Positions 1-64,000 of a DNA stretch of 64,000 bases are shown piece by piece. Within the stretch, counting starts at the first letter, position 1, and every line of letters begins with the position of its first letter. Under the pieces are notes generated by a model, which worked only from the letters and a program-made list of their open reading frames with translations, searched no databases and was not told the origin of the DNA. The stretch lies in the sequence record NC_052660.1. The stretch is one strand, 5' to 3'. Both the position numbers and the translations under genes were made by a program. The DNA is from Escherichia phage tuntematon.

Positions 1-90
1 CCCTGCCGCGAAAAGAACAACATCCCAAAGCCATGCCGCGAAAAGAACAACCACCCAAAGCCATGCCGCGAAAAGAACAACAATAACAAT
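1..90. repeat. 30-bp tandem direct repeat, 3 copies, array cut by window start
   Basis: ccatgccgcgaaaagaacaacNNcccaaag at 1-30, 31-60, 61-90; + frame 1 stays open to TGA 139-141 (PCREKNNxPK repeats), so could be a CDS 3' end. Confidence 0.8.
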
Positions 91-107
91 TACCAAGAAA
101 CTAAACA

Positions 108-422
108 CTATTGGCATTGCACATCCTCCTGTGTAGCATGATCTTTTACCCATTTTATACGGGCAGCATTCAAATGTAGCAGCCCGTTTCTTTGTGCAAA
201 ATCATATTTAAACCAGTCTCCGTCATCAAACGGGTATTCTTCAGACAATCCTGCCTCACGAAATTGCATTTGCATTTCATAATTTAGATCATCGTAACCA
301 CCAGTCCAAAGGTAGAGGCAACTACATAATCCTTTATCATGCCAGAAAGGATTATTATCTGGAGCACCAGCTAACAGCCAGTTATGATATGCCTGATAAA
401 ATTCTTTAAGTTCTTCTGACAT
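108..422 (-). CDS. hypothetical protein (paralog of 3914..4291)
   Basis: ORF-track ORF in tightly packed leftward operon; shares FxxAGLSxxxPFxD...GxLxWVKD pattern with 3914..4291. Confidence 0.6.
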   Translation of the reverse strand: MSEELKEFYQAYHNWLLAGAPDNNPFWHDKGLCSCLYLWTGGYDDLNYEMQMQFREAGLSEEYPFDDGDWFKYDFAQRNGLLHLNAARIKWVKDHATQEDVQCQ

Positions 423-620
423 TTAACCTCCTGTGTACAGTGTTGAAAGATACGCAGCAAAAGCATTCTCCGCTGTTTTCACCTCCTCTTCAAGATCTTC
501 ACGCTCTGCTGGCGTTAATGCATTCCGCACAGCAGCGTCTGCTTCTCGGATTTTTCTTACTAAACGTGAAACATCTTTCAGTTGTTGAAAAGTAGCCATA
601 GTCTTTCTCCTTTTAGTCAA
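423..620 (-). CDS. hypothetical protein
   Basis: ORF abutting neighbours in same operon; RBS upstream. Confidence 0.55.
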   Translation of the reverse strand: MTKRRKTMATFQQLKDVSRLVRKIREADAAVRNALTPAEREDLEEEVKTAENAFAAYLSTLYTGG

Positions 621-864
621 ACCAGTTGTATTCAGAAGGGTAACGAGCGTAGTTTGGCTTGTACCCCAGCCTTTTCATCTTAACAGACATACGAGTGAAG
701 CCAAAAGTTGTTTTGCCCTTAGACATAAACTTCTTCCCACTCTTCATTGGCTTCTTAGGGTCTTTGATCGTCTGGTGTAACGCTCGCGCAAGCCACAAAG
801 TGTATGCGCTAGGCACTTGATTAACTTTCATCTTGTTACCTTTCATCATTTCACCTCGGACCAA
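613..864 (-). CDS. hypothetical basic protein
   Basis: ORF with 8-nt overlap to upstream gene; Lys/Arg-rich. Confidence 0.5.
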   Translation of the reverse strand: MVRGEMMKGNKMKVNQVPSAYTLWLARALHQTIKDPKKPMKSGKKFMSKGKTTFGFTRMSVKMKRLGYKPNYARYPSEYNWFD

Positions 865-1145
865 TCAATAGTGATCCACTCATATGCCCCGTTCAGATCC
901 ATTTCTTTATAAACAATAAGCCCACGCTCACGAAGAATTGCTACTGCTTCATCCATCCACTTCACCTGATTGTAGATCTGCTCTGGGTGGGTGGGAGAAT
1001 TATTCAGACCAAAATCAGATGGCGTGAAATTTCTTGAAGAGTTTCCCGCTCGTGCTTCAGCAAAACATGTCTCGATCACTTCTTCAACAGGGAAGTTGAA
1101 GGAAGCTTCTTTTGCAATACGGCGTAACTGTTCGGTCAGATTCAT
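846..1145 (-). CDS. hypothetical protein
   Basis: ORF in operon; no motif recognised. Confidence 0.55.
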   Translation of the reverse strand: MNLTEQLRRIAKEASFNFPVEEVIETCFAEARAGNSSRNFTPSDFGLNNSPTHPEQIYNQVKWMDEAVAILRERGLIVYKEMDLNGAYEWITIDWSEVK

Positions 1146-1172
1146 CTTATTCTCCTTTCGTTGTGCGAAACA

Positions 1173-1610
1173 TTATAGTAGATCTAATGCTTTCAATTCT
1201 TCTTTCAATGATTCAGGCAGGTCACATTCAACGTCAATCAGAGATAACAAGTGACCAACAATGCCTTCCAGATGTTGATACTCACTATAACTTATAAATT
1301 CAGAATTGTAAACAGAAACATCCTTAGTTTCTTTCACAACTTCCTCCGCAGACACGCACATAAAAAAGTTACGCTCTCCGCGAGCTAACAATATCCCCCA
1401 ACTTCTGAACGGATACTGTCCAGCTTCAATAATATCCCCGCTGTCCAATAAAGTCAATGAGCAAACAGAGCCTGATTCACTAACATCTTCGACGCGGAAA
1501 CAAGACCCTTCAATCAAAGCTGCCATTTTGAAATTTTCATCAGAGATCATAGAGAAAGCTTCACGGGCAGCTTTAGTTTTGAAACAGTAAACAGCATTAA
1601 CTTTAAACAT
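1173..1610 (-). CDS. hypothetical protein, MFK-family paralog 1
   Basis: Starts MFKVNAVY; similar N-terminus and length to 1623..2081 and 2087..2542. Confidence 0.6.
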   Translation of the reverse strand: MFKVNAVYCFKTKAAREAFSMISDENFKMAALIEGSCFRVEDVSESGSVCSLTLLDSGDIIEAGQYPFRSWGILLARGERNFFMCVSAEEVVKETKDVSVYNSEFISYSEYQHLEGIVGHLLSLIDVECDLPESLKEELKALDLL

Positions 1611-1622
1611 AACATTCCCCTC

Positions 1623-2081
1623 TTAAACAAAAGGTACGCCGATGGTAGCAACAACCAAACGTTTATAAACTTCAACCTCTTCTGTAGGATTAGCCATTTT
1701 ATGCTCTGCTGCTTCTTTCAAAGCTTCTTCATAACTTTCAAATCCAGAAATACAGGTGTCATCAGTCATTACAACATACCACTCTTCTTTTGTTGTATCA
1801 ACAGGTTCTTCTTGGGGTTTTCCACGACCACCACGAACACCACCGTCAACAAAATAATCTATATGAGCAGAATTGATTATGTAACGATCCCCATCACCAG
1901 CAGTGATAATACCGTCTCTCATACCTATTACAACCATTGACAAGATATTACCATTTGCATCAGTGCTCAACACCTCGAAAAAATTCTCTCCAATGATAGT
2001 AGCAATACTGTTATCAAAGGTAGAATATAGTCGCATATAATCTTCATCCTGGAAACGGTAGACATGACCTTCTTTGAACAT
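1623..2081 (-). CDS. hypothetical protein, MFK-family paralog 2
   Basis: Starts MFKEGHVY; C-terminal half aligns with 2087..2542 (WYVVMTDD.../WHVVIVGS...). Confidence 0.6.
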   Translation of the reverse strand: MFKEGHVYRFQDEDYMRLYSTFDNSIATIIGENFFEVLSTDANGNILSMVVIGMRDGIITAGDGDRYIINSAHIDYFVDGGVRGGRGKPQEEPVDTTKEEWYVVMTDDTCISGFESYEEALKEAAEHKMANPTEEVEVYKRLVVATIGVPFV

Positions 2082-2086
2082 TGGTT

Positions 2087-2542
2087 TTACTCCTTATCAA
2101 TAGTGATTGTGGCGTTTGCTACTGCAACACGAGCGTAAATCTCAACCGTCTTCGACGGATAATCCTTCTTAGCTTTTGTAGCGACTTCAGAAGCTTTTTC
2201 AAAACTAGAACAAACATCTACACACTCTGATCCTACGATCACAACATGCCATTGTGGTCCTGCTTTACCCATTGTTTCCTCCTTTACTTCTTCAAAATAT
2301 TTAAATTCTTCGTTATCAATCAAATAAGTATACGAATTAAATCCTGCGGTAACACCTGCTGTATAGAGGGTACCATTGATATAAAACTCAAGAACATGAC
2401 CATACTTATCATCTGTATTCATAACTTTGAAAACTTCGTTTCCAATCACTTGGCAAACAGCAATATTTGCTTTGTCATGTGTTGCCATATCTCCTTGGTC
2501 AGCAACGCTTTTGAATTTATAAGTAAGCCCTACTTTAAACAT
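2087..2542 (-). CDS. hypothetical protein, MFK-family paralog 3
   Basis: Start moved to internal ATG (MFKVGLTYKF) 27 codons into ORF-track ORF 2087..2623; ATGTTTAAA overlap with stop of upstream gene. Confidence 0.55.
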   Translation of the reverse strand: MFKVGLTYKFKSVADQGDMATHDKANIAVCQVIGNEVFKVMNTDDKYGHVLEFYINGTLYTAGVTAGFNSYTYLIDNEEFKYFEEVKEETMGKAGPQWHVVIVGSECVDVCSSFEKASEVATKAKKDYPSKTVEIYARVAVANATITIDKE

Positions 2543-2729
2543 GATGTGTTCCTTCTTGTTCAAGAGTAAAAGGAATGATTTCACCGTAGCTGTATCGCAT
2601 AGCATCAACTTCTGCTTCTGCACGTTGTGCTAATTCCAGTGTTGCACAGATTTTATATGGAGTTGTTGTGCACTGACTCCAACCTGGGGTGTTCTTAGTC
2701 ACTAAATATACAGTAGTTCCTTTATTCAT
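2535..2729 (-). CDS. hypothetical protein
   Basis: ORF in operon, stop overlaps next start. Confidence 0.45.
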   Translation of the reverse strand: MNKGTTVYLVTKNTPGWSQCTTTPYKICATLELAQRAEAEVDAMRYSYGEIIPFTLEQEGTHHV

Positions 2730-3183
2730 AACTTTCTCCTCCTAGTTCATCATACCATTTCAAAGCGTCTTTTGGAAGCATACCAAAATCTTCTTTTAGT
2801 TCTTTTTCAATCTCTTCTTTCAGTTCATTCAACACTTGTAGTTGGCGTATTTTCTTCCGTAACAAAGCTTCCTGCTCACTGTTGTTTGGCGTTACTTCGT
2901 TTGCTGTTACCATTACATATCCTGTCGGAGAGCAAGGAAGATAATCATCAATATTTTCTAAAGCATAACGATAATTGGAGTCCAGGAAGTTTACATGCAC
3001 TCGATCACATCCAAACAACGTGGCACGAAATACTTCATAACGAGTTTCAGATAAGATATGTTGCACACAGACAATACCTACATCGTTTTGCACTGCACAG
3101 GTTACATTCAACAAACTTGAGTGTTCTTTGACATAATCTACAACACATTGCACATGCGCTTCTAGTATAGATAGTTGTCTCAT
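2722..3183 (-). CDS. hypothetical protein
   Basis: ORF in operon; C-terminal coiled-coil-like KEEIEKELKE. Confidence 0.55.
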   Translation of the reverse strand: MRQLSILEAHVQCVVDYVKEHSSLLNVTCAVQNDVGIVCVQHILSETRYEVFRATLFGCDRVHVNFLDSNYRYALENIDDYLPCSPTGYVMVTANEVTPNNSEQEALLRKKIRQLQVLNELKEEIEKELKEDFGMLPKDALKWYDELGGESYE

Positions 3184-3419
3184 TTTCTACCTCCCCATAA
3201 TGCTAACATTTTATTGAAAATGGAAACGCGTCGTGCGCGAGATGCCATATCATAATTCATTCTTTCCGTCTCTGCAAGAAATTGATCTACTGTAATCAAC
3301 GCTTTTGTCTTCTCTTTCAGAGTTTGCATATTCATCCATTCACATTCAGAATACCAATTATCGAAATACAAACTATCAAGAAGATCCATTGCTGCTTCAT
3401 TCTGTTGTGGTGTGATCAT
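3180..3419 (-). CDS. hypothetical protein
   Basis: ORF, ATGA-type overlap with neighbour. Confidence 0.5.
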   Translation of the reverse strand: MITPQQNEAAMDLLDSLYFDNWYSECEWMNMQTLKEKTKALITVDQFLAETERMNYDMASRARRVSIFNKMLALWGGRK

Positions 3420-3431
3420 TGCACACAGCCC

Positions 3432-3662
3432 TTAATAAACAATTTCATATTCATGAGGAAAGAAAACATAATCTTCCCCTTCTCGTGCATCTATCTCGTC
3501 CCAAAACCATTCCTGCACTTCCATCATCTTCGAGAATCGCACATGAGCAAGCCCACTGTATTCCACCGTGGCTTCCAACACAAGTGGAAATTTTGCATGT
3601 GCTAATCCTTTATAACCACCATCATTCTCAATACGAATTTTCATGCGTTTCATGTTATGCAT
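3432..3662 (-). CDS. hypothetical protein
   Basis: ORF in operon. Confidence 0.5.
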   Translation of the reverse strand: MHNMKRMKIRIENDGGYKGLAHAKFPLVLEATVEYSGLAHVRFSKMMEVQEWFWDEIDAREGEDYVFFPHEYEIVY

Positions 3663-3864
3663 CCTTCAGACCCTTAATAAAGTAACGACTAACCGGATTC
3701 CCTCGGAAGTATTCGTTAATGAAATCGATAACACACGTTTCACTGCCTGTCACAACGGACGGCTTAAAGTTTTGGAATTCTACAGCTACACGGCTGGCTT
3801 TAGCCAGTGCTTGCACACGTGTAGGATCAGTCAAGAACATTGTGACAGTTTTCAAATTCTTCAT
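3655..3864 (-). CDS. hypothetical protein
   Basis: ORF in operon. Confidence 0.5.
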   Translation of the reverse strand: MKNLKTVTMFLTDPTRVQALAKASRVAVEFQNFKPSVVTGSETCVIDFINEYFRGNPVSRYFIKGLKDA

Positions 3865-3913
3865 TTCATCTCCTCATTAGCTATCTGTTATGTCATCCAC
3901 TATACAGACATTT

Positions 3914-4291
3914 TTATTCAATGCAAGCATTATTTGCATCTTCGATTCTGTCTTTCACCCACTGCAATCTCCCTGGGTTGGTATGACAAGAATGTTTCTT
4001 ACCTTCATCTTCATAACGCAGAAGATCATCATTAAAGGGCAGGAAGGATGATAGCCCAGCACACGTGAATTGCAATTTCATCTCTTCCAGCGTTTTGCTA
4101 CGAACCATTTTGAAATGTTCTATATCTTCTTGCGTAGGCTTTTTCTTTAACATAGTGGTTGCGAGATAATCCATAAGGCAAATACACAAACCAACATTCT
4201 CACGATGCATTGAGGAATGATCTTCCATCCATGCTTTATAGAAGCGAATCAATTCTGCACTGCTCAACGGAACATTTTTACTCTTTTGCAT
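3914..4291 (-). CDS. hypothetical protein (paralog of 108..422), first gene of leftward operon
   Basis: RBS GAGGAGA before ATG at 4291; paralogous to 108..422. Confidence 0.6.
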   Translation of the reverse strand: MQKSKNVPLSSAELIRFYKAWMEDHSSMHRENVGLCICLMDYLATTMLKKKPTQEDIEHFKMVRSKTLEEMKLQFTCAGLSSFLPFNDDLLRYEDEGKKHSCHTNPGRLQWVKDRIEDANNACIE

Positions 4292-4898
4292 GACAATCTC
4301 CTCTCATCGTTAGCCATCTTTCATGGCAATCATCAATCACCAACATCATACGATCAATCTTAGGGAATTACAATCGAATTATCATAGGGGATTCCTATCA
4401 ATTATCCCATATATACCGATTATTTTTGACACCCCACTCTTGTATAAAAAGTAACCCAAAATATCTACGGGGAGAGATTATTTCGACACACCCTGTTTCA
4501 TGGCAATCATGGCAAGAATATCTAATAGAATCAATATCATATGGCAAAAATCATGGCGCATACGTAAGAAGTGCTTAACGCGAATTTTCGGGCCGTCAGG
4601 TCCACGCAGCGACAATTCCCAAATATCATGCGAATGAGAATAATTATCATTCGTATTCAATGACTTATGCAAGGCTTATGCCAACATAGCGACAAGGTGG
4701 GCCACTTGATTATAAATCACACAAACACTTATTTATCAATAGGTTGGCAACTTCATCATATGACGGAACATTGTCAACTAATCCCGCTCATGACAGACGG
4801 ACTATTATTCATATGAGAATGATTATTATTTAAACGTTTATTAACATAAAAACTAAAATAAATCAAGAATTTTCTGATTTTATTTACGTTTAAGAGAA

Positions 4899-5016
4899 GA
4901 TGCTCAACATATCGCTACGCGATAGTATTCGCCCCCGTGATATTTGCTCTTCTCTTAGTGCTCAACATTCCCGCCTGTGGCGGTAACATTTCGCCCCCAA
5001 AATTATTGCTTTTTAT
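4899..5016. repeat. 58-bp tandem direct repeat (2 copies) with internal palindromes
   Basis: tgctcaacat at 4901 and 4959; palindromes tatcgctacgcgata (4910-4924) and ccgcctgtggcgg (4971-4983); ttcgccccc at 4928 and 4990. Confidence 0.7.
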
Positions 5017-5379
5017 TCTATTATGTGCATAGTGTGCAATGTATCGGAATGATGATAATCATCCTCCCATTGCCCCCATAATTATTGCCATGCTAATGAT
5101 TTCATCTTGTAATTACCACAATGATTATTGTTATTGCGCTAATGTTATGATCTTGGTAATTACATATAATGCTAATAATAAGCCAGCGCAATAAGTGTAA
5201 GCGTCATTACGCTTGCAATTATTGCAAGCTACGCAGTAACAAGAAATAACCATCACCGATGGTTATGATTGTTGGGGTGTAGTTGGCTTATTATTAGCTC
5301 GCTATGTGTCCGGCATAGCGTGCTAATGATGATCCTGTGAATGATTCGTTTTGTAATGATTTCATTCAGGCACTATTTT

Positions 5380-5575
5380 GCTAATAGTTGTTATTTTAAT
5401 GGTTTCGTTTGTTATTGTTCGTTAGTTGGTTGTTTTGTCGTGTTATCGTTATCTTGCTTAGTATTCATCATGGTTTGATTGTTTGTCGTTATCAATCATC
5501 TTGCTATTATTCCTTTGATTATGATTAGTTTGCTTATTGTTTTAGGTTGTTGGTTAGTTAGTTGTTGCGAACTAT
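5380..5575. other. strongly strand-skewed GT-rich tract (CA-rich on minus strand)
   Basis: About 200 bp almost devoid of A and C on + strand, with short repeats gttattgtt, cgttatc, ttgctta; no ORF. Confidence 0.7.
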
Positions 5576-5664
5576 TATCAACATTATAGTTATGCACTTA
5601 TATTGCATAGATAAACATGGATAGATGATAATGGTTATCATTGCACTAGAAAGGAGGTAAAAGG

Positions 5665-5763
5665 GTGTTTTTGATGGTTTGTTGTTGGTTGTTGATCGAT
5701 TTTAACCGCTCTAAATGGCTCTCTAACAGCCTGTTACCCTGGGAGGTATGGTTATTCGTTTAA
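5665..5763 (+). CDS. candidate 32-aa Trp-rich small peptide
   Basis: Near-perfect SD AAGGAGGT 5651-5658, GTG 5665 (ATG 5674 in frame), stop 5761-5763; not in ORF track (under 60 aa). Confidence 0.3.
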   Translation: MFLMVCCWLLIDFNRSKWLSNSLLPWEVWLFV

Positions 5764-5847
5764 TGGTTGATTAGCTCGATACCGCGATCTATTCAGTTTT
5801 GTTCTGTGTCGGTTTTTCATAGGCGGAATCTATCAACATTATTCAGG

Positions 5848-5876
5848 CAAAAAGAAAGGGCGCTTAGTGCGCCCCT
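5848..5876 (-). terminator. intrinsic terminator after gene 5891..6310
   Basis: Hairpin gggcgc-ttagt-gcgccc 5858-5874 followed on minus strand by TTTCTTTTT. Confidence 0.7.
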
Positions 5877-5890
5877 TGTTTTGTTGTCAA

Positions 5891-6310
5891 TTATAACGCT
5901 TCATAGATTGAGTAGATCCGGTTCGCCAGGTCATTACGAAAGCGGAATTTTTCATCACGTTTAATCATCAGATCCTTAAAACCGCATTCTTTCAAGGCTT
6001 CATTAACTTTATGGCGGCAAACGTTCATATTATCTTGCGCGTCACCAATAAACTTATTACTGTGATGCATTGCTTTGATCTCTTCCTCTAATACCAGGGC
6101 AACTACACGGATCGGATCAAGCTGATATGCGGTAACATCCATGCGGCATTGTAAACGGCTTTTAACATCGTTTACCGGATATACTGCAACCTCTTCCCCG
6201 TCAACGTTCACGATAACCAATTTACCATCGATTTCGAAGCCTTTGGCGGCGCTACCGTGACAAAAAGCGTTATCGAAGGAGTAAGCTGGATTATTTGATT
6301 TAATGTTCAT
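5891..6310 (-). CDS. hypothetical early protein
   Basis: ORF with RBS AAAGGA; promoter 6356-6384 upstream. Confidence 0.6.
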   Translation of the reverse strand: MNIKSNNPAYSFDNAFCHGSAAKGFEIDGKLVIVNVDGEEVAVYPVNDVKSRLQCRMDVTAYQLDPIRVVALVLEEEIKAMHHSNKFIGDAQDNMNVCRHKVNEALKECGFKDLMIKRDEKFRFRNDLANRIYSIYEAL

Positions 6311-6355
6311 GGTGTTGTCCTTTGTTTCGTTTCGTTGTTTGCTGCCAGTGAGTTA

Positions 6356-6384
6356 AATATAATATAACGCCGATCCCCTGTCAA
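6356..6384 (-). promoter_or_regulatory. sigma70-like early promoter (no leader hairpin)
   Basis: -35 TTGACA (rc 6379-6384) inside inverted repeat atcccct/aggggat, 17-nt spacer, -10 TATATT (rc 6356-6361). Confidence 0.55.
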
Positions 6385-6422
6385 TAGGGGATAGCGCATT
6401 ATTTACATTTCTTTACGTTAAA

Positions 6423-6439
6423 GGGCGCTTGGTGCGCCC
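6423..6439 (-). terminator. terminator-like hairpin after gene 6451..6819
   Basis: gggcgc-ttggt-gcgccc, same hairpin family as 5858 and 12054; weak T-run. Confidence 0.45.
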
Positions 6440-6450
6440 CTTGTATAATC

Positions 6451-6819
6451 TTACTTTGTGCGGTTGTGAACGTTATCGCGTTCAACCATCAGGGCAAGGC
6501 GGATCAGTTGATCAGTTGTATCGCGTAAATTGTCGGGCCATGTTTTACTGTTCCAGCTATCCATGTTTGATTGTATATAGGTTTCAATGGCTTGATCCAT
6601 ATTATCAAACAAGTTTTCCTCCAGGCTCTCGGCTGTTTCACACTGGAAAGCATTAGCGACACTATTAATCAATAAGCAAGCCAGTAAATCAGCATTACGC
6701 CAATTTTTACGGATAGTTTCATCTGTCAGATAACCAACGAGATTAACCTTTGCGCCAGTGGTTGACGTTGCGATCACTTCTTGCGCTTTTTCAAGTGCTT
6801 TAATTGCTGATTTGCTCAT
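6451..6819 (-). CDS. hypothetical early protein
   Basis: ORF-track ORF; RBS AGAGGAAAATAAA. Confidence 0.6.
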   Translation of the reverse strand: MSKSAIKALEKAQEVIATSTTGAKVNLVGYLTDETIRKNWRNADLLACLLINSVANAFQCETAESLEENLFDNMDQAIETYIQSNMDSWNSKTWPDNLRDTTDQLIRLALMVERDNVHNRTK

Positions 6820-6840
6820 TTTATTTTCCTCTTTGTGGGC

Positions 6841-6896
6841 TTGCTGTATTGCTCGCCCTACGCAATAACTATAAGTTAACAGGAGCTATAAAGCAA
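6841..6896 (-). promoter_or_regulatory. PeSL-like promoter + imperfect leader hairpin
   Basis: -35 TTGCTT (rc 6891-6896), -10 TATAGT (rc 6868-6873), conserved cgtaggg then GC-rich segment 6841-6862. Confidence 0.5.
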
Positions 6897-6897
6897 G

Positions 6898-7131
6898 TTA
6901 TTTTTTATAAAATTTTTCTGCTGTGATATTCTTCCCAGTAGGCTTAACCACTTGCAAGATCTTATCATGTGCCGAACGTCCAAAAGAGTAAGATCCGTAC
7001 ACGGTAAACCAATAATCCCCGTTCGGTTGAACGGTTACGGCGGCGTACGGTGTACCTCTTTCATTATCCCCGATAAAGTGAGAAACATTACCGTTAACAT
7101 TTGGTTTAGTGCTTTTAATTTGTTCGATCAT
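6898..7131 (-). CDS. hypothetical early protein
   Basis: ORF; RBS TAGGAG. Confidence 0.55.
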   Translation of the reverse strand: MIEQIKSTKPNVNGNVSHFIGDNERGTPYAAVTVQPNGDYWFTVYGSYSFGRSAHDKILQVVKPTGKNITAEKFYKK

Positions 7132-7149
7132 GATATGACTCCTAAATCA

Positions 7150-7208
7150 GGCGGGAAACATTCCCGCCCTACGTGATAAATAGTAATGTAAGCGTGATCC
7201 GGTGTCAA
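7150..7208 (-). promoter_or_regulatory. PeSL-like promoter + leader stem-loop
   Basis: -35 TTGACA (rc 7203-7208), -10 TACTAT (rc 7180-7185), hairpin ggcgggaa-aca-ttcccgcc 7150-7168. Confidence 0.6.
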
Positions 7209-7345
7209 TAGGTAGAATTGTAAAGATTTGATAGTTTATTCCTTTGATGTTTTGTTGTTTGATAGGCGTTAGTTATCAATATATAGCGGGGTCTTCCAGT
7301 GATTATCTTCCCCGTTGCCAGTGCCGCCCGTTCAATAAGCATAAC

Positions 7346-7375
7346 AAAAAACAGGACAAAAACAAGCCCTGTTTT
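7346..7375 (-). terminator. terminator-like hairpin after gene 7383..7574
   Basis: acagg...cctgt stem followed by TTTTTTG on minus strand. Confidence 0.4.
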
Positions 7376-7382
7376 GTAAAGA

Positions 7383-7574
7383 TTAGATCTCGTCACCTAT
7401 ATAATCAGATCTGTTCTTCTCTGTCATACGCTTAAACAATTCTTGCATATGGCTTATAGCTTGCAAGGTGTCTTCTTCCAGGCTTGAATCAACATAATCA
7501 GGATCATTCTTCACCTTGCTATGGTTGTGATAGCGCAACGCTGCTAATACCTTTCTAACTTGTTCTGTATTCAT
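7383..7574 (-). CDS. hypothetical early protein
   Basis: ORF-track ORF; RBS AGGAATAA. Confidence 0.5.
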   Translation of the reverse strand: MNTEQVRKVLAALRYHNHSKVKNDPDYVDSSLEEDTLQAISHMQELFKRMTEKNRSDYIGDEI

Positions 7575-7585
7575 TTTATTATTCC

Positions 7586-7720
7586 TTAAAACCAGGTGCC
7601 AACCGTTTCCAATAGGTCACTGACTACCAGGACAACATTGATCAGCACATATTCAACCATGAAAGGGATAAGCGCCAGTGTCGCTACTATGATCCCCATT
7701 GTGATGATTACCTTTCTCAT
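7586..7720 (-). CDS. candidate 44-aa small membrane protein
   Basis: Hand-translated MRKVIITMGIIVATLALIPFMVEYVLINVVLVVSDLLETVGTWF; start 2 nt after stop of 7723..8007; not in ORF track. Confidence 0.35.
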   Translation of the reverse strand: MRKVIITMGIIVATLALIPFMVEYVLINVVLVVSDLLETVGTWF

Positions 7721-7722
7721 GG

Positions 7723-8007
7723 TTAGCGGTTTACGTGGGCTTTACCGTTTACGGTCATCGGTATGGCCTCAAGGTCTGGATCTTCCTTAAGGTCGCGCGA
7801 AAGCTCACCGCAGCGGATACCCTCGAATCCGTAGTACTCTGTTGTGCCGTCCTGGAAAGTTTTAGCGGCAAGGCATAGGCGATAATTAACACCGATCCGG
7901 TTTACCGCGTTGATATCGGTTAACGTGATGGATTTAGGCAACTCCTTAGCCATTACAGGCGTGTTAATACCAACAACCAGGGCAACTACTGCGATCATCT
8001 TTTTCAT
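7723..8007 (-). CDS. secreted or periplasmic protein (signal peptide)
   Basis: N-terminus MKKMIAVVALVVGINTPVMA looks like a Sec signal peptide. Confidence 0.6.
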   Translation of the reverse strand: MKKMIAVVALVVGINTPVMAKELPKSITLTDINAVNRIGVNYRLCLAAKTFQDGTTEYYGFEGIRCGELSRDLKEDPDLEAIPMTVNGKAHVNR

Positions 8008-8035
8008 GTGTCTATCCTCTTCCTATTGCGTTTAA

Positions 8036-8051
8036 TAGGGCGTTACCGCCC
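8036..8051 (-). other. intercistronic GC stem-loop (no promoter)
   Basis: agggcg-ttac-cgccct between genes 8062..8298 and 7723..8007; no T-run. Confidence 0.4.
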
Positions 8052-8061
8052 TGCTTAAAGT

Positions 8062-8298
8062 TTATTGATTGATGTTATAATGAAAGTTATTTTCTTCAAT
8101 AGCTTTTAAAATAAAAGCTGTGATCGCTTTCGTGTCTACTTGTTCGAACGTATCAGAATAGCACCAATAATAATCATCCCCTACTTTCGGCGGGTAAACC
8201 TGGACAAGGAGATCGCCACCTGGTTGATCTATAAGCTCAACATGCAAGCCGGATGATTCAGCGGTTTTAACGGCGGTTAATACTGTTGCAATACTCAT
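8062..8298 (-). CDS. hypothetical early protein
   Basis: ORF-track ORF. Confidence 0.55.
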   Translation of the reverse strand: MSIATVLTAVKTAESSGLHVELIDQPGGDLLVQVYPPKVGDDYYWCYSDTFEQVDTKAITAFILKAIEENNFHYNINQ

Positions 8299-8318
8299 AA
8301 TCTTTTCCTTTCTGATGT

Positions 8319-8334
8319 GGGGCGTTGCCGCCCC
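8319..8334 (-). other. intercistronic GC stem-loop (no promoter)
   Basis: ggggcg-ttgc-cgcccc between 8343..8642 and 8062..8298. Confidence 0.4.
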
Positions 8335-8342
8335 TTTGTTGA

Positions 8343-8642
8343 TTAGATCGCTGTTTCCAGTAGTTCGGCTAACGTCTTACCGCCTGATAGTTGGTCTAAC
8401 GTTTGCTCTTCTGGCAAGAAATTAGCTGATATTAATCCGACTTGATTCCCTTTGTGCCAATTAGCTTGACGGATGATTCCATCCTTTAAGGATTTTACCG
8501 CCATTGTGCAACCGTCGCCAAATGATTCATTTTTATGATCCATCACTTCATAAGCGCCCAGTTTGCTGCTGTTAGGCACCATTAACGCGAATACATCACC
8601 AACAACCAGTTTTTCTACGGTAACAATAGCGATAGTTTCCAT
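8343..8642 (-). CDS. hypothetical early protein
   Basis: ORF-track ORF; RBS GAGGAAAAC. Confidence 0.6.
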   Translation of the reverse strand: METIAIVTVEKLVVGDVFALMVPNSSKLGAYEVMDHKNESFGDGCTMAVKSLKDGIIRQANWHKGNQVGLISANFLPEEQTLDQLSGGKTLAELLETAI

Positions 8643-8660
8643 TTTGTTTTCCTCATTATC

Positions 8661-8717
8661 GGCGGCACCATTGCCGCCCTACGTGGTAAATAATACCATA
8701 TTGGGGATCGGTGTCAA
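8661..8717 (-). promoter_or_regulatory. PeSL-like promoter + leader stem-loop
   Basis: -35 TTGACA (rc 8712-8717), -10 TATTAT (rc 8690-8695), hairpin ggcggca-ccat-tgccgcc 8661-8678; near-identical copies at 15840 and 17370. Confidence 0.65.
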
Positions 8718-8723
8718 TACTTT

Positions 8724-9110
8724 TTATTCAATATAAATCAAATTATCTTCACCGATGTAAGCCGACACGTTCGGCATAAACTTAGCTGCATTGGTTAGGC
8801 GGTTGGCGGTGTTAGTGGTGTATATTTCAGTGCGATCCCAAAAGCCTACGCCGTGACCGTTACGGGTAAAATGTAAATCATTCCCGATCTGGTTGGCTGT
8901 AGCGCCGTCGCTCATCGCCTCAGAGATAGCGGCATCATTGGCATCACAAAACGCCGCAACGTCACGAATGATCCGTTGATGGGCTTGATCTGAAAATTCA
9001 TAATCAGTCATGTCATCTATAAAATTACCTTCATGATCCCTGGCTGATTCAGCAAAAATAAAGGCTTCTTTATAACCGTTGATGATTTCAATAATGATTT
9101 CTGTTTTCAT
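8724..9110 (-). CDS. hypothetical early protein
   Basis: ORF-track ORF; ATGA overlap with upstream gene. Confidence 0.6.
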   Translation of the reverse strand: MKTEIIIEIINGYKEAFIFAESARDHEGNFIDDMTDYEFSDQAHQRIIRDVAAFCDANDAAISEAMSDGATANQIGNDLHFTRNGHGVGFWDRTEIYTTNTANRLTNAAKFMPNVSAYIGEDNLIYIE

Positions 9111-9322
9111 GCTGTACGCTCGACAATAATAATAGTTTGCGGGATCTCGTTTTCTACTACTAACAAGGCTTTTTTCTGTGTAATAGATATTTTAACACGT
9201 TGTAAAGTAGCGGTGAAATCTTTCATTTCATTATGCGCGGACTTCGTGCAATGCCAGATCTCAGGCTTACCAACTTGTAAGCCGCGTAAAAATTCCGTTT
9301 TGCCTGTTTTGTTCGTGATCAT
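9107..9322 (-). CDS. hypothetical early protein
   Basis: Start moved to ATG (MITNKTGK) with RBS AAGGTGA; ORF track used upstream TTG at 9340. Confidence 0.5.
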   Translation of the reverse strand: MITNKTGKTEFLRGLQVGKPEIWHCTKSAHNEMKDFTATLQRVKISITQKKALLVVENEIPQTIIIVERTA

Positions 9323-9332
9323 TTGTTTCACC

Positions 9333-9437
9333 TTATCCAATACCGTGGGAAGATAGGATCATGTTAGCCATAGTTGCAATCACTCCAACCGATAACGCCA
9401 GGCCAACCACTGCAACCGTGAAAATTTTCTCTAACAT
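9333..9437 (-). CDS. 34-aa hydrophobic peptide
   Basis: ORF-track ORF 9333..9536 reads through the PeSL hairpin; real start taken as ATG 33 codons in (MLEKIFTVAVVGLALSV...). Confidence 0.4.
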   Translation of the reverse strand: MLEKIFTVAVVGLALSVGVIATMANMILSSHGIG

Positions 9438-9456
9438 GATTCTACCCTCATTAGTA

Positions 9457-9517
9457 GGCGTTGCACCATTGCCCCGCCCTACGTAATACACTTTACTAGA
9501 TAACAAATTATTGTCAA
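9457..9517 (-). promoter_or_regulatory. PeSL-like promoter + degenerate leader hairpin
   Basis: -35 TTGACA (rc 9512-9517), -10 TAAAGT (rc 9490-9495), degenerate hairpin 9457-9478. Confidence 0.5.
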
Positions 9518-9520
9518 GCT

Positions 9521-9658
9521 TTATTTTACTTCCCAAACGGAAAATTCGCTGCCTGTTGGGATCATCTTTTTAATCTTGTTTGCTGCCGCTACCAGGTCAA
9601 CGGCTTGCACTGTAATAATATAACCAATTGTCGAGGCTGTTGCGTTGAAAGTTTTCAT
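9521..9658 (-). CDS. candidate 45-aa protein
   Basis: Hand-translated MKTFNATASTIGYIITVQAVDLVAAANKIKKMIPTGSEFSVWEVK; RBS AAAGGGTAA; not in ORF track. Confidence 0.4.
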   Translation of the reverse strand: MKTFNATASTIGYIITVQAVDLVAAANKIKKMIPTGSEFSVWEVK

Positions 9659-9678
9659 TATATTACCCTTTAATACAG

Positions 9679-9696
9679 GCGGGATTAATCCCGCCT
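9679..9696 (-). other. intercistronic GC stem-loop
   Basis: ggcggga-ttaa-tcccgcc between 9703.. and 9521..9658. Confidence 0.4.
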
Positions 9697-9702
9697 TGTT
9701 GA

Positions 9703-9873
9703 TTACTCTTCATCGTCGCCGTTATAGTATTCAATGCCGTTTTCATCGGTTACGGTGATGTTAACGCCACCGATAGCAACACGATCACGGGCAAACGTCA
9801 TAGCTTCATTTAAATCTTCAGACCAAAAAATATTGTGACCTTTGCGCGATACATAAAACATAGTCGGGATCAT
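9703..9873 (-). CDS. hypothetical early protein (57 aa)
   Basis: ORF-track ORF 9703..9957 translates the PeSL hairpin; start moved to ATG 28 codons in (MIPTMFYV...). Confidence 0.5.
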   Translation of the reverse strand: MIPTMFYVSRKGHNIFWSEDLNEAMTFARDRVAIGGVNITVTDENGIEYYNGDDEE

Positions 9874-9894
9874 GATTTGTTTCTCTTCTGTTGT

Positions 9895-9957
9895 GAGCGG
9901 TGGACCATTCCGCCGCTCTATGTAATAAACTTTACTACGTTGTTTGCCTACTGTCAA
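9895..9957 (-). promoter_or_regulatory. PeSL-like promoter + leader stem-loop
   Basis: -35 TTGACA (rc 9952-9957), 17-nt spacer, -10 TAAAGT (rc 9929-9934), hairpin 9895-9918. Confidence 0.6.
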
Positions 9958-9958
9958 A

Positions 9959-10243
9959 TTATTTTTTAATGTTTTGCCCTACAAAATTGATCACTTCCTT
10001 AAGCTGTTTCTCAGTCATGATCGTGCCTGGTAGTTCCTCTTTGATTTCTTCCGGTAAATAGATATTACCGCGCCAGGTTAACAAACAACCGTTTTGATCT
10101 TCGCAGATAGAATAAGAAAACATCCACTCGCAATCATTTTCAAGCTCCCAAAAACACAAAAAGTCTTCTTTCCCTAAGTTTTCAACGGTTAAACATAATC
10201 CGCGACGTGCTGCATAATTAGTTAGGCTTTTTGTTATTTTCAT
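9959..10243 (-). CDS. hypothetical early protein (94 aa)
   Basis: Start moved 17 codons in (MKITKSLTNY); the ORF-track N-terminus is hairpin-encoded. Confidence 0.55.
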   Translation of the reverse strand: MKITKSLTNYAARRGLCLTVENLGKEDFLCFWELENDCEWMFSYSICEDQNGCLLTWRGNIYLPEEIKEELPGTIMTEKQLKEVINFVGQNIKK

Positions 10244-10262
10244 GATTTTTCTCTCTTCTTGT

Positions 10263-10320
10263 GAGCGGCACCATTGCCGCCCTACAAGATACATATTATC
10301 AGACTAGGCGGACTTGTCAA
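10263..10320 (-). promoter_or_regulatory. PeSL-like promoter + leader stem-loop
   Basis: -35 TTGACA (rc 10315-10320), -10 TAATAT (rc 10293-10298), hairpin gcggca-ccat-tgccgc 10265-10280. Confidence 0.65.
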
Positions 10321-10321
10321 A

Positions 10322-10432
10322 CTATTTTTTCTTTTTCTTTGCTTCCAACCGTCTAAGGTTACGGCTTGACTTATTGCGCAAGGCGCTTAGATCGTCGTAC
10401 CCTTTCCATGCTTGCATATCTTTCGGATTCAT
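10322..10432 (-). CDS. 36-aa Lys-rich small protein
   Basis: Internal ATG (MNPKDMQAWKGY...KKKKK) with RBS AAGGGGGA; the upstream part of ORF-track ORF 10322..10594 overlaps gene 10443..10721. Confidence 0.4.
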   Translation of the reverse strand: MNPKDMQAWKGYDDLSALRNKSSRNLRRLEAKKKKK

Positions 10433-10442
10433 GTTATCCCCC

Positions 10443-10721
10443 TTAACGGTTATAAACATTATGGATGGCTTCAAAGGCAAGATGACCATAAGCCGCCAAA
10501 TCGGGATTGATCCAAGCGTTATCCAACATCGTTTCAAGGACTGTGGAATCATCGTATAAAGCATCATAGAAATCTGCACGGATGATCGTTTCAATGTCGT
10601 CCGGTGTTAGTTTGTCGTTCAACTTGCACACTGTTTCAACGTCAACACCAATTTTCCAATTTTGTAAATTAGTGGTTAACATTGTTTTCATTTCTTCGGT
10701 TGTTAATTTAACGATGGTCAT
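10443..10721 (-). CDS. hypothetical early protein
   Basis: ORF-track ORF starting right after PeSL unit. Confidence 0.6.
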   Translation of the reverse strand: MTIVKLTTEEMKTMLTTNLQNWKIGVDVETVCKLNDKLTPDDIETIIRADFYDALYDDSTVLETMLDNAWINPDLAAYGHLAFEAIHNVYNR

Positions 10722-10742
10722 GATTTTTTCTCTCTTCTGTTA

Positions 10743-10800
10743 GGCGGGGCGCTTGTCGCCCCTATGTGATACATCTTATCAGGTTGATTCAGCTTGTCAA
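10743..10800 (-). promoter_or_regulatory. PeSL-like promoter + leader stem-loop
   Basis: -35 TTGACA (rc 10795-10800), -10 TAAGAT (rc 10773-10778), hairpin ggggcg-cttgt-cgcccc 10743-10762; flanks near-identical to unit at 10263. Confidence 0.6.
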
Positions 10801-10801
10801 A

Positions 10802-10963
10802 CTATTTGTTAGCCGGATTATATGCCAGGACCGCGCCACTTGCTTTCACGCTTTCCGCTTCATAGTTGCGCAGATCGTTTTCTGTAAGATTGAGCGCGAT
10901 CACTTCCTCGATCTCAACGTCAGCGGCAAGGGCGATCTCTTTGATAATATCTGTTGTTTTCAT
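10802..10963 (-). CDS. hypothetical early protein (53 aa)
   Basis: Start moved to ATG 13 codons in (MKTTDIIKEI) with RBS AAGGTG. Confidence 0.5.
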   Translation of the reverse strand: MKTTDIIKEIALAADVEIEEVIALNLTENDLRNYEAESVKASGAVLAYNPANK

Positions 10964-10973
10964 GGTGTGCACC

Positions 10974-11093
10974 TTATAAGATGATTGATAAGATAGTGAC
11001 AACGAAAGCGATTATACTGATGGCAAATGTCATCTTTTTACCTTCGGATACTGCCGGATTCTCTACCGTGTATTCTACTGTGTACTTGCTCAT
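10974..11093 (-). CDS. candidate 39-aa membrane-anchored peptide
   Basis: Hand-translated MSKYTVEYTVENPAVSEGKKMTFAISIIAFVVTILSIIL; RBS GAGAGGA; not in ORF track. Confidence 0.4.
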   Translation of the reverse strand: MSKYTVEYTVENPAVSEGKKMTFAISIIAFVVTILSIIL

Positions 11094-11115
11094 CGTGTAA
11101 TCCTCTCGTTTGCTT

Positions 11116-11172
11116 TGGGAACTATTCCCGCCGCCCTATGAATTAAATATACACTATCTCAAAATGATTGCA
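11116..11172 (-). promoter_or_regulatory. PeSL-like promoter + leader stem-loop
   Basis: -35 TTGCAA (11167-11172), -10 TATATT (rc 11145-11150), hairpin gggaa-cta-ttccc 11116-11128. Confidence 0.55.
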
Positions 11173-11190
11173 AGCCTTTTTCTAAATTAT

Positions 11191-11475
11191 TTATGCAGTA
11201 AACAAACCATCATTTACAACGGCGGCGATGATCTCCCGTGCCATTGATTCAGGGAAAGGGGCGCTATAGTCCTGGCTTGTCTCGTCGGTATCAGTGATCC
11301 AATGATAAGCTAACGAGTAAAAGCCTTTACTAACTGTTTTCAGTGAGATGATGATCACTCGGTCAAGCTTATTGGTGAATGTTGCCGTTAATGTGTTACC
11401 CTCCTGCGTCATGTTGGACAAGTAAGCGGGATCATTAATCAGGGAAAACATTAGTACGGTGTTAGCTTTACTCAT
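11191..11475 (-). CDS. hypothetical early protein (94 aa)
   Basis: Start moved 10 codons in (MSKANTVLMF). Confidence 0.55.
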   Translation of the reverse strand: MSKANTVLMFSLINDPAYLSNMTQEGNTLTATFTNKLDRVIIISLKTVSKGFYSLAYHWITDTDETSQDYSAPFPESMAREIIAAVVNDGLFTA

Positions 11476-11495
11476 GATTGCATCCTCAAAGGGGC

Positions 11496-11550
11496 GCGGC
11501 ACCATTGCCGCCCTACACGATAACTATAACACAATGTAAAACAGGATCAA
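11496..11550 (-). promoter_or_regulatory. PeSL-like promoter + leader stem-loop
   Basis: -35 TTGATC (rc 11545-11550), -10 TATAGT (rc 11523-11528), hairpin gcggca-ccat-tgccgc 11496-11511. Confidence 0.6.
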
Positions 11551-11753
11551 CCTTTATTTTTCCACGGTGTCAGCTTGTTAATCATTGGTGATAAATAACG
11601 TTTACCAACGTAAAACAGCACGCCAACTGATGCAACGGCGGCGATCTCATGTAAGGAGGAAGGACGCGCGGTGTCATAGTAGGTACCGATAATAGCAATA
11701 GCGGCTACGGCTGCAACGTCGATAATGATTTTTTCTTGTTTTGCGGTGATCAT
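11547..11753 (-). CDS. small membrane protein
   Basis: Hydrophobic stretches AAVAAIAIIGTYY and AAVASVGVLFYVG. Confidence 0.55.
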   Translation of the reverse strand: MITAKQEKIIIDVAAVAAIAIIGTYYDTARPSSLHEIAAVASVGVLFYVGKRYLSPMINKLTPWKNKG

Positions 11754-11772
11754 AATATTTACCTTTTTGTAT

Positions 11773-11831
11773 GGTGGGAACTATTCCCCGCCTGATGTAA
11801 TACAGTTTAACAGGTCCGGTTATGGTGTCAA
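11773..11831 (-). promoter_or_regulatory. PeSL-like promoter + leader stem-loop
   Basis: -35 TTGACA (rc 11826-11831), -10 TAAACT (rc 11804-11809), hairpin 11773-11792. Confidence 0.55.
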
Positions 11832-11837
11832 CCACTT

Positions 11838-12023
11838 TTAAAGATATTTTATACTGATAACGTTTTCCGGTTTAACCTTGTTGTGATGTGCATCAACATA
11901 GATCAAACCATCGTCAGAAAAGCCCAGGATCACGCCCTGCGCAATAAAACCGTATTCGTCACGGTAACGCACGGCTATTTTTAATGTTGCGTTATAGGCT
12001 GTTTTAAGCTCGTTTAAAGTCAT
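11838..12023 (-). CDS. hypothetical early protein
   Basis: ORF-track ORF; RBS GAGGATAAACAAAA. Confidence 0.55.
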   Translation of the reverse strand: MTLNELKTAYNATLKIAVRYRDEYGFIAQGVILGFSDDGLIYVDAHHNKVKPENVISIKYL

Positions 12024-12053
12024 TTTTGTTTATCCTCTACATGTAAAAAGAAA

Positions 12054-12070
12054 GGGCGCTTGGTGCGCCC
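12054..12070 (-). terminator. intrinsic terminator or leader hairpin
   Basis: gggcgc-ttggt-gcgccc followed on minus strand by TTTCTTTTT. Confidence 0.55.
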
Positions 12071-12078
12071 TTGTTATG

Positions 12079-12225
12079 TTAATCCTCTAAATCCATCCAA
12101 TTATATTTGTCACTCTTCCCGCGCTTTGTTTTATTGCGCTTGTCGCCTTTGCGGATCACTTCCTCATTCCAGGCCTTGCGGATCTTGGAAGATTGAATTT
12201 TTTCTGCGCGATTAGATGTGTTCAT
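12079..12225 (-). CDS. candidate 48-aa basic protein
   Basis: Hand-translated MNTSNRAEKIQSSKIRKAWNEEVIRKGDKRNKTKRGKSDKYNWMDLED; RBS AAAGAGGAAAC; not in ORF track. Confidence 0.4.
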   Translation of the reverse strand: MNTSNRAEKIQSSKIRKAWNEEVIRKGDKRNKTKRGKSDKYNWMDLED

Positions 12226-12245
12226 TTTGTTTCCTCTTTATATGA

Positions 12246-12298
12246 GCGGCACCATTGCCGCTATATTGTTAATTTAAACTGTTTTGTAAAATTGTCAA
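12246..12298 (-). promoter_or_regulatory. PeSL-like promoter (weak -10) + leader stem-loop
   Basis: -35 TTGACA (rc 12293-12298), hairpin gcggca-ccat-tgccgc 12246-12261. Confidence 0.5.
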
Positions 12299-12304
12299 GG
12301 TTTA

Positions 12305-12658
12305 TCATTCATAAGAGCAAGCAAGGATCACGCCTGCAATATAAAGCCAATAATTTTCCCTTTCTCGTTGGATTTTATCATCGCTGCTATTCTCTTTAAT
12401 GTATCCCCAGGATGTTAACAAGCGATCAATTTCCCAATATTCGAAAGCGATATTAATGTCTGATGGCAAACCTTGTAACCATGATGCAAGTGCTTTAACA
12501 ATACTATAATTAAAACGTGATTGGTTATCAGGGTACCAGTACTCGGAATTAAAACGGCGCATCAATTCCGCGATCTTCTCTTTTTCGGTTGTAATACCAT
12601 AATCATTAAAATCGATAGCGGCAAGGATGTACTCTTTAATTGCATTTTGTGCTTTCAT
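12305..12658 (-). CDS. hypothetical early protein
   Basis: ORF-track ORF. Confidence 0.6.
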   Translation of the reverse strand: MKAQNAIKEYILAAIDFNDYGITTEKEKIAELMRRFNSEYWYPDNQSRFNYSIVKALASWLQGLPSDINIAFEYWEIDRLLTSWGYIKENSSDDKIQRERENYWLYIAGVILACSYE

Positions 12659-12676
12659 GGTCTTTCTCTCTTTTTA

Positions 12677-12733
12677 GCGGGAACTATTCCCGCCCTATGT
12701 GTAACAGTTTACTGAAAATTAAATCTGTGTCAA
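12677..12733 (-). promoter_or_regulatory. PeSL-like promoter + leader stem-loop
   Basis: -35 TTGACA (rc 12728-12733), -10 TAAACT (rc 12706-12711), hairpin gcgggaa-ctat-tcccgcc 12677-12694. Confidence 0.6.
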
Positions 12734-12736
12734 GTT

Positions 12737-12958
12737 TTATTTTGTTACTACCATTTGGTACCCTGTTTCAATGTTGCTAAACACTGTTATCCCGTCCTGG
12801 CGTTCACTCATTAGCATACAAGGCGCTAACATCCTTTCTACTGCCTTGCACTCGTTGTAAACGGCGGTTATATCTCCTGCTGCCTTGTCTTCTGTAGTAA
12901 ATGTCTCATTTACGTAAACTTGACCAGCGACAACGGTGACAATAGCGAAAGTGATCAT
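12737..12958 (-). CDS. hypothetical early protein
   Basis: ORF-track ORF. Confidence 0.55.
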   Translation of the reverse strand: MITFAIVTVVAGQVYVNETFTTEDKAAGDITAVYNECKAVERMLAPCMLMSERQDGITVFSNIETGYQMVVTK

Positions 12959-13031
12959 GATGTTTTTCTCTTTATGTGTTTCGATTAGTTGATATTACAG
13001 CAATTCGCAGATTAGTTTTTAGCAATTCGTG

Positions 13032-13250
13032 CTATTTACTCATAACAGTATCGAAAACAAATTTTTCTTTGTTGTCAAAGCTCACGTATCCGATTCGACC
13101 ACGCAAGCCGCGAGTAGTGCCGTATTCGTAACCGTCAAGACCTTTAACCTTCCAATCCACGCCCATTAAAACCGCATTATATTTCTGACCAACTACAAAC
13201 GCGCCACCAGTTGATTCAATGCAAACAACTTTAATTTTACGGATTGCCAT
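13032..13250 (-). CDS. hypothetical early protein
   Basis: ORF-track ORF; RBS AGAGAGAAAGAAAA. Confidence 0.55.
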   Translation of the reverse strand: MAIRKIKVVCIESTGGAFVVGQKYNAVLMGVDWKVKGLDGYEYGTTRGLRGRIGYVSFDNKEKFVFDTVMSK

Positions 13251-13288
13251 TTTCTTTCTCTCTTTCTGGTGATTGGTTTCTCTTCTCT

Positions 13289-13312
13289 ATAGCGCCCATT
13301 ATAAGGCGCTAT
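13289..13312 (-). other. intercistronic stem-loop
   Basis: atagcgcc-cattataa-ggcgctat, 8-bp stem. Confidence 0.4.
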
Positions 13313-13328
13313 AACGAAAAGTCAACGA

Positions 13329-13496
13329 TTATTTTTTAAGGCTTAAAGTACCTAACTTGTCAGCGTGACGCAGACCAGGGAAGATCCATTTGCCTGATTC
13401 ATCTTTTACAGGGGCTTTAAGTGTAGCGCCCAGGTTGGCGGCGTTAACTTTACGTGCAACGTTGCGAGCGGCTTCACGGGTAGTAAAAGTAATCAT
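13329..13496 (-). CDS. candidate 55-aa protein
   Basis: Hand-translated MITFTTREAARNVARKVNAANLGATLKAPVKDESGKWIFPGLRHADKLGTLSLKK; not in ORF track. Confidence 0.4.
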   Translation of the reverse strand: MITFTTREAARNVARKVNAANLGATLKAPVKDESGKWIFPGLRHADKLGTLSLKK

Positions 13497-13520
13497 GATG
13501 TTTTCCTCTTCTCTTTGTTA

Positions 13521-13581
13521 GGCGGTGGACCATTCCCCGCCTTGATGTAATACAGTTTACTTTATTTTTGCAGTATTGCAA
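13521..13581 (-). promoter_or_regulatory. PeSL-like promoter + leader stem-loop
   Basis: -35 TTGCAA (13576-13581), -10 TAAACT (rc 13554-13559), hairpin 13521-13541. Confidence 0.55.
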
Positions 13582-13586
13582 GCGTT

Positions 13587-13799
13587 TTATGAAATAATCG
13601 TCAAAGTAAAATTGTAATCACCTGATTGATACAATACCTTGTCACCGAACGTTCCAACACGTTTAACATTGCAATATATACCCATAACACTTTTTACATC
13701 TTTGATATTCTTCACGCCTGTAATATCTTTATTAAAATGATCGTGATCAGAAAATAAAACTTGTTTTGCATTTTTTAACAGTGTGCGGATATTAGCCAT
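13587..13799 (-). CDS. hypothetical early protein
   Basis: ORF-track ORF. Confidence 0.55.
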   Translation of the reverse strand: MANIRTLLKNAKQVLFSDHDHFNKDITGVKNIKDVKSVMGIYCNVKRVGTFGDKVLYQSGDYNFTLTIIS

Positions 13800-13822
13800 C
13801 GTGATAATCTCTCTTCTGTTGT

Positions 13823-13880
13823 GAGCGGCACCATTGCCGCCCTACGTAATATAGTTTACTCTTTTTCTTTCCCGTGTCAA
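13823..13880 (-). promoter_or_regulatory. PeSL-like promoter + leader stem-loop
   Basis: -35 TTGACA (rc 13875-13880), -10 TAAACT (rc 13853-13858), hairpin gcggca-ccat-tgccgc 13825-13840. Confidence 0.65.
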
Positions 13881-13889
13881 CAATCTTTT

Positions 13890-14117
13890 TCAGATTAATT
13901 CATCCAGGCATAACAGGCGATCAACGTTGAGATCGGTTAGGCTGATGGTTGGCACCTGGTAGGATTCGATGTACTCGACGCTTGCATATTCCCCAAAATT
14001 AGCAATAGCCCACTTATTCAAGATCTCACATACATCATTAATCTTTTTGTTTGTTACAACTGCAATAACCTGGGAAGTGCCAACGGTGCCGGATACGCGA
14101 ACAATATTGATAGCCAT
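13890..14117 (-). CDS. hypothetical early protein
   Basis: ORF-track ORF. Confidence 0.55.
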   Translation of the reverse strand: MAINIVRVSGTVGTSQVIAVVTNKKINDVCEILNKWAIANFGEYASVEYIESYQVPTISLTDLNVDRLLCLDELI

Positions 14118-14139
14118 AATCTTTAATCTCTCTGTTGTT

Positions 14140-14199
14140 GGCGGGAAACCACTTCCCGCCCTATGTGATACATCTTACACTAATTTTAAACGTTGTCAA
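14140..14199 (-). promoter_or_regulatory. PeSL-like promoter + leader stem-loop
   Basis: -35 TTGACA (rc 14194-14199), -10 TAAGAT (rc 14172-14177), hairpin ggcgggaa-accac-ttcccgcc 14140-14160. Confidence 0.65.
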
Positions 14200-14208
14200 C
14201 TGTTTTTA

Positions 14209-14448
14209 TTACATTCCAACCATCGCGGCGCGGATCGCAGTAGTGCTATATTTGAAACCGTCTGGCGTTTTATCTTGTCCAGTTTGTTCCAGAAAAAGCA
14301 TCATATCCCGCGCAGCATCATTACGATTAGTATTAGCGGCGATAAATTCTTTCGCCAACCGATATAATGATTCATCGTTATTAATCCAAAGGCTTACATT
14401 CCAATGAGTTTTGTTTTTGTGACCTAAGAACATTTTTGATTTAGCCAT
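14209..14448 (-). CDS. hypothetical early protein
   Basis: ORF-track ORF. Confidence 0.55.
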   Translation of the reverse strand: MAKSKMFLGHKNKTHWNVSLWINNDESLYRLAKEFIAANTNRNDAARDMMLFLEQTGQDKTPDGFKYSTTAIRAAMVGM

Positions 14449-14472
14449 GATATTAATCTCTTTTTCAGTGAG

Positions 14473-14531
14473 GCGGGAACTATTCCCGCTCTCTATGTAA
14501 TACAGTTTACTCTTTTTATTCGTGCTGTCAA
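14473..14531 (-). promoter_or_regulatory. PeSL-like promoter + leader stem-loop
   Basis: -35 TTGACA (rc 14526-14531), -10 TAAACT (rc 14504-14509), hairpin gcgggaa-cta-ttcccgc 14473-14489. Confidence 0.6.
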
Positions 14532-14537
14532 TGCTTT

Positions 14538-14903
14538 TTATAAATCTTTTTTACGTTTAACATCGCTTGCATGACTGTATACAGCGATCCCATTATCACG
14601 GCAAAAACGGGAAAGGTAGGCATAATTTGAAAACTCTTTACCTTCCAGGTTGATAACCTTGCTAAACTCTTCTAGGGCAACGGTATCAAAATGATCCCCA
14701 TAGCCATATTGAAACGGAACGTTAACTACTTCGATCAGTTTACCGCCGATCTCAACGTCAACCATCAAAGAGAAATAAGTATTACCATAAGACTTTTGAA
14801 ACCAGCGACGGGCGCTAATATGTACCGCTTCAATGCTGGATAGTTCAATTTTAGCAGTGTTAGCCAGGGTAGCATAAGCAGAAACATTGATATTTTTAGC
14901 CAT
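14538..14903 (-). CDS. hypothetical early protein
   Basis: ORF-track ORF. Confidence 0.6.
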   Translation of the reverse strand: MAKNINVSAYATLANTAKIELSSIEAVHISARRWFQKSYGNTYFSLMVDVEIGGKLIEVVNVPFQYGYGDHFDTVALEEFSKVINLEGKEFSNYAYLSRFCRDNGIAVYSHASDVKRKKDL

Positions 14904-14950
14904 AGTCTTTAATCTCTTTTGATTAGTTAGGAGTATTCCCGATAAAAGTT

Positions 14951-14988
14951 ATTATGCTTATACTATCACTCATTGTCAATAGTATAAG
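14951..14988 (-). promoter_or_regulatory. early promoter overlapped by 10-bp inverted repeat (operator candidate)
   Basis: -35 TTGACA (rc 14974-14979), -10 CATAAT (rc 14951-14956); inverted repeat cttatactat 14957-14966 / atagtataag 14979-14988. Confidence 0.5.
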
Positions 14989-14998
14989 ACTAAAACTT

Positions 14999-15178
14999 TT
15001 AACGATAATCGTTATAGGCTTTATTGACCTGGCGAATGTAACATTCGAAAGCAAGATCAATGTATTCGTATTCACGCACATAATCACCATAGGTCACTAC
15101 ATACATTTTTAAAGTTTCCTCATAAGCCAGGAGGATCGAATCTAAACCTATAATCTCAGTTTTTGCAATGATAGCCAT
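14999..15178 (-). CDS. candidate 59-aa protein
   Basis: Hand-translated MAIIAKTEIIGLDSILLAYEETLKMYVVTYGDYVREYEYIDLAFECYIRQVNKAYNDYR; not in ORF track. Confidence 0.4.
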   Translation of the reverse strand: MAIIAKTEIIGLDSILLAYEETLKMYVVTYGDYVREYEYIDLAFECYIRQVNKAYNDYR

Positions 15179-15198
15179 GATGTTAACCTTTTATTGTT

Positions 15199-15255
15199 GG
15201 CGGCACCATTGCCGCCCTACGTGATAAACTATACCAGAATTTTAAACAGTGTCAA
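15199..15255 (-). promoter_or_regulatory. PeSL-like promoter + leader stem-loop
   Basis: -35 TTGACA (rc 15250-15255), -10 TATAGT (rc 15228-15233), hairpin ggcggca-ccat-tgccgcc 15199-15216. Confidence 0.65.
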
Positions 15256-15261
15256 CCGTTT

Positions 15262-15624
15262 TTATTCGTAAATTTTACCGCTCTCGGCCCATACCATAAC
15301 GCGGCGCATACTATCCCAAGTGTTCTGATCCAAGTTTAAGCCGTGCAACTCTTCGGTACTTCCCAGACCAGGTACCGCCTTGTTGTAAGTAGCATATAAG
15401 CGCCCTTGATACTCATACGCCAGAGTAAGATCCGTTTGAATCATCTTTTTAAGCATAGCATTAAGCATCATATTAGCGGCATGTTGATCACGTTTTAGCG
15501 GTAACATATCAATAAGGGCGCGATAAGCTGAAACATGAATATCAACCGTTTCACGTGGTAAATTTTTCATATCATCGCGGAAAGATACCAGATTAAACAT
15601 GATAGTATTGATTTGCTTGCTCAT
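15262..15624 (-). CDS. hypothetical early protein (120 aa)
   Basis: Start moved 19 codons in (MSKQINTIMFN); ORF-track N-terminus is hairpin-encoded. Confidence 0.55.
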   Translation of the reverse strand: MSKQINTIMFNLVSFRDDMKNLPRETVDIHVSAYRALIDMLPLKRDQHAANMMLNAMLKKMIQTDLTLAYEYQGRLYATYNKAVPGLGSTEELHGLNLDQNTWDSMRRVMVWAESGKIYE

Positions 15625-15646
15625 TGTGTTACCCTTTTTTTGTTTT

Positions 15647-15707
15647 GGCGGGGAAGTATTCCGCCGCCCTATGTGATACATCTTATCAGATTAAAAAACG
15701 TTGTCAA
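15647..15707 (-). promoter_or_regulatory. PeSL-like promoter + leader stem-loop
   Basis: -35 TTGACA (rc 15702-15707), -10 TAAGAT (rc 15680-15685), hairpin 15647-15668. Confidence 0.55.
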
Positions 15708-15716
15708 GAATATTTT

Positions 15717-15812
15717 TTAGAAAATAATAGCCGCTACTACAACCCAAAATGGAACGGCGAAAATGATAGCATTAATCGTTCCAACCGTCAAGCTATTTTC
15801 TTTATTAATCAT
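15717..15812 (-). CDS. candidate 31-aa hydrophobic peptide
   Basis: Hand-translated MINKENSLTVGTINAIIFAVPFWVVVAAIIF; RBS AAGAGG; not in ORF track. Confidence 0.35.
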   Translation of the reverse strand: MINKENSLTVGTINAIIFAVPFWVVVAAIIF

Positions 15813-15839
15813 TGTAAACCTCTTGCATAATTTCACTAT

Positions 15840-15898
15840 GAGCGGCACCATTGCCGCCCTACGTGGTAAATATTATGCCAGTGGCGGCGATATGTCAA
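15840..15898 (-). promoter_or_regulatory. PeSL-like promoter + leader stem-loop
   Basis: -35 TTGACA (rc 15893-15898), 17-nt spacer, -10 TAATAT (rc 15870-15875), hairpin gcggca-ccat-tgccgc 15842-15857. Confidence 0.65.
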
Positions 15899-16461
15899 AG
15901 ACTATTTTCAAAGTTTTCTAGTGCGATCCTTTTTTCTTCCTCTGTCGGCTGATAATCAGGAAAAGCATCAACACACAACAACGGCGGGATCTCTTCGTAC
16001 TCTTCCTCTTCCGTTGTCTCCTCGTCTTCCTCCTGGGCTATGGCTGCAATTTTGGCTAATTTTCTTTCAGCTTGAATCAATTTACCATCAAGTACGTTTT
16101 TTGCCATGTTGTAAGCGGTCCAGGTGATGCGCTTACTTTCCAATGCTTCATCAAGCGCCGCTATCTTGCTGGGGTATTCATCCAGGACACGAAAAGCCGG
16201 ATCAACTTTGTATAAAGGATTATCTTTCGCGCCATCGCTCGCATCTTCCGCACTGGATAAATCAGCGTTACCATTTGCCAGCCAACCAGGGCGCACATAA
16301 CGCGCTTTTACGTTGCCGTTACTACGTGCTAATCTGTTACCTATTTGCTCACCGCTATATCCCGTGGATTCATCGATAAGATGATCGGGAATGATGCGCG
16401 GATCATCTGCTTCATGTTTTACCCAAGACTGGATCACATATTCGCGGCCCATATTAACCAC
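15895..16461 (-). CDS. hypothetical acidic early protein
   Basis: ORF-track ORF; acidic tract EEDEETTEEEEYEEIPP. Confidence 0.6.
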   Translation of the reverse strand: MVNMGREYVIQSWVKHEADDPRIIPDHLIDESTGYSGEQIGNRLARSNGNVKARYVRPGWLANGNADLSSAEDASDGAKDNPLYKVDPAFRVLDEYPSKIAALDEALESKRITWTAYNMAKNVLDGKLIQAERKLAKIAAIAQEEDEETTEEEEYEEIPPLLCVDAFPDYQPTEEEKRIALENFENSL

Positions 16462-16711
16462 CTTTTTTCAACAATTGACATACTTTAAAAAGACTTGCTG
16501 AATCCTTGCAAGGGTAGAAAGATGTACGATAATCACGTACGCCAACCTTGCGGATCTCGATGTTTTCGCATGTTGTTTGATCAAAGATATTTATTTCATC
16601 ACGCCCCCTTATATAAACATAGTGGGGATGTATTAACGCATATTTTGCTAATCTGTAAAAAGCGTTATCTTTGAACGCGATCACGTGACCTTTTAATTTG
16701 ATGTAAAACAT
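16454..16711 (-). CDS. hypothetical early protein
   Basis: ORF-track ORF; 8-nt overlap with downstream gene. Confidence 0.55.
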   Translation of the reverse strand: MFYIKLKGHVIAFKDNAFYRLAKYALIHPHYVYIRGRDEINIFDQTTCENIEIRKVGVRDYRTSFYPCKDSASLFKVCQLLKKGG

Positions 16712-16728
16712 TCTACCACCTTACAAAT

Positions 16729-16784
16729 AGCGGGAACTATTCCCGCTTTATGTAACATATTAACAAATTATTCGTTAATGTCAA
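16729..16784 (-). promoter_or_regulatory. PeSL-like promoter + leader stem-loop
   Basis: -35 TTGACA (rc 16779-16784), -10 TAATAT (rc 16757-16762), hairpin 16729-16747. Confidence 0.6.
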
Positions 16785-16787
16785 GCC

Positions 16788-17060
16788 TTAAAGCAAAAAC
16801 GCTACATCTTGCGCTTTTAGTGTAGTATCAACCATTTTCGGGCTTTTATAATCAACAAAGCGCGCGGTTTTTTCAATAGCGAAACCGAGATAATCTTGTT
16901 TGTTGAAATTACATTCTTTCTTAAATGTTTCCCGTGCAATGGCAATCGCTGCGTCCAGGGATAAACGCCCGTCAATATTGATATTAGCGAAAGATCCGCC
17001 ACCGCTCATAGGTTTACCAGTTGTGCCAGCTACGATCATTGTTGCGCTATATGATGCCAT
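16788..17060 (-). CDS. hypothetical early protein
   Basis: ORF-track ORF; the overlapping 16817..17002 frame is rejected. Confidence 0.55.
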   Translation of the reverse strand: MASYSATMIVAGTTGKPMSGGGSFANINIDGRLSLDAAIAIARETFKKECNFNKQDYLGFAIEKTARFVDYKSPKMVDTTLKAQDVAFLL

Positions 17061-17083
17061 GATGATAATCTCTCTTCTGTTAC

Positions 17084-17144
17084 GAGCGGGAAACCACTTC
17101 CCGCCCTATGTGATACATCTTATCAGGTTGTTGTTTGTTGTCAA
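17084..17144 (-). promoter_or_regulatory. PeSL-like promoter + leader stem-loop
   Basis: -35 TTGACA (rc 17139-17144), -10 TAAGAT (rc 17117-17122), hairpin 17086-17104. Confidence 0.6.
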
Positions 17145-17150
17145 TACTTT

Positions 17151-17348
17151 TTATTCTATCCCTGCAATTTGATTAACGCGCTTGCATTTTGTAGCGTGCT
17201 GGTCTTCTGTAATGACTCCCATTTCTAACAGGGAATCAATGAAAGATAAAACCGTTTCATGATCATCCTGGGGATGACTGAACTCAGTAAAACCGTTTAC
17301 TATTACGTTGATTTGTCCAGCTTTCGCCACAATGTGCAATGTTGCCAT
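17151..17348 (-). CDS. hypothetical early protein (65 aa)
   Basis: Start moved 30 codons in (MATLHIVAKAGQ); ORF-track N-terminus is hairpin-encoded. Confidence 0.5.
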   Translation of the reverse strand: MATLHIVAKAGQINVIVNGFTEFSHPQDDHETVLSFIDSLLEMGVITEDQHATKCKRVNQIAGIE

Positions 17349-17369
17349 GATCTTAACTCCAAATAGTGA

Positions 17370-17426
17370 GCGGCACCATTGCCGCGCTACGTGGTAAATA
17401 TTATGCCGCCACCTGGCGAACGTCAA
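17370..17426 (-). promoter_or_regulatory. PeSL-like promoter + leader stem-loop (first of array)
   Basis: -35 TTGACG (rc 17421-17426), -10 TAATAT (rc 17398-17403), hairpin 17370-17385. Confidence 0.6.
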
Positions 17427-17535
17427 CCACTTTTTCAATCTTTTTTATTTTCTTTTTGCTTGCTATATATAAAGGAAAGGGCTATCATCTTTCTACCGCG
17501 CCAACCAGGGCGCACAACAAAGAAAGGGCGACACC

Positions 17536-17802
17536 ATGACAACTACTACATTACACCTTATGCACTCATTGGGCTGGCAAGGCGGCACGGTGCACCAGGT
17601 AGCAAGCGCAACGGGCTTAAAGGTTGAAACCGTTCTCAACCTGGGCGATCATAAAGTGGAAGAGATAGAACATTTTGATCCGTTCGCTGATGGTTATTTA
17701 TGGGCTTGTAATGGCGGCGGGGAAAGCAAGATACCGCCAGGGGCGCGGGGCGATATGTATTTTTGGTTAGGTGTCCTATCCTGGCAAGAAAACAAAAAAT
17801 AA
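17536..17802 (+). CDS. hypothetical protein, divergent from early array
   Basis: ORF-track ORF; candidate promoter TTGCTA-17-TATCAT near 17457-17485. Confidence 0.45.
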   Translation: MTTTTLHLMHSLGWQGGTVHQVASATGLKVETVLNLGDHKVEEIEHFDPFADGYLWACNGGGESKIPPGARGDMYFWLGVLSWQENKK

Positions 17803-17804
17803 TC

Positions 17805-17833
17805 TTGACAAGCCCAGGGATCGGGCTTATACT
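17805..17833 (+). promoter_or_regulatory. orphan sigma70-like promoter facing ORF-free region
   Basis: TTGACA 17805-17810, 17-nt spacer, TATACT 17828-17833; no ORF of 60 aa or more in the 0.8 kb downstream. Confidence 0.55.
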
Positions 17834-18091
17834 GTTTTACATACAGAAGAGGAAGCGCCACCCCACGGCGTAAAGGCGGGGCTAACATACCAGGGGCACT
17901 GGTTGGAAGGTTGATCGCCGGTAGCTCGTCTAAAATAAATTTGTAAAGAAATGTAAAGATAAAAATAATCGCTTGCTTTTGTTGTTGGTTATGTTATTCT
18001 TATTGTATGGCGAGGGGACACGGGAGCGCGAGACAAACACCGCCCCTGCGCGTCATTCTCTAAATGAGATTGATTCTTATTTAATAAAGTA

Positions 18092-18139
18092 AATGATAAT
18101 CATTCTCATTTATAAACTTAAATGCGAATCATTATCATT
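18092..18139. promoter_or_regulatory. two Fur-box-like palindromes
   Basis: aatgataatcatt (18092-18104) equals the 13-bp core of the Fur box consensus GATAATGATAATCATTATC; gaatcattatcatt (18126-18139) is close. Confidence 0.35.
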
Positions 18140-18190
18140 TGCATTTCCATATGAGAACCCTTCTCATTCTCACCTGCATAAAAATTTTTG

Positions 18191-18368
18191 TAAACTTTAA
18201 ATTTTGCTTTTGTACTTTCATTTTTGTAAAAGCAAAAAAACTTTAAATACTGTGGGCGCGCAAAATTTTTAAAATTTTCCTTGACTTTTGAGTTTTGTTT
18301 TGTATCTAACATTTTAAGATAATTTTCCTAAACTTTAAATTTTGGTTTTCAACTTTCACTTTTGTAAA
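18191..18368. repeat. 40-bp direct repeat, 2 copies about 138 bp apart
   Basis: taaactttaaattttgcttttgtactttcatttttgtaaa (18191-18230) vs taaactttaaattttggttttcaactttcacttttgtaaa (18329-18368), about 35/40 identical. Confidence 0.6.
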
Positions 18369-18610
18369 TTCTTAAAAAGTTTAAATAATTTGAGGAATTT
18401 TTGAGATAACAAGTAGTGGTAATTTGAGATAACCTTTAATCTTATTGGCAGACCTTCAGGAACCCACCTAGATCGAATCCTAATGATGCAAACTGAAAAA
18501 GATAAGTGTTTGTATAGGACAAAATAATAGGCTCTCTACGGTGCTGTAGGAGCCTTATTTCTGTGCTACAAAGTGACACCTTTGTTCTAAAAATGAAAAA
18601 AGTTAAAATA

Positions 18611-19153
18611 TCACAAATATCGTCTTTGCGGTATTTTGTCTGGGAAAAGTATTTCGATCAGTTTGTTATGATATTTGCCTAAAAGATTCTGCCCTTTCCA
18701 GGTGGCAGGGTTTAGCACCCCTGGTTCATACATCCCCATTCCAATTCCGTAAACCTTATCGTAGGGGCTTGCTTCAACAAACGTTTTGTATTGGTAAAGG
18801 TGTAAGTCTGCATACAAATCTGGATTCTGTACATATTTCAAGCATAAACCTCGCATAACAATACGCTCACGGTTCTCTTCCCATACGTTGTTATCAAAAT
18901 CCGACACTGCCCTACCCATACGTTTGTAATAAGCTTGGATCTTCTCATCTTTCCGTATCAAACTATGAGTCAGAATAGCCTGTGCAGTGTTGTGGTCATT
19001 AAAAAGCAAAGCTTTACGCCACATCATGTATTGTTCGACACAATTAAATGTCTGATTGTAACCTGGTTCGGTTTCTGTAAAGGGTGCAATATACCAATTA
19101 CTAAAAACATCTTTATGTGAAAAGAAGAATACATATTCGTCAGTTATTCTCAT
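18611..19153 (-). CDS. NADAR-family (YbiA-like) protein
   Basis: FFFSHKDVFSNW, CVEQYMMWRKA and WKGQNLLGKYHNKLIE match NADAR/DUF1768 hallmarks (E. coli YbiA: FYSTSDDYGDFSNF, SEHYFQAQKF, GKGKNRLGYLLMELR). Confidence 0.75.
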   Translation of the reverse strand: MRITDEYVFFFSHKDVFSNWYIAPFTETEPGYNQTFNCVEQYMMWRKALLFNDHNTAQAILTHSLIRKDEKIQAYYKRMGRAVSDFDNNVWEENRERIVMRGLCLKYVQNPDLYADLHLYQYKTFVEASPYDKVYGIGMGMYEPGVLNPATWKGQNLLGKYHNKLIEILFPDKIPQRRYL

Positions 19154-19365
19154 TTTTTCATACCTTCTAAGACTTTAGCTTGCCCGTCTTGAAAAGCTTT
19201 CATCAGAACTATCTTAAGATTGACTTCCAAACGTTCTTCATCCTCTTTATAACAATCCAACACTGCTTTAAGTTCATCATAGTGGTTCAGAATAGGTTTA
19301 AAGATTTCATGATCTGCTAAACGTGCCATAGTTTCTCCTTTGTTAATCCATCCACCAGTAGCCAT
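19150..19365 (-). CDS. hypothetical protein
   Basis: ORF, ATGA overlap with NADAR gene. Confidence 0.55.
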   Translation of the reverse strand: MATGGWINKGETMARLADHEIFKPILNHYDELKAVLDCYKEDEERLEVNLKIVLMKAFQDGQAKVLEGMKK

Positions 19366-19708
19366 AAACCGCGTCTGCGTCGATGAGTTTGTGTTTGTTG
19401 TTCCGCATGTAGTCTAAGATAAGTAGACGTTTATTGTATCTGGAGAGATTATGACCCTCTTTTCCGCCATAGTCAAAATATTTTGCAAGATCTTTACACT
19501 CAAACAAAATCAATTCGGGAGTTTCTTCATACTGGTCTGTCTGGTACACTTGACGAATGATCATGTATACATCATCGTCTTCCGCTAAATGCTCTACTGG
19601 TCCACATCCAGCAGGAACAAATTCATAGTCCCATCGAATCAGATGTTTCTCTACTGCTTCAAAGAAGTCCATTCTTTCGTTGCGCATAATTTGAACGTCA
19701 ACTAACAT
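19343..19708 (-). CDS. hypothetical protein
   Basis: ORF-track ORF in operon. Confidence 0.55.
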   Translation of the reverse strand: MLVDVQIMRNERMDFFEAVEKHLIRWDYEFVPAGCGPVEHLAEDDDVYMIIRQVYQTDQYEETPELILFECKDLAKYFDYGGKEGHNLSRYNKRLLILDYMRNNKHKLIDADAVYGYWWMD

Positions 19709-20700
19709 GTTTCCTCCTGTAATGTTCCACCATAAAGTTTATAAATGTTTTGTATTGAAGCCAGACAAGATAGCTCCACTGTTTCTGTGTAGCCATCTGG
19801 CATAGAATATTTGCTCACTGCTTCCGTGTGAAGGACACGCTTACAACGCTTTTCTGCATCTTTGCATTGCTTCACAGTAGGGAAGTGCCACACTTGGCTC
19901 TGTTTCATAGTAAACACATTATGACTATTTTGTTCTTTGATACGGCGATCACTACTATTGGCAATACCAAACTTCAAAGCACAGAGAAGATTTTGTTCAT
20001 CATAGATATAGTTGATGTATGCCTGTTGTTGTGTATGCCCTTTACACTGCGGACAACCACGCCCCTTATGTAATAAGTGGTCAGCATTCCCTATTTGCTC
20101 CCCGTGATCCTTACATCCATATTTAAACTCTCCTGTTGAGGAAGGTTTACTAATCCACTCTATCCAGATATATCCTTTACTTTCTAAACCTTTTCTCGCC
20201 TTGTAAGTGATCTGATCTTTTGTATAACGGTAAACTCTAGTACAACGACAAGGGATAATCCCTTTTTTAAGATCGTTCCCTGCAATGTAAAATTTACCAT
20301 CACACACTCCTGCTTGTACGTATTCATCATGAGAACAAACAGGACATTCAACCATCCAGAGAATATGACTCCCTTTACGTTTGCCTGTATTGGTGAAAAT
20401 GGTACCAGGTTTAAACTTTCCTGTGTTAATGAAATCTTTTATGTGCTGATCGTCTGTCTTACCTCCTTTCCCAACTCCTTTCCCAATTGCACAGACAGGA
20501 CAACCAGCACGACCAGTTTTAAAGTTTTTAAATGTTGTAGTGTTCCATTCATGAGCATACTGACAACGATTGATCATTTTCGTGTGTTGTCCTGTAAACG
20601 GCTCAACAATTCCAATAATCTCAATACCTTTAGCAGCAGCAATAGGTTGACACTCTTCAATATATTGTTCAATACTCTTCTTTACTGGCATATCTAACAA
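19702..20700 (-). CDS. Cys-rich zinc-ribbon protein, function unknown
   Basis: Repeated CPVC/CPQC/CxC pairs (CPVCAIGK, ECPVCSHDEY, CPQCKGH); no catalytic motif recognised. Confidence 0.6.
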   Translation of the reverse strand: MLDMPVKKSIEQYIEECQPIAAAKGIEIIGIVEPFTGQHTKMINRCQYAHEWNTTTFKNFKTGRAGCPVCAIGKGVGKGGKTDDQHIKDFINTGKFKPGTIFTNTGKRKGSHILWMVECPVCSHDEYVQAGVCDGKFYIAGNDLKKGIIPCRCTRVYRYTKDQITYKARKGLESKGYIWIEWISKPSSTGEFKYGCKDHGEQIGNADHLLHKGRGCPQCKGHTQQQAYINYIYDEQNLLCALKFGIANSSDRRIKEQNSHNVFTMKQSQVWHFPTVKQCKDAEKRCKRVLHTEAVSKYSMPDGYTETVELSCLASIQNIYKLYGGTLQEETC

Positions 20701-20726
20701 TTATCTCCCTATTAAACTGAAATCAA

Positions 20727-20753
20727 TATAACAAAACCCGCCGAAGCGGGTTT
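20727..20753 (-). terminator. intrinsic terminator after ATPase gene
   Basis: aacccgc-cgaa-gcgggtt followed on minus strand by TTTTGTT. Confidence 0.65.
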
Positions 20754-20769
20754 AGCTATTTGTGCTGTA

Positions 20770-21909
20770 TCAGAATACGCTACCCAGGGTAGTGGAACGT
20801 TGTGTTACAGGTTCCAGCACCACTCGCAGAGTGTTTCCTGGTGTAGTGCTCATAACCAGAATCTTACCACCTTCAATCAGATCACAAGTTAGACCATCAG
20901 CCGTTGCACATAGATCAATATGTGGATCACCATCTTCATCCAGGATAACATAACTGTTGGTTTCCATTGCTTCCACTTCATCATCTTTCAAACTTTGTAG
21001 ATAGATGTTCAGGGAACAAGCACCCGACAAAAACTTAGTAGGGGTGAAGTCGTGCCAGTTATTGATCCAATTCACCTTCAAGGTTTTGCCATTAGCTACG
21101 ATAGAAGCCACATTCCATTTAGCATCGTTGCCTAAAGAAATACCCATCATTTCAAGACATTCTTTAAAAGTCATTTTTGGATAGAAATTCAATTCTTCTA
21201 CAATGCCTTGAATAACATCGAAAGACAACTCTGTGCTAACATCCCATAAACGTTGGAAGTTATCTACGTGCTTTTTATTTACCAAGTTCTTATCCAAGTA
21301 ATCTAACATAGTTTCACTAGACAGTTTATCGTAATTGAAACTGTAGTAGATACGACTAGGACGGTTTACAAAATATTCCGAGATATAACCACTATTTTTA
21401 GTGAGGATGTAAAGTTTATTCCCACTTCCTGTTCCATCCAACAAGGTCAACAGTGCTTCCTGATCTTCTTTCTTAGCGTACACTTTATCAAATTCGTCAA
21501 ATAAAACAACAGCACGATCTGTAATTTTACTCATAAATTCTAAGAAGCCAGCATCTGTGTAAGGCTGTGTAACCAAAATGGTTGGAATACCTAAACCTTC
21601 TGTGGACATTAGGGACATGCTAATTAGTTTAGCTAACATCGTCTTACCACTGCCTTTTGTGCCTGTCAGTAACACCCCAGTATTTTTACCTTCTTTACTA
21701 CGACGAGCAAATGTTTTAATAACATGTGCGGCGCGGTCTTTAGTTTCCCCATAAAGAGTGTTCGGAAGAGAGAAACTTTCGCCACGCACTAAAGAGTAGT
21801 TACCGTGCGGATCGCAGTTGACAACCCAAACTCCAGCAGGAAGTTTATTAGCTTCAACGCCATATTCCTTATTTACAACAGCTACATCTCCAAAAATAGT
21901 GTATTTCAT
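20770..21909 (-). CDS. P-loop NTPase (AAA-type ATPase)
   Basis: Walker A GTKGSGKT and Walker B VVLFDEFD. Confidence 0.65.
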   Translation of the reverse strand: MKYTIFGDVAVVNKEYGVEANKLPAGVWVVNCDPHGNYSLVRGESFSLPNTLYGETKDRAAHVIKTFARRSKEGKNTGVLLTGTKGSGKTMLAKLISMSLMSTEGLGIPTILVTQPYTDAGFLEFMSKITDRAVVLFDEFDKVYAKKEDQEALLTLLDGTGSGNKLYILTKNSGYISEYFVNRPSRIYYSFNYDKLSSETMLDYLDKNLVNKKHVDNFQRLWDVSTELSFDVIQGIVEELNFYPKMTFKECLEMMGISLGNDAKWNVASIVANGKTLKVNWINNWHDFTPTKFLSGACSLNIYLQSLKDDEVEAMETNSYVILDEDGDPHIDLCATADGLTCDLIEGGKILVMSTTPGNTLRVVLEPVTQRSTTLGSVF

Positions 21910-22265
21910 TAGAACGTTTCTCCTTTTAAAATAATTACTGTAAACTTTGCAGTTTTTTCACTCTTAATATTCTTGACTAATAAGTACTCTCCTCCAGGGG
22001 CATCTTTGTATTGTTTAATAGCTACTATTTCATTTTTGCAAGTAGCTATAATCGAATAAAAAGGACGTTCCGTGTTATCTTCTTTTCCTGTATATGCCTC
22101 AACATCTTGGCACTCTTCCAGAACACCATTTCCAGGTGTATAGTAAAATTTGTTGCCTGTGATTACAACATCTTTACCAATATCCGTTTTAACTGCTACA
22201 AATTTTTGAGCGTAAGTGGTGAAGCTTACGGTAGCCAGCAATGTGGCTAAGATTAATTTTTTCAT
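21909..22265 (-). CDS. secreted protein (signal peptide)
   Basis: Start moved 10 codons in to MKKLILATLLATVSFTTYAQ (RBS GGAGGGAAG); signal-peptide-like. Confidence 0.55.
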   Translation of the reverse strand: MKKLILATLLATVSFTTYAQKFVAVKTDIGKDVVITGNKFYYTPGNGVLEECQDVEAYTGKEDNTERPFYSIIATCKNEIVAIKQYKDAPGGEYLLVKNIKSEKTAKFTVIILKGETF

Positions 22266-22276
22266 AAACTTCCCTC

Positions 22277-22441
22277 CTATTCCCACAACATACAAATCGC
22301 AGCGACAAACATATTAACAATAGCCGCACCAAGAACTATAAACATCGCCAGTTCTGAACAATATTCACCAACCAGAGGGGATATTATTGCACAAAGTAGT
22401 CCCAATGTCAAACACAAATTGATGATGAAGTTTAAAATCAT
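22277..22441 (-). CDS. candidate 54-aa membrane protein
   Basis: Hand-translated MILNFIINLCLTLGLLCAIISPLVGEYCSELAMFIVLGAAIVNMFVAAICMLWE; RBS AAGGAGAGAA; not in ORF track. Confidence 0.4.
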   Translation of the reverse strand: MILNFIINLCLTLGLLCAIISPLVGEYCSELAMFIVLGAAIVNMFVAAICMLWE

Positions 22442-22450
22442 ATTCTCTCC

Positions 22451-22615
22451 TTACAACCAACCCTTTGCCTGGTAGCCTTTAGAAAATCCATCTTCCCATT
22501 CTTCGAATTCCTTTTTGTGTGTCATTGGACAGTATGGATTTACTTTATTAAACATACCAAACTTGAACCCTGCGGTATACCCTTTCTTAAAAGCTATTGA
22601 TTCTAAAGAGATCAT
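22451..22615 (-). CDS. hypothetical protein (54 aa)
   Basis: Start moved 9 codons in (MISLESIAFKKGY) with RBS AAGAGGAGAAAG. Confidence 0.45.
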   Translation of the reverse strand: MISLESIAFKKGYTAGFKFGMFNKVNPYCPMTHKKEFEEWEDGFSKGYQAKGWL

Positions 22616-22628
22616 ATTCTTTCTCCTC

Positions 22629-22880
22629 TTAGAACTCGACAATGATTTTGTCTAAGTGTTCTGCTTCAACTTGGGATAATGTTAACACCTGCACCAAACC
22701 TCTGTCAATGCCTAATTTGATCACTTGCAAATAATCACCGAAAAGATCAGAGATTTCGATCTGGTGTTCAGTAACCACCACGACCTCGTTACCCTTGGTA
22801 TACTCTCTCCAGATTCGTCCACACTTGTAAATGAAATCTTTCTGGTCTTCACTGATCATCTTAGGCTTAACGCTTAACAT
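22629..22880 (-). CDS. hypothetical protein
   Basis: ORF-track ORF. Confidence 0.55.
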   Translation of the reverse strand: MLSVKPKMISEDQKDFIYKCGRIWREYTKGNEVVVVTEHQIEISDLFGDYLQVIKLGIDRGLVQVLTLSQVEAEHLDKIIVEF

Positions 22881-23236
22881 TACATACTCCCGTATTCTGG
22901 TTCAATATTATGTTTACGACAAATGGTATCCCAACGTTCATTACCAAAACTTCTTCCATGTAGAGCGTTAAATGCGAAATGCTCTGCCAACCACAATACT
23001 ACATCATCAGGATCTGTGTCAAGAGGAATTCTAAACTCTCGATCATAACGCATACGCAGAATAAAATCCTTATCATCTTCAAGGAGATACATGTGACTTT
23101 TAGCCCGTGATGCCAAATCAAAGAAAGGAGGCTCATCTTTCCAAACGTGACGCTCAACTTCAACACCATGATCAACTACCAGAGTAGCGATCACCTCTCT
23201 CATTTCTTTACTAAACATATTACCTCCATTAACCAA
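22880..23236 (-). CDS. hypothetical protein
   Basis: ORF-track ORF. Confidence 0.55.
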   Translation of the reverse strand: MVNGGNMFSKEMREVIATLVVDHGVEVERHVWKDEPPFFDLASRAKSHMYLLEDDKDFILRMRYDREFRIPLDTDPDDVVLWLAEHFAFNALHGRSFGNERWDTICRKHNIEPEYGSM

Positions 23237-23417
23237 TTAGTTCAACCGATTTGCAAATGTAAATCCAAACTGGAGTGAGCATAAGAGCTATACCGAATAC
23301 ACAATTCCACTTAATTCCCATTTCCTCTATTAGAGACATGATTAAGCCAACAGCACTAATAATCAGATAGATCCCTAAGAAAGCCATTGTGAAGAATTCA
23401 GACATATTTAGCTCCAA
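23229..23417 (-). CDS. small membrane protein
   Basis: Two hydrophobic segments (FLGIYLIISAVGLIM, VFGIALMLTPVWIYI). Confidence 0.5.
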   Translation of the reverse strand: MELNMSEFFTMAFLGIYLIISAVGLIMSLIEEMGIKWNCVFGIALMLTPVWIYICKSVELIG

Positions 23418-23764
23418 AGATTATCAAAATAACTAGCAAATAAAAGACGGCCCTCTAATCGTGCCTTCCTTTGATCTTCAGCATACACGATTTCTGGATT
23501 ACCACTATCAATAAAAGCATTCTCCATCTTTTCTAAAATATTTAACCACTCTCTTCTACCTGTCTCCTCTTCTTCATCTGTATACGGCGCACTTCTATTT
23601 GGATACAAAACACGCATCAGTTTAGTGGGGATCATGACAAACGTGCTATTGTTTGCCTTCTCACGGAAGGCTTTAATTCCTGCATAGATTACCTTCCCCA
23701 AAGCTGCATCCAAATCCATCAGGTCACTTTCTTCTATTTGAATTTCATCGTGTACAATTTTCAT
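23408..23764 (-). CDS. hypothetical protein
   Basis: ORF-track ORF. Confidence 0.55.
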   Translation of the reverse strand: MKIVHDEIQIEESDLMDLDAALGKVIYAGIKAFREKANNSTFVMIPTKLMRVLYPNRSAPYTDEEEETGRREWLNILEKMENAFIDSGNPEIVYAEDQRKARLEGRLLFASYFDNLWS

Positions 23765-24048
23765 CGTGCATTCTCCCGATCTGCATCTAATTTCGACAAG
23801 AAAGCTGTATACTCTTCAGAACCTTGGTGTAAAAACATGCGATAAGAGCTTACCAGTTTCTTGGTCGTTGTATAACGTTCCATTTCCCCAACAACACCTC
23901 CACCTAGTGTGTAGAGCACAATACCTTCAACTCCAACATGGGTTACTACTTCAACCAAGTCTGTGTTATCCCAATGGTAGTTAGGTGACACAATAAGATC
24001 GCCCACTGCCAGTTTAATGTTTGCTACTTCATTTTGTGAATAATACAT
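23761..24048 (-). CDS. hypothetical protein (95 aa)
   Basis: Start moved 33 codons in (MYYSQNEV) with strong RBS AGAGGAGAA. Confidence 0.5.
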   Translation of the reverse strand: MYYSQNEVANIKLAVGDLIVSPNYHWDNTDLVEVVTHVGVEGIVLYTLGGGVVGEMERYTTTKKLVSSYRMFLHQGSEEYTAFLSKLDADRENAR

Positions 24049-24085
24049 TTGGTTCTCCTCTCTTAATTGATGGAAATAGTATACC

Positions 24086-24577
24086 TCACCACATAATCTC
24101 GCGCAACTCTTTTTCTTCTTTAAAATTACGCAAGTCTTCCAGTGCACGGTTTAGGTCTTCTTCCGTCTCTGCTTTCTGGACTTTTTCCATCATTTTCGCA
24201 ACAATATTTTTCTTAACTTGCAAATCTGGAACAGGCATACGTTTTTCCATTTCATAAACTTCTCGTTTATGGCGTTCCTCCATCTCTGCTTTTTCTTTTA
24301 CCCAATCCGCCTCGTCCATTGCACCTTTGCAGACACAAGTGTAACCTTTAATAGTATAATCACCATGTTCAATACCAGGTTGAAGAGCTAAGGCTTCATT
24401 ACCACAATACGCGCACAACGGACGACCTGGCATTTTCAAAGTTTTGGTAGCCTTAGCGCCACATTGACTATCCCAGCTTGTTTTATAACTGGAACCGTTG
24501 TCTCCGTGAGAACGACCAACCAAGAAGTTACGGAAGAAACCCATAGCACGTTCGTCAATGTAATCAGGGTAAGCCAT
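24086..24577 (-). CDS. hypothetical Cys-rich protein
   Basis: ORF-track ORF; CAYCG...CVCKG pairs. Confidence 0.55.
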   Translation of the reverse strand: MAYPDYIDERAMGFFRNFLVGRSHGDNGSSYKTSWDSQCGAKATKTLKMPGRPLCAYCGNEALALQPGIEHGDYTIKGYTCVCKGAMDEADWVKEKAEMEERHKREVYEMEKRMPVPDLQVKKNIVAKMMEKVQKAETEEDLNRALEDLRNFKEEKELREIMW

Positions 24578-24589
24578 TATATTCTCCTT

Positions 24590-24883
24590 TCACATTAAGA
24601 CACGTTTTGTGTCGATGGGTGCATTATCAAACATGTTAAGAACATTGTCAAGCAGTTTTACTAATTCGTTTGTAATTTGTTCCTTTGAACGGGAGGAAGT
24701 GAGCACTTTGCTTTCACCAACAATATGCATAACTTTTATAGGAGCGTCTAAAATGATGTTGTGCTGACGATCCTCTTCAAAAGAAGCCAACCATTTCTCA
24801 TTGTTACCGTGCAAGGCTACAATCACACCAAAACCGTTAATTGTTTCAGAAATATTCTTAGTTGCTAAAGTAATGTTCATCAT
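24590..24883 (-). CDS. hypothetical protein, first gene of leftward operon
   Basis: ORF-track ORF adjacent to divergent promoter region. Confidence 0.55.
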   Translation of the reverse strand: MMNITLATKNISETINGFGVIVALHGNNEKWLASFEEDRQHNIILDAPIKVMHIVGESKVLTSSRSKEQITNELVKLLDNVLNMFDNAPIDTKRVLM

Positions 24884-24915
24884 CTACCTCTCTTGTTAAT
24901 GTTCATACATGATAC

Positions 24916-24931
24916 CTGAAAATAATTTCAG
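24916..24931. promoter_or_regulatory. inverted repeat between divergent operons (operator candidate)
   Basis: ctgaaa-ataa-tttcag palindrome. Confidence 0.35.
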
Positions 24932-24939
24932 ATCAAGTG

Positions 24940-24967
24940 TTGACATGCTTTTTAGTCCTGTTAAGAT
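24940..24967 (+). promoter_or_regulatory. sigma70-like promoter of rightward block
   Basis: TTGACA 24940-24945, 16-nt spacer, TAAGAT 24962-24967; RBS GAGAGGAG, ATG 24998. Confidence 0.6.
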
Positions 24968-24997
24968 CAACTCATACAAAACGAGAGGAGAAAACAA

Positions 24998-25426
24998 ATG
25001 CAAAACATGACTTGGACCGAAGCTAAAGAAGCGATGCAGAATGGCAAACGTGTGAAGCACGAATACTTCTGTAGTGATGAGTGGTTTGAGATGCAATACG
25101 GTGTTATTCTGGATGAGCATGGCTACAATATGTCAAACTGGTTCCGAGGGGAAGCTTGGCAAGAACAGGGTTGGTTTGTAATTGAAAAAGAAGACAGTAA
25201 GGAAGAAGGCGTGTTGTCTAATGTAGAACGCGAGATGAGGGAAACAAAGATACCTGCTTTGGATTTTGTATACCTGGAAGAACTTGTGGCAGCATCTTTT
25301 GTAGCAGGAAACCTTTGGAATACACCTGTTAGCCGACTGGAGAACCAAAATAACCCGTCTGCTCGTAATCACAAGCTTTATAAGGGTAAAGGTCACAACA
25401 AATTAAAGAAAGGAAAGAAGAAATGA
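24998..25426 (+). CDS. DUF2829-like protein (Tad2-like candidate) with basic C-terminal tail
   Basis: N-terminus MTWTEAKEAMQNGKRVKHEYF resembles the xFxEALEALKxGKKVRRxGW signature I associate with DUF2829; tail KLYKGKGHNKLKKGKKK. Confidence 0.5.
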   Translation: MQNMTWTEAKEAMQNGKRVKHEYFCSDEWFEMQYGVILDEHGYNMSNWFRGEAWQEQGWFVIEKEDSKEEGVLSNVEREMRETKIPALDFVYLEELVAASFVAGNLWNTPVSRLENQNNPSARNHKLYKGKGHNKLKKGKKK

Positions 25427-25572
25427 TCTACAAAAACAAGTTCACTGGTTGTCTCCGTAAATTTATCGATAAGAAAGGGTTTGTTTCTCTTGACAAGGGT
25501 GTTACGTGGGTGCAAAATGGCACTTCAGAACAACTGATCAAGGCTTTACCTTACTATGAGGAGGTTTTATGA
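25423..25572 (+). CDS. candidate 49-aa protein
   Basis: Hand-translated MIYKNKFTGCLRKFIDKKGFVSLDKGVTWVQNGTSEQLIKALPYYEEVL; ATGA overlaps on both sides; not in ORF track. Confidence 0.4.
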   Translation: MIYKNKFTGCLRKFIDKKGFVSLDKGVTWVQNGTSEQLIKALPYYEEVL

Positions 25573-25829
25573 CACTTTATCACGTAACTACAGAAGGCGA
25601 CTGTGAAGGCCGCACTACAAAAGATTTGGGGTATGTTGAAGCAGATTCACCTGAACATGCTATCAAATACCTGCATTCCATCGGGAAGTATGCGGGTTAT
25701 GAGTATACTATCTACGAGGTTGAAATTATTAACCTTATACAAGTGGCAACTCCTATGGCAGAGTTGAAACATCTTAAGGCAAAAGTAAGACCTGGTGTAG
25801 TGTCCGATTACAAAGGGGAAGTAAAGTGA
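25569..25829 (+). CDS. hypothetical protein
   Basis: ORF-track ORF; RBS GAGGAGG. Confidence 0.55.
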   Translation: MTLYHVTTEGDCEGRTTKDLGYVEADSPEHAIKYLHSIGKYAGYEYTIYEVEIINLIQVATPMAELKHLKAKVRPGVVSDYKGEVK

Positions 25830-26038
25830 GTGGATGGATTAAAGTATCTGGTACCGAGAATGTTCCTATCGGAGAGTGGCTTGTAATCATGGCAAACGGC
25901 AAGAAGGGATTCTGTGAAGTTAACAAAACACGCAATGGCACGATAGCTGTTATCAATGGTCATTTTTATTTTGACTTGGCACCTGTGATCGCATACCATG
26001 CACTACCAACATATGAAGAGGAGATTAACAATGGCTAA
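25826..26038 (+). CDS. hypothetical protein
   Basis: ORF-track ORF, GTG start overlapping previous stop. Confidence 0.5.
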   Translation: MSGWIKVSGTENVPIGEWLVIMANGKKGFCEVNKTRNGTIAVINGHFYFDLAPVIAYHALPTYEEEINNG

Positions 26039-26354
26039 CAAAGAACCACACGTATATACTGCACTGGTAAAGCACTTGAACAAAGAACGTAACAGGATCA
26101 TTGCAGATTATCGTAAATTTAAACGTAGTAGTCTAAATCGTAAATACATGCCACATGCAGCTTTTGACGCTACACGTGCAGTATTTCGTGCAAAGATTGC
26201 GGAAATGGATAATCTGCTTAAGCTTGCACGATTATCTATTCAGGCATCCAAAGTAACAGGGGTCACTCACTTCTTTGACTTCGATACTAAAGCACTATAT
26301 GCACCAGAAGCAGGTGAACAATTGATTTATCTACTTACCAAAAATAAGTGTTGA
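26031..26354 (+). CDS. hypothetical protein (107 aa)
   Basis: Start moved to ATG 26031 (MANKEPHV) behind RBS GAGGAG. Confidence 0.5.
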   Translation: MANKEPHVYTALVKHLNKERNRIIADYRKFKRSSLNRKYMPHAAFDATRAVFRAKIAEMDNLLKLARLSIQASKVTGVTHFFDFDTKALYAPEAGEQLIYLLTKNKC

Positions 26355-26523
26355 CTTTTTTCAAAAAATATGCTACCCTAACCCCGAAGGGTCGAGCGAT
26401 AGCGAGTATAGATTATGTAATAGATTAATCTCTATCGTTAGATGTTCGAAGAATAGAGATTTAAGTACTTGTTCTTATCGGTAGATGATCGTAAGATCAA
26501 GAACAATAATAGGAGAGTATGTT
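26355..26523 (+). promoter_or_regulatory. structured intergenic region with repeats and hairpins
   Basis: Hairpin acccgaagggt; 8-bp inverted repeats atctctat/atagagat and ttgttctt/aagaacaa; direct repeats tagatta x2. Confidence 0.35.
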
Positions 26524-26721
26524 ATGTTAGTCAGTGAAATACTACCTGACTCTAATGGTAATCAGATCACTGTTGATTGGTTTCCTGGTACTGGTACACT
26601 AGATCTAACTGCTGAATGGTCTGGTGATATTTATGGAGAAGGTGTATTATCATTGTCTACAGAACAAATGATCATCCTTCGTGACTTCTTAATTAGTTTA
26701 GATCTAGGAGAAAACAAATGA
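26524..26721 (+). CDS. hypothetical protein (65 aa)
   Basis: Start moved to ATG 26524 (MLVSEIL) behind RBS AGGAGAG. Confidence 0.5.
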   Translation: MLVSEILPDSNGNQITVDWFPGTGTLDLTAEWSGDIYGEGVLSLSTEQMIILRDFLISLDLGENK

Positions 26722-26987
26722 GTAATACTTCTGTTGAGTTTATCGAGAAATCCCCTGTTCCAAAGTTATACCGTTTATCTGAAATTGAACCTATGTCTGT
26801 TTTCTACTACTACGATTCAGAAGTAAGTGAACAAGAACGGGACTACTACTTAGCTACAGATACAGGTGCAGTGTGCTTAACAGGTTCTCGTGCAGGAGAA
26901 TACATTGTGACTAGTCGTTTTAATGAAGCAGATTACTGTTGGGCTAAGGTTGAAACTAAGATTGTCATCAACATCACTAATCATTAA
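26718..26987 (+). CDS. hypothetical protein
   Basis: ORF-track ORF, ATGA overlap. Confidence 0.55.
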   Translation: MSNTSVEFIEKSPVPKLYRLSEIEPMSVFYYYDSEVSEQERDYYLATDTGAVCLTGSRAGEYIVTSRFNEADYCWAKVETKIVINITNH

Positions 26988-27009
26988 GACTAATCTGACA
27001 AAGAGTTAC

Positions 27010-27039
27010 TTGACATGTGCAAAGCTCTTTGTGTAGAAT
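27010..27039 (+). promoter_or_regulatory. sigma70-like promoter flanked by inverted repeat
   Basis: TTGACA 27010-27015, 18-nt spacer, TAGAAT 27034-27039; inverted repeat caaagag (about 26998) / ctctttg (27025-27031) brackets the -35. Confidence 0.5.
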
Positions 27040-27069
27040 AAAGATTCACTTACTAAGGAGATTTTATAA

Positions 27070-27267
27070 ATGGCTACAAAGAAACAGAAAATGAAATGTC
27101 TTACTCTCACTGAACTGGGTCAAGCTTCCAACTGCGTTACTGTTGGTAAGATTTATTCTACAGTTCTTGATAAAGACAACAACAGTTTTACTTTCAAAGA
27201 TGATAACGGAAACCCTCAAGTTGGAATCTACCCTTCCTGTGCTTTTGGTACTTGGGAAAAAGTGTAA
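27070..27267 (+). CDS. hypothetical protein
   Basis: ORF-track ORF; RBS AAGGAG. Confidence 0.55.
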   Translation: MATKKQKMKCLTLTELGQASNCVTVGKIYSTVLDKDNNSFTFKDDNGNPQVGIYPSCAFGTWEKV

Positions 27268-27310
27268 CTAATTAGAGGGTATACTTGTAAACAAGATTAA
27301 GGAGGCATTT

Positions 27311-27484
27311 ATGGGAGATAAACAAAGTAACATCCGTTACGCGCTTTATGGAAGAATGGGTGCAGATTGTGAATGGATGCTTCTGTCGCAACGTATACCC
27401 TCTTACAAAGAGGCTCTTGAAAAAAGAGACTATTACAAACAAACATGGCGTTTTGTCATTTGTAAACACTATTTGGAGGCGTGA
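27311..27484 (+). CDS. candidate 57-aa protein
   Basis: Hand-translated MGDKQSNIRYALYGRMGADCEWMLLSQRIPSYKEALEKRDYYKQTWRFVICKHYLEA; RBS AAGGAGGC; not in ORF track. Confidence 0.4.
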   Translation: MGDKQSNIRYALYGRMGADCEWMLLSQRIPSYKEALEKRDYYKQTWRFVICKHYLEA

Positions 27485-27792
27485 TGAGTACATTATCATT
27501 AGCAGTTATGGTACATCAACAGTATGAAGAAGCTGTGAAAGATTCAGAAAACCCTTCTACATTGGTGTTTGAAGATCGGACTGGTCTTAAATGGGTAGAA
27601 TCTGGGGATGAACTCTACTTTTGGTATCCACAAGGTTGCACAAGTAATTCTAATTTGTATAGTTATGAATTGGAGTATCGTGCGCCTGTAGACGAAGATG
27701 ATAATTACATCATGTATTATGTTAATAATGGTTGCGGTGAAACGTTTAATGTAGTATTCTCTAAAGCCTTGAAGTCCGACGAGGAGATGTAA
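27484..27792 (+). CDS. hypothetical protein, tandem paralog 1
   Basis: TLSLAV...AVKD...YRAPV.EDD.YIMYYVNNGCGE aligns with 27792..28097. Confidence 0.55.
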   Translation: MSTLSLAVMVHQQYEEAVKDSENPSTLVFEDRTGLKWVESGDELYFWYPQGCTSNSNLYSYELEYRAPVDEDDNYIMYYVNNGCGETFNVVFSKALKSDEEM

Positions 27793-28097
27793 TGCGGCAC
27801 AATACGACTTTAAGTTTGGCAGTTGCAGCCCACATGCTGTACAATGATTCTGTGAAGGATGAGTTGTCGCCTGTGAGTTTAGCTTTCTATCTGATAGATA
27901 GGGATTGGATGTTCTCTGGTGAGGATGAAATCTACTACGTAAATTCACGCGGTTTTATTGAAAGTTTTGAACTTGAACATCGCGCACCAACAGCAGAAGA
28001 TGATCGTTTTATTATGTTCTGTGTAAATGATGGTTACGGAGAGGTATATGACGTAGTATTCTTCAAAAACCGACAGAAGACTGAAGAGGAATTCTAA
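27792..28097 (+). CDS. hypothetical protein, tandem paralog 2
   Basis: TLSLAV...SVKD...HRAPTAEDDRFIMFCVNDGYGE aligns with 27484..27792. Confidence 0.55.
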   Translation: MRHNTTLSLAVAAHMLYNDSVKDELSPVSLAFYLIDRDWMFSGEDEIYYVNSRGFIESFELEHRAPTAEDDRFIMFCVNDGYGEVYDVVFFKNRQKTEEEF

Positions 28098-28460
28098 ATG
28101 AAAAGGCTACTTTGTGTCCTGATGTTGATGATTGCGACCAATGCTACAGCCGCCCGTGATGGTTTCAAGATTGGGGTGGAAGGTAGCCAATTCTTCACTT
28201 GGTATGGTGGTGAAGCTGTCTACCAGGTGGATGATAAAAAGTATAACTGTAAGTTTGATCGTATAGATCGTGGAGTGGATAATTGGGGTGACGCTTACAA
28301 AGCCACAGGTTTCTATTGCACAAAAGATTTATATATTACAGTCAAAGAACCACAAGACAACAGAAAGGTGTTGTTCATTGTGCTAAACCCTGCTAAATTT
28401 GAAGAACGTAAAGCTTACTATGCAGATATGTTCATTGAATACAAAAAGGAGGAAAAATGA
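28098..28460 (+). CDS. secreted protein (signal peptide)
   Basis: MKRLLCVLMLMIATNATAARD looks like a signal peptide. Confidence 0.6.
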   Translation: MKRLLCVLMLMIATNATAARDGFKIGVEGSQFFTWYGGEAVYQVDDKKYNCKFDRIDRGVDNWGDAYKATGFYCTKDLYITVKEPQDNRKVLFIVLNPAKFEERKAYYADMFIEYKKEEK

Positions 28461-28819
28461 GAGAAACAATCGTAGATGTTGTTATTAATGGTCAACGTTA
28501 TGTGCCTGTTGTAGAGAAAGCTGAACCAGATGCTTTAGATGTTGTTTTTGAAGACGATGATCTTGGCACTGTTACTGTGCGTGAATATTTCAGACGACTG
28601 CTCTCTACGCTTTGGGAAGAAGAAGATAGCTTCAGTGGAAAACGCCCTTTCGGTAACTCTTGCTGGCAGTTCGATTTGATTATTGGTTTGATCGATGCTG
28701 GGTACCTGGAAGGTAAAGTTTATCGTGACGAAGATGGTGGTATAGAAGATACCGACTATGATCGCGAAGAAGCAGATAAACTCATCCAGGGTCTGATCGC
28801 ACGTATGTGTTTAGGTTAA
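28457..28819 (+). CDS. hypothetical acidic protein
   Basis: ORF-track ORF. Confidence 0.55.
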   Translation: MRETIVDVVINGQRYVPVVEKAEPDALDVVFEDDDLGTVTVREYFRRLLSTLWEEEDSFSGKRPFGNSCWQFDLIIGLIDAGYLEGKVYRDEDGGIEDTDYDREEADKLIQGLIARMCLG

Positions 28820-28820
28820 T

Positions 28821-29189
28821 ATGAAGGTATTAAACTTTTACCATTTAGGCAAAACAATCCCAGAGGGTGCTGTTTATATTGGTAGAGCAATGCCACATAT
28901 GGGACTAAAAGCCTCTAAGTTTGCAAATCCTTTTAAGTTAAAAGATGATGAACCACGAGGATCAACCATACAAAGGTATAAAGAGTGGTTGTGGGAGCAA
29001 ATTCGTTGTGGTAAGATCACTCTTGAAGATTTATTAGAGTTAGAAGGGAAAGATTTAGTTTGCTTCTGCTCACCTCAACCTTGTCATGGAGATGTATTGG
29101 TAGCAGCCGTAGCTTGGGCTAGAAAAGAGTGGGACAAAAGGCATCCTACTTATGTAGACAATTATTGGATTTGGGAGGAGAATTTTTGA
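28821..29189 (+). CDS. hypothetical protein with conserved Cys/His motif
   Basis: Motif FANPF...CFCSPQPCHGDVL; family not assigned. Confidence 0.55.
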   Translation: MKVLNFYHLGKTIPEGAVYIGRAMPHMGLKASKFANPFKLKDDEPRGSTIQRYKEWLWEQIRCGKITLEDLLELEGKDLVCFCSPQPCHGDVLVAAVAWARKEWDKRHPTYVDNYWIWEENF

Positions 29190-29539
29190 AAAATATTATT
29201 GATGTAGATGTGTTTGGTATCACAACACTACAAGACAAACAAGCAACATTGTATTATCATAAAAAAGAGGACCAAGCTTACATCTACATCGGGGCAGAAA
29301 AGTTTGGTGTCGGAGATATGGTTTTAAATGTTGAAGGAGATCTTCCTTTAGAACAAAAGTTGAAAGTTTTTCGTTTCACAGGAGATGTTAAACTAGACGG
29401 CGTTATCGCAATCCTACAAGAAGACCATTATTATATGGTAACTTTCGTTACTCCTGCTTTCTCTGGCCTTAATGGAGAAGAAGCTCTTAATGATGTTATT
29501 ATCTTAAAGATTGGTAATGCTCTAAACGATGTAAACTAA
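29186..29539 (+). CDS. hypothetical protein (117 aa)
   Basis: Start moved to TTG 29186 behind RBS GGAGGAG; ORF-track start at 29129 overlaps previous gene. Confidence 0.45.
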   Translation: MKNIIDVDVFGITTLQDKQATLYYHKKEDQAYIYIGAEKFGVGDMVLNVEGDLPLEQKLKVFRFTGDVKLDGVIAILQEDHYYMVTFVTPAFSGLNGEEALNDVIILKIGNALNDVN

Positions 29540-29546
29540 AGGGGGA

Positions 29547-30062
29547 GTGAGTATGTTCTTTGATGCAAATTCTCTTTTTGTATCTACAGCAGGGCAATCT
29601 GCTGTTAATGCAGAATTTGAGGAAAGAGAAGAATGGATTGATAATCACAACTACGATCCAAGTAATTTAAACTGGTGCAGTTTGGATGTTGGTAATCTTA
29701 GTAGAGATAATGCACTTAGAGCATACTACTCTGTATATACTGTTGACAATCTTTATCAATACTACGTGTTTCGTAGTCTTATTGTTAATCTTAATTTAGC
29801 TGGACGTTTAAAGAACAATAAGGCATTCACATTGGGACATTATATTCCCTTCCGTAAAGGTGGTGTGCATTTTCCATGCAATTGGATTATTCAAACACGA
29901 AAAGAAAACAGTTTAGCAGGAGACACCATGCCAAGATTTAAAGATAAGTGGACATGGGAAAAACAAATGGGGTACATTAATGCACATTTGCCACCTAATC
30001 TAAAAGAACCTTATGCCAGCAGAGCTAAGGAAATGATGAGGATTGTCAAGAGTTTTTATTAA
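29547..30062 (+). CDS. hypothetical protein
   Basis: ORF-track ORF; RBS AAGGGGGAG. Confidence 0.55.
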   Translation: MSMFFDANSLFVSTAGQSAVNAEFEEREEWIDNHNYDPSNLNWCSLDVGNLSRDNALRAYYSVYTVDNLYQYYVFRSLIVNLNLAGRLKNNKAFTLGHYIPFRKGGVHFPCNWIIQTRKENSLAGDTMPRFKDKWTWEKQMGYINAHLPPNLKEPYASRAKEMMRIVKSFY

Positions 30063-30076
30063 GAGAGGAGAAATAC

Positions 30077-31669
30077 GTGTCTACACAATTGAGTTTTACA
30101 CCTACCGAGGAACAATACGCTATTGAAAGCGGGTATAAAGAAAATCGTTTCGTTACAATTCAAGCTAAATCTGGATCAGGTAAAACGTCAACACTATATA
30201 TGTTGGCTAATGGCACAAATGATAGTATTCTATACTTGGCGTTTAACAAAAGTATGGCAGAGGAAGCTCGGCGTAAAATGCCGCCTAACGTTATGTGCCG
30301 AACGCTACATTCAATCTGTTACCAGCGTCTTCCACAAAACCTTCGACACAAATTATCTCGTCCAGAAGGTCAATATGTTAACGTAGCTGGAACTGGTAGT
30401 GAGATTGCCAAAAAATTCAAGATTCAGAACTTGATTGATAAGAATGGTAAAGTGCTACTGACTCGTGCAATGATCGGGTTAATGGTAAAACAAACTTTAG
30501 CTAAATATGAGTTTTCTGACGATGAACATATTGGACATAAACATTTTCCTAAAGTGCATATGTCAGATCTTAAACGTAAGAACATCAACGAACAAAAACT
30601 TATTAACGAAGTTGTTAAATATGCGAAGCAACTTTGGCGTGAGCGTATCGATCCTAAATCAGAAACCATTATGACTCATGACACCTATGTGAAACTCTTT
30701 GAATTGAGCAAAGAAGACTTAGGATACGATATTATTTTTGGAGATGAATTCCAGGATGTTAACCCTGCATTCCTGTCTATCCTTCGCAATGCTAAATCGG
30801 CTAAACGTATTGTTGTTGTGGGTGATGAATTTCAGAGTATTTATCAGTTCCGTGGAAGCCAGAACATGATGAAGCAAACGGCTACATATGGGGTTGAGTT
30901 GCCTCTGACAGCTTGTTTTCGCTTTGGTCCTAAAGTTGCGGACATTGCTAATGCGATCCTTTCTGATCGTTCACCTCTGAAGCATCCGCTGGTAGGCAAA
31001 GGTTATGATACTGTCACTGGAAGTTTTCATTCTGATGTGGTAGATTATAGTAAACCTTACACCATTATTTTCCGTAAGAATTTGACTCTGTTGCTCGAAG
31101 CTATGGACCGAATTGCTAACGGAGAAGAGATTATTATTAACGTAGATACCAAAGATTTCATTTCTATGGTTGATAGTGTTAATGCTTTACGTAGAGGCGA
31201 TTTGGACAAAGTTAAGCATGAGACAGTTCTCCCTTACACCTCTTGGGAAGAATTTGTAGAGTGTGCAGAATCAGATCCTGATGCAAAACGACTTTTAAAC
31301 ATTGTTGTTTCTGGTAAAGCTAATAATATTGCATACACTTTACGTATGCACCGTAACTCTCCAACGGCTAAAGTTACTTTAACTACAGCCCACAAATCAA
31401 AAGGTTTGGAGTGGGATCAGGTTATTGTTGCAAATGACTTCCCTTCCAATTATGATAAGAAGGGTGAGTGGGTAGGTCTTGAAGAATCAGAACGAAATCT
31501 TCTGTATGTTGCACATACACGTTGTATTAAATGTCTGCAATGGAACCGGACTGTTCAAGAGATTTTAGACATGCATCGTTTAGGTAAGAGCACGGCTCCT
31601 GTATCCGAAGAAGATAAGCTTATAGCTGCCCTTGCTCGTAAGATTAATCAAATCAGAGAGGATCGTTAA
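30077..31669 (+). CDS. SF1 DNA helicase, UvrD/Rep/PcrA family
   Basis: Walker A AKSGSGKT, motif II FGDEFQDVNP, motif III VVVGDEFQSIYQFRGS, motif V/VI TTAHKSKGLEWDQVIV. Confidence 0.85.
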   Translation: MSTQLSFTPTEEQYAIESGYKENRFVTIQAKSGSGKTSTLYMLANGTNDSILYLAFNKSMAEEARRKMPPNVMCRTLHSICYQRLPQNLRHKLSRPEGQYVNVAGTGSEIAKKFKIQNLIDKNGKVLLTRAMIGLMVKQTLAKYEFSDDEHIGHKHFPKVHMSDLKRKNINEQKLINEVVKYAKQLWRERIDPKSETIMTHDTYVKLFELSKEDLGYDIIFGDEFQDVNPAFLSILRNAKSAKRIVVVGDEFQSIYQFRGSQNMMKQTATYGVELPLTACFRFGPKVADIANAILSDRSPLKHPLVGKGYDTVTGSFHSDVVDYSKPYTIIFRKNLTLLLEAMDRIANGEEIIINVDTKDFISMVDSVNALRRGDLDKVKHETVLPYTSWEEFVECAESDPDAKRLLNIVVSGKANNIAYTLRMHRNSPTAKVTLTTAHKSKGLEWDQVIVANDFPSNYDKKGEWVGLEESERNLLYVAHTRCIKCLQWNRTVQEILDMHRLGKSTAPVSEEDKLIAALARKINQIREDR

Positions 31670-31921
31670 ATGGCGGGGTATCACATAACAGACATTAAGA
31701 AACAACCTTATGGCAGCATAGAAAAGATTAAAGAGGAAGTAGAAGAACTTTTTGATGCTGTTGAGCAGGATTGCAAAATAATGCAACTTGTTGAATTGTC
31801 AGATATTATAGGTGCTGTCGAGGGAGTTTTAGAACAACAGTTCCCAGATATGACTTTACAAGATTTGATCATTATGTCAAACATTACTAAACGTGCGTTT
31901 CGCACAGGAGGAAGGTCATGA
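31670..31921 (+). CDS. small acidic protein, possibly MazG-like NTP pyrophosphohydrolase
   Basis: 83 aa with EEVEELFDAVEQD...ELSDIIGAV; weak pattern match only. Confidence 0.35.
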   Translation: MAGYHITDIKKQPYGSIEKIKEEVEELFDAVEQDCKIMQLVELSDIIGAVEGVLEQQFPDMTLQDLIIMSNITKRAFRTGGRS

Positions 31922-32475
31922 ACACAGGTGTGATTGCCGAAGCCATCCAGAGTTATGGACGCTTTGCTGAAATGTTAGATGTTCCTTATTTAGTGGATGC
32001 AGATATTTTGGCATTCACACTGCCACCTGGCAAAGAAGATGCTCCTTTGGGGCATCCTAATGGGAAGTTTTATGTTGCCAGTGCCGAGCAATCATTCTTG
32101 CAAATGGAAAAGGATGGCTACGAGTTTATCGCTGGTCATCCCTACATGGCCCTGACACCATGTTACCGCACAGAGGAAGTGTTGGATGATTCTCACTTCA
32201 ACATCTTCTTGAAGCTGGAGTTGATTGAGTTCTATCCCAGCTTTGGTGAAGTGAAAGAGTATGCCGAAGAAATGCGATACTTCTTCTGGACCTACTACAA
32301 AGTCCAAACAAGAATTGTAGAAACAGAAATAGGGCTTGACGTGGAAGACATGAATGGTTTAGAATTAGGGTCATTCGGAACAAGATTGTCCCCACAAGGT
32401 CATCCATATATTTATGCAACAGCCATAGCCGAACCTCGTGCATCTATGGCAATTAACAGGAGGAATCATGATTAA
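31918..32475 (+). CDS. hypothetical protein
   Basis: ORF-track ORF. Confidence 0.55.
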   Translation: MNTGVIAEAIQSYGRFAEMLDVPYLVDADILAFTLPPGKEDAPLGHPNGKFYVASAEQSFLQMEKDGYEFIAGHPYMALTPCYRTEEVLDDSHFNIFLKLELIEFYPSFGEVKEYAEEMRYFFWTYYKVQTRIVETEIGLDVEDMNGLELGSFGTRLSPQGHPYIYATAIAEPRASMAINRRNHD

Positions 32476-33856
32476 TAAATTTGCCCGTAAACAGGAAGTT
32501 GCTGAAGCAGCACGTCGCGCTGGTGTGTATGACAAATTGTGTGAAGGTATTGTGAAGGTGTATGGCTGGGAGGGAGAAGATGATCCAACCTGTTCAGGTG
32601 ATTTTGCAATGAACGATATGACCTTCCCATATATTTCCTACAATGCCTCCACTGGTGAAATAAACGGTGTAACCAGCACCAGTGTTGATCGTTATCCAGA
32701 CGCAGAACAAACCACAGGAGGTTACATGTTAGATCTGATTCTTAAGAAATCAGGGTTATTGGGAATCGAAGACGTTTTCGTAGATGCAGATAGTTTATCA
32801 TTAGGAGATGTTGTTAAACTACTGGTAGACTTTAGATTTGCAACAGGTAAAAGCTTCTGGAAGCCAGAAGATGCTGAACGTTTGAAGACAATCGACCCAA
32901 GTATGTATGAACTGCCACAATATAAAGATAAACAATTCCGCAAGGTTATCTTCTTTGATCGTCAAGCAGGTTTAGATGCAATGCATATTGAAGTTGGGGA
33001 TTTACCACGCCCACACTCTGCTGCTACTGGTGATCGCAGCCTTGTAGAAGTCACGGCCCAAGAATTTAAAAATATGTTTGCTGCGAAATACGATGAAGCT
33101 GCGCCTGTGCCAAGTATTGAGGAGCAAGAGGAAGAACAGTTTGTAGCGGAAGATACTGCATTTGAATATCTGCCGAACACAGGTGTTATGCCTTCAGAAG
33201 ATTTCGTGCAGGTTCGCTTCAACAATGGTCAAACAGATGTTGCTAAGGGAACAGTATTCACTTGGAATATCGACAATCTGGAAGAGTGGGCGATTAAAGA
33301 ATACTTCATTCTCCCGCGCACGGCAAAATACAACTATAATAATGGTGGACACCGCCCTTGTGGTGGTCACGTAGAAGTTCTCTTTCGTGACGGAACTACG
33401 GATAGTGGATCGGCTACGCATTTCACTTGGGGTCATGTTGGATATGATCGGGATATTGTTGGTTGGCTTCCAACTAACAACCCTAAACCACGTTACCGTA
33501 AGCCTCGTAAGAAGCCGCCAGTAGGTAAGAAGAGTGTTGTTCGTGTCCTTTACACTACACAGCAGACATACACATTTAAAAATGTGGTAGACGTGCAAGT
33601 GACCGAGGAGCGAGTTTATATCCAATATGATCGTGAAGTTACAGAGGGTATTAAAGAATCGGTTACTACCGAAATTGAAAATAAGCTTGTTATGGCAATC
33701 ATTGTTGAAGAAAGTAAAGTAGAGAACGGTAAAGCCTACACTGTTCGTGATAGCTTCTTGCGTAACATTGATGGAACTTGGGATTATAATGGACACGATG
33801 GGACCGCTGTAAAGAACGGTAAGATCATGGGAAGACAATTCCTCTCCAAACGATAA
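32468..33856 (+). CDS. hypothetical protein (462 aa)
   Basis: Start moved to ATG 32468 behind RBS AGGAGG; basic segment PRYRKPRKKPPVGKK. Confidence 0.55.
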   Translation: MINKFARKQEVAEAARRAGVYDKLCEGIVKVYGWEGEDDPTCSGDFAMNDMTFPYISYNASTGEINGVTSTSVDRYPDAEQTTGGYMLDLILKKSGLLGIEDVFVDADSLSLGDVVKLLVDFRFATGKSFWKPEDAERLKTIDPSMYELPQYKDKQFRKVIFFDRQAGLDAMHIEVGDLPRPHSAATGDRSLVEVTAQEFKNMFAAKYDEAAPVPSIEEQEEEQFVAEDTAFEYLPNTGVMPSEDFVQVRFNNGQTDVAKGTVFTWNIDNLEEWAIKEYFILPRTAKYNYNNGGHRPCGGHVEVLFRDGTTDSGSATHFTWGHVGYDRDIVGWLPTNNPKPRYRKPRKKPPVGKKSVVRVLYTTQQTYTFKNVVDVQVTEERVYIQYDREVTEGIKESVTTEIENKLVMAIIVEESKVENGKAYTVRDSFLRNIDGTWDYNGHDGTAVKNGKIMGRQFLSKR

Positions 33857-33863
33857 AACTTAA

Positions 33864-33886
33864 AGGCGCACTTTGCGCCTTTTTTG
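33864..33886 (+). terminator. rho-independent terminator
   Basis: aggcgca-ctt-tgcgcct then TTTTTT. Confidence 0.8.
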
Positions 33887-33956
33887 ATTTTCCTCAAAGC
33901 TTTTTTCGGTTAGAAGAGGTAGAATAATAGTTCTACTCACAAAATAAGGATTAATA

Positions 33957-35771
33957 ATGAAAGATTTGTACCAAGATGTTTTTTCTTTTTTAGATCGCAC
34001 TTCAGAAACATACACTAGAGAGAATGCAAACAAACCTTCCCACCTCGTTAACACGCATAGGGATCTCTTGGCGGGGATTTTAAGCAAACATATGGCAATG
34101 ATACAGATACTGCCAAAAAACTTGTCAGAATGGCATACAGAAGGTTTTGGACATATTCACGACTTGGATTATCTGCTCTCTCCTCTTACAAACTGTTGTC
34201 TTGTTAATTATCAAGATATGTTAGAAAATGGTTTTAAGATCGGTGCTGCACAGATAGAAAAACCAAAATCTATTGGAGTAGCTACCACAGTGCTAACTCA
34301 AATCATCCAAGCTGTTGCCTCCAGTCAGTATGGAGGTCAAACGTGTGCACACATTGATAAAGGGCTTAGTCCTTATGTTGAAGCTAGTTTCCTTAAAAAC
34401 ATGGAGATAACCAAACGTCGCTACGGTTGTTATGCAAGGAAAGAAGCCCTAGAAATGACAGAACAAGATGTATATGATGCTATGCAAACTCTCTTGTATC
34501 AGGTTAATACTTTAATGAGTGTTAATGGACAATCTCCTTTTATTACAATCAGTATGGGTCTGGATACCTCTGTTTTTGGCAGAATGATCACAGCCAACTA
34601 TCTTAAAGTGCATAGTAACGGTCTAGGCAAAGATCATGTAACGCCTGTATTCCCTAAAGTTATTTTCTTTTTACAAGAAGGTGTTAACATGAAACCTAGT
34701 GATCCTAACTATGACCTTAAGCAACAAGCTTTGGCATGTTGTGCTGATCGTATTTATCCAGATTTTATTTCTGTTCCTTTGAACAAAGAAGTTACGGGAT
34801 CAGCAGATGGTACTGTTACGAGTATGGGTTGTCGTTCCTTTTTGTCGTACTATGCCACCGAACAAGGAGAAAAATATGATGGACGATTCAACCTTGGAGT
34901 AGTTTCTATCAACTTGCCTCTGATTGCTGCGGAAGCGAGAAGTAAAGGAGAATCTTTCACCTACCTCCTTAATAAACATATGGAGATAGCCTACGATGCT
35001 CACATGCTACGTGTAAACCGTATTAGACATACCAAAGCATCTGAAAACCCTATTCTTTTCATGGAAGGGGCTTTAGCGCGTTTAAATGCCAATGATGAAA
35101 TTGGTGTTTTGTTTGAAGATGGTTATGCTTCTATTAGTATTGGTTATGTAGGTCTTGCCGAAGCTTTGGAAATCCTTTATCCAGAAGAAAAAGATAAAAA
35201 GGAACTTGGTAAAAGCATTCTGCAACATATGAAAGATGTGTGTGCTGTGTTTAAAGAACGATCTAAGCTGGCGTTTAGTCTCTATGGAACTCCAGCAGAA
35301 TCCTTGTGCTATAAGTTTGCAACAGCTTTAAATAAAAAATACCCAGGTTTGGTAGAAAGAGACTATCTTACTAACTCTTTTCATCAACCTGTATGGTTGG
35401 TAACAAATCCTTTTGAAAAATGGGATTATGAAGCAGGTTTTGCACAGATTAGTAATGGTGGTAACATAAGTTATGTCGAAACACCAAACTTAAAGAATAA
35501 CTTAGAAGCTTTGGAGACTTTAGTAGACTACGCTTATGAACATATTCACTATTTTGGTATTAATCAGCCCGTGGATCAATGCTTTAAGTGTGGTTTTCAT
35601 GGAGAATTTAAGGCAACGGCTAAAGGGTTTGAGTGTCCTGATTGTGGCAACCATGAAGAAGAAACTATTTCTGTAGTTAGACGTGTATCAGGGTATCTTT
35701 CTGCCCCTAATTCACGGCCTTACAACAAAGGTAAAATGCAGGAAGTTTTGCAAAGGGAGAAACATCTTTGA
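33957..35771 (+). CDS. nrdD: anaerobic ribonucleoside-triphosphate reductase (class III)
   Basis: C-terminal glycyl-radical motif RVSGYL preceded by Zn-ribbon CFKCGFHG...CPDCG; 604 aa. Confidence 0.9.
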   Translation: MKDLYQDVFSFLDRTSETYTRENANKPSHLVNTHRDLLAGILSKHMAMIQILPKNLSEWHTEGFGHIHDLDYLLSPLTNCCLVNYQDMLENGFKIGAAQIEKPKSIGVATTVLTQIIQAVASSQYGGQTCAHIDKGLSPYVEASFLKNMEITKRRYGCYARKEALEMTEQDVYDAMQTLLYQVNTLMSVNGQSPFITISMGLDTSVFGRMITANYLKVHSNGLGKDHVTPVFPKVIFFLQEGVNMKPSDPNYDLKQQALACCADRIYPDFISVPLNKEVTGSADGTVTSMGCRSFLSYYATEQGEKYDGRFNLGVVSINLPLIAAEARSKGESFTYLLNKHMEIAYDAHMLRVNRIRHTKASENPILFMEGALARLNANDEIGVLFEDGYASISIGYVGLAEALEILYPEEKDKKELGKSILQHMKDVCAVFKERSKLAFSLYGTPAESLCYKFATALNKKYPGLVERDYLTNSFHQPVWLVTNPFEKWDYEAGFAQISNGGNISYVETPNLKNNLEALETLVDYAYEHIHYFGINQPVDQCFKCGFHGEFKATAKGFECPDCGNHEEETISVVRRVSGYLSAPNSRPYNKGKMQEVLQREKHL

Positions 35772-36238
35772 ATTTTGCAGGATATGAACCTGTAGATCTT
35801 ATTAATGGTGAGGGAGTTAGGTGCTCCCTCTGGGTTAGTGGTTGTAGCCACGGTTGTCGTGGCTGTTTTAACCAAAAAGCCTGGTCTTATTCTTATGGGA
35901 AACCGTTCACTCACGAAAATGTAGAGCAAGTTTTAAAAGATTTGTCAAGACCGTTTGTAAAAGGTTTAACAATTTTAGGAGGAGAGCCATTAGATCCACA
36001 GAATATTTACAATGTTAAAAACCTTATAGAAAAGGTTAGAGACGTTTATGGGTCAAGCAAAGATATAATGGTGTATACAGGGTATACTTTTGAGGAAGTG
36101 CCTTTGTATATTAAAAATCTTGTTGACATTATTGTAGACGGAAAGTATGAAATAAACAATCCAACTACAAAACCTTTCAGAGGGTCAGATAATCAAAGAT
36201 TATGGACCAAAACGGCAAGTGGTTGGCAATCAGATTAA
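35768..36238 (+). CDS. nrdG: anaerobic RNR activating enzyme (radical SAM)
   Basis: CSHGCRGC (CxxxCxxC) near N-terminus; immediately after nrdD; TTG start. Confidence 0.8.
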   Translation: MNFAGYEPVDLINGEGVRCSLWVSGCSHGCRGCFNQKAWSYSYGKPFTHENVEQVLKDLSRPFVKGLTILGGEPLDPQNIYNVKNLIEKVRDVYGSSKDIMVYTGYTFEEVPLYIKNLVDIIVDGKYEINNPTTKPFRGSDNQRLWTKTASGWQSD

Positions 36239-36251
36239 CTTAGGAGGTTTC

Positions 36252-36443
36252 ATGGTTACATATTTTGCTGTAGGAGATAGAGTAGGGACGGCAGGAGAAC
36301 TTTTGAAGAACAGTGATCGGGACGTTAAGGACATTCTTGCAACCCTTGTGGATATTTTACAAAGAAAAGAGTTGCTTTCTGATCGAGATGTTGCTAAATT
36401 ACTTGATATCGGAGGAGATGAACTTCAAAGACTTCCATTTTAA
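36252..36443 (+). CDS. hypothetical protein (63 aa)
   Basis: Start moved to ATG 36252 behind RBS TAGGAGG. Confidence 0.45.
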   Translation: MVTYFAVGDRVGTAGELLKNSDRDVKDILATLVDILQRKELLSDRDVAKLLDIGGDELQRLPF

Positions 36444-36458
36444 GTGAGGAGATAAGTA

Positions 36459-37064
36459 ATGCAACATAGTGTAGTAGTCAACATGCCGAATAGTGGGGAT
36501 AAATCTTTTGGTGTTCCTGCTAAAAAAGTGTGGAAAGCCCATTTTCATCTTACTTTATCTAACGTTAGTTCTGAAGAGTTGATGAAAGCAGCTAAGATTA
36601 TTGGTGCCAAATGCACAACAATTGATTTACATCGGGATACAAAGTCTCAACGTGATCGTATGTTAACAAAGTATCAAAGCGATCTCGACACTACTTTAAT
36701 GTTGCAGTGTGTAGAAAAACTTGAGAATGCAGGTTTCAATGTTGTTCGTTACAAACTGGAACGAATGTTTAAACATGTTGCCTGTGTTCTTTTCATGGAT
36801 CTAAGTAAAGAAAATTACGGAGAAGTTCACATTAAGACTTCAGCAAGTGATCCCGAAGTAGAAACAAACTTCTTCCGTATTTCTTCTAATGCTGAAGAAA
36901 TTGATTACCGATTTTATAATGCTCGCTTATATTCCGCAGAAGATAAGTTGCGTTTCAATGAAGCGTATGATATGCTCTTGAACAGTGGGATACAGATAAA
37001 AGGCTACCACATAGAACAAGTGGTAGTGGACAGTAATCTTAACTTAGACGCATGGTGGGCTTAA
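36459..37064 (+). CDS. hypothetical protein
   Basis: ORF-track ORF; one HxTx motif (HFHLTL) but no confident family. Confidence 0.55.
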   Translation: MQHSVVVNMPNSGDKSFGVPAKKVWKAHFHLTLSNVSSEELMKAAKIIGAKCTTIDLHRDTKSQRDRMLTKYQSDLDTTLMLQCVEKLENAGFNVVRYKLERMFKHVACVLFMDLSKENYGEVHIKTSASDPEVETNFFRISSNAEEIDYRFYNARLYSAEDKLRFNEAYDMLLNSGIQIKGYHIEQVVVDSNLNLDAWWA

Positions 37065-37065
37065 T

Positions 37066-37722
37066 ATGACTATTAAACATATCTCTTTTGATGTATGGAA
37101 CACACTGATCACAGCAAACTCCAATTACGCAGACATGCGAGCCTGGACTATCGCAAAATATGGAGATATTACGGAAGTTGAAGCAAGAGCAGCTTATAAA
37201 AAAATCAAAAAGGAACTGGATAATGCAGCACTTCAAGGCAAAGCCGAGTGTGCAGCATACGCCTGGGAAAGACTCGGTTCTGAACTTGGGATAACGCCTT
37301 GGAAGTCTGCAAAGCTTCGTTTCGAGTGTGAACAGTGGTTCCTTAAGTTTCCACCACACGTAGCCGTAGATCTGCCGATGTACTTGCTGTATCTTTCTGG
37401 GCGTTATGATTTGAGTATTAAGAGCAATACCAACTTCATATCAGGGGATATTCTGCGTCGTGCTTGTAAGTTTGATAGTTGGAATTGTTTTGAGTTCACC
37501 CATTTCTCGGATGAAGCTTTACTTTGTAAACCAGATCCGCGATTCTTTGCTCGCACGCTCACGTATTCTCCGATCCCTCTGTTAGGGCACGAAGTATTGC
37601 ACGTAGGCGATAGTGAAGAATATGATGGAAAATGTGTTGACTTAGGATTTAACTTCTGTCATATTAAGAACCCTAACGACTTACTAGAGAAACTTAAAAG
37701 AGGAGAAATTGTAAATGCGTAA
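37066..37722 (+). CDS. HAD-superfamily hydrolase
   Basis: Motif I FDVWNTL (dehalogenase-like DxYxTL type) and motif IV VGDSEEYD. Confidence 0.55.
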   Translation: MTIKHISFDVWNTLITANSNYADMRAWTIAKYGDITEVEARAAYKKIKKELDNAALQGKAECAAYAWERLGSELGITPWKSAKLRFECEQWFLKFPPHVAVDLPMYLLYLSGRYDLSIKSNTNFISGDILRRACKFDSWNCFEFTHFSDEALLCKPDPRFFARTLTYSPIPLLGHEVLHVGDSEEYDGKCVDLGFNFCHIKNPNDLLEKLKRGEIVNA

Positions 37723-38542
37723 TCAAACTCAAATTTTTGCAAATAAATTTGATGACCTGGAAACTGCTACTTTTGATATCCAAGATTATTCAAAATTGAA
37801 ATTTGGTAGTAACCAAGCCGCGCGTCGTATGGGTAAAGAATTGGCACTTCAGTTTTTTGCTCAAGTGGCAATGAAACATATTGGGGAACAATTTGTTATC
37901 ATTCCTTCTCCTTACAACCATGTGCATAATGCTGCAACAATGATGACAGATCATTTTATTAATTACTTTAATATGTTGCAAGCACAATATGATCAAGGTC
38001 GTTCAGCAGAACTGGACATTATTCATCGTAAAGTTAGCTATATCAACGATTATGGTTTCTTGGATAAAGCTAGTCGTAAGAAACTTATTGATGGGGATAC
38101 ATTCTACTGTAACAAAGAATTCTGGGGGGATAAGAAGCTTGTATTCATTGATGATGTAAATATCACTGGAACGCATGAAGACAAACTGATTGAGATCCTT
38201 AATGAAAATCAAGTTAAAAATGATGTTTACTTCCTGTATTTTGCAAAATATGAAGGTAATCAAGCAGATACCGAAGCTAAACTGAATTTTAACTACATTA
38301 ATACACCGGAAGCGTTTGTTAAAATGATTAATGAAGAACGTGATGCACAGTGTCTTGTTCGTCCTATTAAGTATCTTATGGGCCAAAATCATGAAGACTT
38401 CAAAATCATTCTTAGCCAATTGCCACATTACTATGTAGAGCAACTTTTCTTTGGATGCTTGGGAGAAGGTTACAACCGAATTTCAAAGTATGCTGAAAAC
38501 TTTGAATTCTTGGATCGTTACACAAAACAACACATTCTGTAA
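37715..38542 (+). CDS. type I phosphoribosyltransferase-fold protein
   Basis: PRPP-binding loop KLVFIDDVNITGTHEDK. Confidence 0.65.
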   Translation: MRNQTQIFANKFDDLETATFDIQDYSKLKFGSNQAARRMGKELALQFFAQVAMKHIGEQFVIIPSPYNHVHNAATMMTDHFINYFNMLQAQYDQGRSAELDIIHRKVSYINDYGFLDKASRKKLIDGDTFYCNKEFWGDKKLVFIDDVNITGTHEDKLIEILNENQVKNDVYFLYFAKYEGNQADTEAKLNFNYINTPEAFVKMINEERDAQCLVRPIKYLMGQNHEDFKIILSQLPHYYVEQLFFGCLGEGYNRISKYAENFEFLDRYTKQHIL

Positions 38543-38555
38543 TAAGGAGCTAAAA

Positions 38556-39029
38556 ATGCTTAAAATGAAAACAGGTAATCTTATTGATGCCGCTAAAGCA
38601 GGTGAAGTAACTGTTATTGCTCATTGTTGCAACTGTATGTGTAATATGGGGGCAGGTATTGCCCCACAAATCAAACGAGCATTTCCTTACGCATATGCAG
38701 CAGACTTAGACACAATGGCTGGTGATCAAAGTAAACTAGGTTGTTTTAGTTTAGGGGTGCCAGACGAACAATCAGACCCTTTGGTATATAATCTATACGG
38801 GCAATACCGTTACGGATACAATGCTAAAGGTCGTCAGTTGGACTATGATGCACTTTACGATGCACTAATAGCTATGGCTAACGATTTGCTTCTCCGTGAC
38901 CAAAAATGTAAGATCGGCTTACCTATGATTGGCGCTGGACATGCTGGAGGTAATTGGGCTATCATCCAAGTGATGATTGAAGAAACTTTAGTAAAAACAG
39001 GTCACGATGTGACTATTTATAAACTTTAA
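38556..39029 (+). CDS. macrodomain protein (ADP-ribose binding/hydrolase)
   Basis: VTVIAHCCNCMCNMGAGIAPQIKRAFP and IGLPMIGAGHAGG match macrodomain signature blocks; start moved to ATG 38556 behind AAGGAG. Confidence 0.7.
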   Translation: MLKMKTGNLIDAAKAGEVTVIAHCCNCMCNMGAGIAPQIKRAFPYAYAADLDTMAGDQSKLGCFSLGVPDEQSDPLVYNLYGQYRYGYNAKGRQLDYDALYDALIAMANDLLLRDQKCKIGLPMIGAGHAGGNWAIIQVMIEETLVKTGHDVTIYKL

Positions 39030-39041
39030 GAGGAGATTAGT

Positions 39042-39263
39042 ATGGGTGTTTTTGCAGGTATTGTTGCAGTGGTAAGCTTTTTTGTTATTGCTTTTATGCT
39101 TAGTTTGATTCCAGCTTGGTTACTGTTGCTGGCTTACAACTATGTTGCTGAAGTTATGGGTCATGCAGATATCACTGTCCCAGTAACCTTCTGGACCGTG
39201 GTTTGTGTTTCGTTTATTCTGGCTGTATTACGAGGAATCTTTTCCTCTCATTCAACAAAATAA
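39042..39263 (+). CDS. small membrane protein
   Basis: Two hydrophobic helices. Confidence 0.5.
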   Translation: MGVFAGIVAVVSFFVIAFMLSLIPAWLLLLAYNYVAEVMGHADITVPVTFWTVVCVSFILAVLRGIFSSHSTK

Positions 39264-39342
39264 GTGTTGACATAGTTCTTAAAAAGAGTAAGATATATCA
39301 CATGAAGCGGGGAATAGTTCCCCGCAAAGAGAGGAGAAAAGA

Positions 39343-40317
39343 ATGCAACTTGGTTTCCCAATTATTGATGTAGTTGTTTTAGTTGGTATTTTAGCATTGT
39401 CTATTGGTATTGATTTCTTTGGTCACAAAGAAAATAAAGAAATTTCATTCAAATCCGCAGTTGGTTGGTCGATCTTTTGGATTGGTGTATCATTAGCTTA
39501 TTATGGTTTTGTATACTTCCAACATGGTGCCGATTTTGCTAACTTGTTTTTAAGTGGATATGTGTTGGAAAAATCTTTGTCGGTAGATAACTTGGTAGTA
39601 TTTGTAGCAGTATTCGCAAGTTTTGGTATTAAAAGCACACACTTGCAGCACAAGATTCTACTTTGGGGTATTGCAGGTGCGATTGTCTTCCGAGGTGTGT
39701 TTGTAGCAGTAGGCACTTACTTGTTAAGTTTGGGCTGGTATGTTAATATCTTCTTCGGTGCGGTCATCCTTTTCTGTGCAGCTAAAATGGTATTTGCTGG
39801 AGATAATGACGCAGAAGTTGATTACTCTAAACACTGGGCTACCCGTATTGTTCGTAAACTGTTCCCTGTATCTAATAAAATGGATGGGGAGAAGTTCTTC
39901 ACAATCGAAAATGGTGTTCGTGTAGCAACTCCAGCTTTGGTTTGCGTATTCGTGATGGAAATGGTGGATGTAATCTTTGCAGTAGATTCGGTTCCAGCGG
40001 TGATCGCAGTGACACAAGAACCCCTGCTTGTATTCTCTTCGATGTTATGTGCAATCTTAGGTCTACGTGCTCTGTTCTTTGTTCTTAGTGTCGCACTGAA
40101 GTATCTGGTTCACTTGGAGAAAGCAGTTATTGTGGTTCTGGTGTTTGTAGGCGTTAAACTGATGTATCACCCGTTTGCAGAAACATTGCATGAGAAAATC
40201 AGTTTCCTGCCAGCACATATTGATCCAACTGTTAGTATGTATATCGTGCTTGGTACTTTGGCCCTTGGTGTTATTGCAAGCTTTATCTTCCCTGAAAAAG
40301 AAGAAGCTACTGTTTAA
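39343..40317 (+). CDS. TerC-family integral membrane protein
   Basis: Polytopic membrane protein with LEKSLSVDNLVVFVAVF motif typical of TerC. Confidence 0.6.
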   Translation: MQLGFPIIDVVVLVGILALSIGIDFFGHKENKEISFKSAVGWSIFWIGVSLAYYGFVYFQHGADFANLFLSGYVLEKSLSVDNLVVFVAVFASFGIKSTHLQHKILLWGIAGAIVFRGVFVAVGTYLLSLGWYVNIFFGAVILFCAAKMVFAGDNDAEVDYSKHWATRIVRKLFPVSNKMDGEKFFTIENGVRVATPALVCVFVMEMVDVIFAVDSVPAVIAVTQEPLLVFSSMLCAILGLRALFFVLSVALKYLVHLEKAVIVVLVFVGVKLMYHPFAETLHEKISFLPAHIDPTVSMYIVLGTLALGVIASFIFPEKEEATV

Positions 40318-40323
40318 TAAATG

Positions 40324-40348
40324 AGCCTCCTTCGGGAGGCTATTTTAT
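40324..40348 (+). terminator. rho-independent terminator
   Basis: agcctcc-ttcg-ggaggct then ATTTTAT. Confidence 0.75.
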
Positions 40349-40359
40349 AGGAGAGACTT

Positions 40360-40710
40360 ATGAGTAATTTTGATGAAATTCAAGAACTTGTTTGGGATTT
40401 ATCTGGTGATGTGGATTACATTTCAGATTATCTTTCAAAAGTTTACCCTGGGGTAAGCGTTATGATTGTGACCAAAGATCCAATTAATTTGCCTCCTAAT
40501 GTTGTAGCTTGTTGTGGAAGTGGTTCAGGAGAAGTAGAGCCTGTATCTCGTTGGGAATTAACTAAAGCTGTTTCAAAACGAAACGGTGAAGTTTTGAATA
40601 TTGATATTGAGCAAATATGGACTTCTCCAGCAGCCAAATGGAATGATCCAAATGGTTGGGATTTGTTCTTCTGGGATAATGAGACTGATGATGAGGTGTT
40701 TTTAAAATGA
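40360..40710 (+). CDS. hypothetical protein
   Basis: ORF-track ORF; RBS AGGAGAG. Confidence 0.55.
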   Translation: MSNFDEIQELVWDLSGDVDYISDYLSKVYPGVSVMIVTKDPINLPPNVVACCGSGSGEVEPVSRWELTKAVSKRNGEVLNIDIEQIWTSPAAKWNDPNGWDLFFWDNETDDEVFLK

Positions 40711-40893
40711 AATACTTGTTGGTTGTGTTTGAAAATATCTGTTTTGCAATAGGGTTGTTTGTTGTAATTTTTGTATTGACAAGCGTAATCAACGGCAGTA
40801 AAGTGAGTTTATACCGAGATGGAGAGCAACTTTATTGCTTCTCTGGAGATTTCAAACACAGATGTATTAATAGCCAAAACGAGGAAAGCAAAT

Positions 40894-41331
40894 ATGAAAA
40901 AACTAGCCCTGATTTTAATTGGTTGTATCTTTTTAACAGCTTGCGAGGATGAAACAAATCCTGCACAATACCAACAACCTCCTCAACAATACGCTCAACA
41001 AGGATCTGACGGAGATACAACTATTATCAACAATGGTGGCGGTTCTAGTAGTAGCGGTGTTGGTGAGTTTGCTACAGGTATGTTGTTAGGGCATATGATG
41101 AGTGGCGGTAGTAATCGTAACAGTGGGGATTATAACGATAACAGAACGATTATTAATAAGCATTATAATACACCTAAACCGAAAACTAATTTTTATGGTA
41201 AGCCTAAACAAGAGATAAAAACTTATGAAAAGCCGAGACAAACTTTTAAAACAAATAGTAGCTATACAACTCGTAAATCTTACAATAGCCCTTTAAGTAA
41301 AAAGAGTTCATCTCGTAGCAAGCGACGTTAA
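40894..41331 (+). CDS. lipoprotein, low-complexity Q/P/S/G/N-rich
   Basis: Start moved to ATG 40894 (MKKLALILIGCIFLTAC lipobox) behind RBS GAGGAAAG. Confidence 0.5.
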   Translation: MKKLALILIGCIFLTACEDETNPAQYQQPPQQYAQQGSDGDTTIINNGGGSSSSGVGEFATGMLLGHMMSGGSNRNSGDYNDNRTIINKHYNTPKPKTNFYGKPKQEIKTYEKPRQTFKTNSSYTTRKSYNSPLSKKSSSRSKRR

Positions 41332-41345
41332 TAAGGAGAAAAACA

Positions 41346-41939
41346 ATGACAATTTCTATTCGTACTTCCATCGTAGGTGTTAAAAGGTTGCCTAATGCTT
41401 TGCAAATCACACGCGCTTTGAGGGATACATTCTCTGCTGTGGACGAGCATAAGATGCTTGATAATCTTTCAAATTGGCCCTATTTCCATTATTTTAAAAA
41501 TGAAGATGACGAGTTTATAGACGCTGTTTCTTATGGTTATGATTTCGGTAAGGAGGTTTCTGCTGAAGAATTTGTAGCTATGGTGTTCCCAAACGGTTTG
41601 CCTACTCGCAGTAAACGTAAAAAAGGACCAAAAAACAAGAAACGTGCTACTAATAAAGCTACCATTTTCTTTACTGATGGCACACAATATACGATTAAAG
41701 ATTTTGAAGAGGTATCTTATACAGCAGGTGGGAATCTTTCTTTCTACACCATCAAAAAACAAAACTCTACGTTCAGCCATGTTTCTAACATGATTGAAAT
41801 GTTAGTAGAAGATATTGAAAGCGTAGCTGTGTTAGGTATGCATAAAAGCTTTTTAATTACAAATATTTCAGATTTCAGTGCAAGTTTATCTGGCCCTGAT
41901 TTTGAAGCCACGACCACACATTTCGCTTTTAAGGTGTAA
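41346..41939 (+). CDS. hypothetical protein
   Basis: ORF-track ORF. Confidence 0.55.
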   Translation: MTISIRTSIVGVKRLPNALQITRALRDTFSAVDEHKMLDNLSNWPYFHYFKNEDDEFIDAVSYGYDFGKEVSAEEFVAMVFPNGLPTRSKRKKGPKNKKRATNKATIFFTDGTQYTIKDFEEVSYTAGGNLSFYTIKKQNSTFSHVSNMIEMLVEDIESVAVLGMHKSFLITNISDFSASLSGPDFEATTTHFAFKV

Positions 41940-41942
41940 GTT

Positions 41943-42533
41943 ATGCATACCGAGAGAGACTTGCAACTCTTGTGGTGGGAAGTGATGCAGGAAATAAAAG
42001 AAGATTTTCCTGTTTACTACAACATGTTACGTGAAGCAGGATATAAAGCTTGTGTTAGAAACAAAGTGAATAACTCTTTCGGTTGGTGCAACTACCGAGA
42101 TAAAATTGTTGTTGTAAATTGGCACTTGCATAAGAACTCCACAAGAGATATGATCGTGGATACAATGAAGCACGAAATTGCTCATGCTATTGATGGTTGT
42201 ATGGGTAAGTTTAGTAGGCACGGTGCTCATTGGCAAAAACTGGCAGCAGAATTAGGGGCTAATCCTAAAGCCACTTCCAAAGAGCCGTTGAACCACGAAT
42301 ATAAATATGTTCTTGTTCTGGTAGATAGGTTTGCGACAAGATGTGTTAGAGGTTATAATCGTAAACCTAATCGCATGTACCCAGGTAAGCAACCTAATAT
42401 GTGGTTGAAATCAGATAAAGAAGGGACCGAAGGAAAATTATGGTTGTATAAATGGGACGATTGGGTTAAAGTAGCTAAAGAGTACGGTGTTTCACCATAT
42501 ATAAGAGATGCAGAAGAGGAGAATGAAGAATGA
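41943..42533 (+). CDS. SprT-like zinc metallopeptidase
   Basis: HExxH motif MKHEIAHAIDG with downstream His; SprT-like length. Confidence 0.55.
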   Translation: MHTERDLQLLWWEVMQEIKEDFPVYYNMLREAGYKACVRNKVNNSFGWCNYRDKIVVVNWHLHKNSTRDMIVDTMKHEIAHAIDGCMGKFSRHGAHWQKLAAELGANPKATSKEPLNHEYKYVLVLVDRFATRCVRGYNRKPNRMYPGKQPNMWLKSDKEGTEGKLWLYKWDDWVKVAKEYGVSPYIRDAEEENEE

Positions 42534-43642
42534 CAAGTCCATTTTTAAAAGCAGCTACTGGTGGTCAGAAGAAGCCTGAAATGAGCGTATTTGCTGCAAC
42601 AACAGATGCAAGTAAATCTGTATTCGCTCCAAGCGTGTTAGATGCCAGTCCTGTTTATGCACCAGCGGCACCGCAAGAAGTTCCAGTTTTGCCTTCTATG
42701 ACCCGACAAGAGATCGAAGAGATTGGGGCAGAGGCAGGAACAACCTTGCGTTCCTTGAATGCCGAGGTATTAAAACATCAACGTAGTAATCAAGGCGATC
42801 AGATGAGTGAACGACTCACAGCTTTGATTAAACAGGCAAAACAACTTGATCCAAACTCTATTAAACAAAGCAAGGGTATTACTAAACTCATTAAAAAAGT
42901 TATGGGTATGAAAGAAGACCTGTTTGGGGAGTTTGATAATGTTAATAACCGTATTGAAGAGTTGGTAAAGAACCTTCAAATGGATATTCGCAAAGAAGAA
43001 GATTCCTTGGTATATCTTGAAAAGCTACATCAAGCTATTGGACAGTATGCTGCAAGTTTGAACCGAGATATGCAGCTTCTAACAGCAACCTATGAAAAAG
43101 AAGAACAAGCTTTGGCTGCTCTTCCAGAAGATGCAGTAGAACAGCGACAAGTGATCCGAGATACTTTGGATCTTCTGGAGATTCGTATTGCAGATTTAAA
43201 AGCATTGCGCCTACTGTGTGTCCAAATGGGACCGCGTGTACAAGGTATGCAAAAAGTTTCTGCAAGCTTAATGCGATCTGCGCGTAACATAGTAAATAAT
43301 GTTATTCCTGCTTACTCTGCTAACTTCTCAATGTATATCGAGAGCTTACGTCAAATGAAAGCAGCAGAGACGCAGAATAACGTTCTTGATGAATTTAACC
43401 TGGCAATTAAACTGGGTAGCGATCTTGCCACACAGAATCAGATCGAAGCAGCAGCACTGGCTAACCGTCAAGTGTTGGATATTGAAACTCTGCGTCACGA
43501 TCAGGAAAACTTGGTTAAGATGTTGGAAGAAACTAACCGCATCAATACGGAAGCCCGTGCTGCTCGTGTTGATTATATTAATGAAGTTCAATCTCTGGAA
43601 GACGGGATGGTAGCTGCTGTGAAACGAGGGCTTGGTAAATGA
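42530..43642 (+). CDS. TelA-like (toxic anion resistance family) coiled-coil protein
   Basis: 370-aa mostly helical protein of TelA-like size, sitting between TerC and TerD genes; family call is tentative. Confidence 0.45.
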   Translation: MTSPFLKAATGGQKKPEMSVFAATTDASKSVFAPSVLDASPVYAPAAPQEVPVLPSMTRQEIEEIGAEAGTTLRSLNAEVLKHQRSNQGDQMSERLTALIKQAKQLDPNSIKQSKGITKLIKKVMGMKEDLFGEFDNVNNRIEELVKNLQMDIRKEEDSLVYLEKLHQAIGQYAASLNRDMQLLTATYEKEEQALAALPEDAVEQRQVIRDTLDLLEIRIADLKALRLLCVQMGPRVQGMQKVSASLMRSARNIVNNVIPAYSANFSMYIESLRQMKAAETQNNVLDEFNLAIKLGSDLATQNQIEAAALANRQVLDIETLRHDQENLVKMLEETNRINTEARAARVDYINEVQSLEDGMVAAVKRGLGK

Positions 43643-43833
43643 GAATCCGTATCTATATAATTGATGAAGACATTGGTGTCCGTTATGATGACGAAAAACG
43701 ATTCGCACCGATGGGAGGTATATATCCCCCAAGTGTTCTAGCAGTTTGTCGTGATTGTTATATTTATGAAGGTTGTCGTAACTTCCGTAAATTCGAACTC
43801 CTTGCAGATATTGACTTCAATGAGGAGGAGTAA
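43639..43833 (+). CDS. hypothetical Cys-containing protein
   Basis: ORF-track ORF, ATGA overlap. Confidence 0.5.
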   Translation: MRIRIYIIDEDIGVRYDDEKRFAPMGGIYPPSVLAVCRDCYIYEGCRNFRKFELLADIDFNEEE

Positions 43834-44006
43834 TGAAAATATTACGAGTGAATATTGAAACTGCTTGGTGTGGATGCAATGAGGTTGTGGATATCGAAAT
43901 TGAAGATGATATGTCTCAAGAGGATATAGAAGATCTTGCACACGAAACCTTTCAGGATTATTGTAATTACGGGTTCCATATTTTAGAGGAGGAAGAAGAT
44001 GTATAA
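43833..44006 (+). CDS. candidate 57-aa acidic protein
   Basis: Hand-translated MKILRVNIETAWCGCNEVVDIEIEDDMSQEDIEDLAHETFQDYCNYGFHILEEEEDV; TAATG overlap; not in ORF track. Confidence 0.4.
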   Translation: MKILRVNIETAWCGCNEVVDIEIEDDMSQEDIEDLAHETFQDYCNYGFHILEEEEDV

Positions 44007-44397
44007 TCCAACAGGTATTCTTTTAAAACTTACAGTAACAGACCCTACTCTTTTCACCAAGTTAGCAAGTGGTGAAGTTTATGAAGTAATGAAAGATGAT
44101 GACGGTTGGTGTTATCTTTGTGGCTACTTCCTCTGTGATGCAGAAGAGTTAGAATCCATTGTAACTAAAGGTTTTTATGAAGAACCAGGGTTCCGTGTGG
44201 AAACTACGCAGAAACCTGATACCATTACGTTGACTCGACAGGAACTGATCACAATCATTGAAGATGCTTTTATTGATGGCTGGAATACACAAGATAATGA
44301 CTGGGGTGGACCCGAAGCTTTTCTGGAACATCATAAAGCTTATGGAGAATTTTGTGAAACCACTGTAGCTCTTGATAATCTGAAGGAGGGTTTGTAA
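43999..44397 (+). CDS. hypothetical protein
   Basis: ORF-track ORF. Confidence 0.55.
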   Translation: MYNPTGILLKLTVTDPTLFTKLASGEVYEVMKDDDGWCYLCGYFLCDAEELESIVTKGFYEEPGFRVETTQKPDTITLTRQELITIIEDAFIDGWNTQDNDWGGPEAFLEHHKAYGEFCETTVALDNLKEGL

Positions 44398-44960
44398 TGG
44401 GTTGTTTTAGTTTTTTGTGCAAAGAATCGGGCAAAGCTGCCCTTTCTACTTCTTTCGACGGATCGCCTTGCTACCTCTTTCTTTTGAAGGACGGTGTTGT
44501 TATTGAAGAGATGTATGGCAACTATGATAGTTATGGTTGTGTTTTCTCTGGAAAGGAGGATGAAAATGGTGTTCGTGAACGATTTGAATGGGCTATGGAT
44601 TGGAGTAAGGTTTGTGATTTGATGCATTCCTCAAATCCAAGGGACGGTATCGCTATGGTGCTGGAAGAGTACTTTACAGGTGAAATCCCTACAGAACAAT
44701 CTGACGGAGATCCTAACCAAGGTTGGGGTGATGGTGAAGAAGATCCAGATTGTTTTTTCAGCACAGAAAAGAATAAGTTTAAACGTGTTGACAACCCTTA
44801 TCACAAAGTGCATAATACTCTCATTGAAACAGAAGATGACAAGATGGAAATTGAAGAAGATGATCCTCTTGTAACACTTCCTATAAGTGAGTTACAAAAG
44901 ATCACTAAGGAAGCTTACGATTTGGGCTTCAAAATTGGTAGAGGAGGTATGCGTGTTTAG
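44397..44960 (+). CDS. hypothetical protein
   Basis: ORF-track ORF. Confidence 0.55.
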   Translation: MGCFSFLCKESGKAALSTSFDGSPCYLFLLKDGVVIEEMYGNYDSYGCVFSGKEDENGVRERFEWAMDWSKVCDLMHSSNPRDGIAMVLEEYFTGEIPTEQSDGDPNQGWGDGEEDPDCFFSTEKNKFKRVDNPYHKVHNTLIETEDDKMEIEEDDPLVTLPISELQKITKEAYDLGFKIGRGGMRV

Positions 44961-45231
44961 ATTCAATATTCAAGAAGAAAAAAGTCAGGATTTACCTATT
45001 GCTTTCGAAGATCTTGACGTAGGGGCCACATTCATGTATTATGATGCCTATGAAGACGCAGGGTTGGATACCTACCGTAACTTGGTGTTCATTAAAAATT
45101 CCACAAACAGTGCGATCTGTATTAATGGATCACTAGCACAACGAGGCTATACTCATTGCATCCCACCAGATACAAATATGGTGGAAGTAGATTTAGAAGT
45201 TACCAATATTACACTTAAGAAGGAGAAATAA
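44953..45231 (+). CDS. hypothetical protein (paralog of 46253..46522)
   Basis: Start moved to GTG 44953 behind GGAGGT; FRFNIQEEK...DLDVGATF aligns with LNFEIDEQK...DLDVGDTF. Confidence 0.45.
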   Translation: MFRFNIQEEKSQDLPIAFEDLDVGATFMYYDAYEDAGLDTYRNLVFIKNSTNSAICINGSLAQRGYTHCIPPDTNMVEVDLEVTNITLKKEK

Positions 45232-45232
45232 T

Positions 45233-46027
45233 ATGTCCGAGAAAATCAGCCTGAAAAAACGTCAAGAAAACCTTGCTTTCTCTCTGAAAAAGAATAAGAA
45301 CCTGAATGAAGGTAAGATTGTTCTTCGTGTAGCATGTGCTCTAGATATTTCTGGTAGTATGCATGGTCTATATTCTAGTGGGGTAGTGAGTGATTTTGTA
45401 GGTAAACTGCTTCCTTTTGGTATGCTGTTCGACGATAATCAACAAATTGATATGTGGGCCTTCAATACGAGTTCCCAAGAGCTTACTCCAGCAACAGCAG
45501 ATGTTTACGATGACTATGTTGGTAAATGTATGCGTAATGTTCGTATCGGAGGTGGAACAAATTACGCCCCTGTAATGGCAGATATCTACGATGAGTATTT
45601 TGGCACTGTTACCAAATATATTACCACTAAACAAGTGGTACAAGAGGAGGCTCCAAAGAAAGGCTTCTTTAATCGTCTGCTTGGTAAAACTGAAACAGTA
45701 TCTGTAGAGCGTGAAAAGGTTGTAGCTGTATCTGAACCAGGTGCTGACGTTACCCCTGGTGTTGTATTCTTCCAGACAGACGGTGAGAATGGTGATCCTA
45801 GTGCTGTTCGTCGTCTTATTGAAGAGAATAAGAATAAACCTATTTATTGGTTCATGGTTGGCGTTGGTAATGAGAAGTTTGGCTTCCTGAAAGAACTGGC
45901 AAATGCTTATGATAATGTTGGTTTTATTGGCATTAAAGATTTAGACTTGACAGATTCAGAGCTTTATGACAAACTCTTATCTGAAGAGTTCGGAGAGTGG
46001 GTTGTTAAAGTAGGTGCTAAAAAATGA
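45233..46027 (+). CDS. von Willebrand factor A domain protein (TerY-like)
   Basis: MIDAS motif DISGSM near N-terminus of a Rossmann-like region. Confidence 0.6.
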   Translation: MSEKISLKKRQENLAFSLKKNKNLNEGKIVLRVACALDISGSMHGLYSSGVVSDFVGKLLPFGMLFDDNQQIDMWAFNTSSQELTPATADVYDDYVGKCMRNVRIGGGTNYAPVMADIYDEYFGTVTKYITTKQVVQEEAPKKGFFNRLLGKTETVSVEREKVVAVSEPGADVTPGVVFFQTDGENGDPSAVRRLIEENKNKPIYWFMVGVGNEKFGFLKELANAYDNVGFIGIKDLDLTDSELYDKLLSEEFGEWVVKVGAKK

Positions 46028-46272
46028 TCGACGAGCTTGCCTCTCAAGTCATAGAAAATTATTGGCGCGAGAGAGAAGCTTTCATTATGCGCAGTCTCAA
46101 AGAGTATTTCATTGGGACTGTGCGAATGGAAGATATTGTAAGTAGAGTAGAGATTCATGTATGGCCCGATTATGAAGAATGGGTTGACAAAGAAAATGAA
46201 AATGCTATAATTCTTCGTATATACAAACCGGAGATAACATTAGGAGGAAGAAGTGTTAAACTTCGAAATTGA
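46024..46272 (+). CDS. hypothetical protein
   Basis: ORF-track ORF, ATGA overlap. Confidence 0.5.
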   Translation: MIDELASQVIENYWREREAFIMRSLKEYFIGTVRMEDIVSRVEIHVWPDYEEWVDKENENAIILRIYKPEITLGGRSVKLRN

Positions 46273-46522
46273 TGAGCAAAAAGTAAATAAACGATGCCTT
46301 ACCATTAAAGATTTGGATGTAGGAGATACTTTCGTCTATGAAAATGCATTTGACGAAAATGGTTTAGACCTTAGTGAAATCATTGTTTATTTAAAAGTAG
46401 ATGATGGGGAAAATGATTATTCTGCTGTAGAACTAAACCATCATGCACAATTAGTATCAATCCAAAACACATCTAAGCTTTTGGAAGTAGAATTGACTGT
46501 AACTGGTATTACACTTAAATAA
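46253..46522 (+). CDS. hypothetical protein (paralog of 44953..45231)
   Basis: GTG start; shared DLDVG.TF and LEV.LTVT.ITLK blocks. Confidence 0.5.
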   Translation: MLNFEIDEQKVNKRCLTIKDLDVGDTFVYENAFDENGLDLSEIIVYLKVDDGENDYSAVELNHHAQLVSIQNTSKLLEVELTVTGITLK

Positions 46523-46537
46523 TAGAGGAGACAAAAG

Positions 46538-47140
46538 ATGACTGATAAAATTTCCCTGAAAAAAGGCTCTAGCGAAAAAATTTCCCTGAAGAAGGTTGCT
46601 CCGGCTCTGAAAGAACTGCGCCTGGAATTCTCTTGGAAGTCTGATTCTAAACTGGATCTGGATGTAAGTGCACTGGTTTGTCGTCACAATGCCGCTGGCA
46701 ATCCTGAAATGCTGTCTGCACGTCATCTTGTTTGCTATGCTAACAAGTTTGATCCTGAACGTTCTACCTTCGCTGGTGACGATGTTCGTGATGGCACTGG
46801 CAGCATGGAGCAGATTGATATTACTCTGGCTAAAATCTCTCCTGATGCACAAGAGATTGCCTTTGTTCTGACCATTGATGATGATACAGGTCTGAAACGT
46901 TTTGGTCATGCTTCTGAAGGTATGCTTAAAATCTTCGACTCCGAGCGCAATGTGGAAATTCTGGATTTTGACTTCCTGGCTCCTGAAGTAGCTGGTAACA
47001 CAATCTGCCACGTGGCTTCCTTGGTTCGTGAAGATGGAGAATGGAAGCTGAAAGCATATGGTGTAGGTAAAGCTGGTCTGGATATTTGTGATGTGGTGAT
47101 GGCCTTCGGTGGTAAAAAAGAATGGTATGAATGTCCGTAA
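46538..47140 (+). CDS. TerD-domain protein
   Basis: 200 aa; LDLDVSALV and GDDVRDGTGSMEQIDITL match the TerD signature (GDNxTGEGDGDDEQI). Confidence 0.7.
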   Translation: MTDKISLKKGSSEKISLKKVAPALKELRLEFSWKSDSKLDLDVSALVCRHNAAGNPEMLSARHLVCYANKFDPERSTFAGDDVRDGTGSMEQIDITLAKISPDAQEIAFVLTIDDDTGLKRFGHASEGMLKIFDSERNVEILDFDFLAPEVAGNTICHVASLVREDGEWKLKAYGVGKAGLDICDVVMAFGGKKEWYECP

Positions 47141-47158
47141 TAATTAACAAATGATTTT

Positions 47159-47180
47159 GAGGGGGAGAAATCCCCCTCTT
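47159..47180 (+). terminator. terminator-like hairpin
   Basis: gaggggga-gaaa-tccccctc then TT. Confidence 0.5.
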
Positions 47181-47207
47181 GCAATAAAGCCTCTATCGTG
47201 TTATACT
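47179..47207 (+). promoter_or_regulatory. sigma70-like promoter
   Basis: TTGCAA 47179-47184, 17-nt spacer, TATACT 47202-47207. Confidence 0.55.
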
Positions 47208-47239
47208 AGAAATTCGTTAACTTAAAAAGGAGGCAAAAT

Positions 47240-47761
47240 TTGCTGATAAAAAACTTTGTAACAGTTGCGTTACTATCCTTAACTGCTTTTACATTTACAC
47301 CTGTTGTGGCGAAAGCCGAAGCTGCAAACGTAAAAACCGCTAAAGTAGTTCACAAATGTACAAAGCAATATAATGATAAAATTCTATTAGCTTGTGCAAT
47401 TTACGCAGAAGGTCGCGGTCTGGGTAAAAAAGGAATGAATGCCGTTGGGAATGTGGTAATCAACAGAAGAAATGATACCTACTTCCCTAACACAGTCAGA
47501 GGAGTCTTGTTCCAGAAAGGGCAATTCTCATATGCGAAAACTTTTAACGTAACAGAGAAAGATAAGTGGCAGGAAGCAAAAGCAATAGCGGAGCGTTTAC
47601 TTTATTTAGAGAAACATTTTCCTGAATTGCGGTCTGTTTTAGATGTTACTAAAGGTGCTCTATACTTCAAGAAACGGAATATAAGAACACACTGGGAACG
47701 TGATATGCGTCTTGTTTATCGAGATAAAGTGCATGGTTTCTATCTACCAAAGGGGAGTTAA
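47240..47761 (+). CDS. SleB/CwlJ-type cell wall hydrolase with signal peptide
   Basis: Signal-peptide-like N-terminus; LLACAIYAEGRG, MNAVGNVVINRR and GQFSYAKTF match hydrolase_2 family blocks; TTG start. Confidence 0.7.
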   Translation: MLIKNFVTVALLSLTAFTFTPVVAKAEAANVKTAKVVHKCTKQYNDKILLACAIYAEGRGLGKKGMNAVGNVVINRRNDTYFPNTVRGVLFQKGQFSYAKTFNVTEKDKWQEAKAIAERLLYLEKHFPELRSVLDVTKGALYFKKRNIRTHWERDMRLVYRDKVHGFYLPKGS

Positions 47762-47762
47762 A

Positions 47763-48047
47763 ATGCAAGAAGATAATACTGTTGTTGTAGCAAGTTACCT
47801 GGTTGTCGGTCTTACTGAAGAGGATGTATACTACACCCGTAAGCATTTAGAAGCATACGCTACTTTGTTTATGGAAGATGAAAAGGATGTAGATAAATAT
47901 AGCATTGACATGATCAACGACAGTATTTATCCTTGTATGGTTCTTAAAGTAGATGCTGTGTTGTGGGAGCGTTTTGCAAGGACTCATGATGCTGTAGAAT
48001 GCTCCGCAGTAATGTCTCAAAACAACATTTTAGGGGAGATTCACTGA
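47763..48047 (+). CDS. hypothetical protein (94 aa)
   Basis: Start moved to ATG 47763 (MQEDNTVVV) behind RBS GGGGAG. Confidence 0.5.
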   Translation: MQEDNTVVVASYLVVGLTEEDVYYTRKHLEAYATLFMEDEKDVDKYSIDMINDSIYPCMVLKVDAVLWERFARTHDAVECSAVMSQNNILGEIH

Positions 48048-48277
48048 TGGGAGAAGTCATTGAAGTCAATTTTCGCACTAAACAGAAAGTGCAAAAATAT
48101 GTCGTTATTAAAAACATTTGCGTTGTCTGCTTCAATACAGTAATATACGACTCACGACGCGGAGAAAACGAAAATGAACCTTACATTGAAATTTCTAAGA
48201 ACAAAGGTCAATGTATTTGTAAGAACTGTGCAGTAGCTATTAAGGAGGTTGTAAATGAAAACGCTTGGGACCAATGA
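48047..48277 (+). CDS. Cys-rich zinc-ribbon protein (76 aa)
   Basis: Start moved to ATG 48047; CVVC...CKNC pairs. Confidence 0.45.
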   Translation: MGEVIEVNFRTKQKVQKYVVIKNICVVCFNTVIYDSRRGENENEPYIEISKNKGQCICKNCAVAIKEVVNENAWDQ

Positions 48278-48446
48278 AACTGGCGAGATCTCTCTTCAAG
48301 AAGTGACAAACGACAAACTGATTAAACTACGGGACGTAGCCCGTGACCATCTCCAAGAATCTTTTAAAGAATATATGGAAGCACGAGATCGTGTGATCCA
48401 AATCCAACAAGAAATGATTAAACGTGGGATTGTAGCCGACAGTTAA
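48255..48446 (+). CDS. hypothetical protein
   Basis: ORF-track ORF; RBS AAGGAGG. Confidence 0.5.
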   Translation: MKTLGTNETGEISLQEVTNDKLIKLRDVARDHLQESFKEYMEARDRVIQIQQEMIKRGIVADS

Positions 48447-48462
48447 TATAACGGAGGGGAGA

Positions 48463-49026
48463 ATGATTTATTATATTACTCCCTATCTGACAGGAAATAT
48501 CGGCAAGGCTATCAATGAAGCCATTGCCGTTCTTCCAGATGATAGTTGGGTGTGTTTAAGAGATACCGATACAATGTTCCTCCTACCTGATCAACCATCT
48601 ATGCTTGAAGAGCTTGTTATGTCAAACCCGCCTTTTGATGTAATAGGTGCAACTTGTAACAGGTTAGGCAGTGGTTATCAGCTTTTCTCTAACCAAATTA
48701 ACGATGATCCAGATATTCTAAACCATATAGAATATGCTAAGATTGCAAGAGAATATCATAAAGTAAATGTTGAAGAAGTTCCTTTCGGAACACCTCTGGC
48801 AGGTTTCTTTTTGCTTTTTAGAAAATCATTGTGGAATGAAATTCCTTTTGAAGAAAAATCTATCCAATTCGACTTAATTTTCTCTCGCACTTTACATGAA
48901 AAAGGAAAGAGGTTAGGATTGATGCGGGGAATGTATCTGTTTCACATTTACAGATTAGGTCAAACAAATCCTCAACGGTCTATACATCATTTATTACACT
49001 GTCATGATCACAGTAAAACTATTTAG
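48463..49026 (+). CDS. putative glycosyltransferase-like protein
   Basis: DxD-type acidic motif CLRDTDTMF; weak call. Confidence 0.4.
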   Translation: MIYYITPYLTGNIGKAINEAIAVLPDDSWVCLRDTDTMFLLPDQPSMLEELVMSNPPFDVIGATCNRLGSGYQLFSNQINDDPDILNHIEYAKIAREYHKVNVEEVPFGTPLAGFFLLFRKSLWNEIPFEEKSIQFDLIFSRTLHEKGKRLGLMRGMYLFHIYRLGQTNPQRSIHHLLHCHDHSKTI

Positions 49027-49034
49027 GAGAGAAA

Positions 49035-49718
49035 ATGGAAAATATTAAAATCGGAGTGGGTGTTATCACTGTAGGTGTCCGTCCACTTAAAGACTACCTT
49101 GTAACAGATCCACGTGCAGATTTTCGAGTATTCAACGATCCAGATCGTAAAGGTGTAGCTTATGCCAGGAATGAACTTATGCACCAGTTTTATGAAGAAG
49201 GTTATGATTATTGGTTTATTTTTGACGACGATTGCTACCCAGTCATGGAGGGATGGGAAACATATTTTGTAGATCAAGCTGTCTCTGGAGGATGGGATTT
49301 CTTTGGTATGCCGGAGTACTTCAAAGATAAAGTTGTTGGAAGCAAAGGAGAAGTTATTCTCTGGGAACTTGCAATGTGTCAATTTGCAATGTATTCTCGT
49401 GCTGTTGTTGAGAAGATGGGTTATTTCCGTCCTTACACTCACGGTTATGGTTTTGAAGATGCTGAATGGGGACACCGTTTGCAAGCTGCTGGTTTGAATC
49501 ATGGTATTCAGGCAACACCTTGTCCACTTCGTATCATGGCTTATATCCACCCAGACGATGTTTTTGGAAACAATCCTATGCCTTTTGCTAACCTGACAAA
49601 AGAAGAGAAAGAGGCTGCTATTGGGATTAACTGGGAAGAATATAAAGCATCTTTAGAGGATATTAAAAATGGGAAAATCCGAATTTCCTATGAGGAGGCA
49701 CTAGCACATGTCAAATAA
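49035..49718 (+). CDS. glycosyltransferase, GT-A fold (family 2-like)
   Basis: FIFDDDCYP and YGFEDAEWGHR resemble GT2 signature blocks. Confidence 0.6.
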   Translation: MENIKIGVGVITVGVRPLKDYLVTDPRADFRVFNDPDRKGVAYARNELMHQFYEEGYDYWFIFDDDCYPVMEGWETYFVDQAVSGGWDFFGMPEYFKDKVVGSKGEVILWELAMCQFAMYSRAVVEKMGYFRPYTHGYGFEDAEWGHRLQAAGLNHGIQATPCPLRIMAYIHPDDVFGNNPMPFANLTKEEKEAAIGINWEEYKASLEDIKNGKIRISYEEALAHVK

Positions 49719-50655
49719 AAAATGGTCTAAACTAAAAATTGATGCAAAACCTCACAGCGGTTGTGACTATCATCGTATTGTTATACCATTTAACAACAAT
49801 AATATTCAACCTAAGAAAGATGTTGTTGTGTTTAACCGTATCCACTCTAAAGGTGCAGAATACGTTTTATCTTTGAAACGTCAAGGTGTTAAGGTTGTTG
49901 TAGACTTAGATGATTTTTACCAACTTAATCCAGAACATTATTTAGCAAGCCTATACGAGTCAAACACTCATGCTATTGTAGCTATGGTTAAGCTTGCTGA
50001 TGTGGTTATTGTGACTACGGAATATTTGGCATATAAGATCCGTCACTTAAATAGGAATGTTGTTGTGATCCGAAATGCACTTCCTTTTGATAGCGGACAA
50101 TTCACTTTGTCAAATGATCGTTCATCCGGTACCCCTGTTGTATGGGCTGGCGGTGCTAGTCACGAACCAGACTTACGACTAGTCTCTAATACTTTCGATG
50201 ATGAACTTCTTACTATTGCGGGATATGAAGCATCACAAAGCATCACGGGACAAGAGTGGATTAAGATTCGCAGAAATTTACCAAATGCCAAATATAAAGC
50301 CGCTGTAAAAGATTTAGATAATTACATGAGTGTTTACGAAAGTCATGCTATTGCTATAGCTCCTTTGGTAGATAATGATTTTAATAATTGTAAAAGTAAT
50401 CTCAAAATCCTGGAAGCTGGAGCAAAAGGTATTCCAATTGTTTGTTCTAAGGTATTACCTTATTTTAACCCTGTAGATGCTCGCGCTGTTGCTTACGCAG
50501 AGAATAAAGCAGAATGGCATTACGAAATTGTTAAGCTTCTTCGCAATCCAAACTATCGGGAAGATCGTGGCTTGTTCTTGGCTGAACATGTTCGAACACA
50601 TTATAATCTGGCAGATGCAAACGAGTTGCGACGCCAGGTTATTGAAAGTTTGTAG
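49708..50655 (+). CDS. glycosyltransferase, GT-B fold, paralog 1
   Basis: C-terminal SNLKILEAGAKGIPIVCS resembles GT-B nucleotide-sugar site; paralog of 50663..51607. Confidence 0.5.
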   Translation: MSNKKWSKLKIDAKPHSGCDYHRIVIPFNNNNIQPKKDVVVFNRIHSKGAEYVLSLKRQGVKVVVDLDDFYQLNPEHYLASLYESNTHAIVAMVKLADVVIVTTEYLAYKIRHLNRNVVVIRNALPFDSGQFTLSNDRSSGTPVVWAGGASHEPDLRLVSNTFDDELLTIAGYEASQSITGQEWIKIRRNLPNAKYKAAVKDLDNYMSVYESHAIAIAPLVDNDFNNCKSNLKILEAGAKGIPIVCSKVLPYFNPVDARAVAYAENKAEWHYEIVKLLRNPNYREDRGLFLAEHVRTHYNLADANELRRQVIESL

Positions 50656-50662
50656 GTGAAGT

Positions 50663-51607
50663 ATGGGACAAATAATTCTTGACAATCGTAACGGAATCAA
50701 TTATAGTGTCTGCGATTTCCATAGGGTAGTGCTGCCTTACTCAAGGCAGTTCTCTTCACAACCTAAACACAACGTTTTCGTTTTTAACGGAGTGCCAACA
50801 AAAGGTAAAGAGGGCTTTTTAGCCCTTAAAAACCTAGGCTTTAAAATGGTTATGGATTTGGATGACTCTTTAGTTATTCCAAAAGGACACATGTTAGAAG
50901 GTATTTTTGAATCAGGTATTCGTGAACATTTAAAATGGTTTTTAGAGCACAGCGATCTTGTTACAACTACGACACCTGCTTTGCAAGTTGAACTTTCACA
51001 ATACAATGATAATGTGCACATAATCCCTAATGGTCTTCCTTACGATGAAGGTCAATTTGTGTTGACCCGTGATCGCTACTCCAAAACTCCATTAGTCTGG
51101 GCTGGAAGTGAAACACATAAACAAGATTTGGCTATCTTGCCCGATTTTGGTAAAAATCTTACAATATGTGGTTTTCGTAGGGATTCTGAAGTTTTAAGTA
51201 GTCGTGAATGGTCTGTGATCAGAGAAAATGTAGCACCAACTTGTGTTTATGAAGGTGTAAGACCATATGCCAACTACATGGAATCTTACGATGGTCATCA
51301 AATCAGTCTTGCGCCATTGCTTGATAACGTGTTTAATAATGCAAAAAGCAATCTTAAAATTCTTGAGGCAGGTGCTAAGGGTTTACCTTTGATCTGTTCT
51401 CCTCGTGAGAATTATCATACACAAGAGTTTAAAGATTTGTTATTCTTTGCTGAAACACCTTCCGAGTGGAAAGATATTACGGAATACTTATTAAGTGCTC
51501 CCGATGTTTGCATGGAGAAAGGATTAGCATTAGCTAAGTATGTCAGGACTCATTATCACATTGATGTGTTGAATGAGCGTCGTAGACTTTTATTTGAGGA
51601 GCTATAA
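50663..51607 (+). CDS. glycosyltransferase, GT-B fold, paralog 2
   Basis: SNLKILEAGAKGLPLICS; collinear similarity to 49708..50655. Confidence 0.5.
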   Translation: MGQIILDNRNGINYSVCDFHRVVLPYSRQFSSQPKHNVFVFNGVPTKGKEGFLALKNLGFKMVMDLDDSLVIPKGHMLEGIFESGIREHLKWFLEHSDLVTTTTPALQVELSQYNDNVHIIPNGLPYDEGQFVLTRDRYSKTPLVWAGSETHKQDLAILPDFGKNLTICGFRRDSEVLSSREWSVIRENVAPTCVYEGVRPYANYMESYDGHQISLAPLLDNVFNNAKSNLKILEAGAKGLPLICSPRENYHTQEFKDLLFFAETPSEWKDITEYLLSAPDVCMEKGLALAKYVRTHYHIDVLNERRRLLFEEL

Positions 51608-51885
51608 TGATTAACACTTTTGATTTTGAATACACCACTCGTAACGGGAAAGCCTTAGTCGTGGAGGTGGATTACTATTATGAAGAGCCTAACCCGCTTT
51701 CTCGTGAAAGTGATTGGGATTACCACGGAGGGCTTTTAATCGACGGTATTCGTTTTTATGAAGGCTCTACAGAAGTTTTTGAAAAAGATTTAAATGTAAC
51801 TGTAGCAGAAATTGCTTTCCAATTTAGAAAGCACATGGAAGAACTAGAAGCAGAATATATGATGGAGACTAACGAACCATTTTAA
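51607..51885 (+). CDS. hypothetical protein
   Basis: ORF-track ORF, ATGA overlap. Confidence 0.5.
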   Translation: MINTFDFEYTTRNGKALVVEVDYYYEEPNPLSRESDWDYHGGLLIDGIRFYEGSTEVFEKDLNVTVAEIAFQFRKHMEELEAEYMMETNEPF

Positions 51886-51897
51886 CAGGAGAACAAA

Positions 51898-53676
51898 GTG
51901 TCGCACATTATAACTAAATATGGATTTGATGTTGATCTTAGCAAGGAAGGGCATACAGGTTGTCCGCGCTGCATGAAAAATGGCAAGGATCGCTCTCGTA
52001 ATAACCTGATGGTTTATGGATTAGATTCTAATGGAGAGCATAAAGGTGCTAAGTGCTTTGCGTGTGAATACACTATTCCTAGCGTAGAATGGTTACGAGA
52101 AAATGGTGAAGTTTTAGAAGAAGAGGAGGAGATTGTGGGTTCGGAATTTAATAAACAGATTCATCGTAAAATTGTTCAAGAAACATCAACCAACCCACGT
52201 GGTTATCGAGGCATTAAAGAAAAAGTTTCATCTTTCTATGGTGTTCGTTATGAATACCGTCAGGAAGGGGATCAGATGGTAGTAGAAAGTTGTTTATATC
52301 CAACTACTATCGGTAAAGAGTTGGTTGGTTTTAAGCGTCGTATTCATCCTAAAGATTTCAGTAAACCTATTGGTCAAGTAGGTAAAGATGTAGATCTTTT
52401 TGGACAAATTCGTTTTGCAGACCGTTCTCATACTGTGGTAATTACAGGTGGTGAACACGATGCTCTGGCAGCTTATCAAATGCTGTCTGAAAACTTGGAC
52501 AACAAATATGAACTTCCAGCAGTAGTTAGTGGCACAACTGGTGAAACCAGTATGTATAAACAAGTTCAGGCACAATATCCTTTCTTTGAAAAATTTAAGA
52601 AGATTATTGTTTGCATGGATAATGACAAAGCTGGTAATGAGGCATTTGAAAATATTGTTAAGGTGCTGCCTCGTAACAAAGTCTACCGTATGCAGATGGA
52701 TCTTAAGGATGCCAATCAGTATCTGGAAGAAGGTCGTGCAAAAGATTTCGTAAAAGCTTTTTGGAGTGCTCGTCTATACACCCCAGCAGGTGTTTATGCT
52801 TCTAATGTCTTGTATGAAGCTGCATTAGAATGCTTGGAATCCAAGATGATTACCTTGCCTCCTTTTATGCGTGTTGCTGCAAATATGCTGGGTGGTGGTT
52901 TAGTAGAGGAAGAGATTACAGTTATCCTGGCAAAGACCAGTATCGGTAAAACTTTGATGGTGAACGAGATCACCAAACATATTATTGTTGCGCACCCAGA
53001 ACATACCCTAGGTATTCTGTCCTTGGAAGCAACTTATAAGAAATATTCTCGTAACCTGTTGTCCTCGTTCCTGCATATTCCTCTACACAGGAAAACACCG
53101 GAAGAGAAATTTCAAATCTTGGAAGAGAATAAAGAAAAAATCCTAGATTTTTACGAAAGAGAAGATGGATCACCACGTTTTTATGTGTGTGATGATCGTG
53201 GAGCAGATGTGGAGTCTATCAAAGAAAAAGTTTTGGAGATGATCATCTATTTTGGAGTAACAATTCTTGTTATCGACCCTTATTCTGATTTGCTTTCTGG
53301 TATGGATGTTCAAGCCCAGGAAGAGTTAGCAACATGGTTGAAGCGCATCATGAAAGAGTATGCTATAACCATTATCGTCATCTCACACGTTAAGAAGTCG
53401 GCTAATGGTGGCAATGAACACTTAACAGAGGACGATGCAATGGGTAGTAGTTTCTTGGCTAAAGGTGCTGGTATTACCTTGGCTTTGGAACGAGATAAAG
53501 CCGCTGAAGACCCTGTAGAACGCAATACGACTCATTGCTTTATCCTAAAAAACCGTGAGTTCTCGGAAACTGGTCCGGCAGGGCAGTTTTACTATGACAT
53601 TAGAACTGCAACTCTGCATGACAAAGAGCAGTATTTCAACAATCCTGCTAATTTGCCTACGGATAGCAACTATTAA
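51898..53676 (+). CDS. T7 gp4-type DNA primase-helicase
   Basis: Zn ribbon CPRC...CFAC, TOPRIM block VVITGGEHDALA...CMDNDKAGNEAF...DLKDANQY (compare T7 gp4), Walker A KTSIGKT; GTG start. Confidence 0.85.
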   Translation: MSHIITKYGFDVDLSKEGHTGCPRCMKNGKDRSRNNLMVYGLDSNGEHKGAKCFACEYTIPSVEWLRENGEVLEEEEEIVGSEFNKQIHRKIVQETSTNPRGYRGIKEKVSSFYGVRYEYRQEGDQMVVESCLYPTTIGKELVGFKRRIHPKDFSKPIGQVGKDVDLFGQIRFADRSHTVVITGGEHDALAAYQMLSENLDNKYELPAVVSGTTGETSMYKQVQAQYPFFEKFKKIIVCMDNDKAGNEAFENIVKVLPRNKVYRMQMDLKDANQYLEEGRAKDFVKAFWSARLYTPAGVYASNVLYEAALECLESKMITLPPFMRVAANMLGGGLVEEEITVILAKTSIGKTLMVNEITKHIIVAHPEHTLGILSLEATYKKYSRNLLSSFLHIPLHRKTPEEKFQILEENKEKILDFYEREDGSPRFYVCDDRGADVESIKEKVLEMIIYFGVTILVIDPYSDLLSGMDVQAQEELATWLKRIMKEYAITIIVISHVKKSANGGNEHLTEDDAMGSSFLAKGAGITLALERDKAAEDPVERNTTHCFILKNREFSETGPAGQFYYDIRTATLHDKEQYFNNPANLPTDSNY

Positions 53677-53695
53677 GGGCTTCGGCCCTTTTATT
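53676..53695 (+). terminator. rho-independent terminator
   Basis: gggc-ttcg-gccc then TTTTATT. Confidence 0.75.
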
Positions 53696-53705
53696 AAAAA
53701 TACCT

Positions 53706-53734
53706 GTTGACAACTTTACGGAAGGGACTTATAC
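53706..53734 (+). promoter_or_regulatory. sigma70-like promoter
   Basis: TTGACA 53706-53711, 17-nt spacer, TATACT 53729-53734. Confidence 0.6.
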
Positions 53735-53768
53735 TTGTCTCATCAACCAAACAAGAGGAGAAGTAAAA

Positions 53769-54200
53769 ATGCGTATGACAATCGATCTGAATGCAAAAGT
53801 TAAAGCTGCTGGTGCTCTGGGTGCTGGTGTTATTAAACACAAACAAGCGTTGGCATTTGCCATCCCACATATGATTGTTGAGGATCATCCTGAAGAGTTT
53901 GCTGTAAAAGTTGTTGAGAACAATGTCTCTGTTATTGAACATCTTCCAACTGGACGTTCTTACCGTGTTGTTTCTTCTAAAGGTTTCCGTTTCGATGTAA
54001 GCCCTTCTTTCACAAAAGGTGCTGGTCGTAGTAAAGTGGGTATTCTTTCTTACAAATATTATATCGATAAAGTTGCAGATGGTGTCGCATTCTGTCGTGT
54101 AAGTGAAGGTAAAGTAGATATCATCTTTAAAAATACCAAAAACATGGTTATTTCTGACGATGGTAAAGTTGACCTCACTATTGAGTTCGCTAACAACTAA
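53769..54200 (+). CDS. hypothetical protein
   Basis: ORF-track ORF; RBS AAGAGGAG. Confidence 0.55.
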   Translation: MRMTIDLNAKVKAAGALGAGVIKHKQALAFAIPHMIVEDHPEEFAVKVVENNVSVIEHLPTGRSYRVVSSKGFRFDVSPSFTKGAGRSKVGILSYKYYIDKVADGVAFCRVSEGKVDIIFKNTKNMVISDDGKVDLTIEFANN

Positions 54201-54209
54201 GGAGGACTA

Positions 54210-55004
54210 TTGAGCAAGTTGAATACACTTGATCAATATTACACTAACCCCGCTTATGCGGGGTTCTTATGTGATAAGATCAAAGAAATTTTTGGAGAGG
54301 AAGCTAACTACGTAGAACCATCTGCGGGAGAAGGAGCTTTCTCTTTTTGTTTTAAAAACATAACTTCTTTTGATATTGACCCTAAGTTTGAAGATTGTAT
54401 TGAGGCAGATTTTTTAGCTCAATCTGTTGAGTCTGTTGGCAGTGTAACTGCTTTTGTCGGTAATCCTCCGTTTGGAAAAAATGCCAGTCTTGCCATTAAG
54501 TTCTTTAACCATTGTGCTGAAATGTTGGATAACGAAGGTGGTATTTGTTTTATCTTGCCTCGCACATTTCAAAAAATCTTTTTTGCACACAAACTAAATC
54601 CCCACATGCATCTTCTTTACGAAGAAGAATGTCCAAAAGGATCTTTTATTCTTCATGGAGAACCTTGGGATGTTCCTTGTGTATTCCAGATATGGATTAA
54701 ACGCAACGAGAAGCGTTCTCCCGTTGTTTTAGGAGAGAATCGACTGTTCGTATTAGGTAACAGTAAAGACTACGATATAGCCGTTAGGAGAGCGGGAGCA
54801 AGTGCAGGTAAAGTGTTATCAGAAGAAGATTCTTTATCTGAAGCATCTACCTACTTTTTAAAAGCCTTGACTTCTGATCTTAAAACACGTATCATTGAGG
54901 CTTACCCGTTACTTAAAGCTGAAGCTAGTAAAACTGCGGGAGTAAGAAGTTTAAGTTTAAAAGAACTTCAGTGGGTTCTGGAGAACATTAGAAAGGAGGA
55001 ATAG
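54210..55004 (+). CDS. N6-adenine DNA methyltransferase (orphan)
   Basis: QYYTNP motif, SAM-binding EPSAGEGAF, catalytic GNPPFGK; TTG start behind GGAGGA. Confidence 0.7.
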   Translation: MSKLNTLDQYYTNPAYAGFLCDKIKEIFGEEANYVEPSAGEGAFSFCFKNITSFDIDPKFEDCIEADFLAQSVESVGSVTAFVGNPPFGKNASLAIKFFNHCAEMLDNEGGICFILPRTFQKIFFAHKLNPHMHLLYEEECPKGSFILHGEPWDVPCVFQIWIKRNEKRSPVVLGENRLFVLGNSKDYDIAVRRAGASAGKVLSEEDSLSEASTYFLKALTSDLKTRIIEAYPLLKAEASKTAGVRSLSLKELQWVLENIRKEE

Positions 55005-57601
55005 TGAGTAAGTTTACATGGGATATTGAAGCAAACGGATTGTTGAATAATGACACTATTGATTATTTAGCTAGTCCTTATCGTCTCAAAGACACATTTC
55101 AAATGCACTGTATTGTCTTAGAGAACCATGAAACAGGAGAAATAGTAGCTTTCCACGATGGCCCTAAATACATCTTTGATGGGCGTCCTTATGAAGAGTC
55201 AGATGGTAAATACACATATGTTCTTAAAGAGTATGTGGCGCAAGATTACACACATTTTCAACTAAAAGATTTCCCAGATTTTATTAATCATGAAGGTTAT
55301 TTTAAAGACAAGCCTGAATATCTGGTTGAAATGGCTGTGGCTCACAACGGTATCAACTACGACTGGTTGGCTACAAAACTGTTTTATGGATTAGATTACA
55401 GTGTTAAATATAATACGTGGGGCAAAAATAAGGTAAAACTTATTGACTCCTTGATTTTGAGTAAAGTGTTAAACCCAGATCGAAAGATTGAGGGCAAATC
55501 AGGACATAGCTTGGCAGCACTTTCTCGAAAAGCAGGTGGTGATGTAAAAATAGATTTCCGTAAAGAGATTCCAGAAGAAGATCGATTTAAGACTTTTGCT
55601 GCGGATATGCTTTATTACTGTATCTATGACAACAAAGCCAATACGAGCGTATATAATTACCTTATGGAAGAATGGGGTGATTATGATAAATGGGAAGGTC
55701 CATTTGAACTTGAACAACGTGTAGCAGACATTATTACACGTCAGGAACACCGTGGATTTGCTTTTAACATGAAACAAGCAGAAGAGAACCTTGCTTTTTT
55801 GGATGCAGAAATGGAGCGTCTTCGTTTACTCGTTGAGCCTATTTTGCCACCTAAACCAGCAACAAAAGGTTATCTTAAGGCTTTTATTCCACCTAAGTTG
55901 CAAATTAAAAAGAACTTAGAGCCAACTAACCATATGATCAATTTTGCTAAGAAACATGATGGTCATTTGGAAGAGAGGGATGGCGATTGGTGGTTAGTTA
56001 TGTTGGGGAAAGAGTGGAAACTGCCAGTTGCAGCAGATGAACCTCTATGTGATCCTAACATTCCTGCAACATTGAACGATACAACCCATATTAAAAACTG
56101 GCTTGTAGGATTAGGTTGGGTACCATCTGAATATAAAGATAAAGACTTGACTCTTAAATCTGGCACCAAGATTAAAAAGAGCGAGGAAGAACTTCAGAAA
56201 GGTATTCGAGCTTACGTTGAGCAAACTCTATCTTCTAATTTTTGTCAGGATCGTTGTGATCATCTGGAGTGCACACCGGAAACCCTGGAAAGGAAGATTC
56301 AAGAGCGTATAGCAAAAGGTAAAGGTCGCGGTCTTAAAGTATTGACTAACCCATGTTTTACCAAAGGTCAGGAAAAAGAAATTTGTCCTAACCTGCAAGC
56401 TTTGGGTGAGAAGTTTCCTTATGCTACACAGATTGTAGAATACTTAACGTATAAGCATCGTAGGAACTCTATTTTAGGTGGCGGTGCTGATTGGGAAGAA
56501 GATGAAGAAGATCAAGAATACGATAAAGGTTTCTTAGCCGCAGTAAGGGCGGATGGGCGTATTCCTACCCCAGCCGCTACATGTGATGCTGCAACCTCTC
56601 GTATGAAGCATAGATCTGTAGCTAATATTCCTCGTGTCACATCTTTGTTTGGATGGGAGATGCGTAACTTGTTTGGTGTAGAGGTTCCTAAATACTTCCA
56701 GATCGGCTACGATTTCGACTCTTTGGAAGCAAAAATTGAATCACACTACTGTTGGCGGTACGAGCCGGAGCCACACGAATATTGTAACGCTCTGTTGTTA
56801 GAGAAACCTAACGATGTTCACACAATGATGGCAAAACGTATCACTGAAACTATTGGACGTAAATTTGAACGTAGTCCTGCTAAATCTGTTAAGTATGGTA
56901 TTACCTATGGTGCACAAGCCGACAAGGTTGCTAAAACAATTGGTAGCGATAAGTTTACAGGTCAATTGGTGTTTGATGCTTTCTGGGAAGCTGCATTCCC
57001 ATTGGCGCGTCTTAAAGAACGTTTAAACGATTTCTGGGTTAAGACTGGTAAACAATATGTTTTGGGTATTGACGGTCGTAAGGTTCCTACTCGTTCTGCT
57101 CACGCGATTCTTAACTCTCTATTCCAAAGCGGCGGGGTTATCTGTGCTAAACGTGCAATGGTTATTTATGACGACATGATCGAAGAAGAAGGGCTAAGTG
57201 TTGACTTCTTTAAAGATGACTGGAAGAATAAAGACTTCGTGCAACAAATGATCGCATATCACGATGAAGCCCAGCTTGAAGTTTCTCGTAACCTTGTAGA
57301 ATTTAAATGGTTTTCACCTGAATCATTAGGTTGGAAGAAAGTAGACGATCCTGAAGAACAAAAGAAAATTGATAAAGAATGCCTTGCTAAAGTTGAAGAA
57401 TGGAAGCATAATAAGGAAAAAGAGACGGGACAAATTTGGGCTAACATTCATGAATCTCCCAAAGGTGGATGGTTTACAGCCTATAGTCGGGCAGGTGAAC
57501 TTGCTGCTTTAGCTGTTACTAAGGCTGGAGAATTTTACAATCTTAATGTTCAGCTTACTGCCGGATATGATGTGGGTAACTCCTGGGCGTCCTGTCACTA
57601 G
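55004..57601 (+). CDS. family A DNA polymerase with 3'-5' exonuclease domain (T7 gp5-like)
   Basis: N-terminus FTWDIEANGLL...FHDGPKYIFDG parallels T7 gp5 IVSDIEANALL...FHNGHKYDVPA; 865 aa; GTG start overlapping MTase stop. Confidence 0.9.
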   Translation: MSKFTWDIEANGLLNNDTIDYLASPYRLKDTFQMHCIVLENHETGEIVAFHDGPKYIFDGRPYEESDGKYTYVLKEYVAQDYTHFQLKDFPDFINHEGYFKDKPEYLVEMAVAHNGINYDWLATKLFYGLDYSVKYNTWGKNKVKLIDSLILSKVLNPDRKIEGKSGHSLAALSRKAGGDVKIDFRKEIPEEDRFKTFAADMLYYCIYDNKANTSVYNYLMEEWGDYDKWEGPFELEQRVADIITRQEHRGFAFNMKQAEENLAFLDAEMERLRLLVEPILPPKPATKGYLKAFIPPKLQIKKNLEPTNHMINFAKKHDGHLEERDGDWWLVMLGKEWKLPVAADEPLCDPNIPATLNDTTHIKNWLVGLGWVPSEYKDKDLTLKSGTKIKKSEEELQKGIRAYVEQTLSSNFCQDRCDHLECTPETLERKIQERIAKGKGRGLKVLTNPCFTKGQEKEICPNLQALGEKFPYATQIVEYLTYKHRRNSILGGGADWEEDEEDQEYDKGFLAAVRADGRIPTPAATCDAATSRMKHRSVANIPRVTSLFGWEMRNLFGVEVPKYFQIGYDFDSLEAKIESHYCWRYEPEPHEYCNALLLEKPNDVHTMMAKRITETIGRKFERSPAKSVKYGITYGAQADKVAKTIGSDKFTGQLVFDAFWEAAFPLARLKERLNDFWVKTGKQYVLGIDGRKVPTRSAHAILNSLFQSGGVICAKRAMVIYDDMIEEEGLSVDFFKDDWKNKDFVQQMIAYHDEAQLEVSRNLVEFKWFSPESLGWKKVDDPEEQKKIDKECLAKVEEWKHNKEKETGQIWANIHESPKGGWFTAYSRAGELAALAVTKAGEFYNLNVQLTAGYDVGNSWASCH

Positions 57602-57618
57602 TTAACTCATTGTTTTAT

Positions 57619-57640
57619 AAGGGGCTTCTGCCCCTTTATA
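57619..57640 (+). terminator. rho-independent terminator
   Basis: aaggggc-ttct-gcccctt then TATA. Confidence 0.7.
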
Positions 57641-57649
57641 GGAGGAGAT

Positions 57650-57841
57650 ATGCATTACGATTTAGATTGTCTTGGTATGCCTTACCTACCAGATGAATTT
57701 GAAGGTGAAGAAGAACGTGAATGGGACGATGGGGATATCCGTTGTTGGTCTTGTGGTAAAGATATGTCTTATGAACAACATATGCACAATGATGGTTTCT
57801 GCATACATTGTTATAATGAAATTGATCTGGAGGAAGATTAA
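57650..57841 (+). CDS. small zinc-ribbon protein
   Basis: CWSCG...CIHCYN; RBS GGAGGAG. Confidence 0.5.
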   Translation: MHYDLDCLGMPYLPDEFEGEEEREWDDGDIRCWSCGKDMSYEQHMHNDGFCIHCYNEIDLEED

Positions 57842-58008
57842 TGGGAAATGGTATCATGATTTGCTATAAAATTGTGCGTATTGTCGGAGACGAAGTTACC
57901 ACTCGGTATTTTATGATAGAGTCTCAAGCCGATGAGGTTTACAATGACTGGCTTGAAAAAGGTGGATACGATTTTGTATCTAAAGAAACTTTCCGTTTAG
58001 AGGTATAA
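57841..58008 (+). CDS. candidate 55-aa protein
   Basis: Hand-translated MGNGIMICYKIVRIVGDEVTTRYFMIESQADEVYNDWLEKGGYDFVSKETFRLEV; TAATG overlap; not in ORF track. Confidence 0.4.
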   Translation: MGNGIMICYKIVRIVGDEVTTRYFMIESQADEVYNDWLEKGGYDFVSKETFRLEV

Positions 58009-58018
58009 GGAGAAAACA

Positions 58019-58237
58019 ATGCGTAAACTAGTGAGCTTTAATGTTTCAATTCTTATTGATGAACAAAATGAAGATGTTATTAAAGGTCTTGCAAATAAGA
58101 TTGCAGGTGGAATGACGGAAGCTGAAGTGTGGGAAGAATGTGCTCGACTTTATGAGGAAGGTGTTATTGAGGTCTTGGGGGATGAGATTAATATGGACGA
58201 TGTTGTAAAAGTAACTGTGGAGCGTATCAATGACTAA
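58019..58237 (+). CDS. hypothetical protein
   Basis: ORF-track ORF; RBS TAAGGAG. Confidence 0.5.
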   Translation: MRKLVSFNVSILIDEQNEDVIKGLANKIAGGMTEAEVWEECARLYEEGVIEVLGDEINMDDVVKVTVERIND

Positions 58238-58823
58238 ATCAAAACAAATCAATATTGCCAAAGAAATTCTTACCGTATTAAAGATCGCTGATCCTAATTC
58301 TGTCTTGGCTGGCGGTGCTGTTCGTGATTGGCGTATTCTTGATATTGCTGGACGTGATCTGGATTTCTATACATCCCTTCCTGCACATCGGACTGAAGAA
58401 CAAATACAAGGATTAATTGCATCTGCTTTAATGGGAACCAATATTCGTAAACTAGGAAACAAAGAGGCTTCTGACAATTATGAAGGTGTTACTGGTCTTA
58501 AACACGTTTTTGAGTTTGAACGTGATGGTCAGCTTTGCAACCTTATGATTATGGAACCAAGCGTAATGACAACCTTTCTAAATGAGTTCGATCTGTCCAT
58601 CTGCCAGGCTGCATTTGATGGGAAGGACTGTTATTATTCTAAAGATTTTGAAACAACCTTGGAAACAGGGATCTGCTTCTTGCACAAAGATGTTAGAGAA
58701 GATGCCAAACACGTTATTAAAATTGCTACACGTTTCCCATATCTTCGTTTTGTGAAAGAGGTTAAGGTTCCACGTCCACCTCAAGTAGATACCAGATTGG
58801 AAGAAGATGATATTCCTTGGTAA
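58230..58823 (+). CDS. Pol-beta-superfamily nucleotidyltransferase (CCA-adding-enzyme head-like) with SSB-like acidic tail
   Basis: AGGAVRDWRILDIAGRDLDFY matches GGxVRD...DxD nucleotidyltransferase motif; C-terminus EEDDIPW. Confidence 0.55.
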   Translation: MTKSKQINIAKEILTVLKIADPNSVLAGGAVRDWRILDIAGRDLDFYTSLPAHRTEEQIQGLIASALMGTNIRKLGNKEASDNYEGVTGLKHVFEFERDGQLCNLMIMEPSVMTTFLNEFDLSICQAAFDGKDCYYSKDFETTLETGICFLHKDVREDAKHVIKIATRFPYLRFVKEVKVPRPPQVDTRLEEDDIPW

Positions 58824-58830
58824 TTAAAGC

Positions 58831-58860
58831 TTGACAATATTAAACATTTTATGATAGGAT
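58831..58860 (+). promoter_or_regulatory. sigma70-like promoter
   Basis: TTGACA 58831-58836, 18-nt spacer, TAGGAT 58855-58860. Confidence 0.5.
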
Positions 58861-58868
58861 AGCATTCA

Positions 58869-59261
58869 ATGACTGAACGTTCTAAGATAGCTGTTGAAAC
58901 TGTTTATGGAAACTATACCAGTTTGACACTAGTTGAGAAAAATGTTGTAGGTCTTGACAACTCTTTTTATTTTCAAATTTTGGTTATTCAAGGTGGAAAC
59001 AAGAAGCTAACTGCTCGTGTTGAAACATCTGAAATAATTGAAACCACTGTTACAAACAAAGAATTCATTTCACTGCAAGATACAATCCGAAACGTTATAG
59101 ACGAAGAAGGCAAAGCTGCCACAATTAAACTCGGAGGTTTCCCAGTGCAAATAGTTCATTTTCCTAATGGTGAAATTGGAGTTGGAATAGGTAAAGGTAA
59201 ATACCTGTTAGAGCAAGATGATATGGAAAGACTCCGCTCTTTCTGTGCAAAATTAATGTAA
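58869..59261 (+). CDS. hypothetical protein
   Basis: ORF-track ORF. Confidence 0.55.
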   Translation: MTERSKIAVETVYGNYTSLTLVEKNVVGLDNSFYFQILVIQGGNKKLTARVETSEIIETTVTNKEFISLQDTIRNVIDEEGKAATIKLGGFPVQIVHFPNGEIGVGIGKGKYLLEQDDMERLRSFCAKLM

Positions 59262-59277
59262 TGTAGAGGAGATAATA

Positions 59278-60165
59278 ATGTCCGTAATTAATACTGAAAC
59301 TGATCGTAAAGGCAAAACTGTAACTTATGCAACTGGTATCGTAGACTACGTTAAACTGGATAAATTCGCTGAACCTAAAACTTTTCATTGGGAAGGAAAA
59401 ACGATTGTTTCAACTCACCGAGCTTCTCTTGTTCTGAAAGAGAAAGGTGCTAAACCAGATGAGAAAGGTGTTTGGATTTCTCTTGGTGACATTGAACTGA
59501 AAGAAGGTTATGAAAACCTACAAGTCAAAGAAGGTGATAACTGGATCACTATTGAAAAAGGTGTAGAAGTAAGTATTGATATTGATCGCGTTGATAATAA
59601 AGGCGGTAAAACTTACTACAATACTAAAAAATCTCGTATTACAGTATTGTCTACCGATGGTGTTCAGAAGTCTAACAAATCTTCTGGCAATAAGGGGTCC
59701 AACGATGCGGCTCCTAAACAATCCTATAAAAAACGTGATACTGTAGGTCTGGAAACTGGTCACGCAGTAAATGGTGCACTGGAACTGATTCGTAATGGTG
59801 TTAAAGGTGATGCTTTCGATATCGCTGGGGTTGTTCAATCTGCAACTGTCACACTGAAATCGGAAATTGCTGAATCTCGTGGCGTTGATATTAATGATTA
59901 TGATCTTGGGGCATCTGTTGGTCACGCTATCCTCAATGCTTGTAAAGACCATACCATTAAGACTGTATCTGTAGAAGATCTGATTGATTCTGCTCGTAAA
60001 GTTCTGGCTCTGTCTGATAAAGTTGCTGCTGCCATTCGTGGTTCCGCAGAACAACCTAAGAAAGAAGAGAAGAAAGAAGTTAAGAAACCTGAACCACAAC
60101 CAGAACCAACTCCAAGTAATCAAGAAGAACCTCCAATGGACTTCGACGATGATATTCCATTCTGA
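59278..60165 (+). CDS. ssb: single-stranded DNA-binding protein
   Basis: C-terminus MDFDDDIPF is identical to the E. coli SSB C-terminal tip as I recall it; acidic/Pro-rich linker; next to replication genes. Confidence 0.6.
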   Translation: MSVINTETDRKGKTVTYATGIVDYVKLDKFAEPKTFHWEGKTIVSTHRASLVLKEKGAKPDEKGVWISLGDIELKEGYENLQVKEGDNWITIEKGVEVSIDIDRVDNKGGKTYYNTKKSRITVLSTDGVQKSNKSSGNKGSNDAAPKQSYKKRDTVGLETGHAVNGALELIRNGVKGDAFDIAGVVQSATVTLKSEIAESRGVDINDYDLGASVGHAILNACKDHTIKTVSVEDLIDSARKVLALSDKVAAAIRGSAEQPKKEEKKEVKKPEPQPEPTPSNQEEPPMDFDDDIPF

Positions 60166-60193
60166 TCTTATTGATTTATAAAGAGTTTTTATA

Positions 60194-60224
60194 AAAGAAA
60201 GGAGCCATTTGGCTCCTTTTCTTA
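60194..60224. terminator. bidirectional rho-independent terminator between convergent genes
   Basis: ggagcc-attt-ggctcc flanked by A-run (left) and T-run (right). Confidence 0.75.
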
Positions 60225-62894
60225 TTTATAATTGGAAGGAATGTTGTTATAATCTGAAAGTTTTGTGCAATACCTGAATAGGTAACTATTAGCTACTCCG
60301 CCTAATGTATTTGTTAATGTTGTTCCTGTTCCTGTAAGATTTGTGCATCCACTAAAGAAAGAAGATAATGCTCCACGTTTACCACAAACAGTTAACCCTG
60401 GGTTGTCATTAAAGATTTTATTAAAATCTGTAAGTGCTAAACAACCTTGGAATGTAGCTGTTAAAGAGGTCACTTTCGTTGGAATATTATCAAACATTCC
60501 TGCTGGAACTTCTGCAAGAGAGGTGCAATCTTTAAAGGTGTAAGAATATCTTGTAACTTTTGATAGATTCTTAAATAAATCTGAAGGAATAGATGTTAAA
60601 GATGTACAACCTTCAAACGTGCTTGACATTGTTGTCAGCGAAGGAAATAAAGCATCACTGAATAATCCTTCAGGGATAGCTGTCAAACTTGTACAGCCAG
60701 AGAAGATACCACTTATAGATGTTCCGGTGTAAGATGTGTTACTAAAACAATCAGAAGTTATTCGTCTTAAGTTAGCACAACCTTTTAAGAATTGTGAGGC
60801 TGGGCTTGTAGAATAACCAATTCTGTTGCCGCCCCATAATTCTAAAAGATTTGGATTTGCTTCCATAGACACATCAACACTATTCACTACTGAAGCACTT
60901 GCAAATTCAATAGCCAGTCTATATTCTCCTGTTGGATAACTATCCACTGTAGAGAAAGCTTTATTTCTAAATATTACTTTATTTGAAGGTATTACAACGT
61001 CATCCACCTTAACTACAAAGTTAGCTGGTGTGACAGTACCCGATAAAATTGGGAACGTAATTGCCCCATCTGCCGAGTGGTTGAAATATCCGTTTAGAAC
61101 CGTTAAGCTACTACTAGGAGATGGAGCTAACTCCTTTCCCGCAACAGCATTCACCGTTAAATAAGAACTATCAGAAGCGGTAACAACACCTTGATACGTA
61201 GCTGTGCAACCAATCCTACAACCACCATCACCAACACCAGTTATTACACCAGTTGTAGGATCTACTGTAGCAACATTAGGATCTGTAGTTGTATACTCAA
61301 CAACCATACCAGGTAAGCTTGCTGCCCCTGTTGGCGTTATTTCTGCTACCATTGTTTGTGTTGTTCCTACATCCATTGCAGATAAGCTAGGGGTGTAAAC
61401 GCTCAATGTTGAAGCATATCCTCCAGAGGTATCTGATAAAGTTGTTCCTTCAGCGTTTAAGGCTGTCATACCTGCATCAAAACCACCTTCTGCATGGAAA
61501 GTCATTAAACCAGTAGATGATATTGTCATGTTTGCAGGGGCAGAAGAAGTGTATTTAATATCGAAAAGTTTACCTCCTTCTGGGCTAACAGAATGTGTCA
61601 ACTGTTTAGTTCCACCTACAATACAAATTCCTAAAGAATCTGTAGTTAAGCCAGTTGCCAGAATATCACCCGTAATCACGGAGCTTGCTATTGGTGTGAA
61701 TTTATTATAGTTTAGACCACTATTGAACAGATACGAGGCTTTCCCATCTTTCCAAATACCGGAATAATACATATCTCCATTATAAACGAAAAAGGTTCCT
61801 TGATAACCTAATTGGTTAGTAACATCCATATTCAGCGTATGAACGCTTGTGAGCTTGTTTATATCCCAAGAACCCACTCCTTCAGGTTTAACTGGTTTCC
61901 CCACTTGGAGTGGATCTCCGCTCGCAGAATCATACCCCAAACCTAAGTTTGCAGTGTAGTTCTTACCAATAGCCCACAAGGAATTATTGATCCCAACGAA
62001 AAAAGAGTGGCGGCTTGGTGGAAACTTCCATGTTGAGAAACCTGCTGCAAAGGTATCCAGTTTAGTGTAGGTTGTTTCTGTATTAGATCTAACATATAAG
62101 TAGTTTACTGTACCCGTGCCACCGGAGGTATCTCCTACAACTATTGTCTGGGAAACTGTATTGATGTAATCTTTGACATACACTGTTTCAGTAGCGGATA
62201 TCTTGGCATTGACAAAAGCTGTTGTTGTGTTATTATTACCTGCTAAACCTTTACTAGCTCCACAAACACGCAAGGTTCCCACATTGTTGACATAAGAGCA
62301 TTGGTTGTAACCTGCATCAAAAGCAACTGCTGCACTTGTTATCTGACGAGGAGTAGAAACTTCGTTAGTAGTACTTGCACCTAAACTACCTACTGTGTTT
62401 TGACCTGATCCATAAAGAACACCACTATTCATTAACCAGAGAGTGTTATTATATCCTCCCTTAACCTCTTTAAGATTAGCTAAAGAGATAGTCCCTGTTA
62501 TTACAGATGGAAAGCTGGTCCAAGTAGTTACACATGCGTCCGTACCACCTGCTGCTATAGATCCTACCAATCCTGCTGTCAATCCTGAATATTGCCATCC
62601 ACCACTGTTAGTTTTAATAACAAAACAACGATCTGCGGTAAACACATCCGCTACTACAGTAGAAGCTAAGTGGAAATTATTGAATCGTGCACTACGAGTT
62701 CCATCTGCAATCTCACCAAAGAGGTTTGCGCCTTGAGTAAACAATCTACCATCATTAAGCAAAATTGCTAAACTGCTGTTAGAATTACCAGCATTATCTG
62801 GGTAATCTAAAGCGATTACTTTTTTAACAATACCTGCTGGCAGAGGAACGACACCAGTGCTGGTCATAATAGTAAATATTGGAATTGGAAACAT
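60222..62894 (-). CDS. tail fibre / receptor-binding protein with C-terminal LRR-like repeats
   Basis: 890 aa; C-terminal repeats GCTSLTAIPEGLF, EGCTSLTSIPSDLF, KDCTSLAEVPAGMF, QGCLALTDF resemble BspA-type leucine-rich repeats; Gly/Thr/Ser-rich body. Confidence 0.65.
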   Translation of the reverse strand: MFPIPIFTIMTSTGVVPLPAGIVKKVIALDYPDNAGNSNSSLAILLNDGRLFTQGANLFGEIADGTRSARFNNFHLASTVVADVFTADRCFVIKTNSGGWQYSGLTAGLVGSIAAGGTDACVTTWTSFPSVITGTISLANLKEVKGGYNNTLWLMNSGVLYGSGQNTVGSLGASTTNEVSTPRQITSAAVAFDAGYNQCSYVNNVGTLRVCGASKGLAGNNNTTTAFVNAKISATETVYVKDYINTVSQTIVVGDTSGGTGTVNYLYVRSNTETTYTKLDTFAAGFSTWKFPPSRHSFFVGINNSLWAIGKNYTANLGLGYDSASGDPLQVGKPVKPEGVGSWDINKLTSVHTLNMDVTNQLGYQGTFFVYNGDMYYSGIWKDGKASYLFNSGLNYNKFTPIASSVITGDILATGLTTDSLGICIVGGTKQLTHSVSPEGGKLFDIKYTSSAPANMTISSTGLMTFHAEGGFDAGMTALNAEGTTLSDTSGGYASTLSVYTPSLSAMDVGTTQTMVAEITPTGAASLPGMVVEYTTTDPNVATVDPTTGVITGVGDGGCRIGCTATYQGVVTASDSSYLTVNAVAGKELAPSPSSSLTVLNGYFNHSADGAITFPILSGTVTPANFVVKVDDVVIPSNKVIFRNKAFSTVDSYPTGEYRLAIEFASASVVNSVDVSMEANPNLLELWGGNRIGYSTSPASQFLKGCANLRRITSDCFSNTSYTGTSISGIFSGCTSLTAIPEGLFSDALFPSLTTMSSTFEGCTSLTSIPSDLFKNLSKVTRYSYTFKDCTSLAEVPAGMFDNIPTKVTSLTATFQGCLALTDFNKIFNDNPGLTVCGKRGALSSFFSGCTNLTGTGTTLTNTLGGVANSYLFRYCTKLSDYNNIPSNYK

Positions 62895-62905
62895 TTAAAC
62901 CCTCC

Positions 62906-62931
62906 ATAAAAAGAAAGCCCCTTTCGGGGCT
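62906..62931 (-). terminator. terminator or attenuator between tail-fibre genes
   Basis: gcccc-tttc-ggggc followed on minus strand by TTTCTTTTTAT, then RBS GGAGGG. Confidence 0.6.
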
Positions 62932-62935
62932 TCTG

Positions 62936-64000
62936 TTATCGTGTTACAACAACCATGTCCACGATATCACCCACACCAGGATACGTTAATTGCAAAATTG
63001 TTACTGCGTTAGCAGTAGTTGCTATTTCTGTATCATTTAGTGCTCCATAAGACGCATCTAGTGTAACCGTGTGTCCCGTTGTATCTTGAATCAAATAAAT
63101 CATTGCTGAAAACGCTTTAGGTTTTGTAGAGCCAGTGACACCAGGCCATGCTCCAACTGTCAGAGCGTCAGTTACTGTAACAACATACATATTGGAAGTT
63201 CCAGAAGGAGTCCAAGATGCTCCAGAGTTGGCAGTAGTTGTTTCAAGTTCCATGAAACCTGCTGTAACTTTAGTTGGTGTTATAGCTTCCGTAGGATCTG
63301 ATCCTGATATTTCGATCCAGTTTCCATCAGAACGACCATACGTCAAGCCGTCTTGAGGGGCTTCTGGTATACTAGGAAGAGTTCCTATAAGTGTCCACGT
63401 AGAAGAATCTGTTTTCTTAAACACTGCTCCAGTGGTAGTATTGAAGGCGTAATCATTGATAACACCGTCTCCTGCGACTGGATTAGTTGTTGCTACAAAC
63501 CATTGTGCGCCGTCCTTACCGTTGGTCCCATTAGTACCATTGGTTCCGTTTGCTCCTGGATCACCTTTCTCACCTTTATCTCCCTTCTCGCCTTTGTCAC
63601 CTTTAATACTCCCCATGTCAACAAAAGATGCGGAATTGGTGTCTTGATCATAAGTATAGATGTAAAGATTACTGGTGTCTTCAGTTAAATAAGCATCGCC
63701 ATAGTTATTATAAACGGGGAGAGCTTCTCCATTTGCAACATGACCTTTAGCTGTAATAGATCTACCACCCAAACTACCCACATTGAGCCACGTTTGATTG
63801 TCGTCGATCCACACGTAAAGGTCATTTTTTACAATGTAGGCATCACCAACCTCCGCTACAGACGGTAGTTCTGAAACATCTGACAATTCGCCATTTACAG
63901 AAAGACCTGCACCAACCGGACCTTGGATACCTTGAACACCCTGTTCACCTTGTGGACCAGGATCTCCCTTATCTCCTTTGTCCCCCTTCTCTCCTTTTAA
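62936..64000 (-). CDS. collagen-like tail-fibre protein, 5' end beyond window
   Basis: Gly-X-Y repeats GDKGEKGDKGEKGDPGANGTNGTNGTNGKDG; frame stays open through 63887-64000 (KGEKGDKGDKGDPGPQGEQGVQGIQGPVGAG), so ORF-track start at 63886 (a TTG) is not the true start. Confidence 0.75.
   Translation of the reverse strand, partial: LKGEKGDKGDKGDPGPQGEQGVQGIQGPVGAGLSVNGELSDVSELPSVAEVGDAYIVKNDLYVWIDDNQTWLNVGSLGGRSITAKGHVANGEALPVYNNYGDAYLTEDTSNLYIYTYDQDTNSASFVDMGSIKGDKGEKGDKGEKGDPGANGTNGTNGTNGKDGAQWFVATTNPVAGDGVINDYAFNTTTGAVFKKTDSSTWTLIGTLPSIPEAPQDGLTYGRSDGNWIEISGSDPTEAITPTKVTAGFMELETTTANSGASWTPSGTSNMYVVTVTDALTVGAWPGVTGSTKPKAFSAMIYLIQDTTGHTVTLDASYGALNDTEIATTANAVTILQLTYPGVGDIVDMVVVTR

Follow-up and report, generated by a model that had tools for sequence, protein, structure and literature searches.

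Tandem tail genes closing the tail-fibre cluster of Escherichia phage tuntematon: a collagen-like fibre and a predicted propeller-Ig-LRR protein with an exchangeable C-terminal cassette

The window analysed here, a stretch of 64,000 nt from Escherichia phage tuntematon (NC_052660.1), ends on its right side with the final two genes of a Phapecoctavirus late tail-fibre cluster, which follow one another on the minus strand: a tail fibre gene with collagen-like repeats, cut by the window edge, and, behind it, the gene of an 890-aa modular tail protein whose C-terminal part is a recombination cassette. The whole is probably best explained as a fibre accompanied by a propeller-Ig-LRR protein with a swappable tip, with receptor-binding and hairpin roles that we infer from the data below. 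Both genes are already annotated in relatives, near-identical across dozens of genomes, and the present work is therefore a fuller description of a known locus and no discovery. The 674-aa fibre has been named TfpM2, and the 890-aa protein TfpM1 or "major tail fiber protein 1" (PMC12695924); the published descriptions consulted for both consist of size-based names and C-terminal variation, and the propeller-Ig-LRR architecture, the cassette limits and the hairpin are absent from them. Shown here is a cleanly bounded, naturally exchanged tip cassette, with its breakpoint, in one Phapecoctavirus tail protein. Among the coliphages used in therapy and biocontrol trials, Phapecoctaviruses rank with those of broadest host range (PMC10844046), and none of their several tail proteins has yet been matched to a particular receptor (PMC8594841).

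The source phage is a Phapecoctavirus, that is, a phAPEC8-like myovirus of the Stephanstirmvirinae, and the 69 phage records matched by megablast were nearly all phAPEC8-like coliphages. The Phapecoctavirus "tail protein" and "tail fiber protein" (TfpM1 and TfpM2) are the same genes in the same synteny, with no sequence difference. In relatives, the order is Caudo_TAP, a small ORF, a colanidase gene, a 671- to 674-aa fibre, an 843- to 903-aa RCC1 protein and then convergent replication genes, and deeper relatives show variants of the Caudo_TAP-colanidase-fibre-RCC1 arrangement. The initial annotation had described a convergent tail-fibre pair, which must be rejected, because the fibre gene and the 890-aa gene share the minus strand and are co-directional; the actual convergent partner of the 890-aa gene is a plus-strand gene of 295 aa (59278..60165). 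The features of the locus are collected in Table 1; an NCBIfam scan added just weak collagen-adhesin matches and one PARCEL-repeat match, all below threshold.

Table 1. Features at the right end of the window, in the direction of the minus strand
Feature	Position	Strand	Basis
Tail fibre gene (TfpM2), C-terminal 354 codons of 674 aa	62939..64000	-	open frame, phrog_15437, identity to ukendt
Collagen-like Gly-X-Y run, 10 triplets (third of four in the full-length protein)	63905..63994	-	Pfam Collagen, run count
Collagen-like Gly-X-Y run, 11 triplets	63503..63601	-	Pfam Collagen (best stretch, residues 133-165), run count
Foldon-like motif IPEAPQDGLTYGRSDGNWIEISG, candidate trimerisation element	63305..63373	-	phmmer, fragment residues 210-232
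Fibre C-terminal tip domain	62939..63304	-	PDB 9cuy_g, phrog_4549, Phage_phiTE_241_C in orthologues
Intergenic GC-rich stem-loop plus T-run	62904..62933 (stem-loop 62914..62933, GAAA tetraloop)	-	folding, conservation
890-aa modular tail protein (TfpM1), last gene of the tail-fibre cluster	60222..62894	-	identity to tuntematon protein, phrog_11922
RCC1-like beta-propeller (predicted), residues 1 to ~400	61695..62894	-	Pfam RCC1, Foldseek
Two Big_2 Ig-like domains, residues ~405-585	61140..61682	-	Pfam Big_2
Exchangeable cassette: linker, beta-sandwich (~595-690), LRR domain, downstream terminator	60162..61143	-	comparison with nieznany
Seven BspA/DUF285-like leucine-rich repeats, residues ~700-890	60225..60797	-	repeat motif, fold, homologues
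Bidirectional hairpin terminator separating the 890-aa gene from the convergent plus-strand 295-aa gene	60197..60220	.	terminator-like on both strands

The fibre gene had been proposed to be truncated by the window and wrongly started, and both points were borne out. Its frame runs from position 62939 to base 64000 without a single stop codon, compared with 19 and 32 stops in the other two frames, so that it is open to the edge. The TTG at 63886 taken as the start in the ORF track is an artefact, because the fibre ORF of relatives extends 320 codons past the edge: the orthologous ORFs of phages nieznany (the relative used for the extension, 99.4% identical over positions 62000-64000) and ukendt begin 960 nt further upstream and encode 674 aa. 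These extended ORFs also rule out an in-frame stop just past the edge. The window fragment is identical to residues 321-674 of the ukendt protein at 350 of 354 positions and, by eye, matches the nieznany translation residue for residue. It covers profile positions 315-655 of 656 of the tail fibre family phrog_15437 (E 5e-183), membership of which is supported by homology and by the same position in the genome (synteny).

The repeats of the fibre are collagen-like, as the initial annotation had it (Pfam Collagen, 39.1 bits for the fragment vs a cut-off of 27.2), but they are not long, the full-length orthologue having Gly-X-Y runs of only 6, 8, 10 and 11 triplets, the last two of which lie in the window. 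By run count and Pfam score these would class as collagen triple-helix repeats. A foldon-like motif matched T4 fibritin foldon chains in phmmer searches with borderline E-values (1v1h, 1.3e-3; 8udn, 5.8e-3), as well as, again at a borderline level, foldon-tagged spike constructs. Towards the C terminus, the tip shows similarity to phrog_4549 (E 8.6e-41), and the orthologues carry the precomputed Pfam family Phage_phiTE_241_C, while their N terminus, outside the window, contains Tail_spike_N (E 1.2e-19). The layout of the 674-aa fibre is thus a Tail_spike_N anchor, four short Gly-X-Y runs alternating with small beta domains, the foldon-like motif and a tip of the phiTE-gp241-C type.

Among known systems, the fibre resembles the long tail fibre of phiTE, a Pectobacterium phage (PDB 9cuy chain g, "putative tail fiber protein"; Phage_phiTE_241_N and Phage_phiTE_241_C), with homology over the last ~220 aa of the fragment in the window (fragment residues 130-351 vs chain residues 573-790, E 3.2e-8). 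The phiTE fibre is trimeric and sits on the baseplate wedge, and its N terminus is a helical bundle, in contrast to the Tail_spike_N anchor of the fibre described here; the phiTE paper makes no mention of collagen, and only the N-terminal 171 residues were modelled experimentally (PMC11972413).

Right behind the fibre stop codon (62936..62938), the stem-loop GAAGCCCC-GAAA-GGGGCTTT is followed by CTTTTT and, 8 nt past the stem, by the ribosome-binding site of the 890-aa gene (GGAGGG, 62900..62905). Its stem comprises 8 pairs, 5 of them G-C, with the U-tract directly behind, which is the structure of an intrinsic terminator, and the 51-nt intergenic segment folds with a minimum free energy of -15.8 kcal/mol (z -3.0). 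The stem-loop was found at the same position in 10 loci with differing stem sequences, down to a protein identity of 26%. When these were aligned by anchoring on the loop, a procedure that favours the structure, 98% of the cells were paired and six of the eight pairs showed compensatory changes; the canonical U-tract TTTCTTTTT was kept in every locus. The hairpin plus T-run noticed earlier is therefore real and, as a terminator-like element, conserved. It would most likely cut read-through into the downstream gene, and lowered read-through would yield less of the accessory 890-aa protein than of the trimeric fibre.

For its part, the hairpin beyond the 890-aa gene folds on the two strands with dG values of -17.6 and -18.2 kcal/mol (z -4.5 and -4.1), and in relatives the colanidase gene, too, has a GC-rich hairpin at its 3' side, the T-run there being no more than weak.

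Since hairpins follow the colanidase, fibre and 890-aa genes, every large receptor-binding gene here ends in one, a pattern that general protection of mRNA ends, or boundaries between cassettes, would produce. The intergenic hairpin may accordingly be a 3' stabiliser or processing site of the fibre mRNA, or else an efficient terminator, with the 890-aa gene relying on a late promoter concealed within the last part of the fibre gene, and with no attenuation of stoichiometry in either case. We regard this as possible and give it tentative credence. The canonical U-tract conserved behind the intergenic stem, and the ribosome-binding site that starts so close to that stem, argue against it. As to the hidden promoter, a sigma-70 scan from the hairpin to the ATG detected no promoter-like site, the nearest minus-strand match lying more than 400 nt upstream, which speaks against this version too; the scan covered sigma-70-type consensus sites only, and late phage promoters may differ from these.

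The 890-aa ORF itself was confirmed. Its product matches the "tail protein" of tuntematon, YP_009986504.1, at 100% identity and scores 1,345 bits against the tail protein family phrog_11922; by position, PHROG family and module homology it may be assigned as a putative virion structural or receptor-binding protein. The literature searched contained no virion proteome or structure that places it in the particle: the text of the rV5 proteomics paper lists other gene products, and the two "proteomics" papers on Phapecoctavirus are purely in silico.

The N-terminal two thirds of the protein had been overlooked and comprise an RCC1-like propeller, two Big_2 domains and a beta-sandwich (~595-690). 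Residues 1 to ~400 are predicted to form the propeller on the basis of both repeat signature and fold: Pfam RCC1 scored 23.9 bits (cut-off, 21.7), and Foldseek retrieved UVR8, RPGR, HERC2 and RCC1 at E 6e-12 with TM-scores, normalised to the target, of up to 0.69. WD40_RLD also matched (E 7e-11), its 42.5 bits being below the cut-off of 150. Pfam Big_2 was found in two stretches (37.3 bits vs 22.8), and this pair is 64% identical to the corresponding one in a phi92-like "tail carbohydrate esterase". The protein is therefore modelled as a string of globular domains, namely, propeller, two Big_2 domains, beta-sandwich and seven leucine-rich repeats (LRRs), the mutual arrangement of which is undefined because the full-length model reached a pTM of only 0.52.

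This model does not sustain the earlier designation of the protein as a fibre in the usual sense, no coiled-coil or beta-helix shaft being visible in it. A classical trimeric tail fibre or tailspike, which some records imply with the names "tail spike protein" and "tail protein", and PMC12695924 with "major tail fiber protein 1", is quite unlikely, given that neither the monomer model nor the domain searches revealed a coiled coil, beta-helix, triple beta-helix or foldon and that propeller, Ig, beta-sandwich and LRR domains are typically monomeric.

A likeness to the modular protein proposed here was found in the last lateral tail fibre gene of the Vequintaviruses (Bas57_0040 of MaxTheCat, "lateral tail fiber protein with intimin domain", 1,875 aa, at the rV5 gp27 position), which also closes the tail-fibre cluster with convergent genes next to it. 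The N-terminal ~195 aa of the two proteins are ~40% identical and both have Ig-like domains, but the Vequintavirus protein has double the length, and with the N-terminal 585 aa as query the match to it was confined to residues 1-195. Because these residues match the start of a fibre gene at the same position, the N terminus may be seen as the conserved end of the protein.

At the opposite end, residues 702-890 contain seven F-x-x-C-x-x-L-x-x-I/V-P repeats of 26 to 32 aa each, to be compared with the tandem units of about 23 to 28 aa, bearing the family motif, that define BspA-type/DUF285 repeats, and the modelled domain has an LRR solenoid fold. The window protein alone falls below the Pfam thresholds (DUF285, E 0.074, 13.2 bits vs 25; LRR_5, no match), so that the score by itself is insufficient. 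Among 66 homologues scanned, LRR_5 was detected in 29, DUF285 in 19 and LRR_8 in 15, with the consensus F..C..LTSIPEGLF.NN..VT.F. The BspA-type LRRs that the initial annotation had placed at the C terminus are thus supported, as BspA/DUF285-like (Pfam LRR_5, PF13306; DUF285, PF03382), by fold and homologues. Compared with surface proteins of this type, such as Treponema pallidum TpLRR (6mlx) and Bacteroides BACOVA_04585 (4fs7), there are only seven repeats here; they form the terminal part of a phage tail protein and are, by themselves, sub-threshold in Pfam. The family counts 13,814 representative clusters, mostly of very large cellular surface proteins, many of 2,000 to 7,000 aa, the bacterial members carrying the name BspA family surface proteins. 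That such a fold is unusual as a phage tip holds among characterised phages, but the databases contain many phage proteins with both the LRR fold and the name. A literature search for tail proteins of phages with LRR/BspA or RCC1 domains returned no relevant publications.

The LRR domain is not a constant part of the protein. In the comparison with nieznany, similarity stops at position 61144 and resumes at 60161, leaving a cassette with no nucleotide similarity between flanks that are 97.7 to 98.5% identical. The breakpoint, at about position 61143, is the motif YQGVVTASDSSYL; in the protein alignment the conserved motif YQGVVTA(S/E)DSSYL leads into one or another of at least four alternative C-terminal modules. 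Among ~63 isolates that have the N-terminal part (≥95% identity), the LRR tip was present in only 34. Thus, the N-terminal 585 aa are conserved, and the ~305 aa that follow make up, with the terminator downstream of them, a recombination cassette that is exchanged in relatives for unrelated tips. The alternative tip that occurs most often shows homology to the solved "tail fiber protein gp17" (9occ, E 2.5e-20) as well as to the RcGTA head spike fibre (6tb9, E 8e-14), which makes this a slot that fibre-tip domains of other phages also occupy. C-terminal differences in tail fibre proteins of the TfpM1/TfpM2 type are reported to track host-range groups (PMC12695924). With its bounds and breakpoint known, the cassette is a concrete handle for host-range engineering, and the LRR cassette is a first tractable example for asking what ligand a phage LRR domain has.

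Exchangeable C-terminal domains are likewise found in the Ackermannviridae tailspikes, with a conserved N-terminal part and a swapped distal domain (PMC11414711). The conserved part of the 890-aa protein differs in consisting of a predicted propeller plus Ig domains, with neither a Tail_spike_N nor a gp10-like anchor; Tail_spike_N does occur in its two neighbours, the fibre and the colanidase. A 396-aa chimera, P0041, was also considered as a recurrent natural variant and discarded, since it occurs on a single contig and the other ten members of its cluster are fragments or other forms.

In the modular reading, the propeller end would attach the 890-aa protein to the virion, at the baseplate or a neighbouring fibre, the Ig domains could serve as a spacer, and the LRR domain would be a distal ligand-binding module for some host-surface structure, so that a swap of the cassette would retarget the phage. 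For these phages, published work names the LPS core and enterobacterial common antigen as receptors, neither of them tied to a particular protein (PMC8594841, PMC11495123). A more specific proposal is that a monomeric RCC1-Ig-LRR adhesin docks via its propeller on the collagen-like fibre to give a branched receptor-binding unit, that the hairpin fixes about one adhesin per fibre trimer, and that the LRR ligand, protein or glycan, is of a kind undescribed for characterised phages; we consider this combination unlikely.

Adherence of phage particles to mucus has been associated with their Ig-like domains, and BspA-type proteins have been associated with binding to the host matrix. A decoration adhesin that anchors virions to animal mucus or to some other surface by way of its Ig-like and BspA-like LRR domains, binding no bacterial receptor, would fit these links and the cellular surface proteins that dominate the LRR family. 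This role of the 890-aa protein is very improbable, as its gene belongs to the receptor-binding cluster and, in exchanging cassettes, varies in the manner of a host-range determinant, as C-terminal differences in these tail fibre proteins are reported to go with the host-range groups mentioned above (PMC12695924), and as the module that fills the slot in sister phages shows homology to solved tips of phage fibres and spikes.

Finally, two homologues of the LRR domain were located on unrelated metagenomic contigs of phage size, one with a DUF4376 gene as its neighbour and the other amid enzyme genes.

The region belongs to an already known and annotated locus of a well-sampled phage genus. Megablast with 60000..64000 matched 69 phage records, nearly all of them phAPEC8-like coliphages (genus Phapecoctavirus), mostly at 95-99% identity. 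The 890-aa protein, whose 90% cluster has 134 members, matched the Escherichia phage tuntematon 'tail protein' at 100% identity. In the closest relatives the genes followed the order tail fibre assembly protein, small lipoprotein, colanic-acid-degrading tailspike (colanidase), 671- to 674-aa tail fibre, 843- to 903-aa tail protein and convergent replication genes, while deeper relatives retained, as a pair, a fibre with a phiTE-gp241-C tip (599-779 aa) and then an RCC1 protein (568-880 aa) as the last tail gene. In the nomenclature of PMC12695924 the fibre is TfpM2 (681 aa) and the tail protein TfpM1 (890 or 891 aa); variation lies mainly in C-terminal regions, and phi92-like phages are without TfpM1. 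What is added here is a domain-level reading of the 890-aa protein, precise limits for its exchangeable tip cassette, an alternative tip homologous to solved fibre tips, and the deep conservation of the intergenic terminator-like element.

Most of what the initial annotation observed held up, with corrections on three points (gene orientation, collagen run length and overlooked N-terminal domains), and its interpretation was partly supported. The 890-aa gene was found as an ORF, but the fibre and 890-aa genes, described as a convergent pair, lie in tandem on the minus strand; the convergent partner is the plus-strand 295-aa ORF, annotated in some related records as a single-stranded DNA-binding protein.

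Features of the locus and of its encoded proteins
Feature	Position	Strand	Remarks
DNA polymerase, 865 aa	55004..57601	+	Insert site near 56900; allele without insert
295-aa ORF, convergent gene	59278..60165	+	ORF list
Bidirectional hairpin terminator	60197..60220		Between 295-aa and 890-aa genes
890-aa ORF	60222..62894	-	ORF list
316-aa ORF, TTG start	62936..63886	-	ORF list; fibre frame
Foldon-like motif	63305..63373	-	Just ahead of fibre tip domain
Tail_spike_N domain	residues 12-77, full-length fibre		E 1.2e-19
Beta-propeller	residues 1 to ~400, 890-aa protein		AlphaFold2 model
Two Ig-like domains	890-aa protein		AlphaFold2 model
Beta-sandwich	residues ~595-690, 890-aa protein		AlphaFold2 model
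Repeat domain	residues ~700-890, 890-aa protein		AlphaFold2 model

Pfam placed RCC1 repeats and an RCC1-like domain within the first 330 residues of the 890-aa protein, two Big_2 domains at residues about 405-585 and, below threshold, a DUF285 match at residues 753-818. The AlphaFold2 model of the full-length protein (mean pLDDT 81, pTM 0.52) was confident in the domains and not in the linkers, and included the C-terminal repeats, whose structure prediction had been proposed as a check. Foldseek matched the N-terminal part to UVR8, RPGR, HERC2 and RCC1 (E down to 6e-12, target-normalised TM-score up to 0.69). The propeller and the Ig domains were overlooked in the earlier reading, made from the sequence alone. 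The last lateral tail fibre gene of Vequintavirus (1875 aa) occupies the same position as the 890-aa gene, and its start was ~40% identical to the first ~195 residues of the 890-aa protein, a likeness that fits with the N-terminus as the putative virion-attaching end. No virion proteome, structure or binding report covering the 890-aa protein was found in a literature search; the LPS core and enterobacterial common antigen have been reported as receptors of these phages, neither of them tied to a particular protein (PMC8594841, PMC11495123).

The C-terminus carries seven F-x-x-C-x-x-L-x-x-I/V-P repeats. A word-indexed search returned 309 homologues of this module, including proteins named 'BspA family leucine-rich repeat surface protein' and, from Caudoviricetes, 'leucine-rich repeat protein'; among the 66 homologues scanned with Pfam, LRR_5 (BspA type) was present in 29 and DUF285 in 19. 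In an exhaustive search the representative clusters numbered 13,814, and repeat proteins of very large size were frequent among them. Because of these homologue matches and family searches, the earlier call of BspA-type leucine-rich repeats (LRR) is correct at the fold and family level, although the window protein alone fell below threshold. Their description as unusual for a phage tip holds for characterised phages, no paper describing such a tip in one having been found in a literature search, whereas a library of predicted viral structures contains many phage proteins that share this fold and bear BspA or LRR names; LRR tips are therefore not so much rare as uncharacterised. Homologous repeats close a 1008-aa gpI-like baseplate protein in P2-like Klebsiella prophages. 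In Klebsiella phage ST16-OXA48phi5.4 (NC_049450; 1547-4573 in comparison locus L007), the C-terminal repeats of 'tail protein I' were ~33% identical to the LRR module. The Klebsiella 'tail protein I' repeats are a second, independent tie of this LRR type to a phage baseplate.

The 890-aa protein would belong with the modular receptor-binding proteins that have exchangeable tips. Across 20 aligned relatives the N-terminal 585 aa were conserved, and at least four unrelated C-terminal modules followed YQGVVTA(S/E)DSSYL. Nucleotide similarity to the related phage nieznany ran from 64000 down to 61144, was lost, and returned at 60161, four bases within the 3' end of the convergent gene. The N-terminal part, at an identity of at least 95%, was present in about 63 isolated phages, the LRR tip in only 34. 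Two solved structures, 'tail fiber protein gp17' (9occ, E 2.5e-20) and the Rhodobacter gene transfer agent's head spike fibre (6tb9, E 8e-14), are homologues of the commonest alternative tip, and this homology offers the best, if indirect, indication that the LRR domain would stand in a receptor-binding position. Adjoining the cassette edge, an extra 164-aa ORF separates the tail protein gene from its convergent neighbour in some relatives, namely nieznany, the related phage nepoznato and the L005 contig (8817-9311 in locus L008, 8711-9205 in L005). This ORF is annotated as an endonuclease, had no Pfam match and is missing from the window, where 60166..60221 is intergenic.

The fibre frame was open from 62939 to base 64000 (354 codons), with no stops against 19 and 32 in the other two frames. 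Nieznany, 99.4% identical to the window over 62000..64000, has a fibre ORF starting 960 nt upstream of its match to window base 64000, with a 674-aa product, and the same was observed in ukendt, another relative. The objection raised to the ORF-track start was therefore upheld, its TTG being an ORF-listing artefact; because the orthologous ORFs begin so far upstream, no in-frame stop lies just past 64000 in either relative. The full-length fibre contains four Gly-X-Y runs (6, 8, 10 and 11 triplets) with small beta-rich segments between them, of which only the last two lie inside the window, where the collagen-like stretches are therefore short and not, as had been stated, long. The motif IPEAPQDGLTYGRSDGNWIEISG gave borderline phmmer matches to T4 fibritin foldon chains (E about 1e-3), which it appears to resemble. 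The C-terminal part of the fibre had a homologue in phage phiTE, a 793-aa 'putative tail fiber protein' (9cuy chain g, E 3.2e-8), which we take to be the long tail fibre of that phage. The phiTE long tail fibre is a trimer located on the baseplate wedge (PMC11972413).

A 396-aa in-frame chimera was observed in a single contig (Logan contig SRR10359460_34, locus L002, 8001-9191), where fibre residues 1-74, encoded past the window edge, are joined to residues 569-890 of the 890-aa protein (window ~61190..60225). It keeps the Tail_spike_N anchor but has lost the fibre shaft along with the propeller and Ig domains, and its junction falls within a ~25-nt microhomology, CAA(A/G)GTGTTG..ACCGCT, common to both genes.

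The hairpin plus T-run reported between the two genes was present. The stem-loop, GAAGCCCC-GAAA-GGGGCTTT and then CTTTTT, begins two bases past the fibre stop codon, and the ribosome-binding site of the 890-aa gene, GGAGGG, starts 8 nt downstream of the stem. A GC-rich hairpin with a 4-nt loop and a T-run occupied the same place in all ten loci examined, including relatives with an RCC1 protein just 26-45% identical, and the stems varied (GCCCC/GGGGC, GCCTC/GAGGC, CCGCC/GGCGG, GGCTGTC/GACAGCC, GGCCCC/GGGGCC). In an ungapped alignment, anchored on the loop and hence biased toward structure, 98% of cells were paired and both sides had changed in 6 of 8 pairs, compared with 23-66% pairing once the 3' partner had been shifted by 1-3 columns; each hairpin was also an independent minimum-energy fold. 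A sigma-70 scan from the hairpin to the start codon detected no promoter-like site. The ten-locus conservation, the pairing and this negative scan establish a conserved terminator-like element between the fibre and 890-aa genes, for which a role as an attenuator setting protein ratios is plausible. It might possibly act as a 3'-end stabiliser, or as a full terminator, with the 890-aa gene transcribed from an unseen late promoter. Past the window edge, the colanidase gene is followed by a GC-rich hairpin, GAGGGGG..CCCCCTC, with a weak T-run (3985-4010 in L008, 6983-7004 in locus L001); thus, all three large genes for predicted receptor-binding proteins end in a hairpin.

The DNA polymerase of ukendt (1189 aa; 14394-17963 in L001) is interrupted after residue 632 by an in-frame insert of 325 aa, which begins with Cys, is followed by Thr and looks intein-like; that of another relative has 1110 aa.
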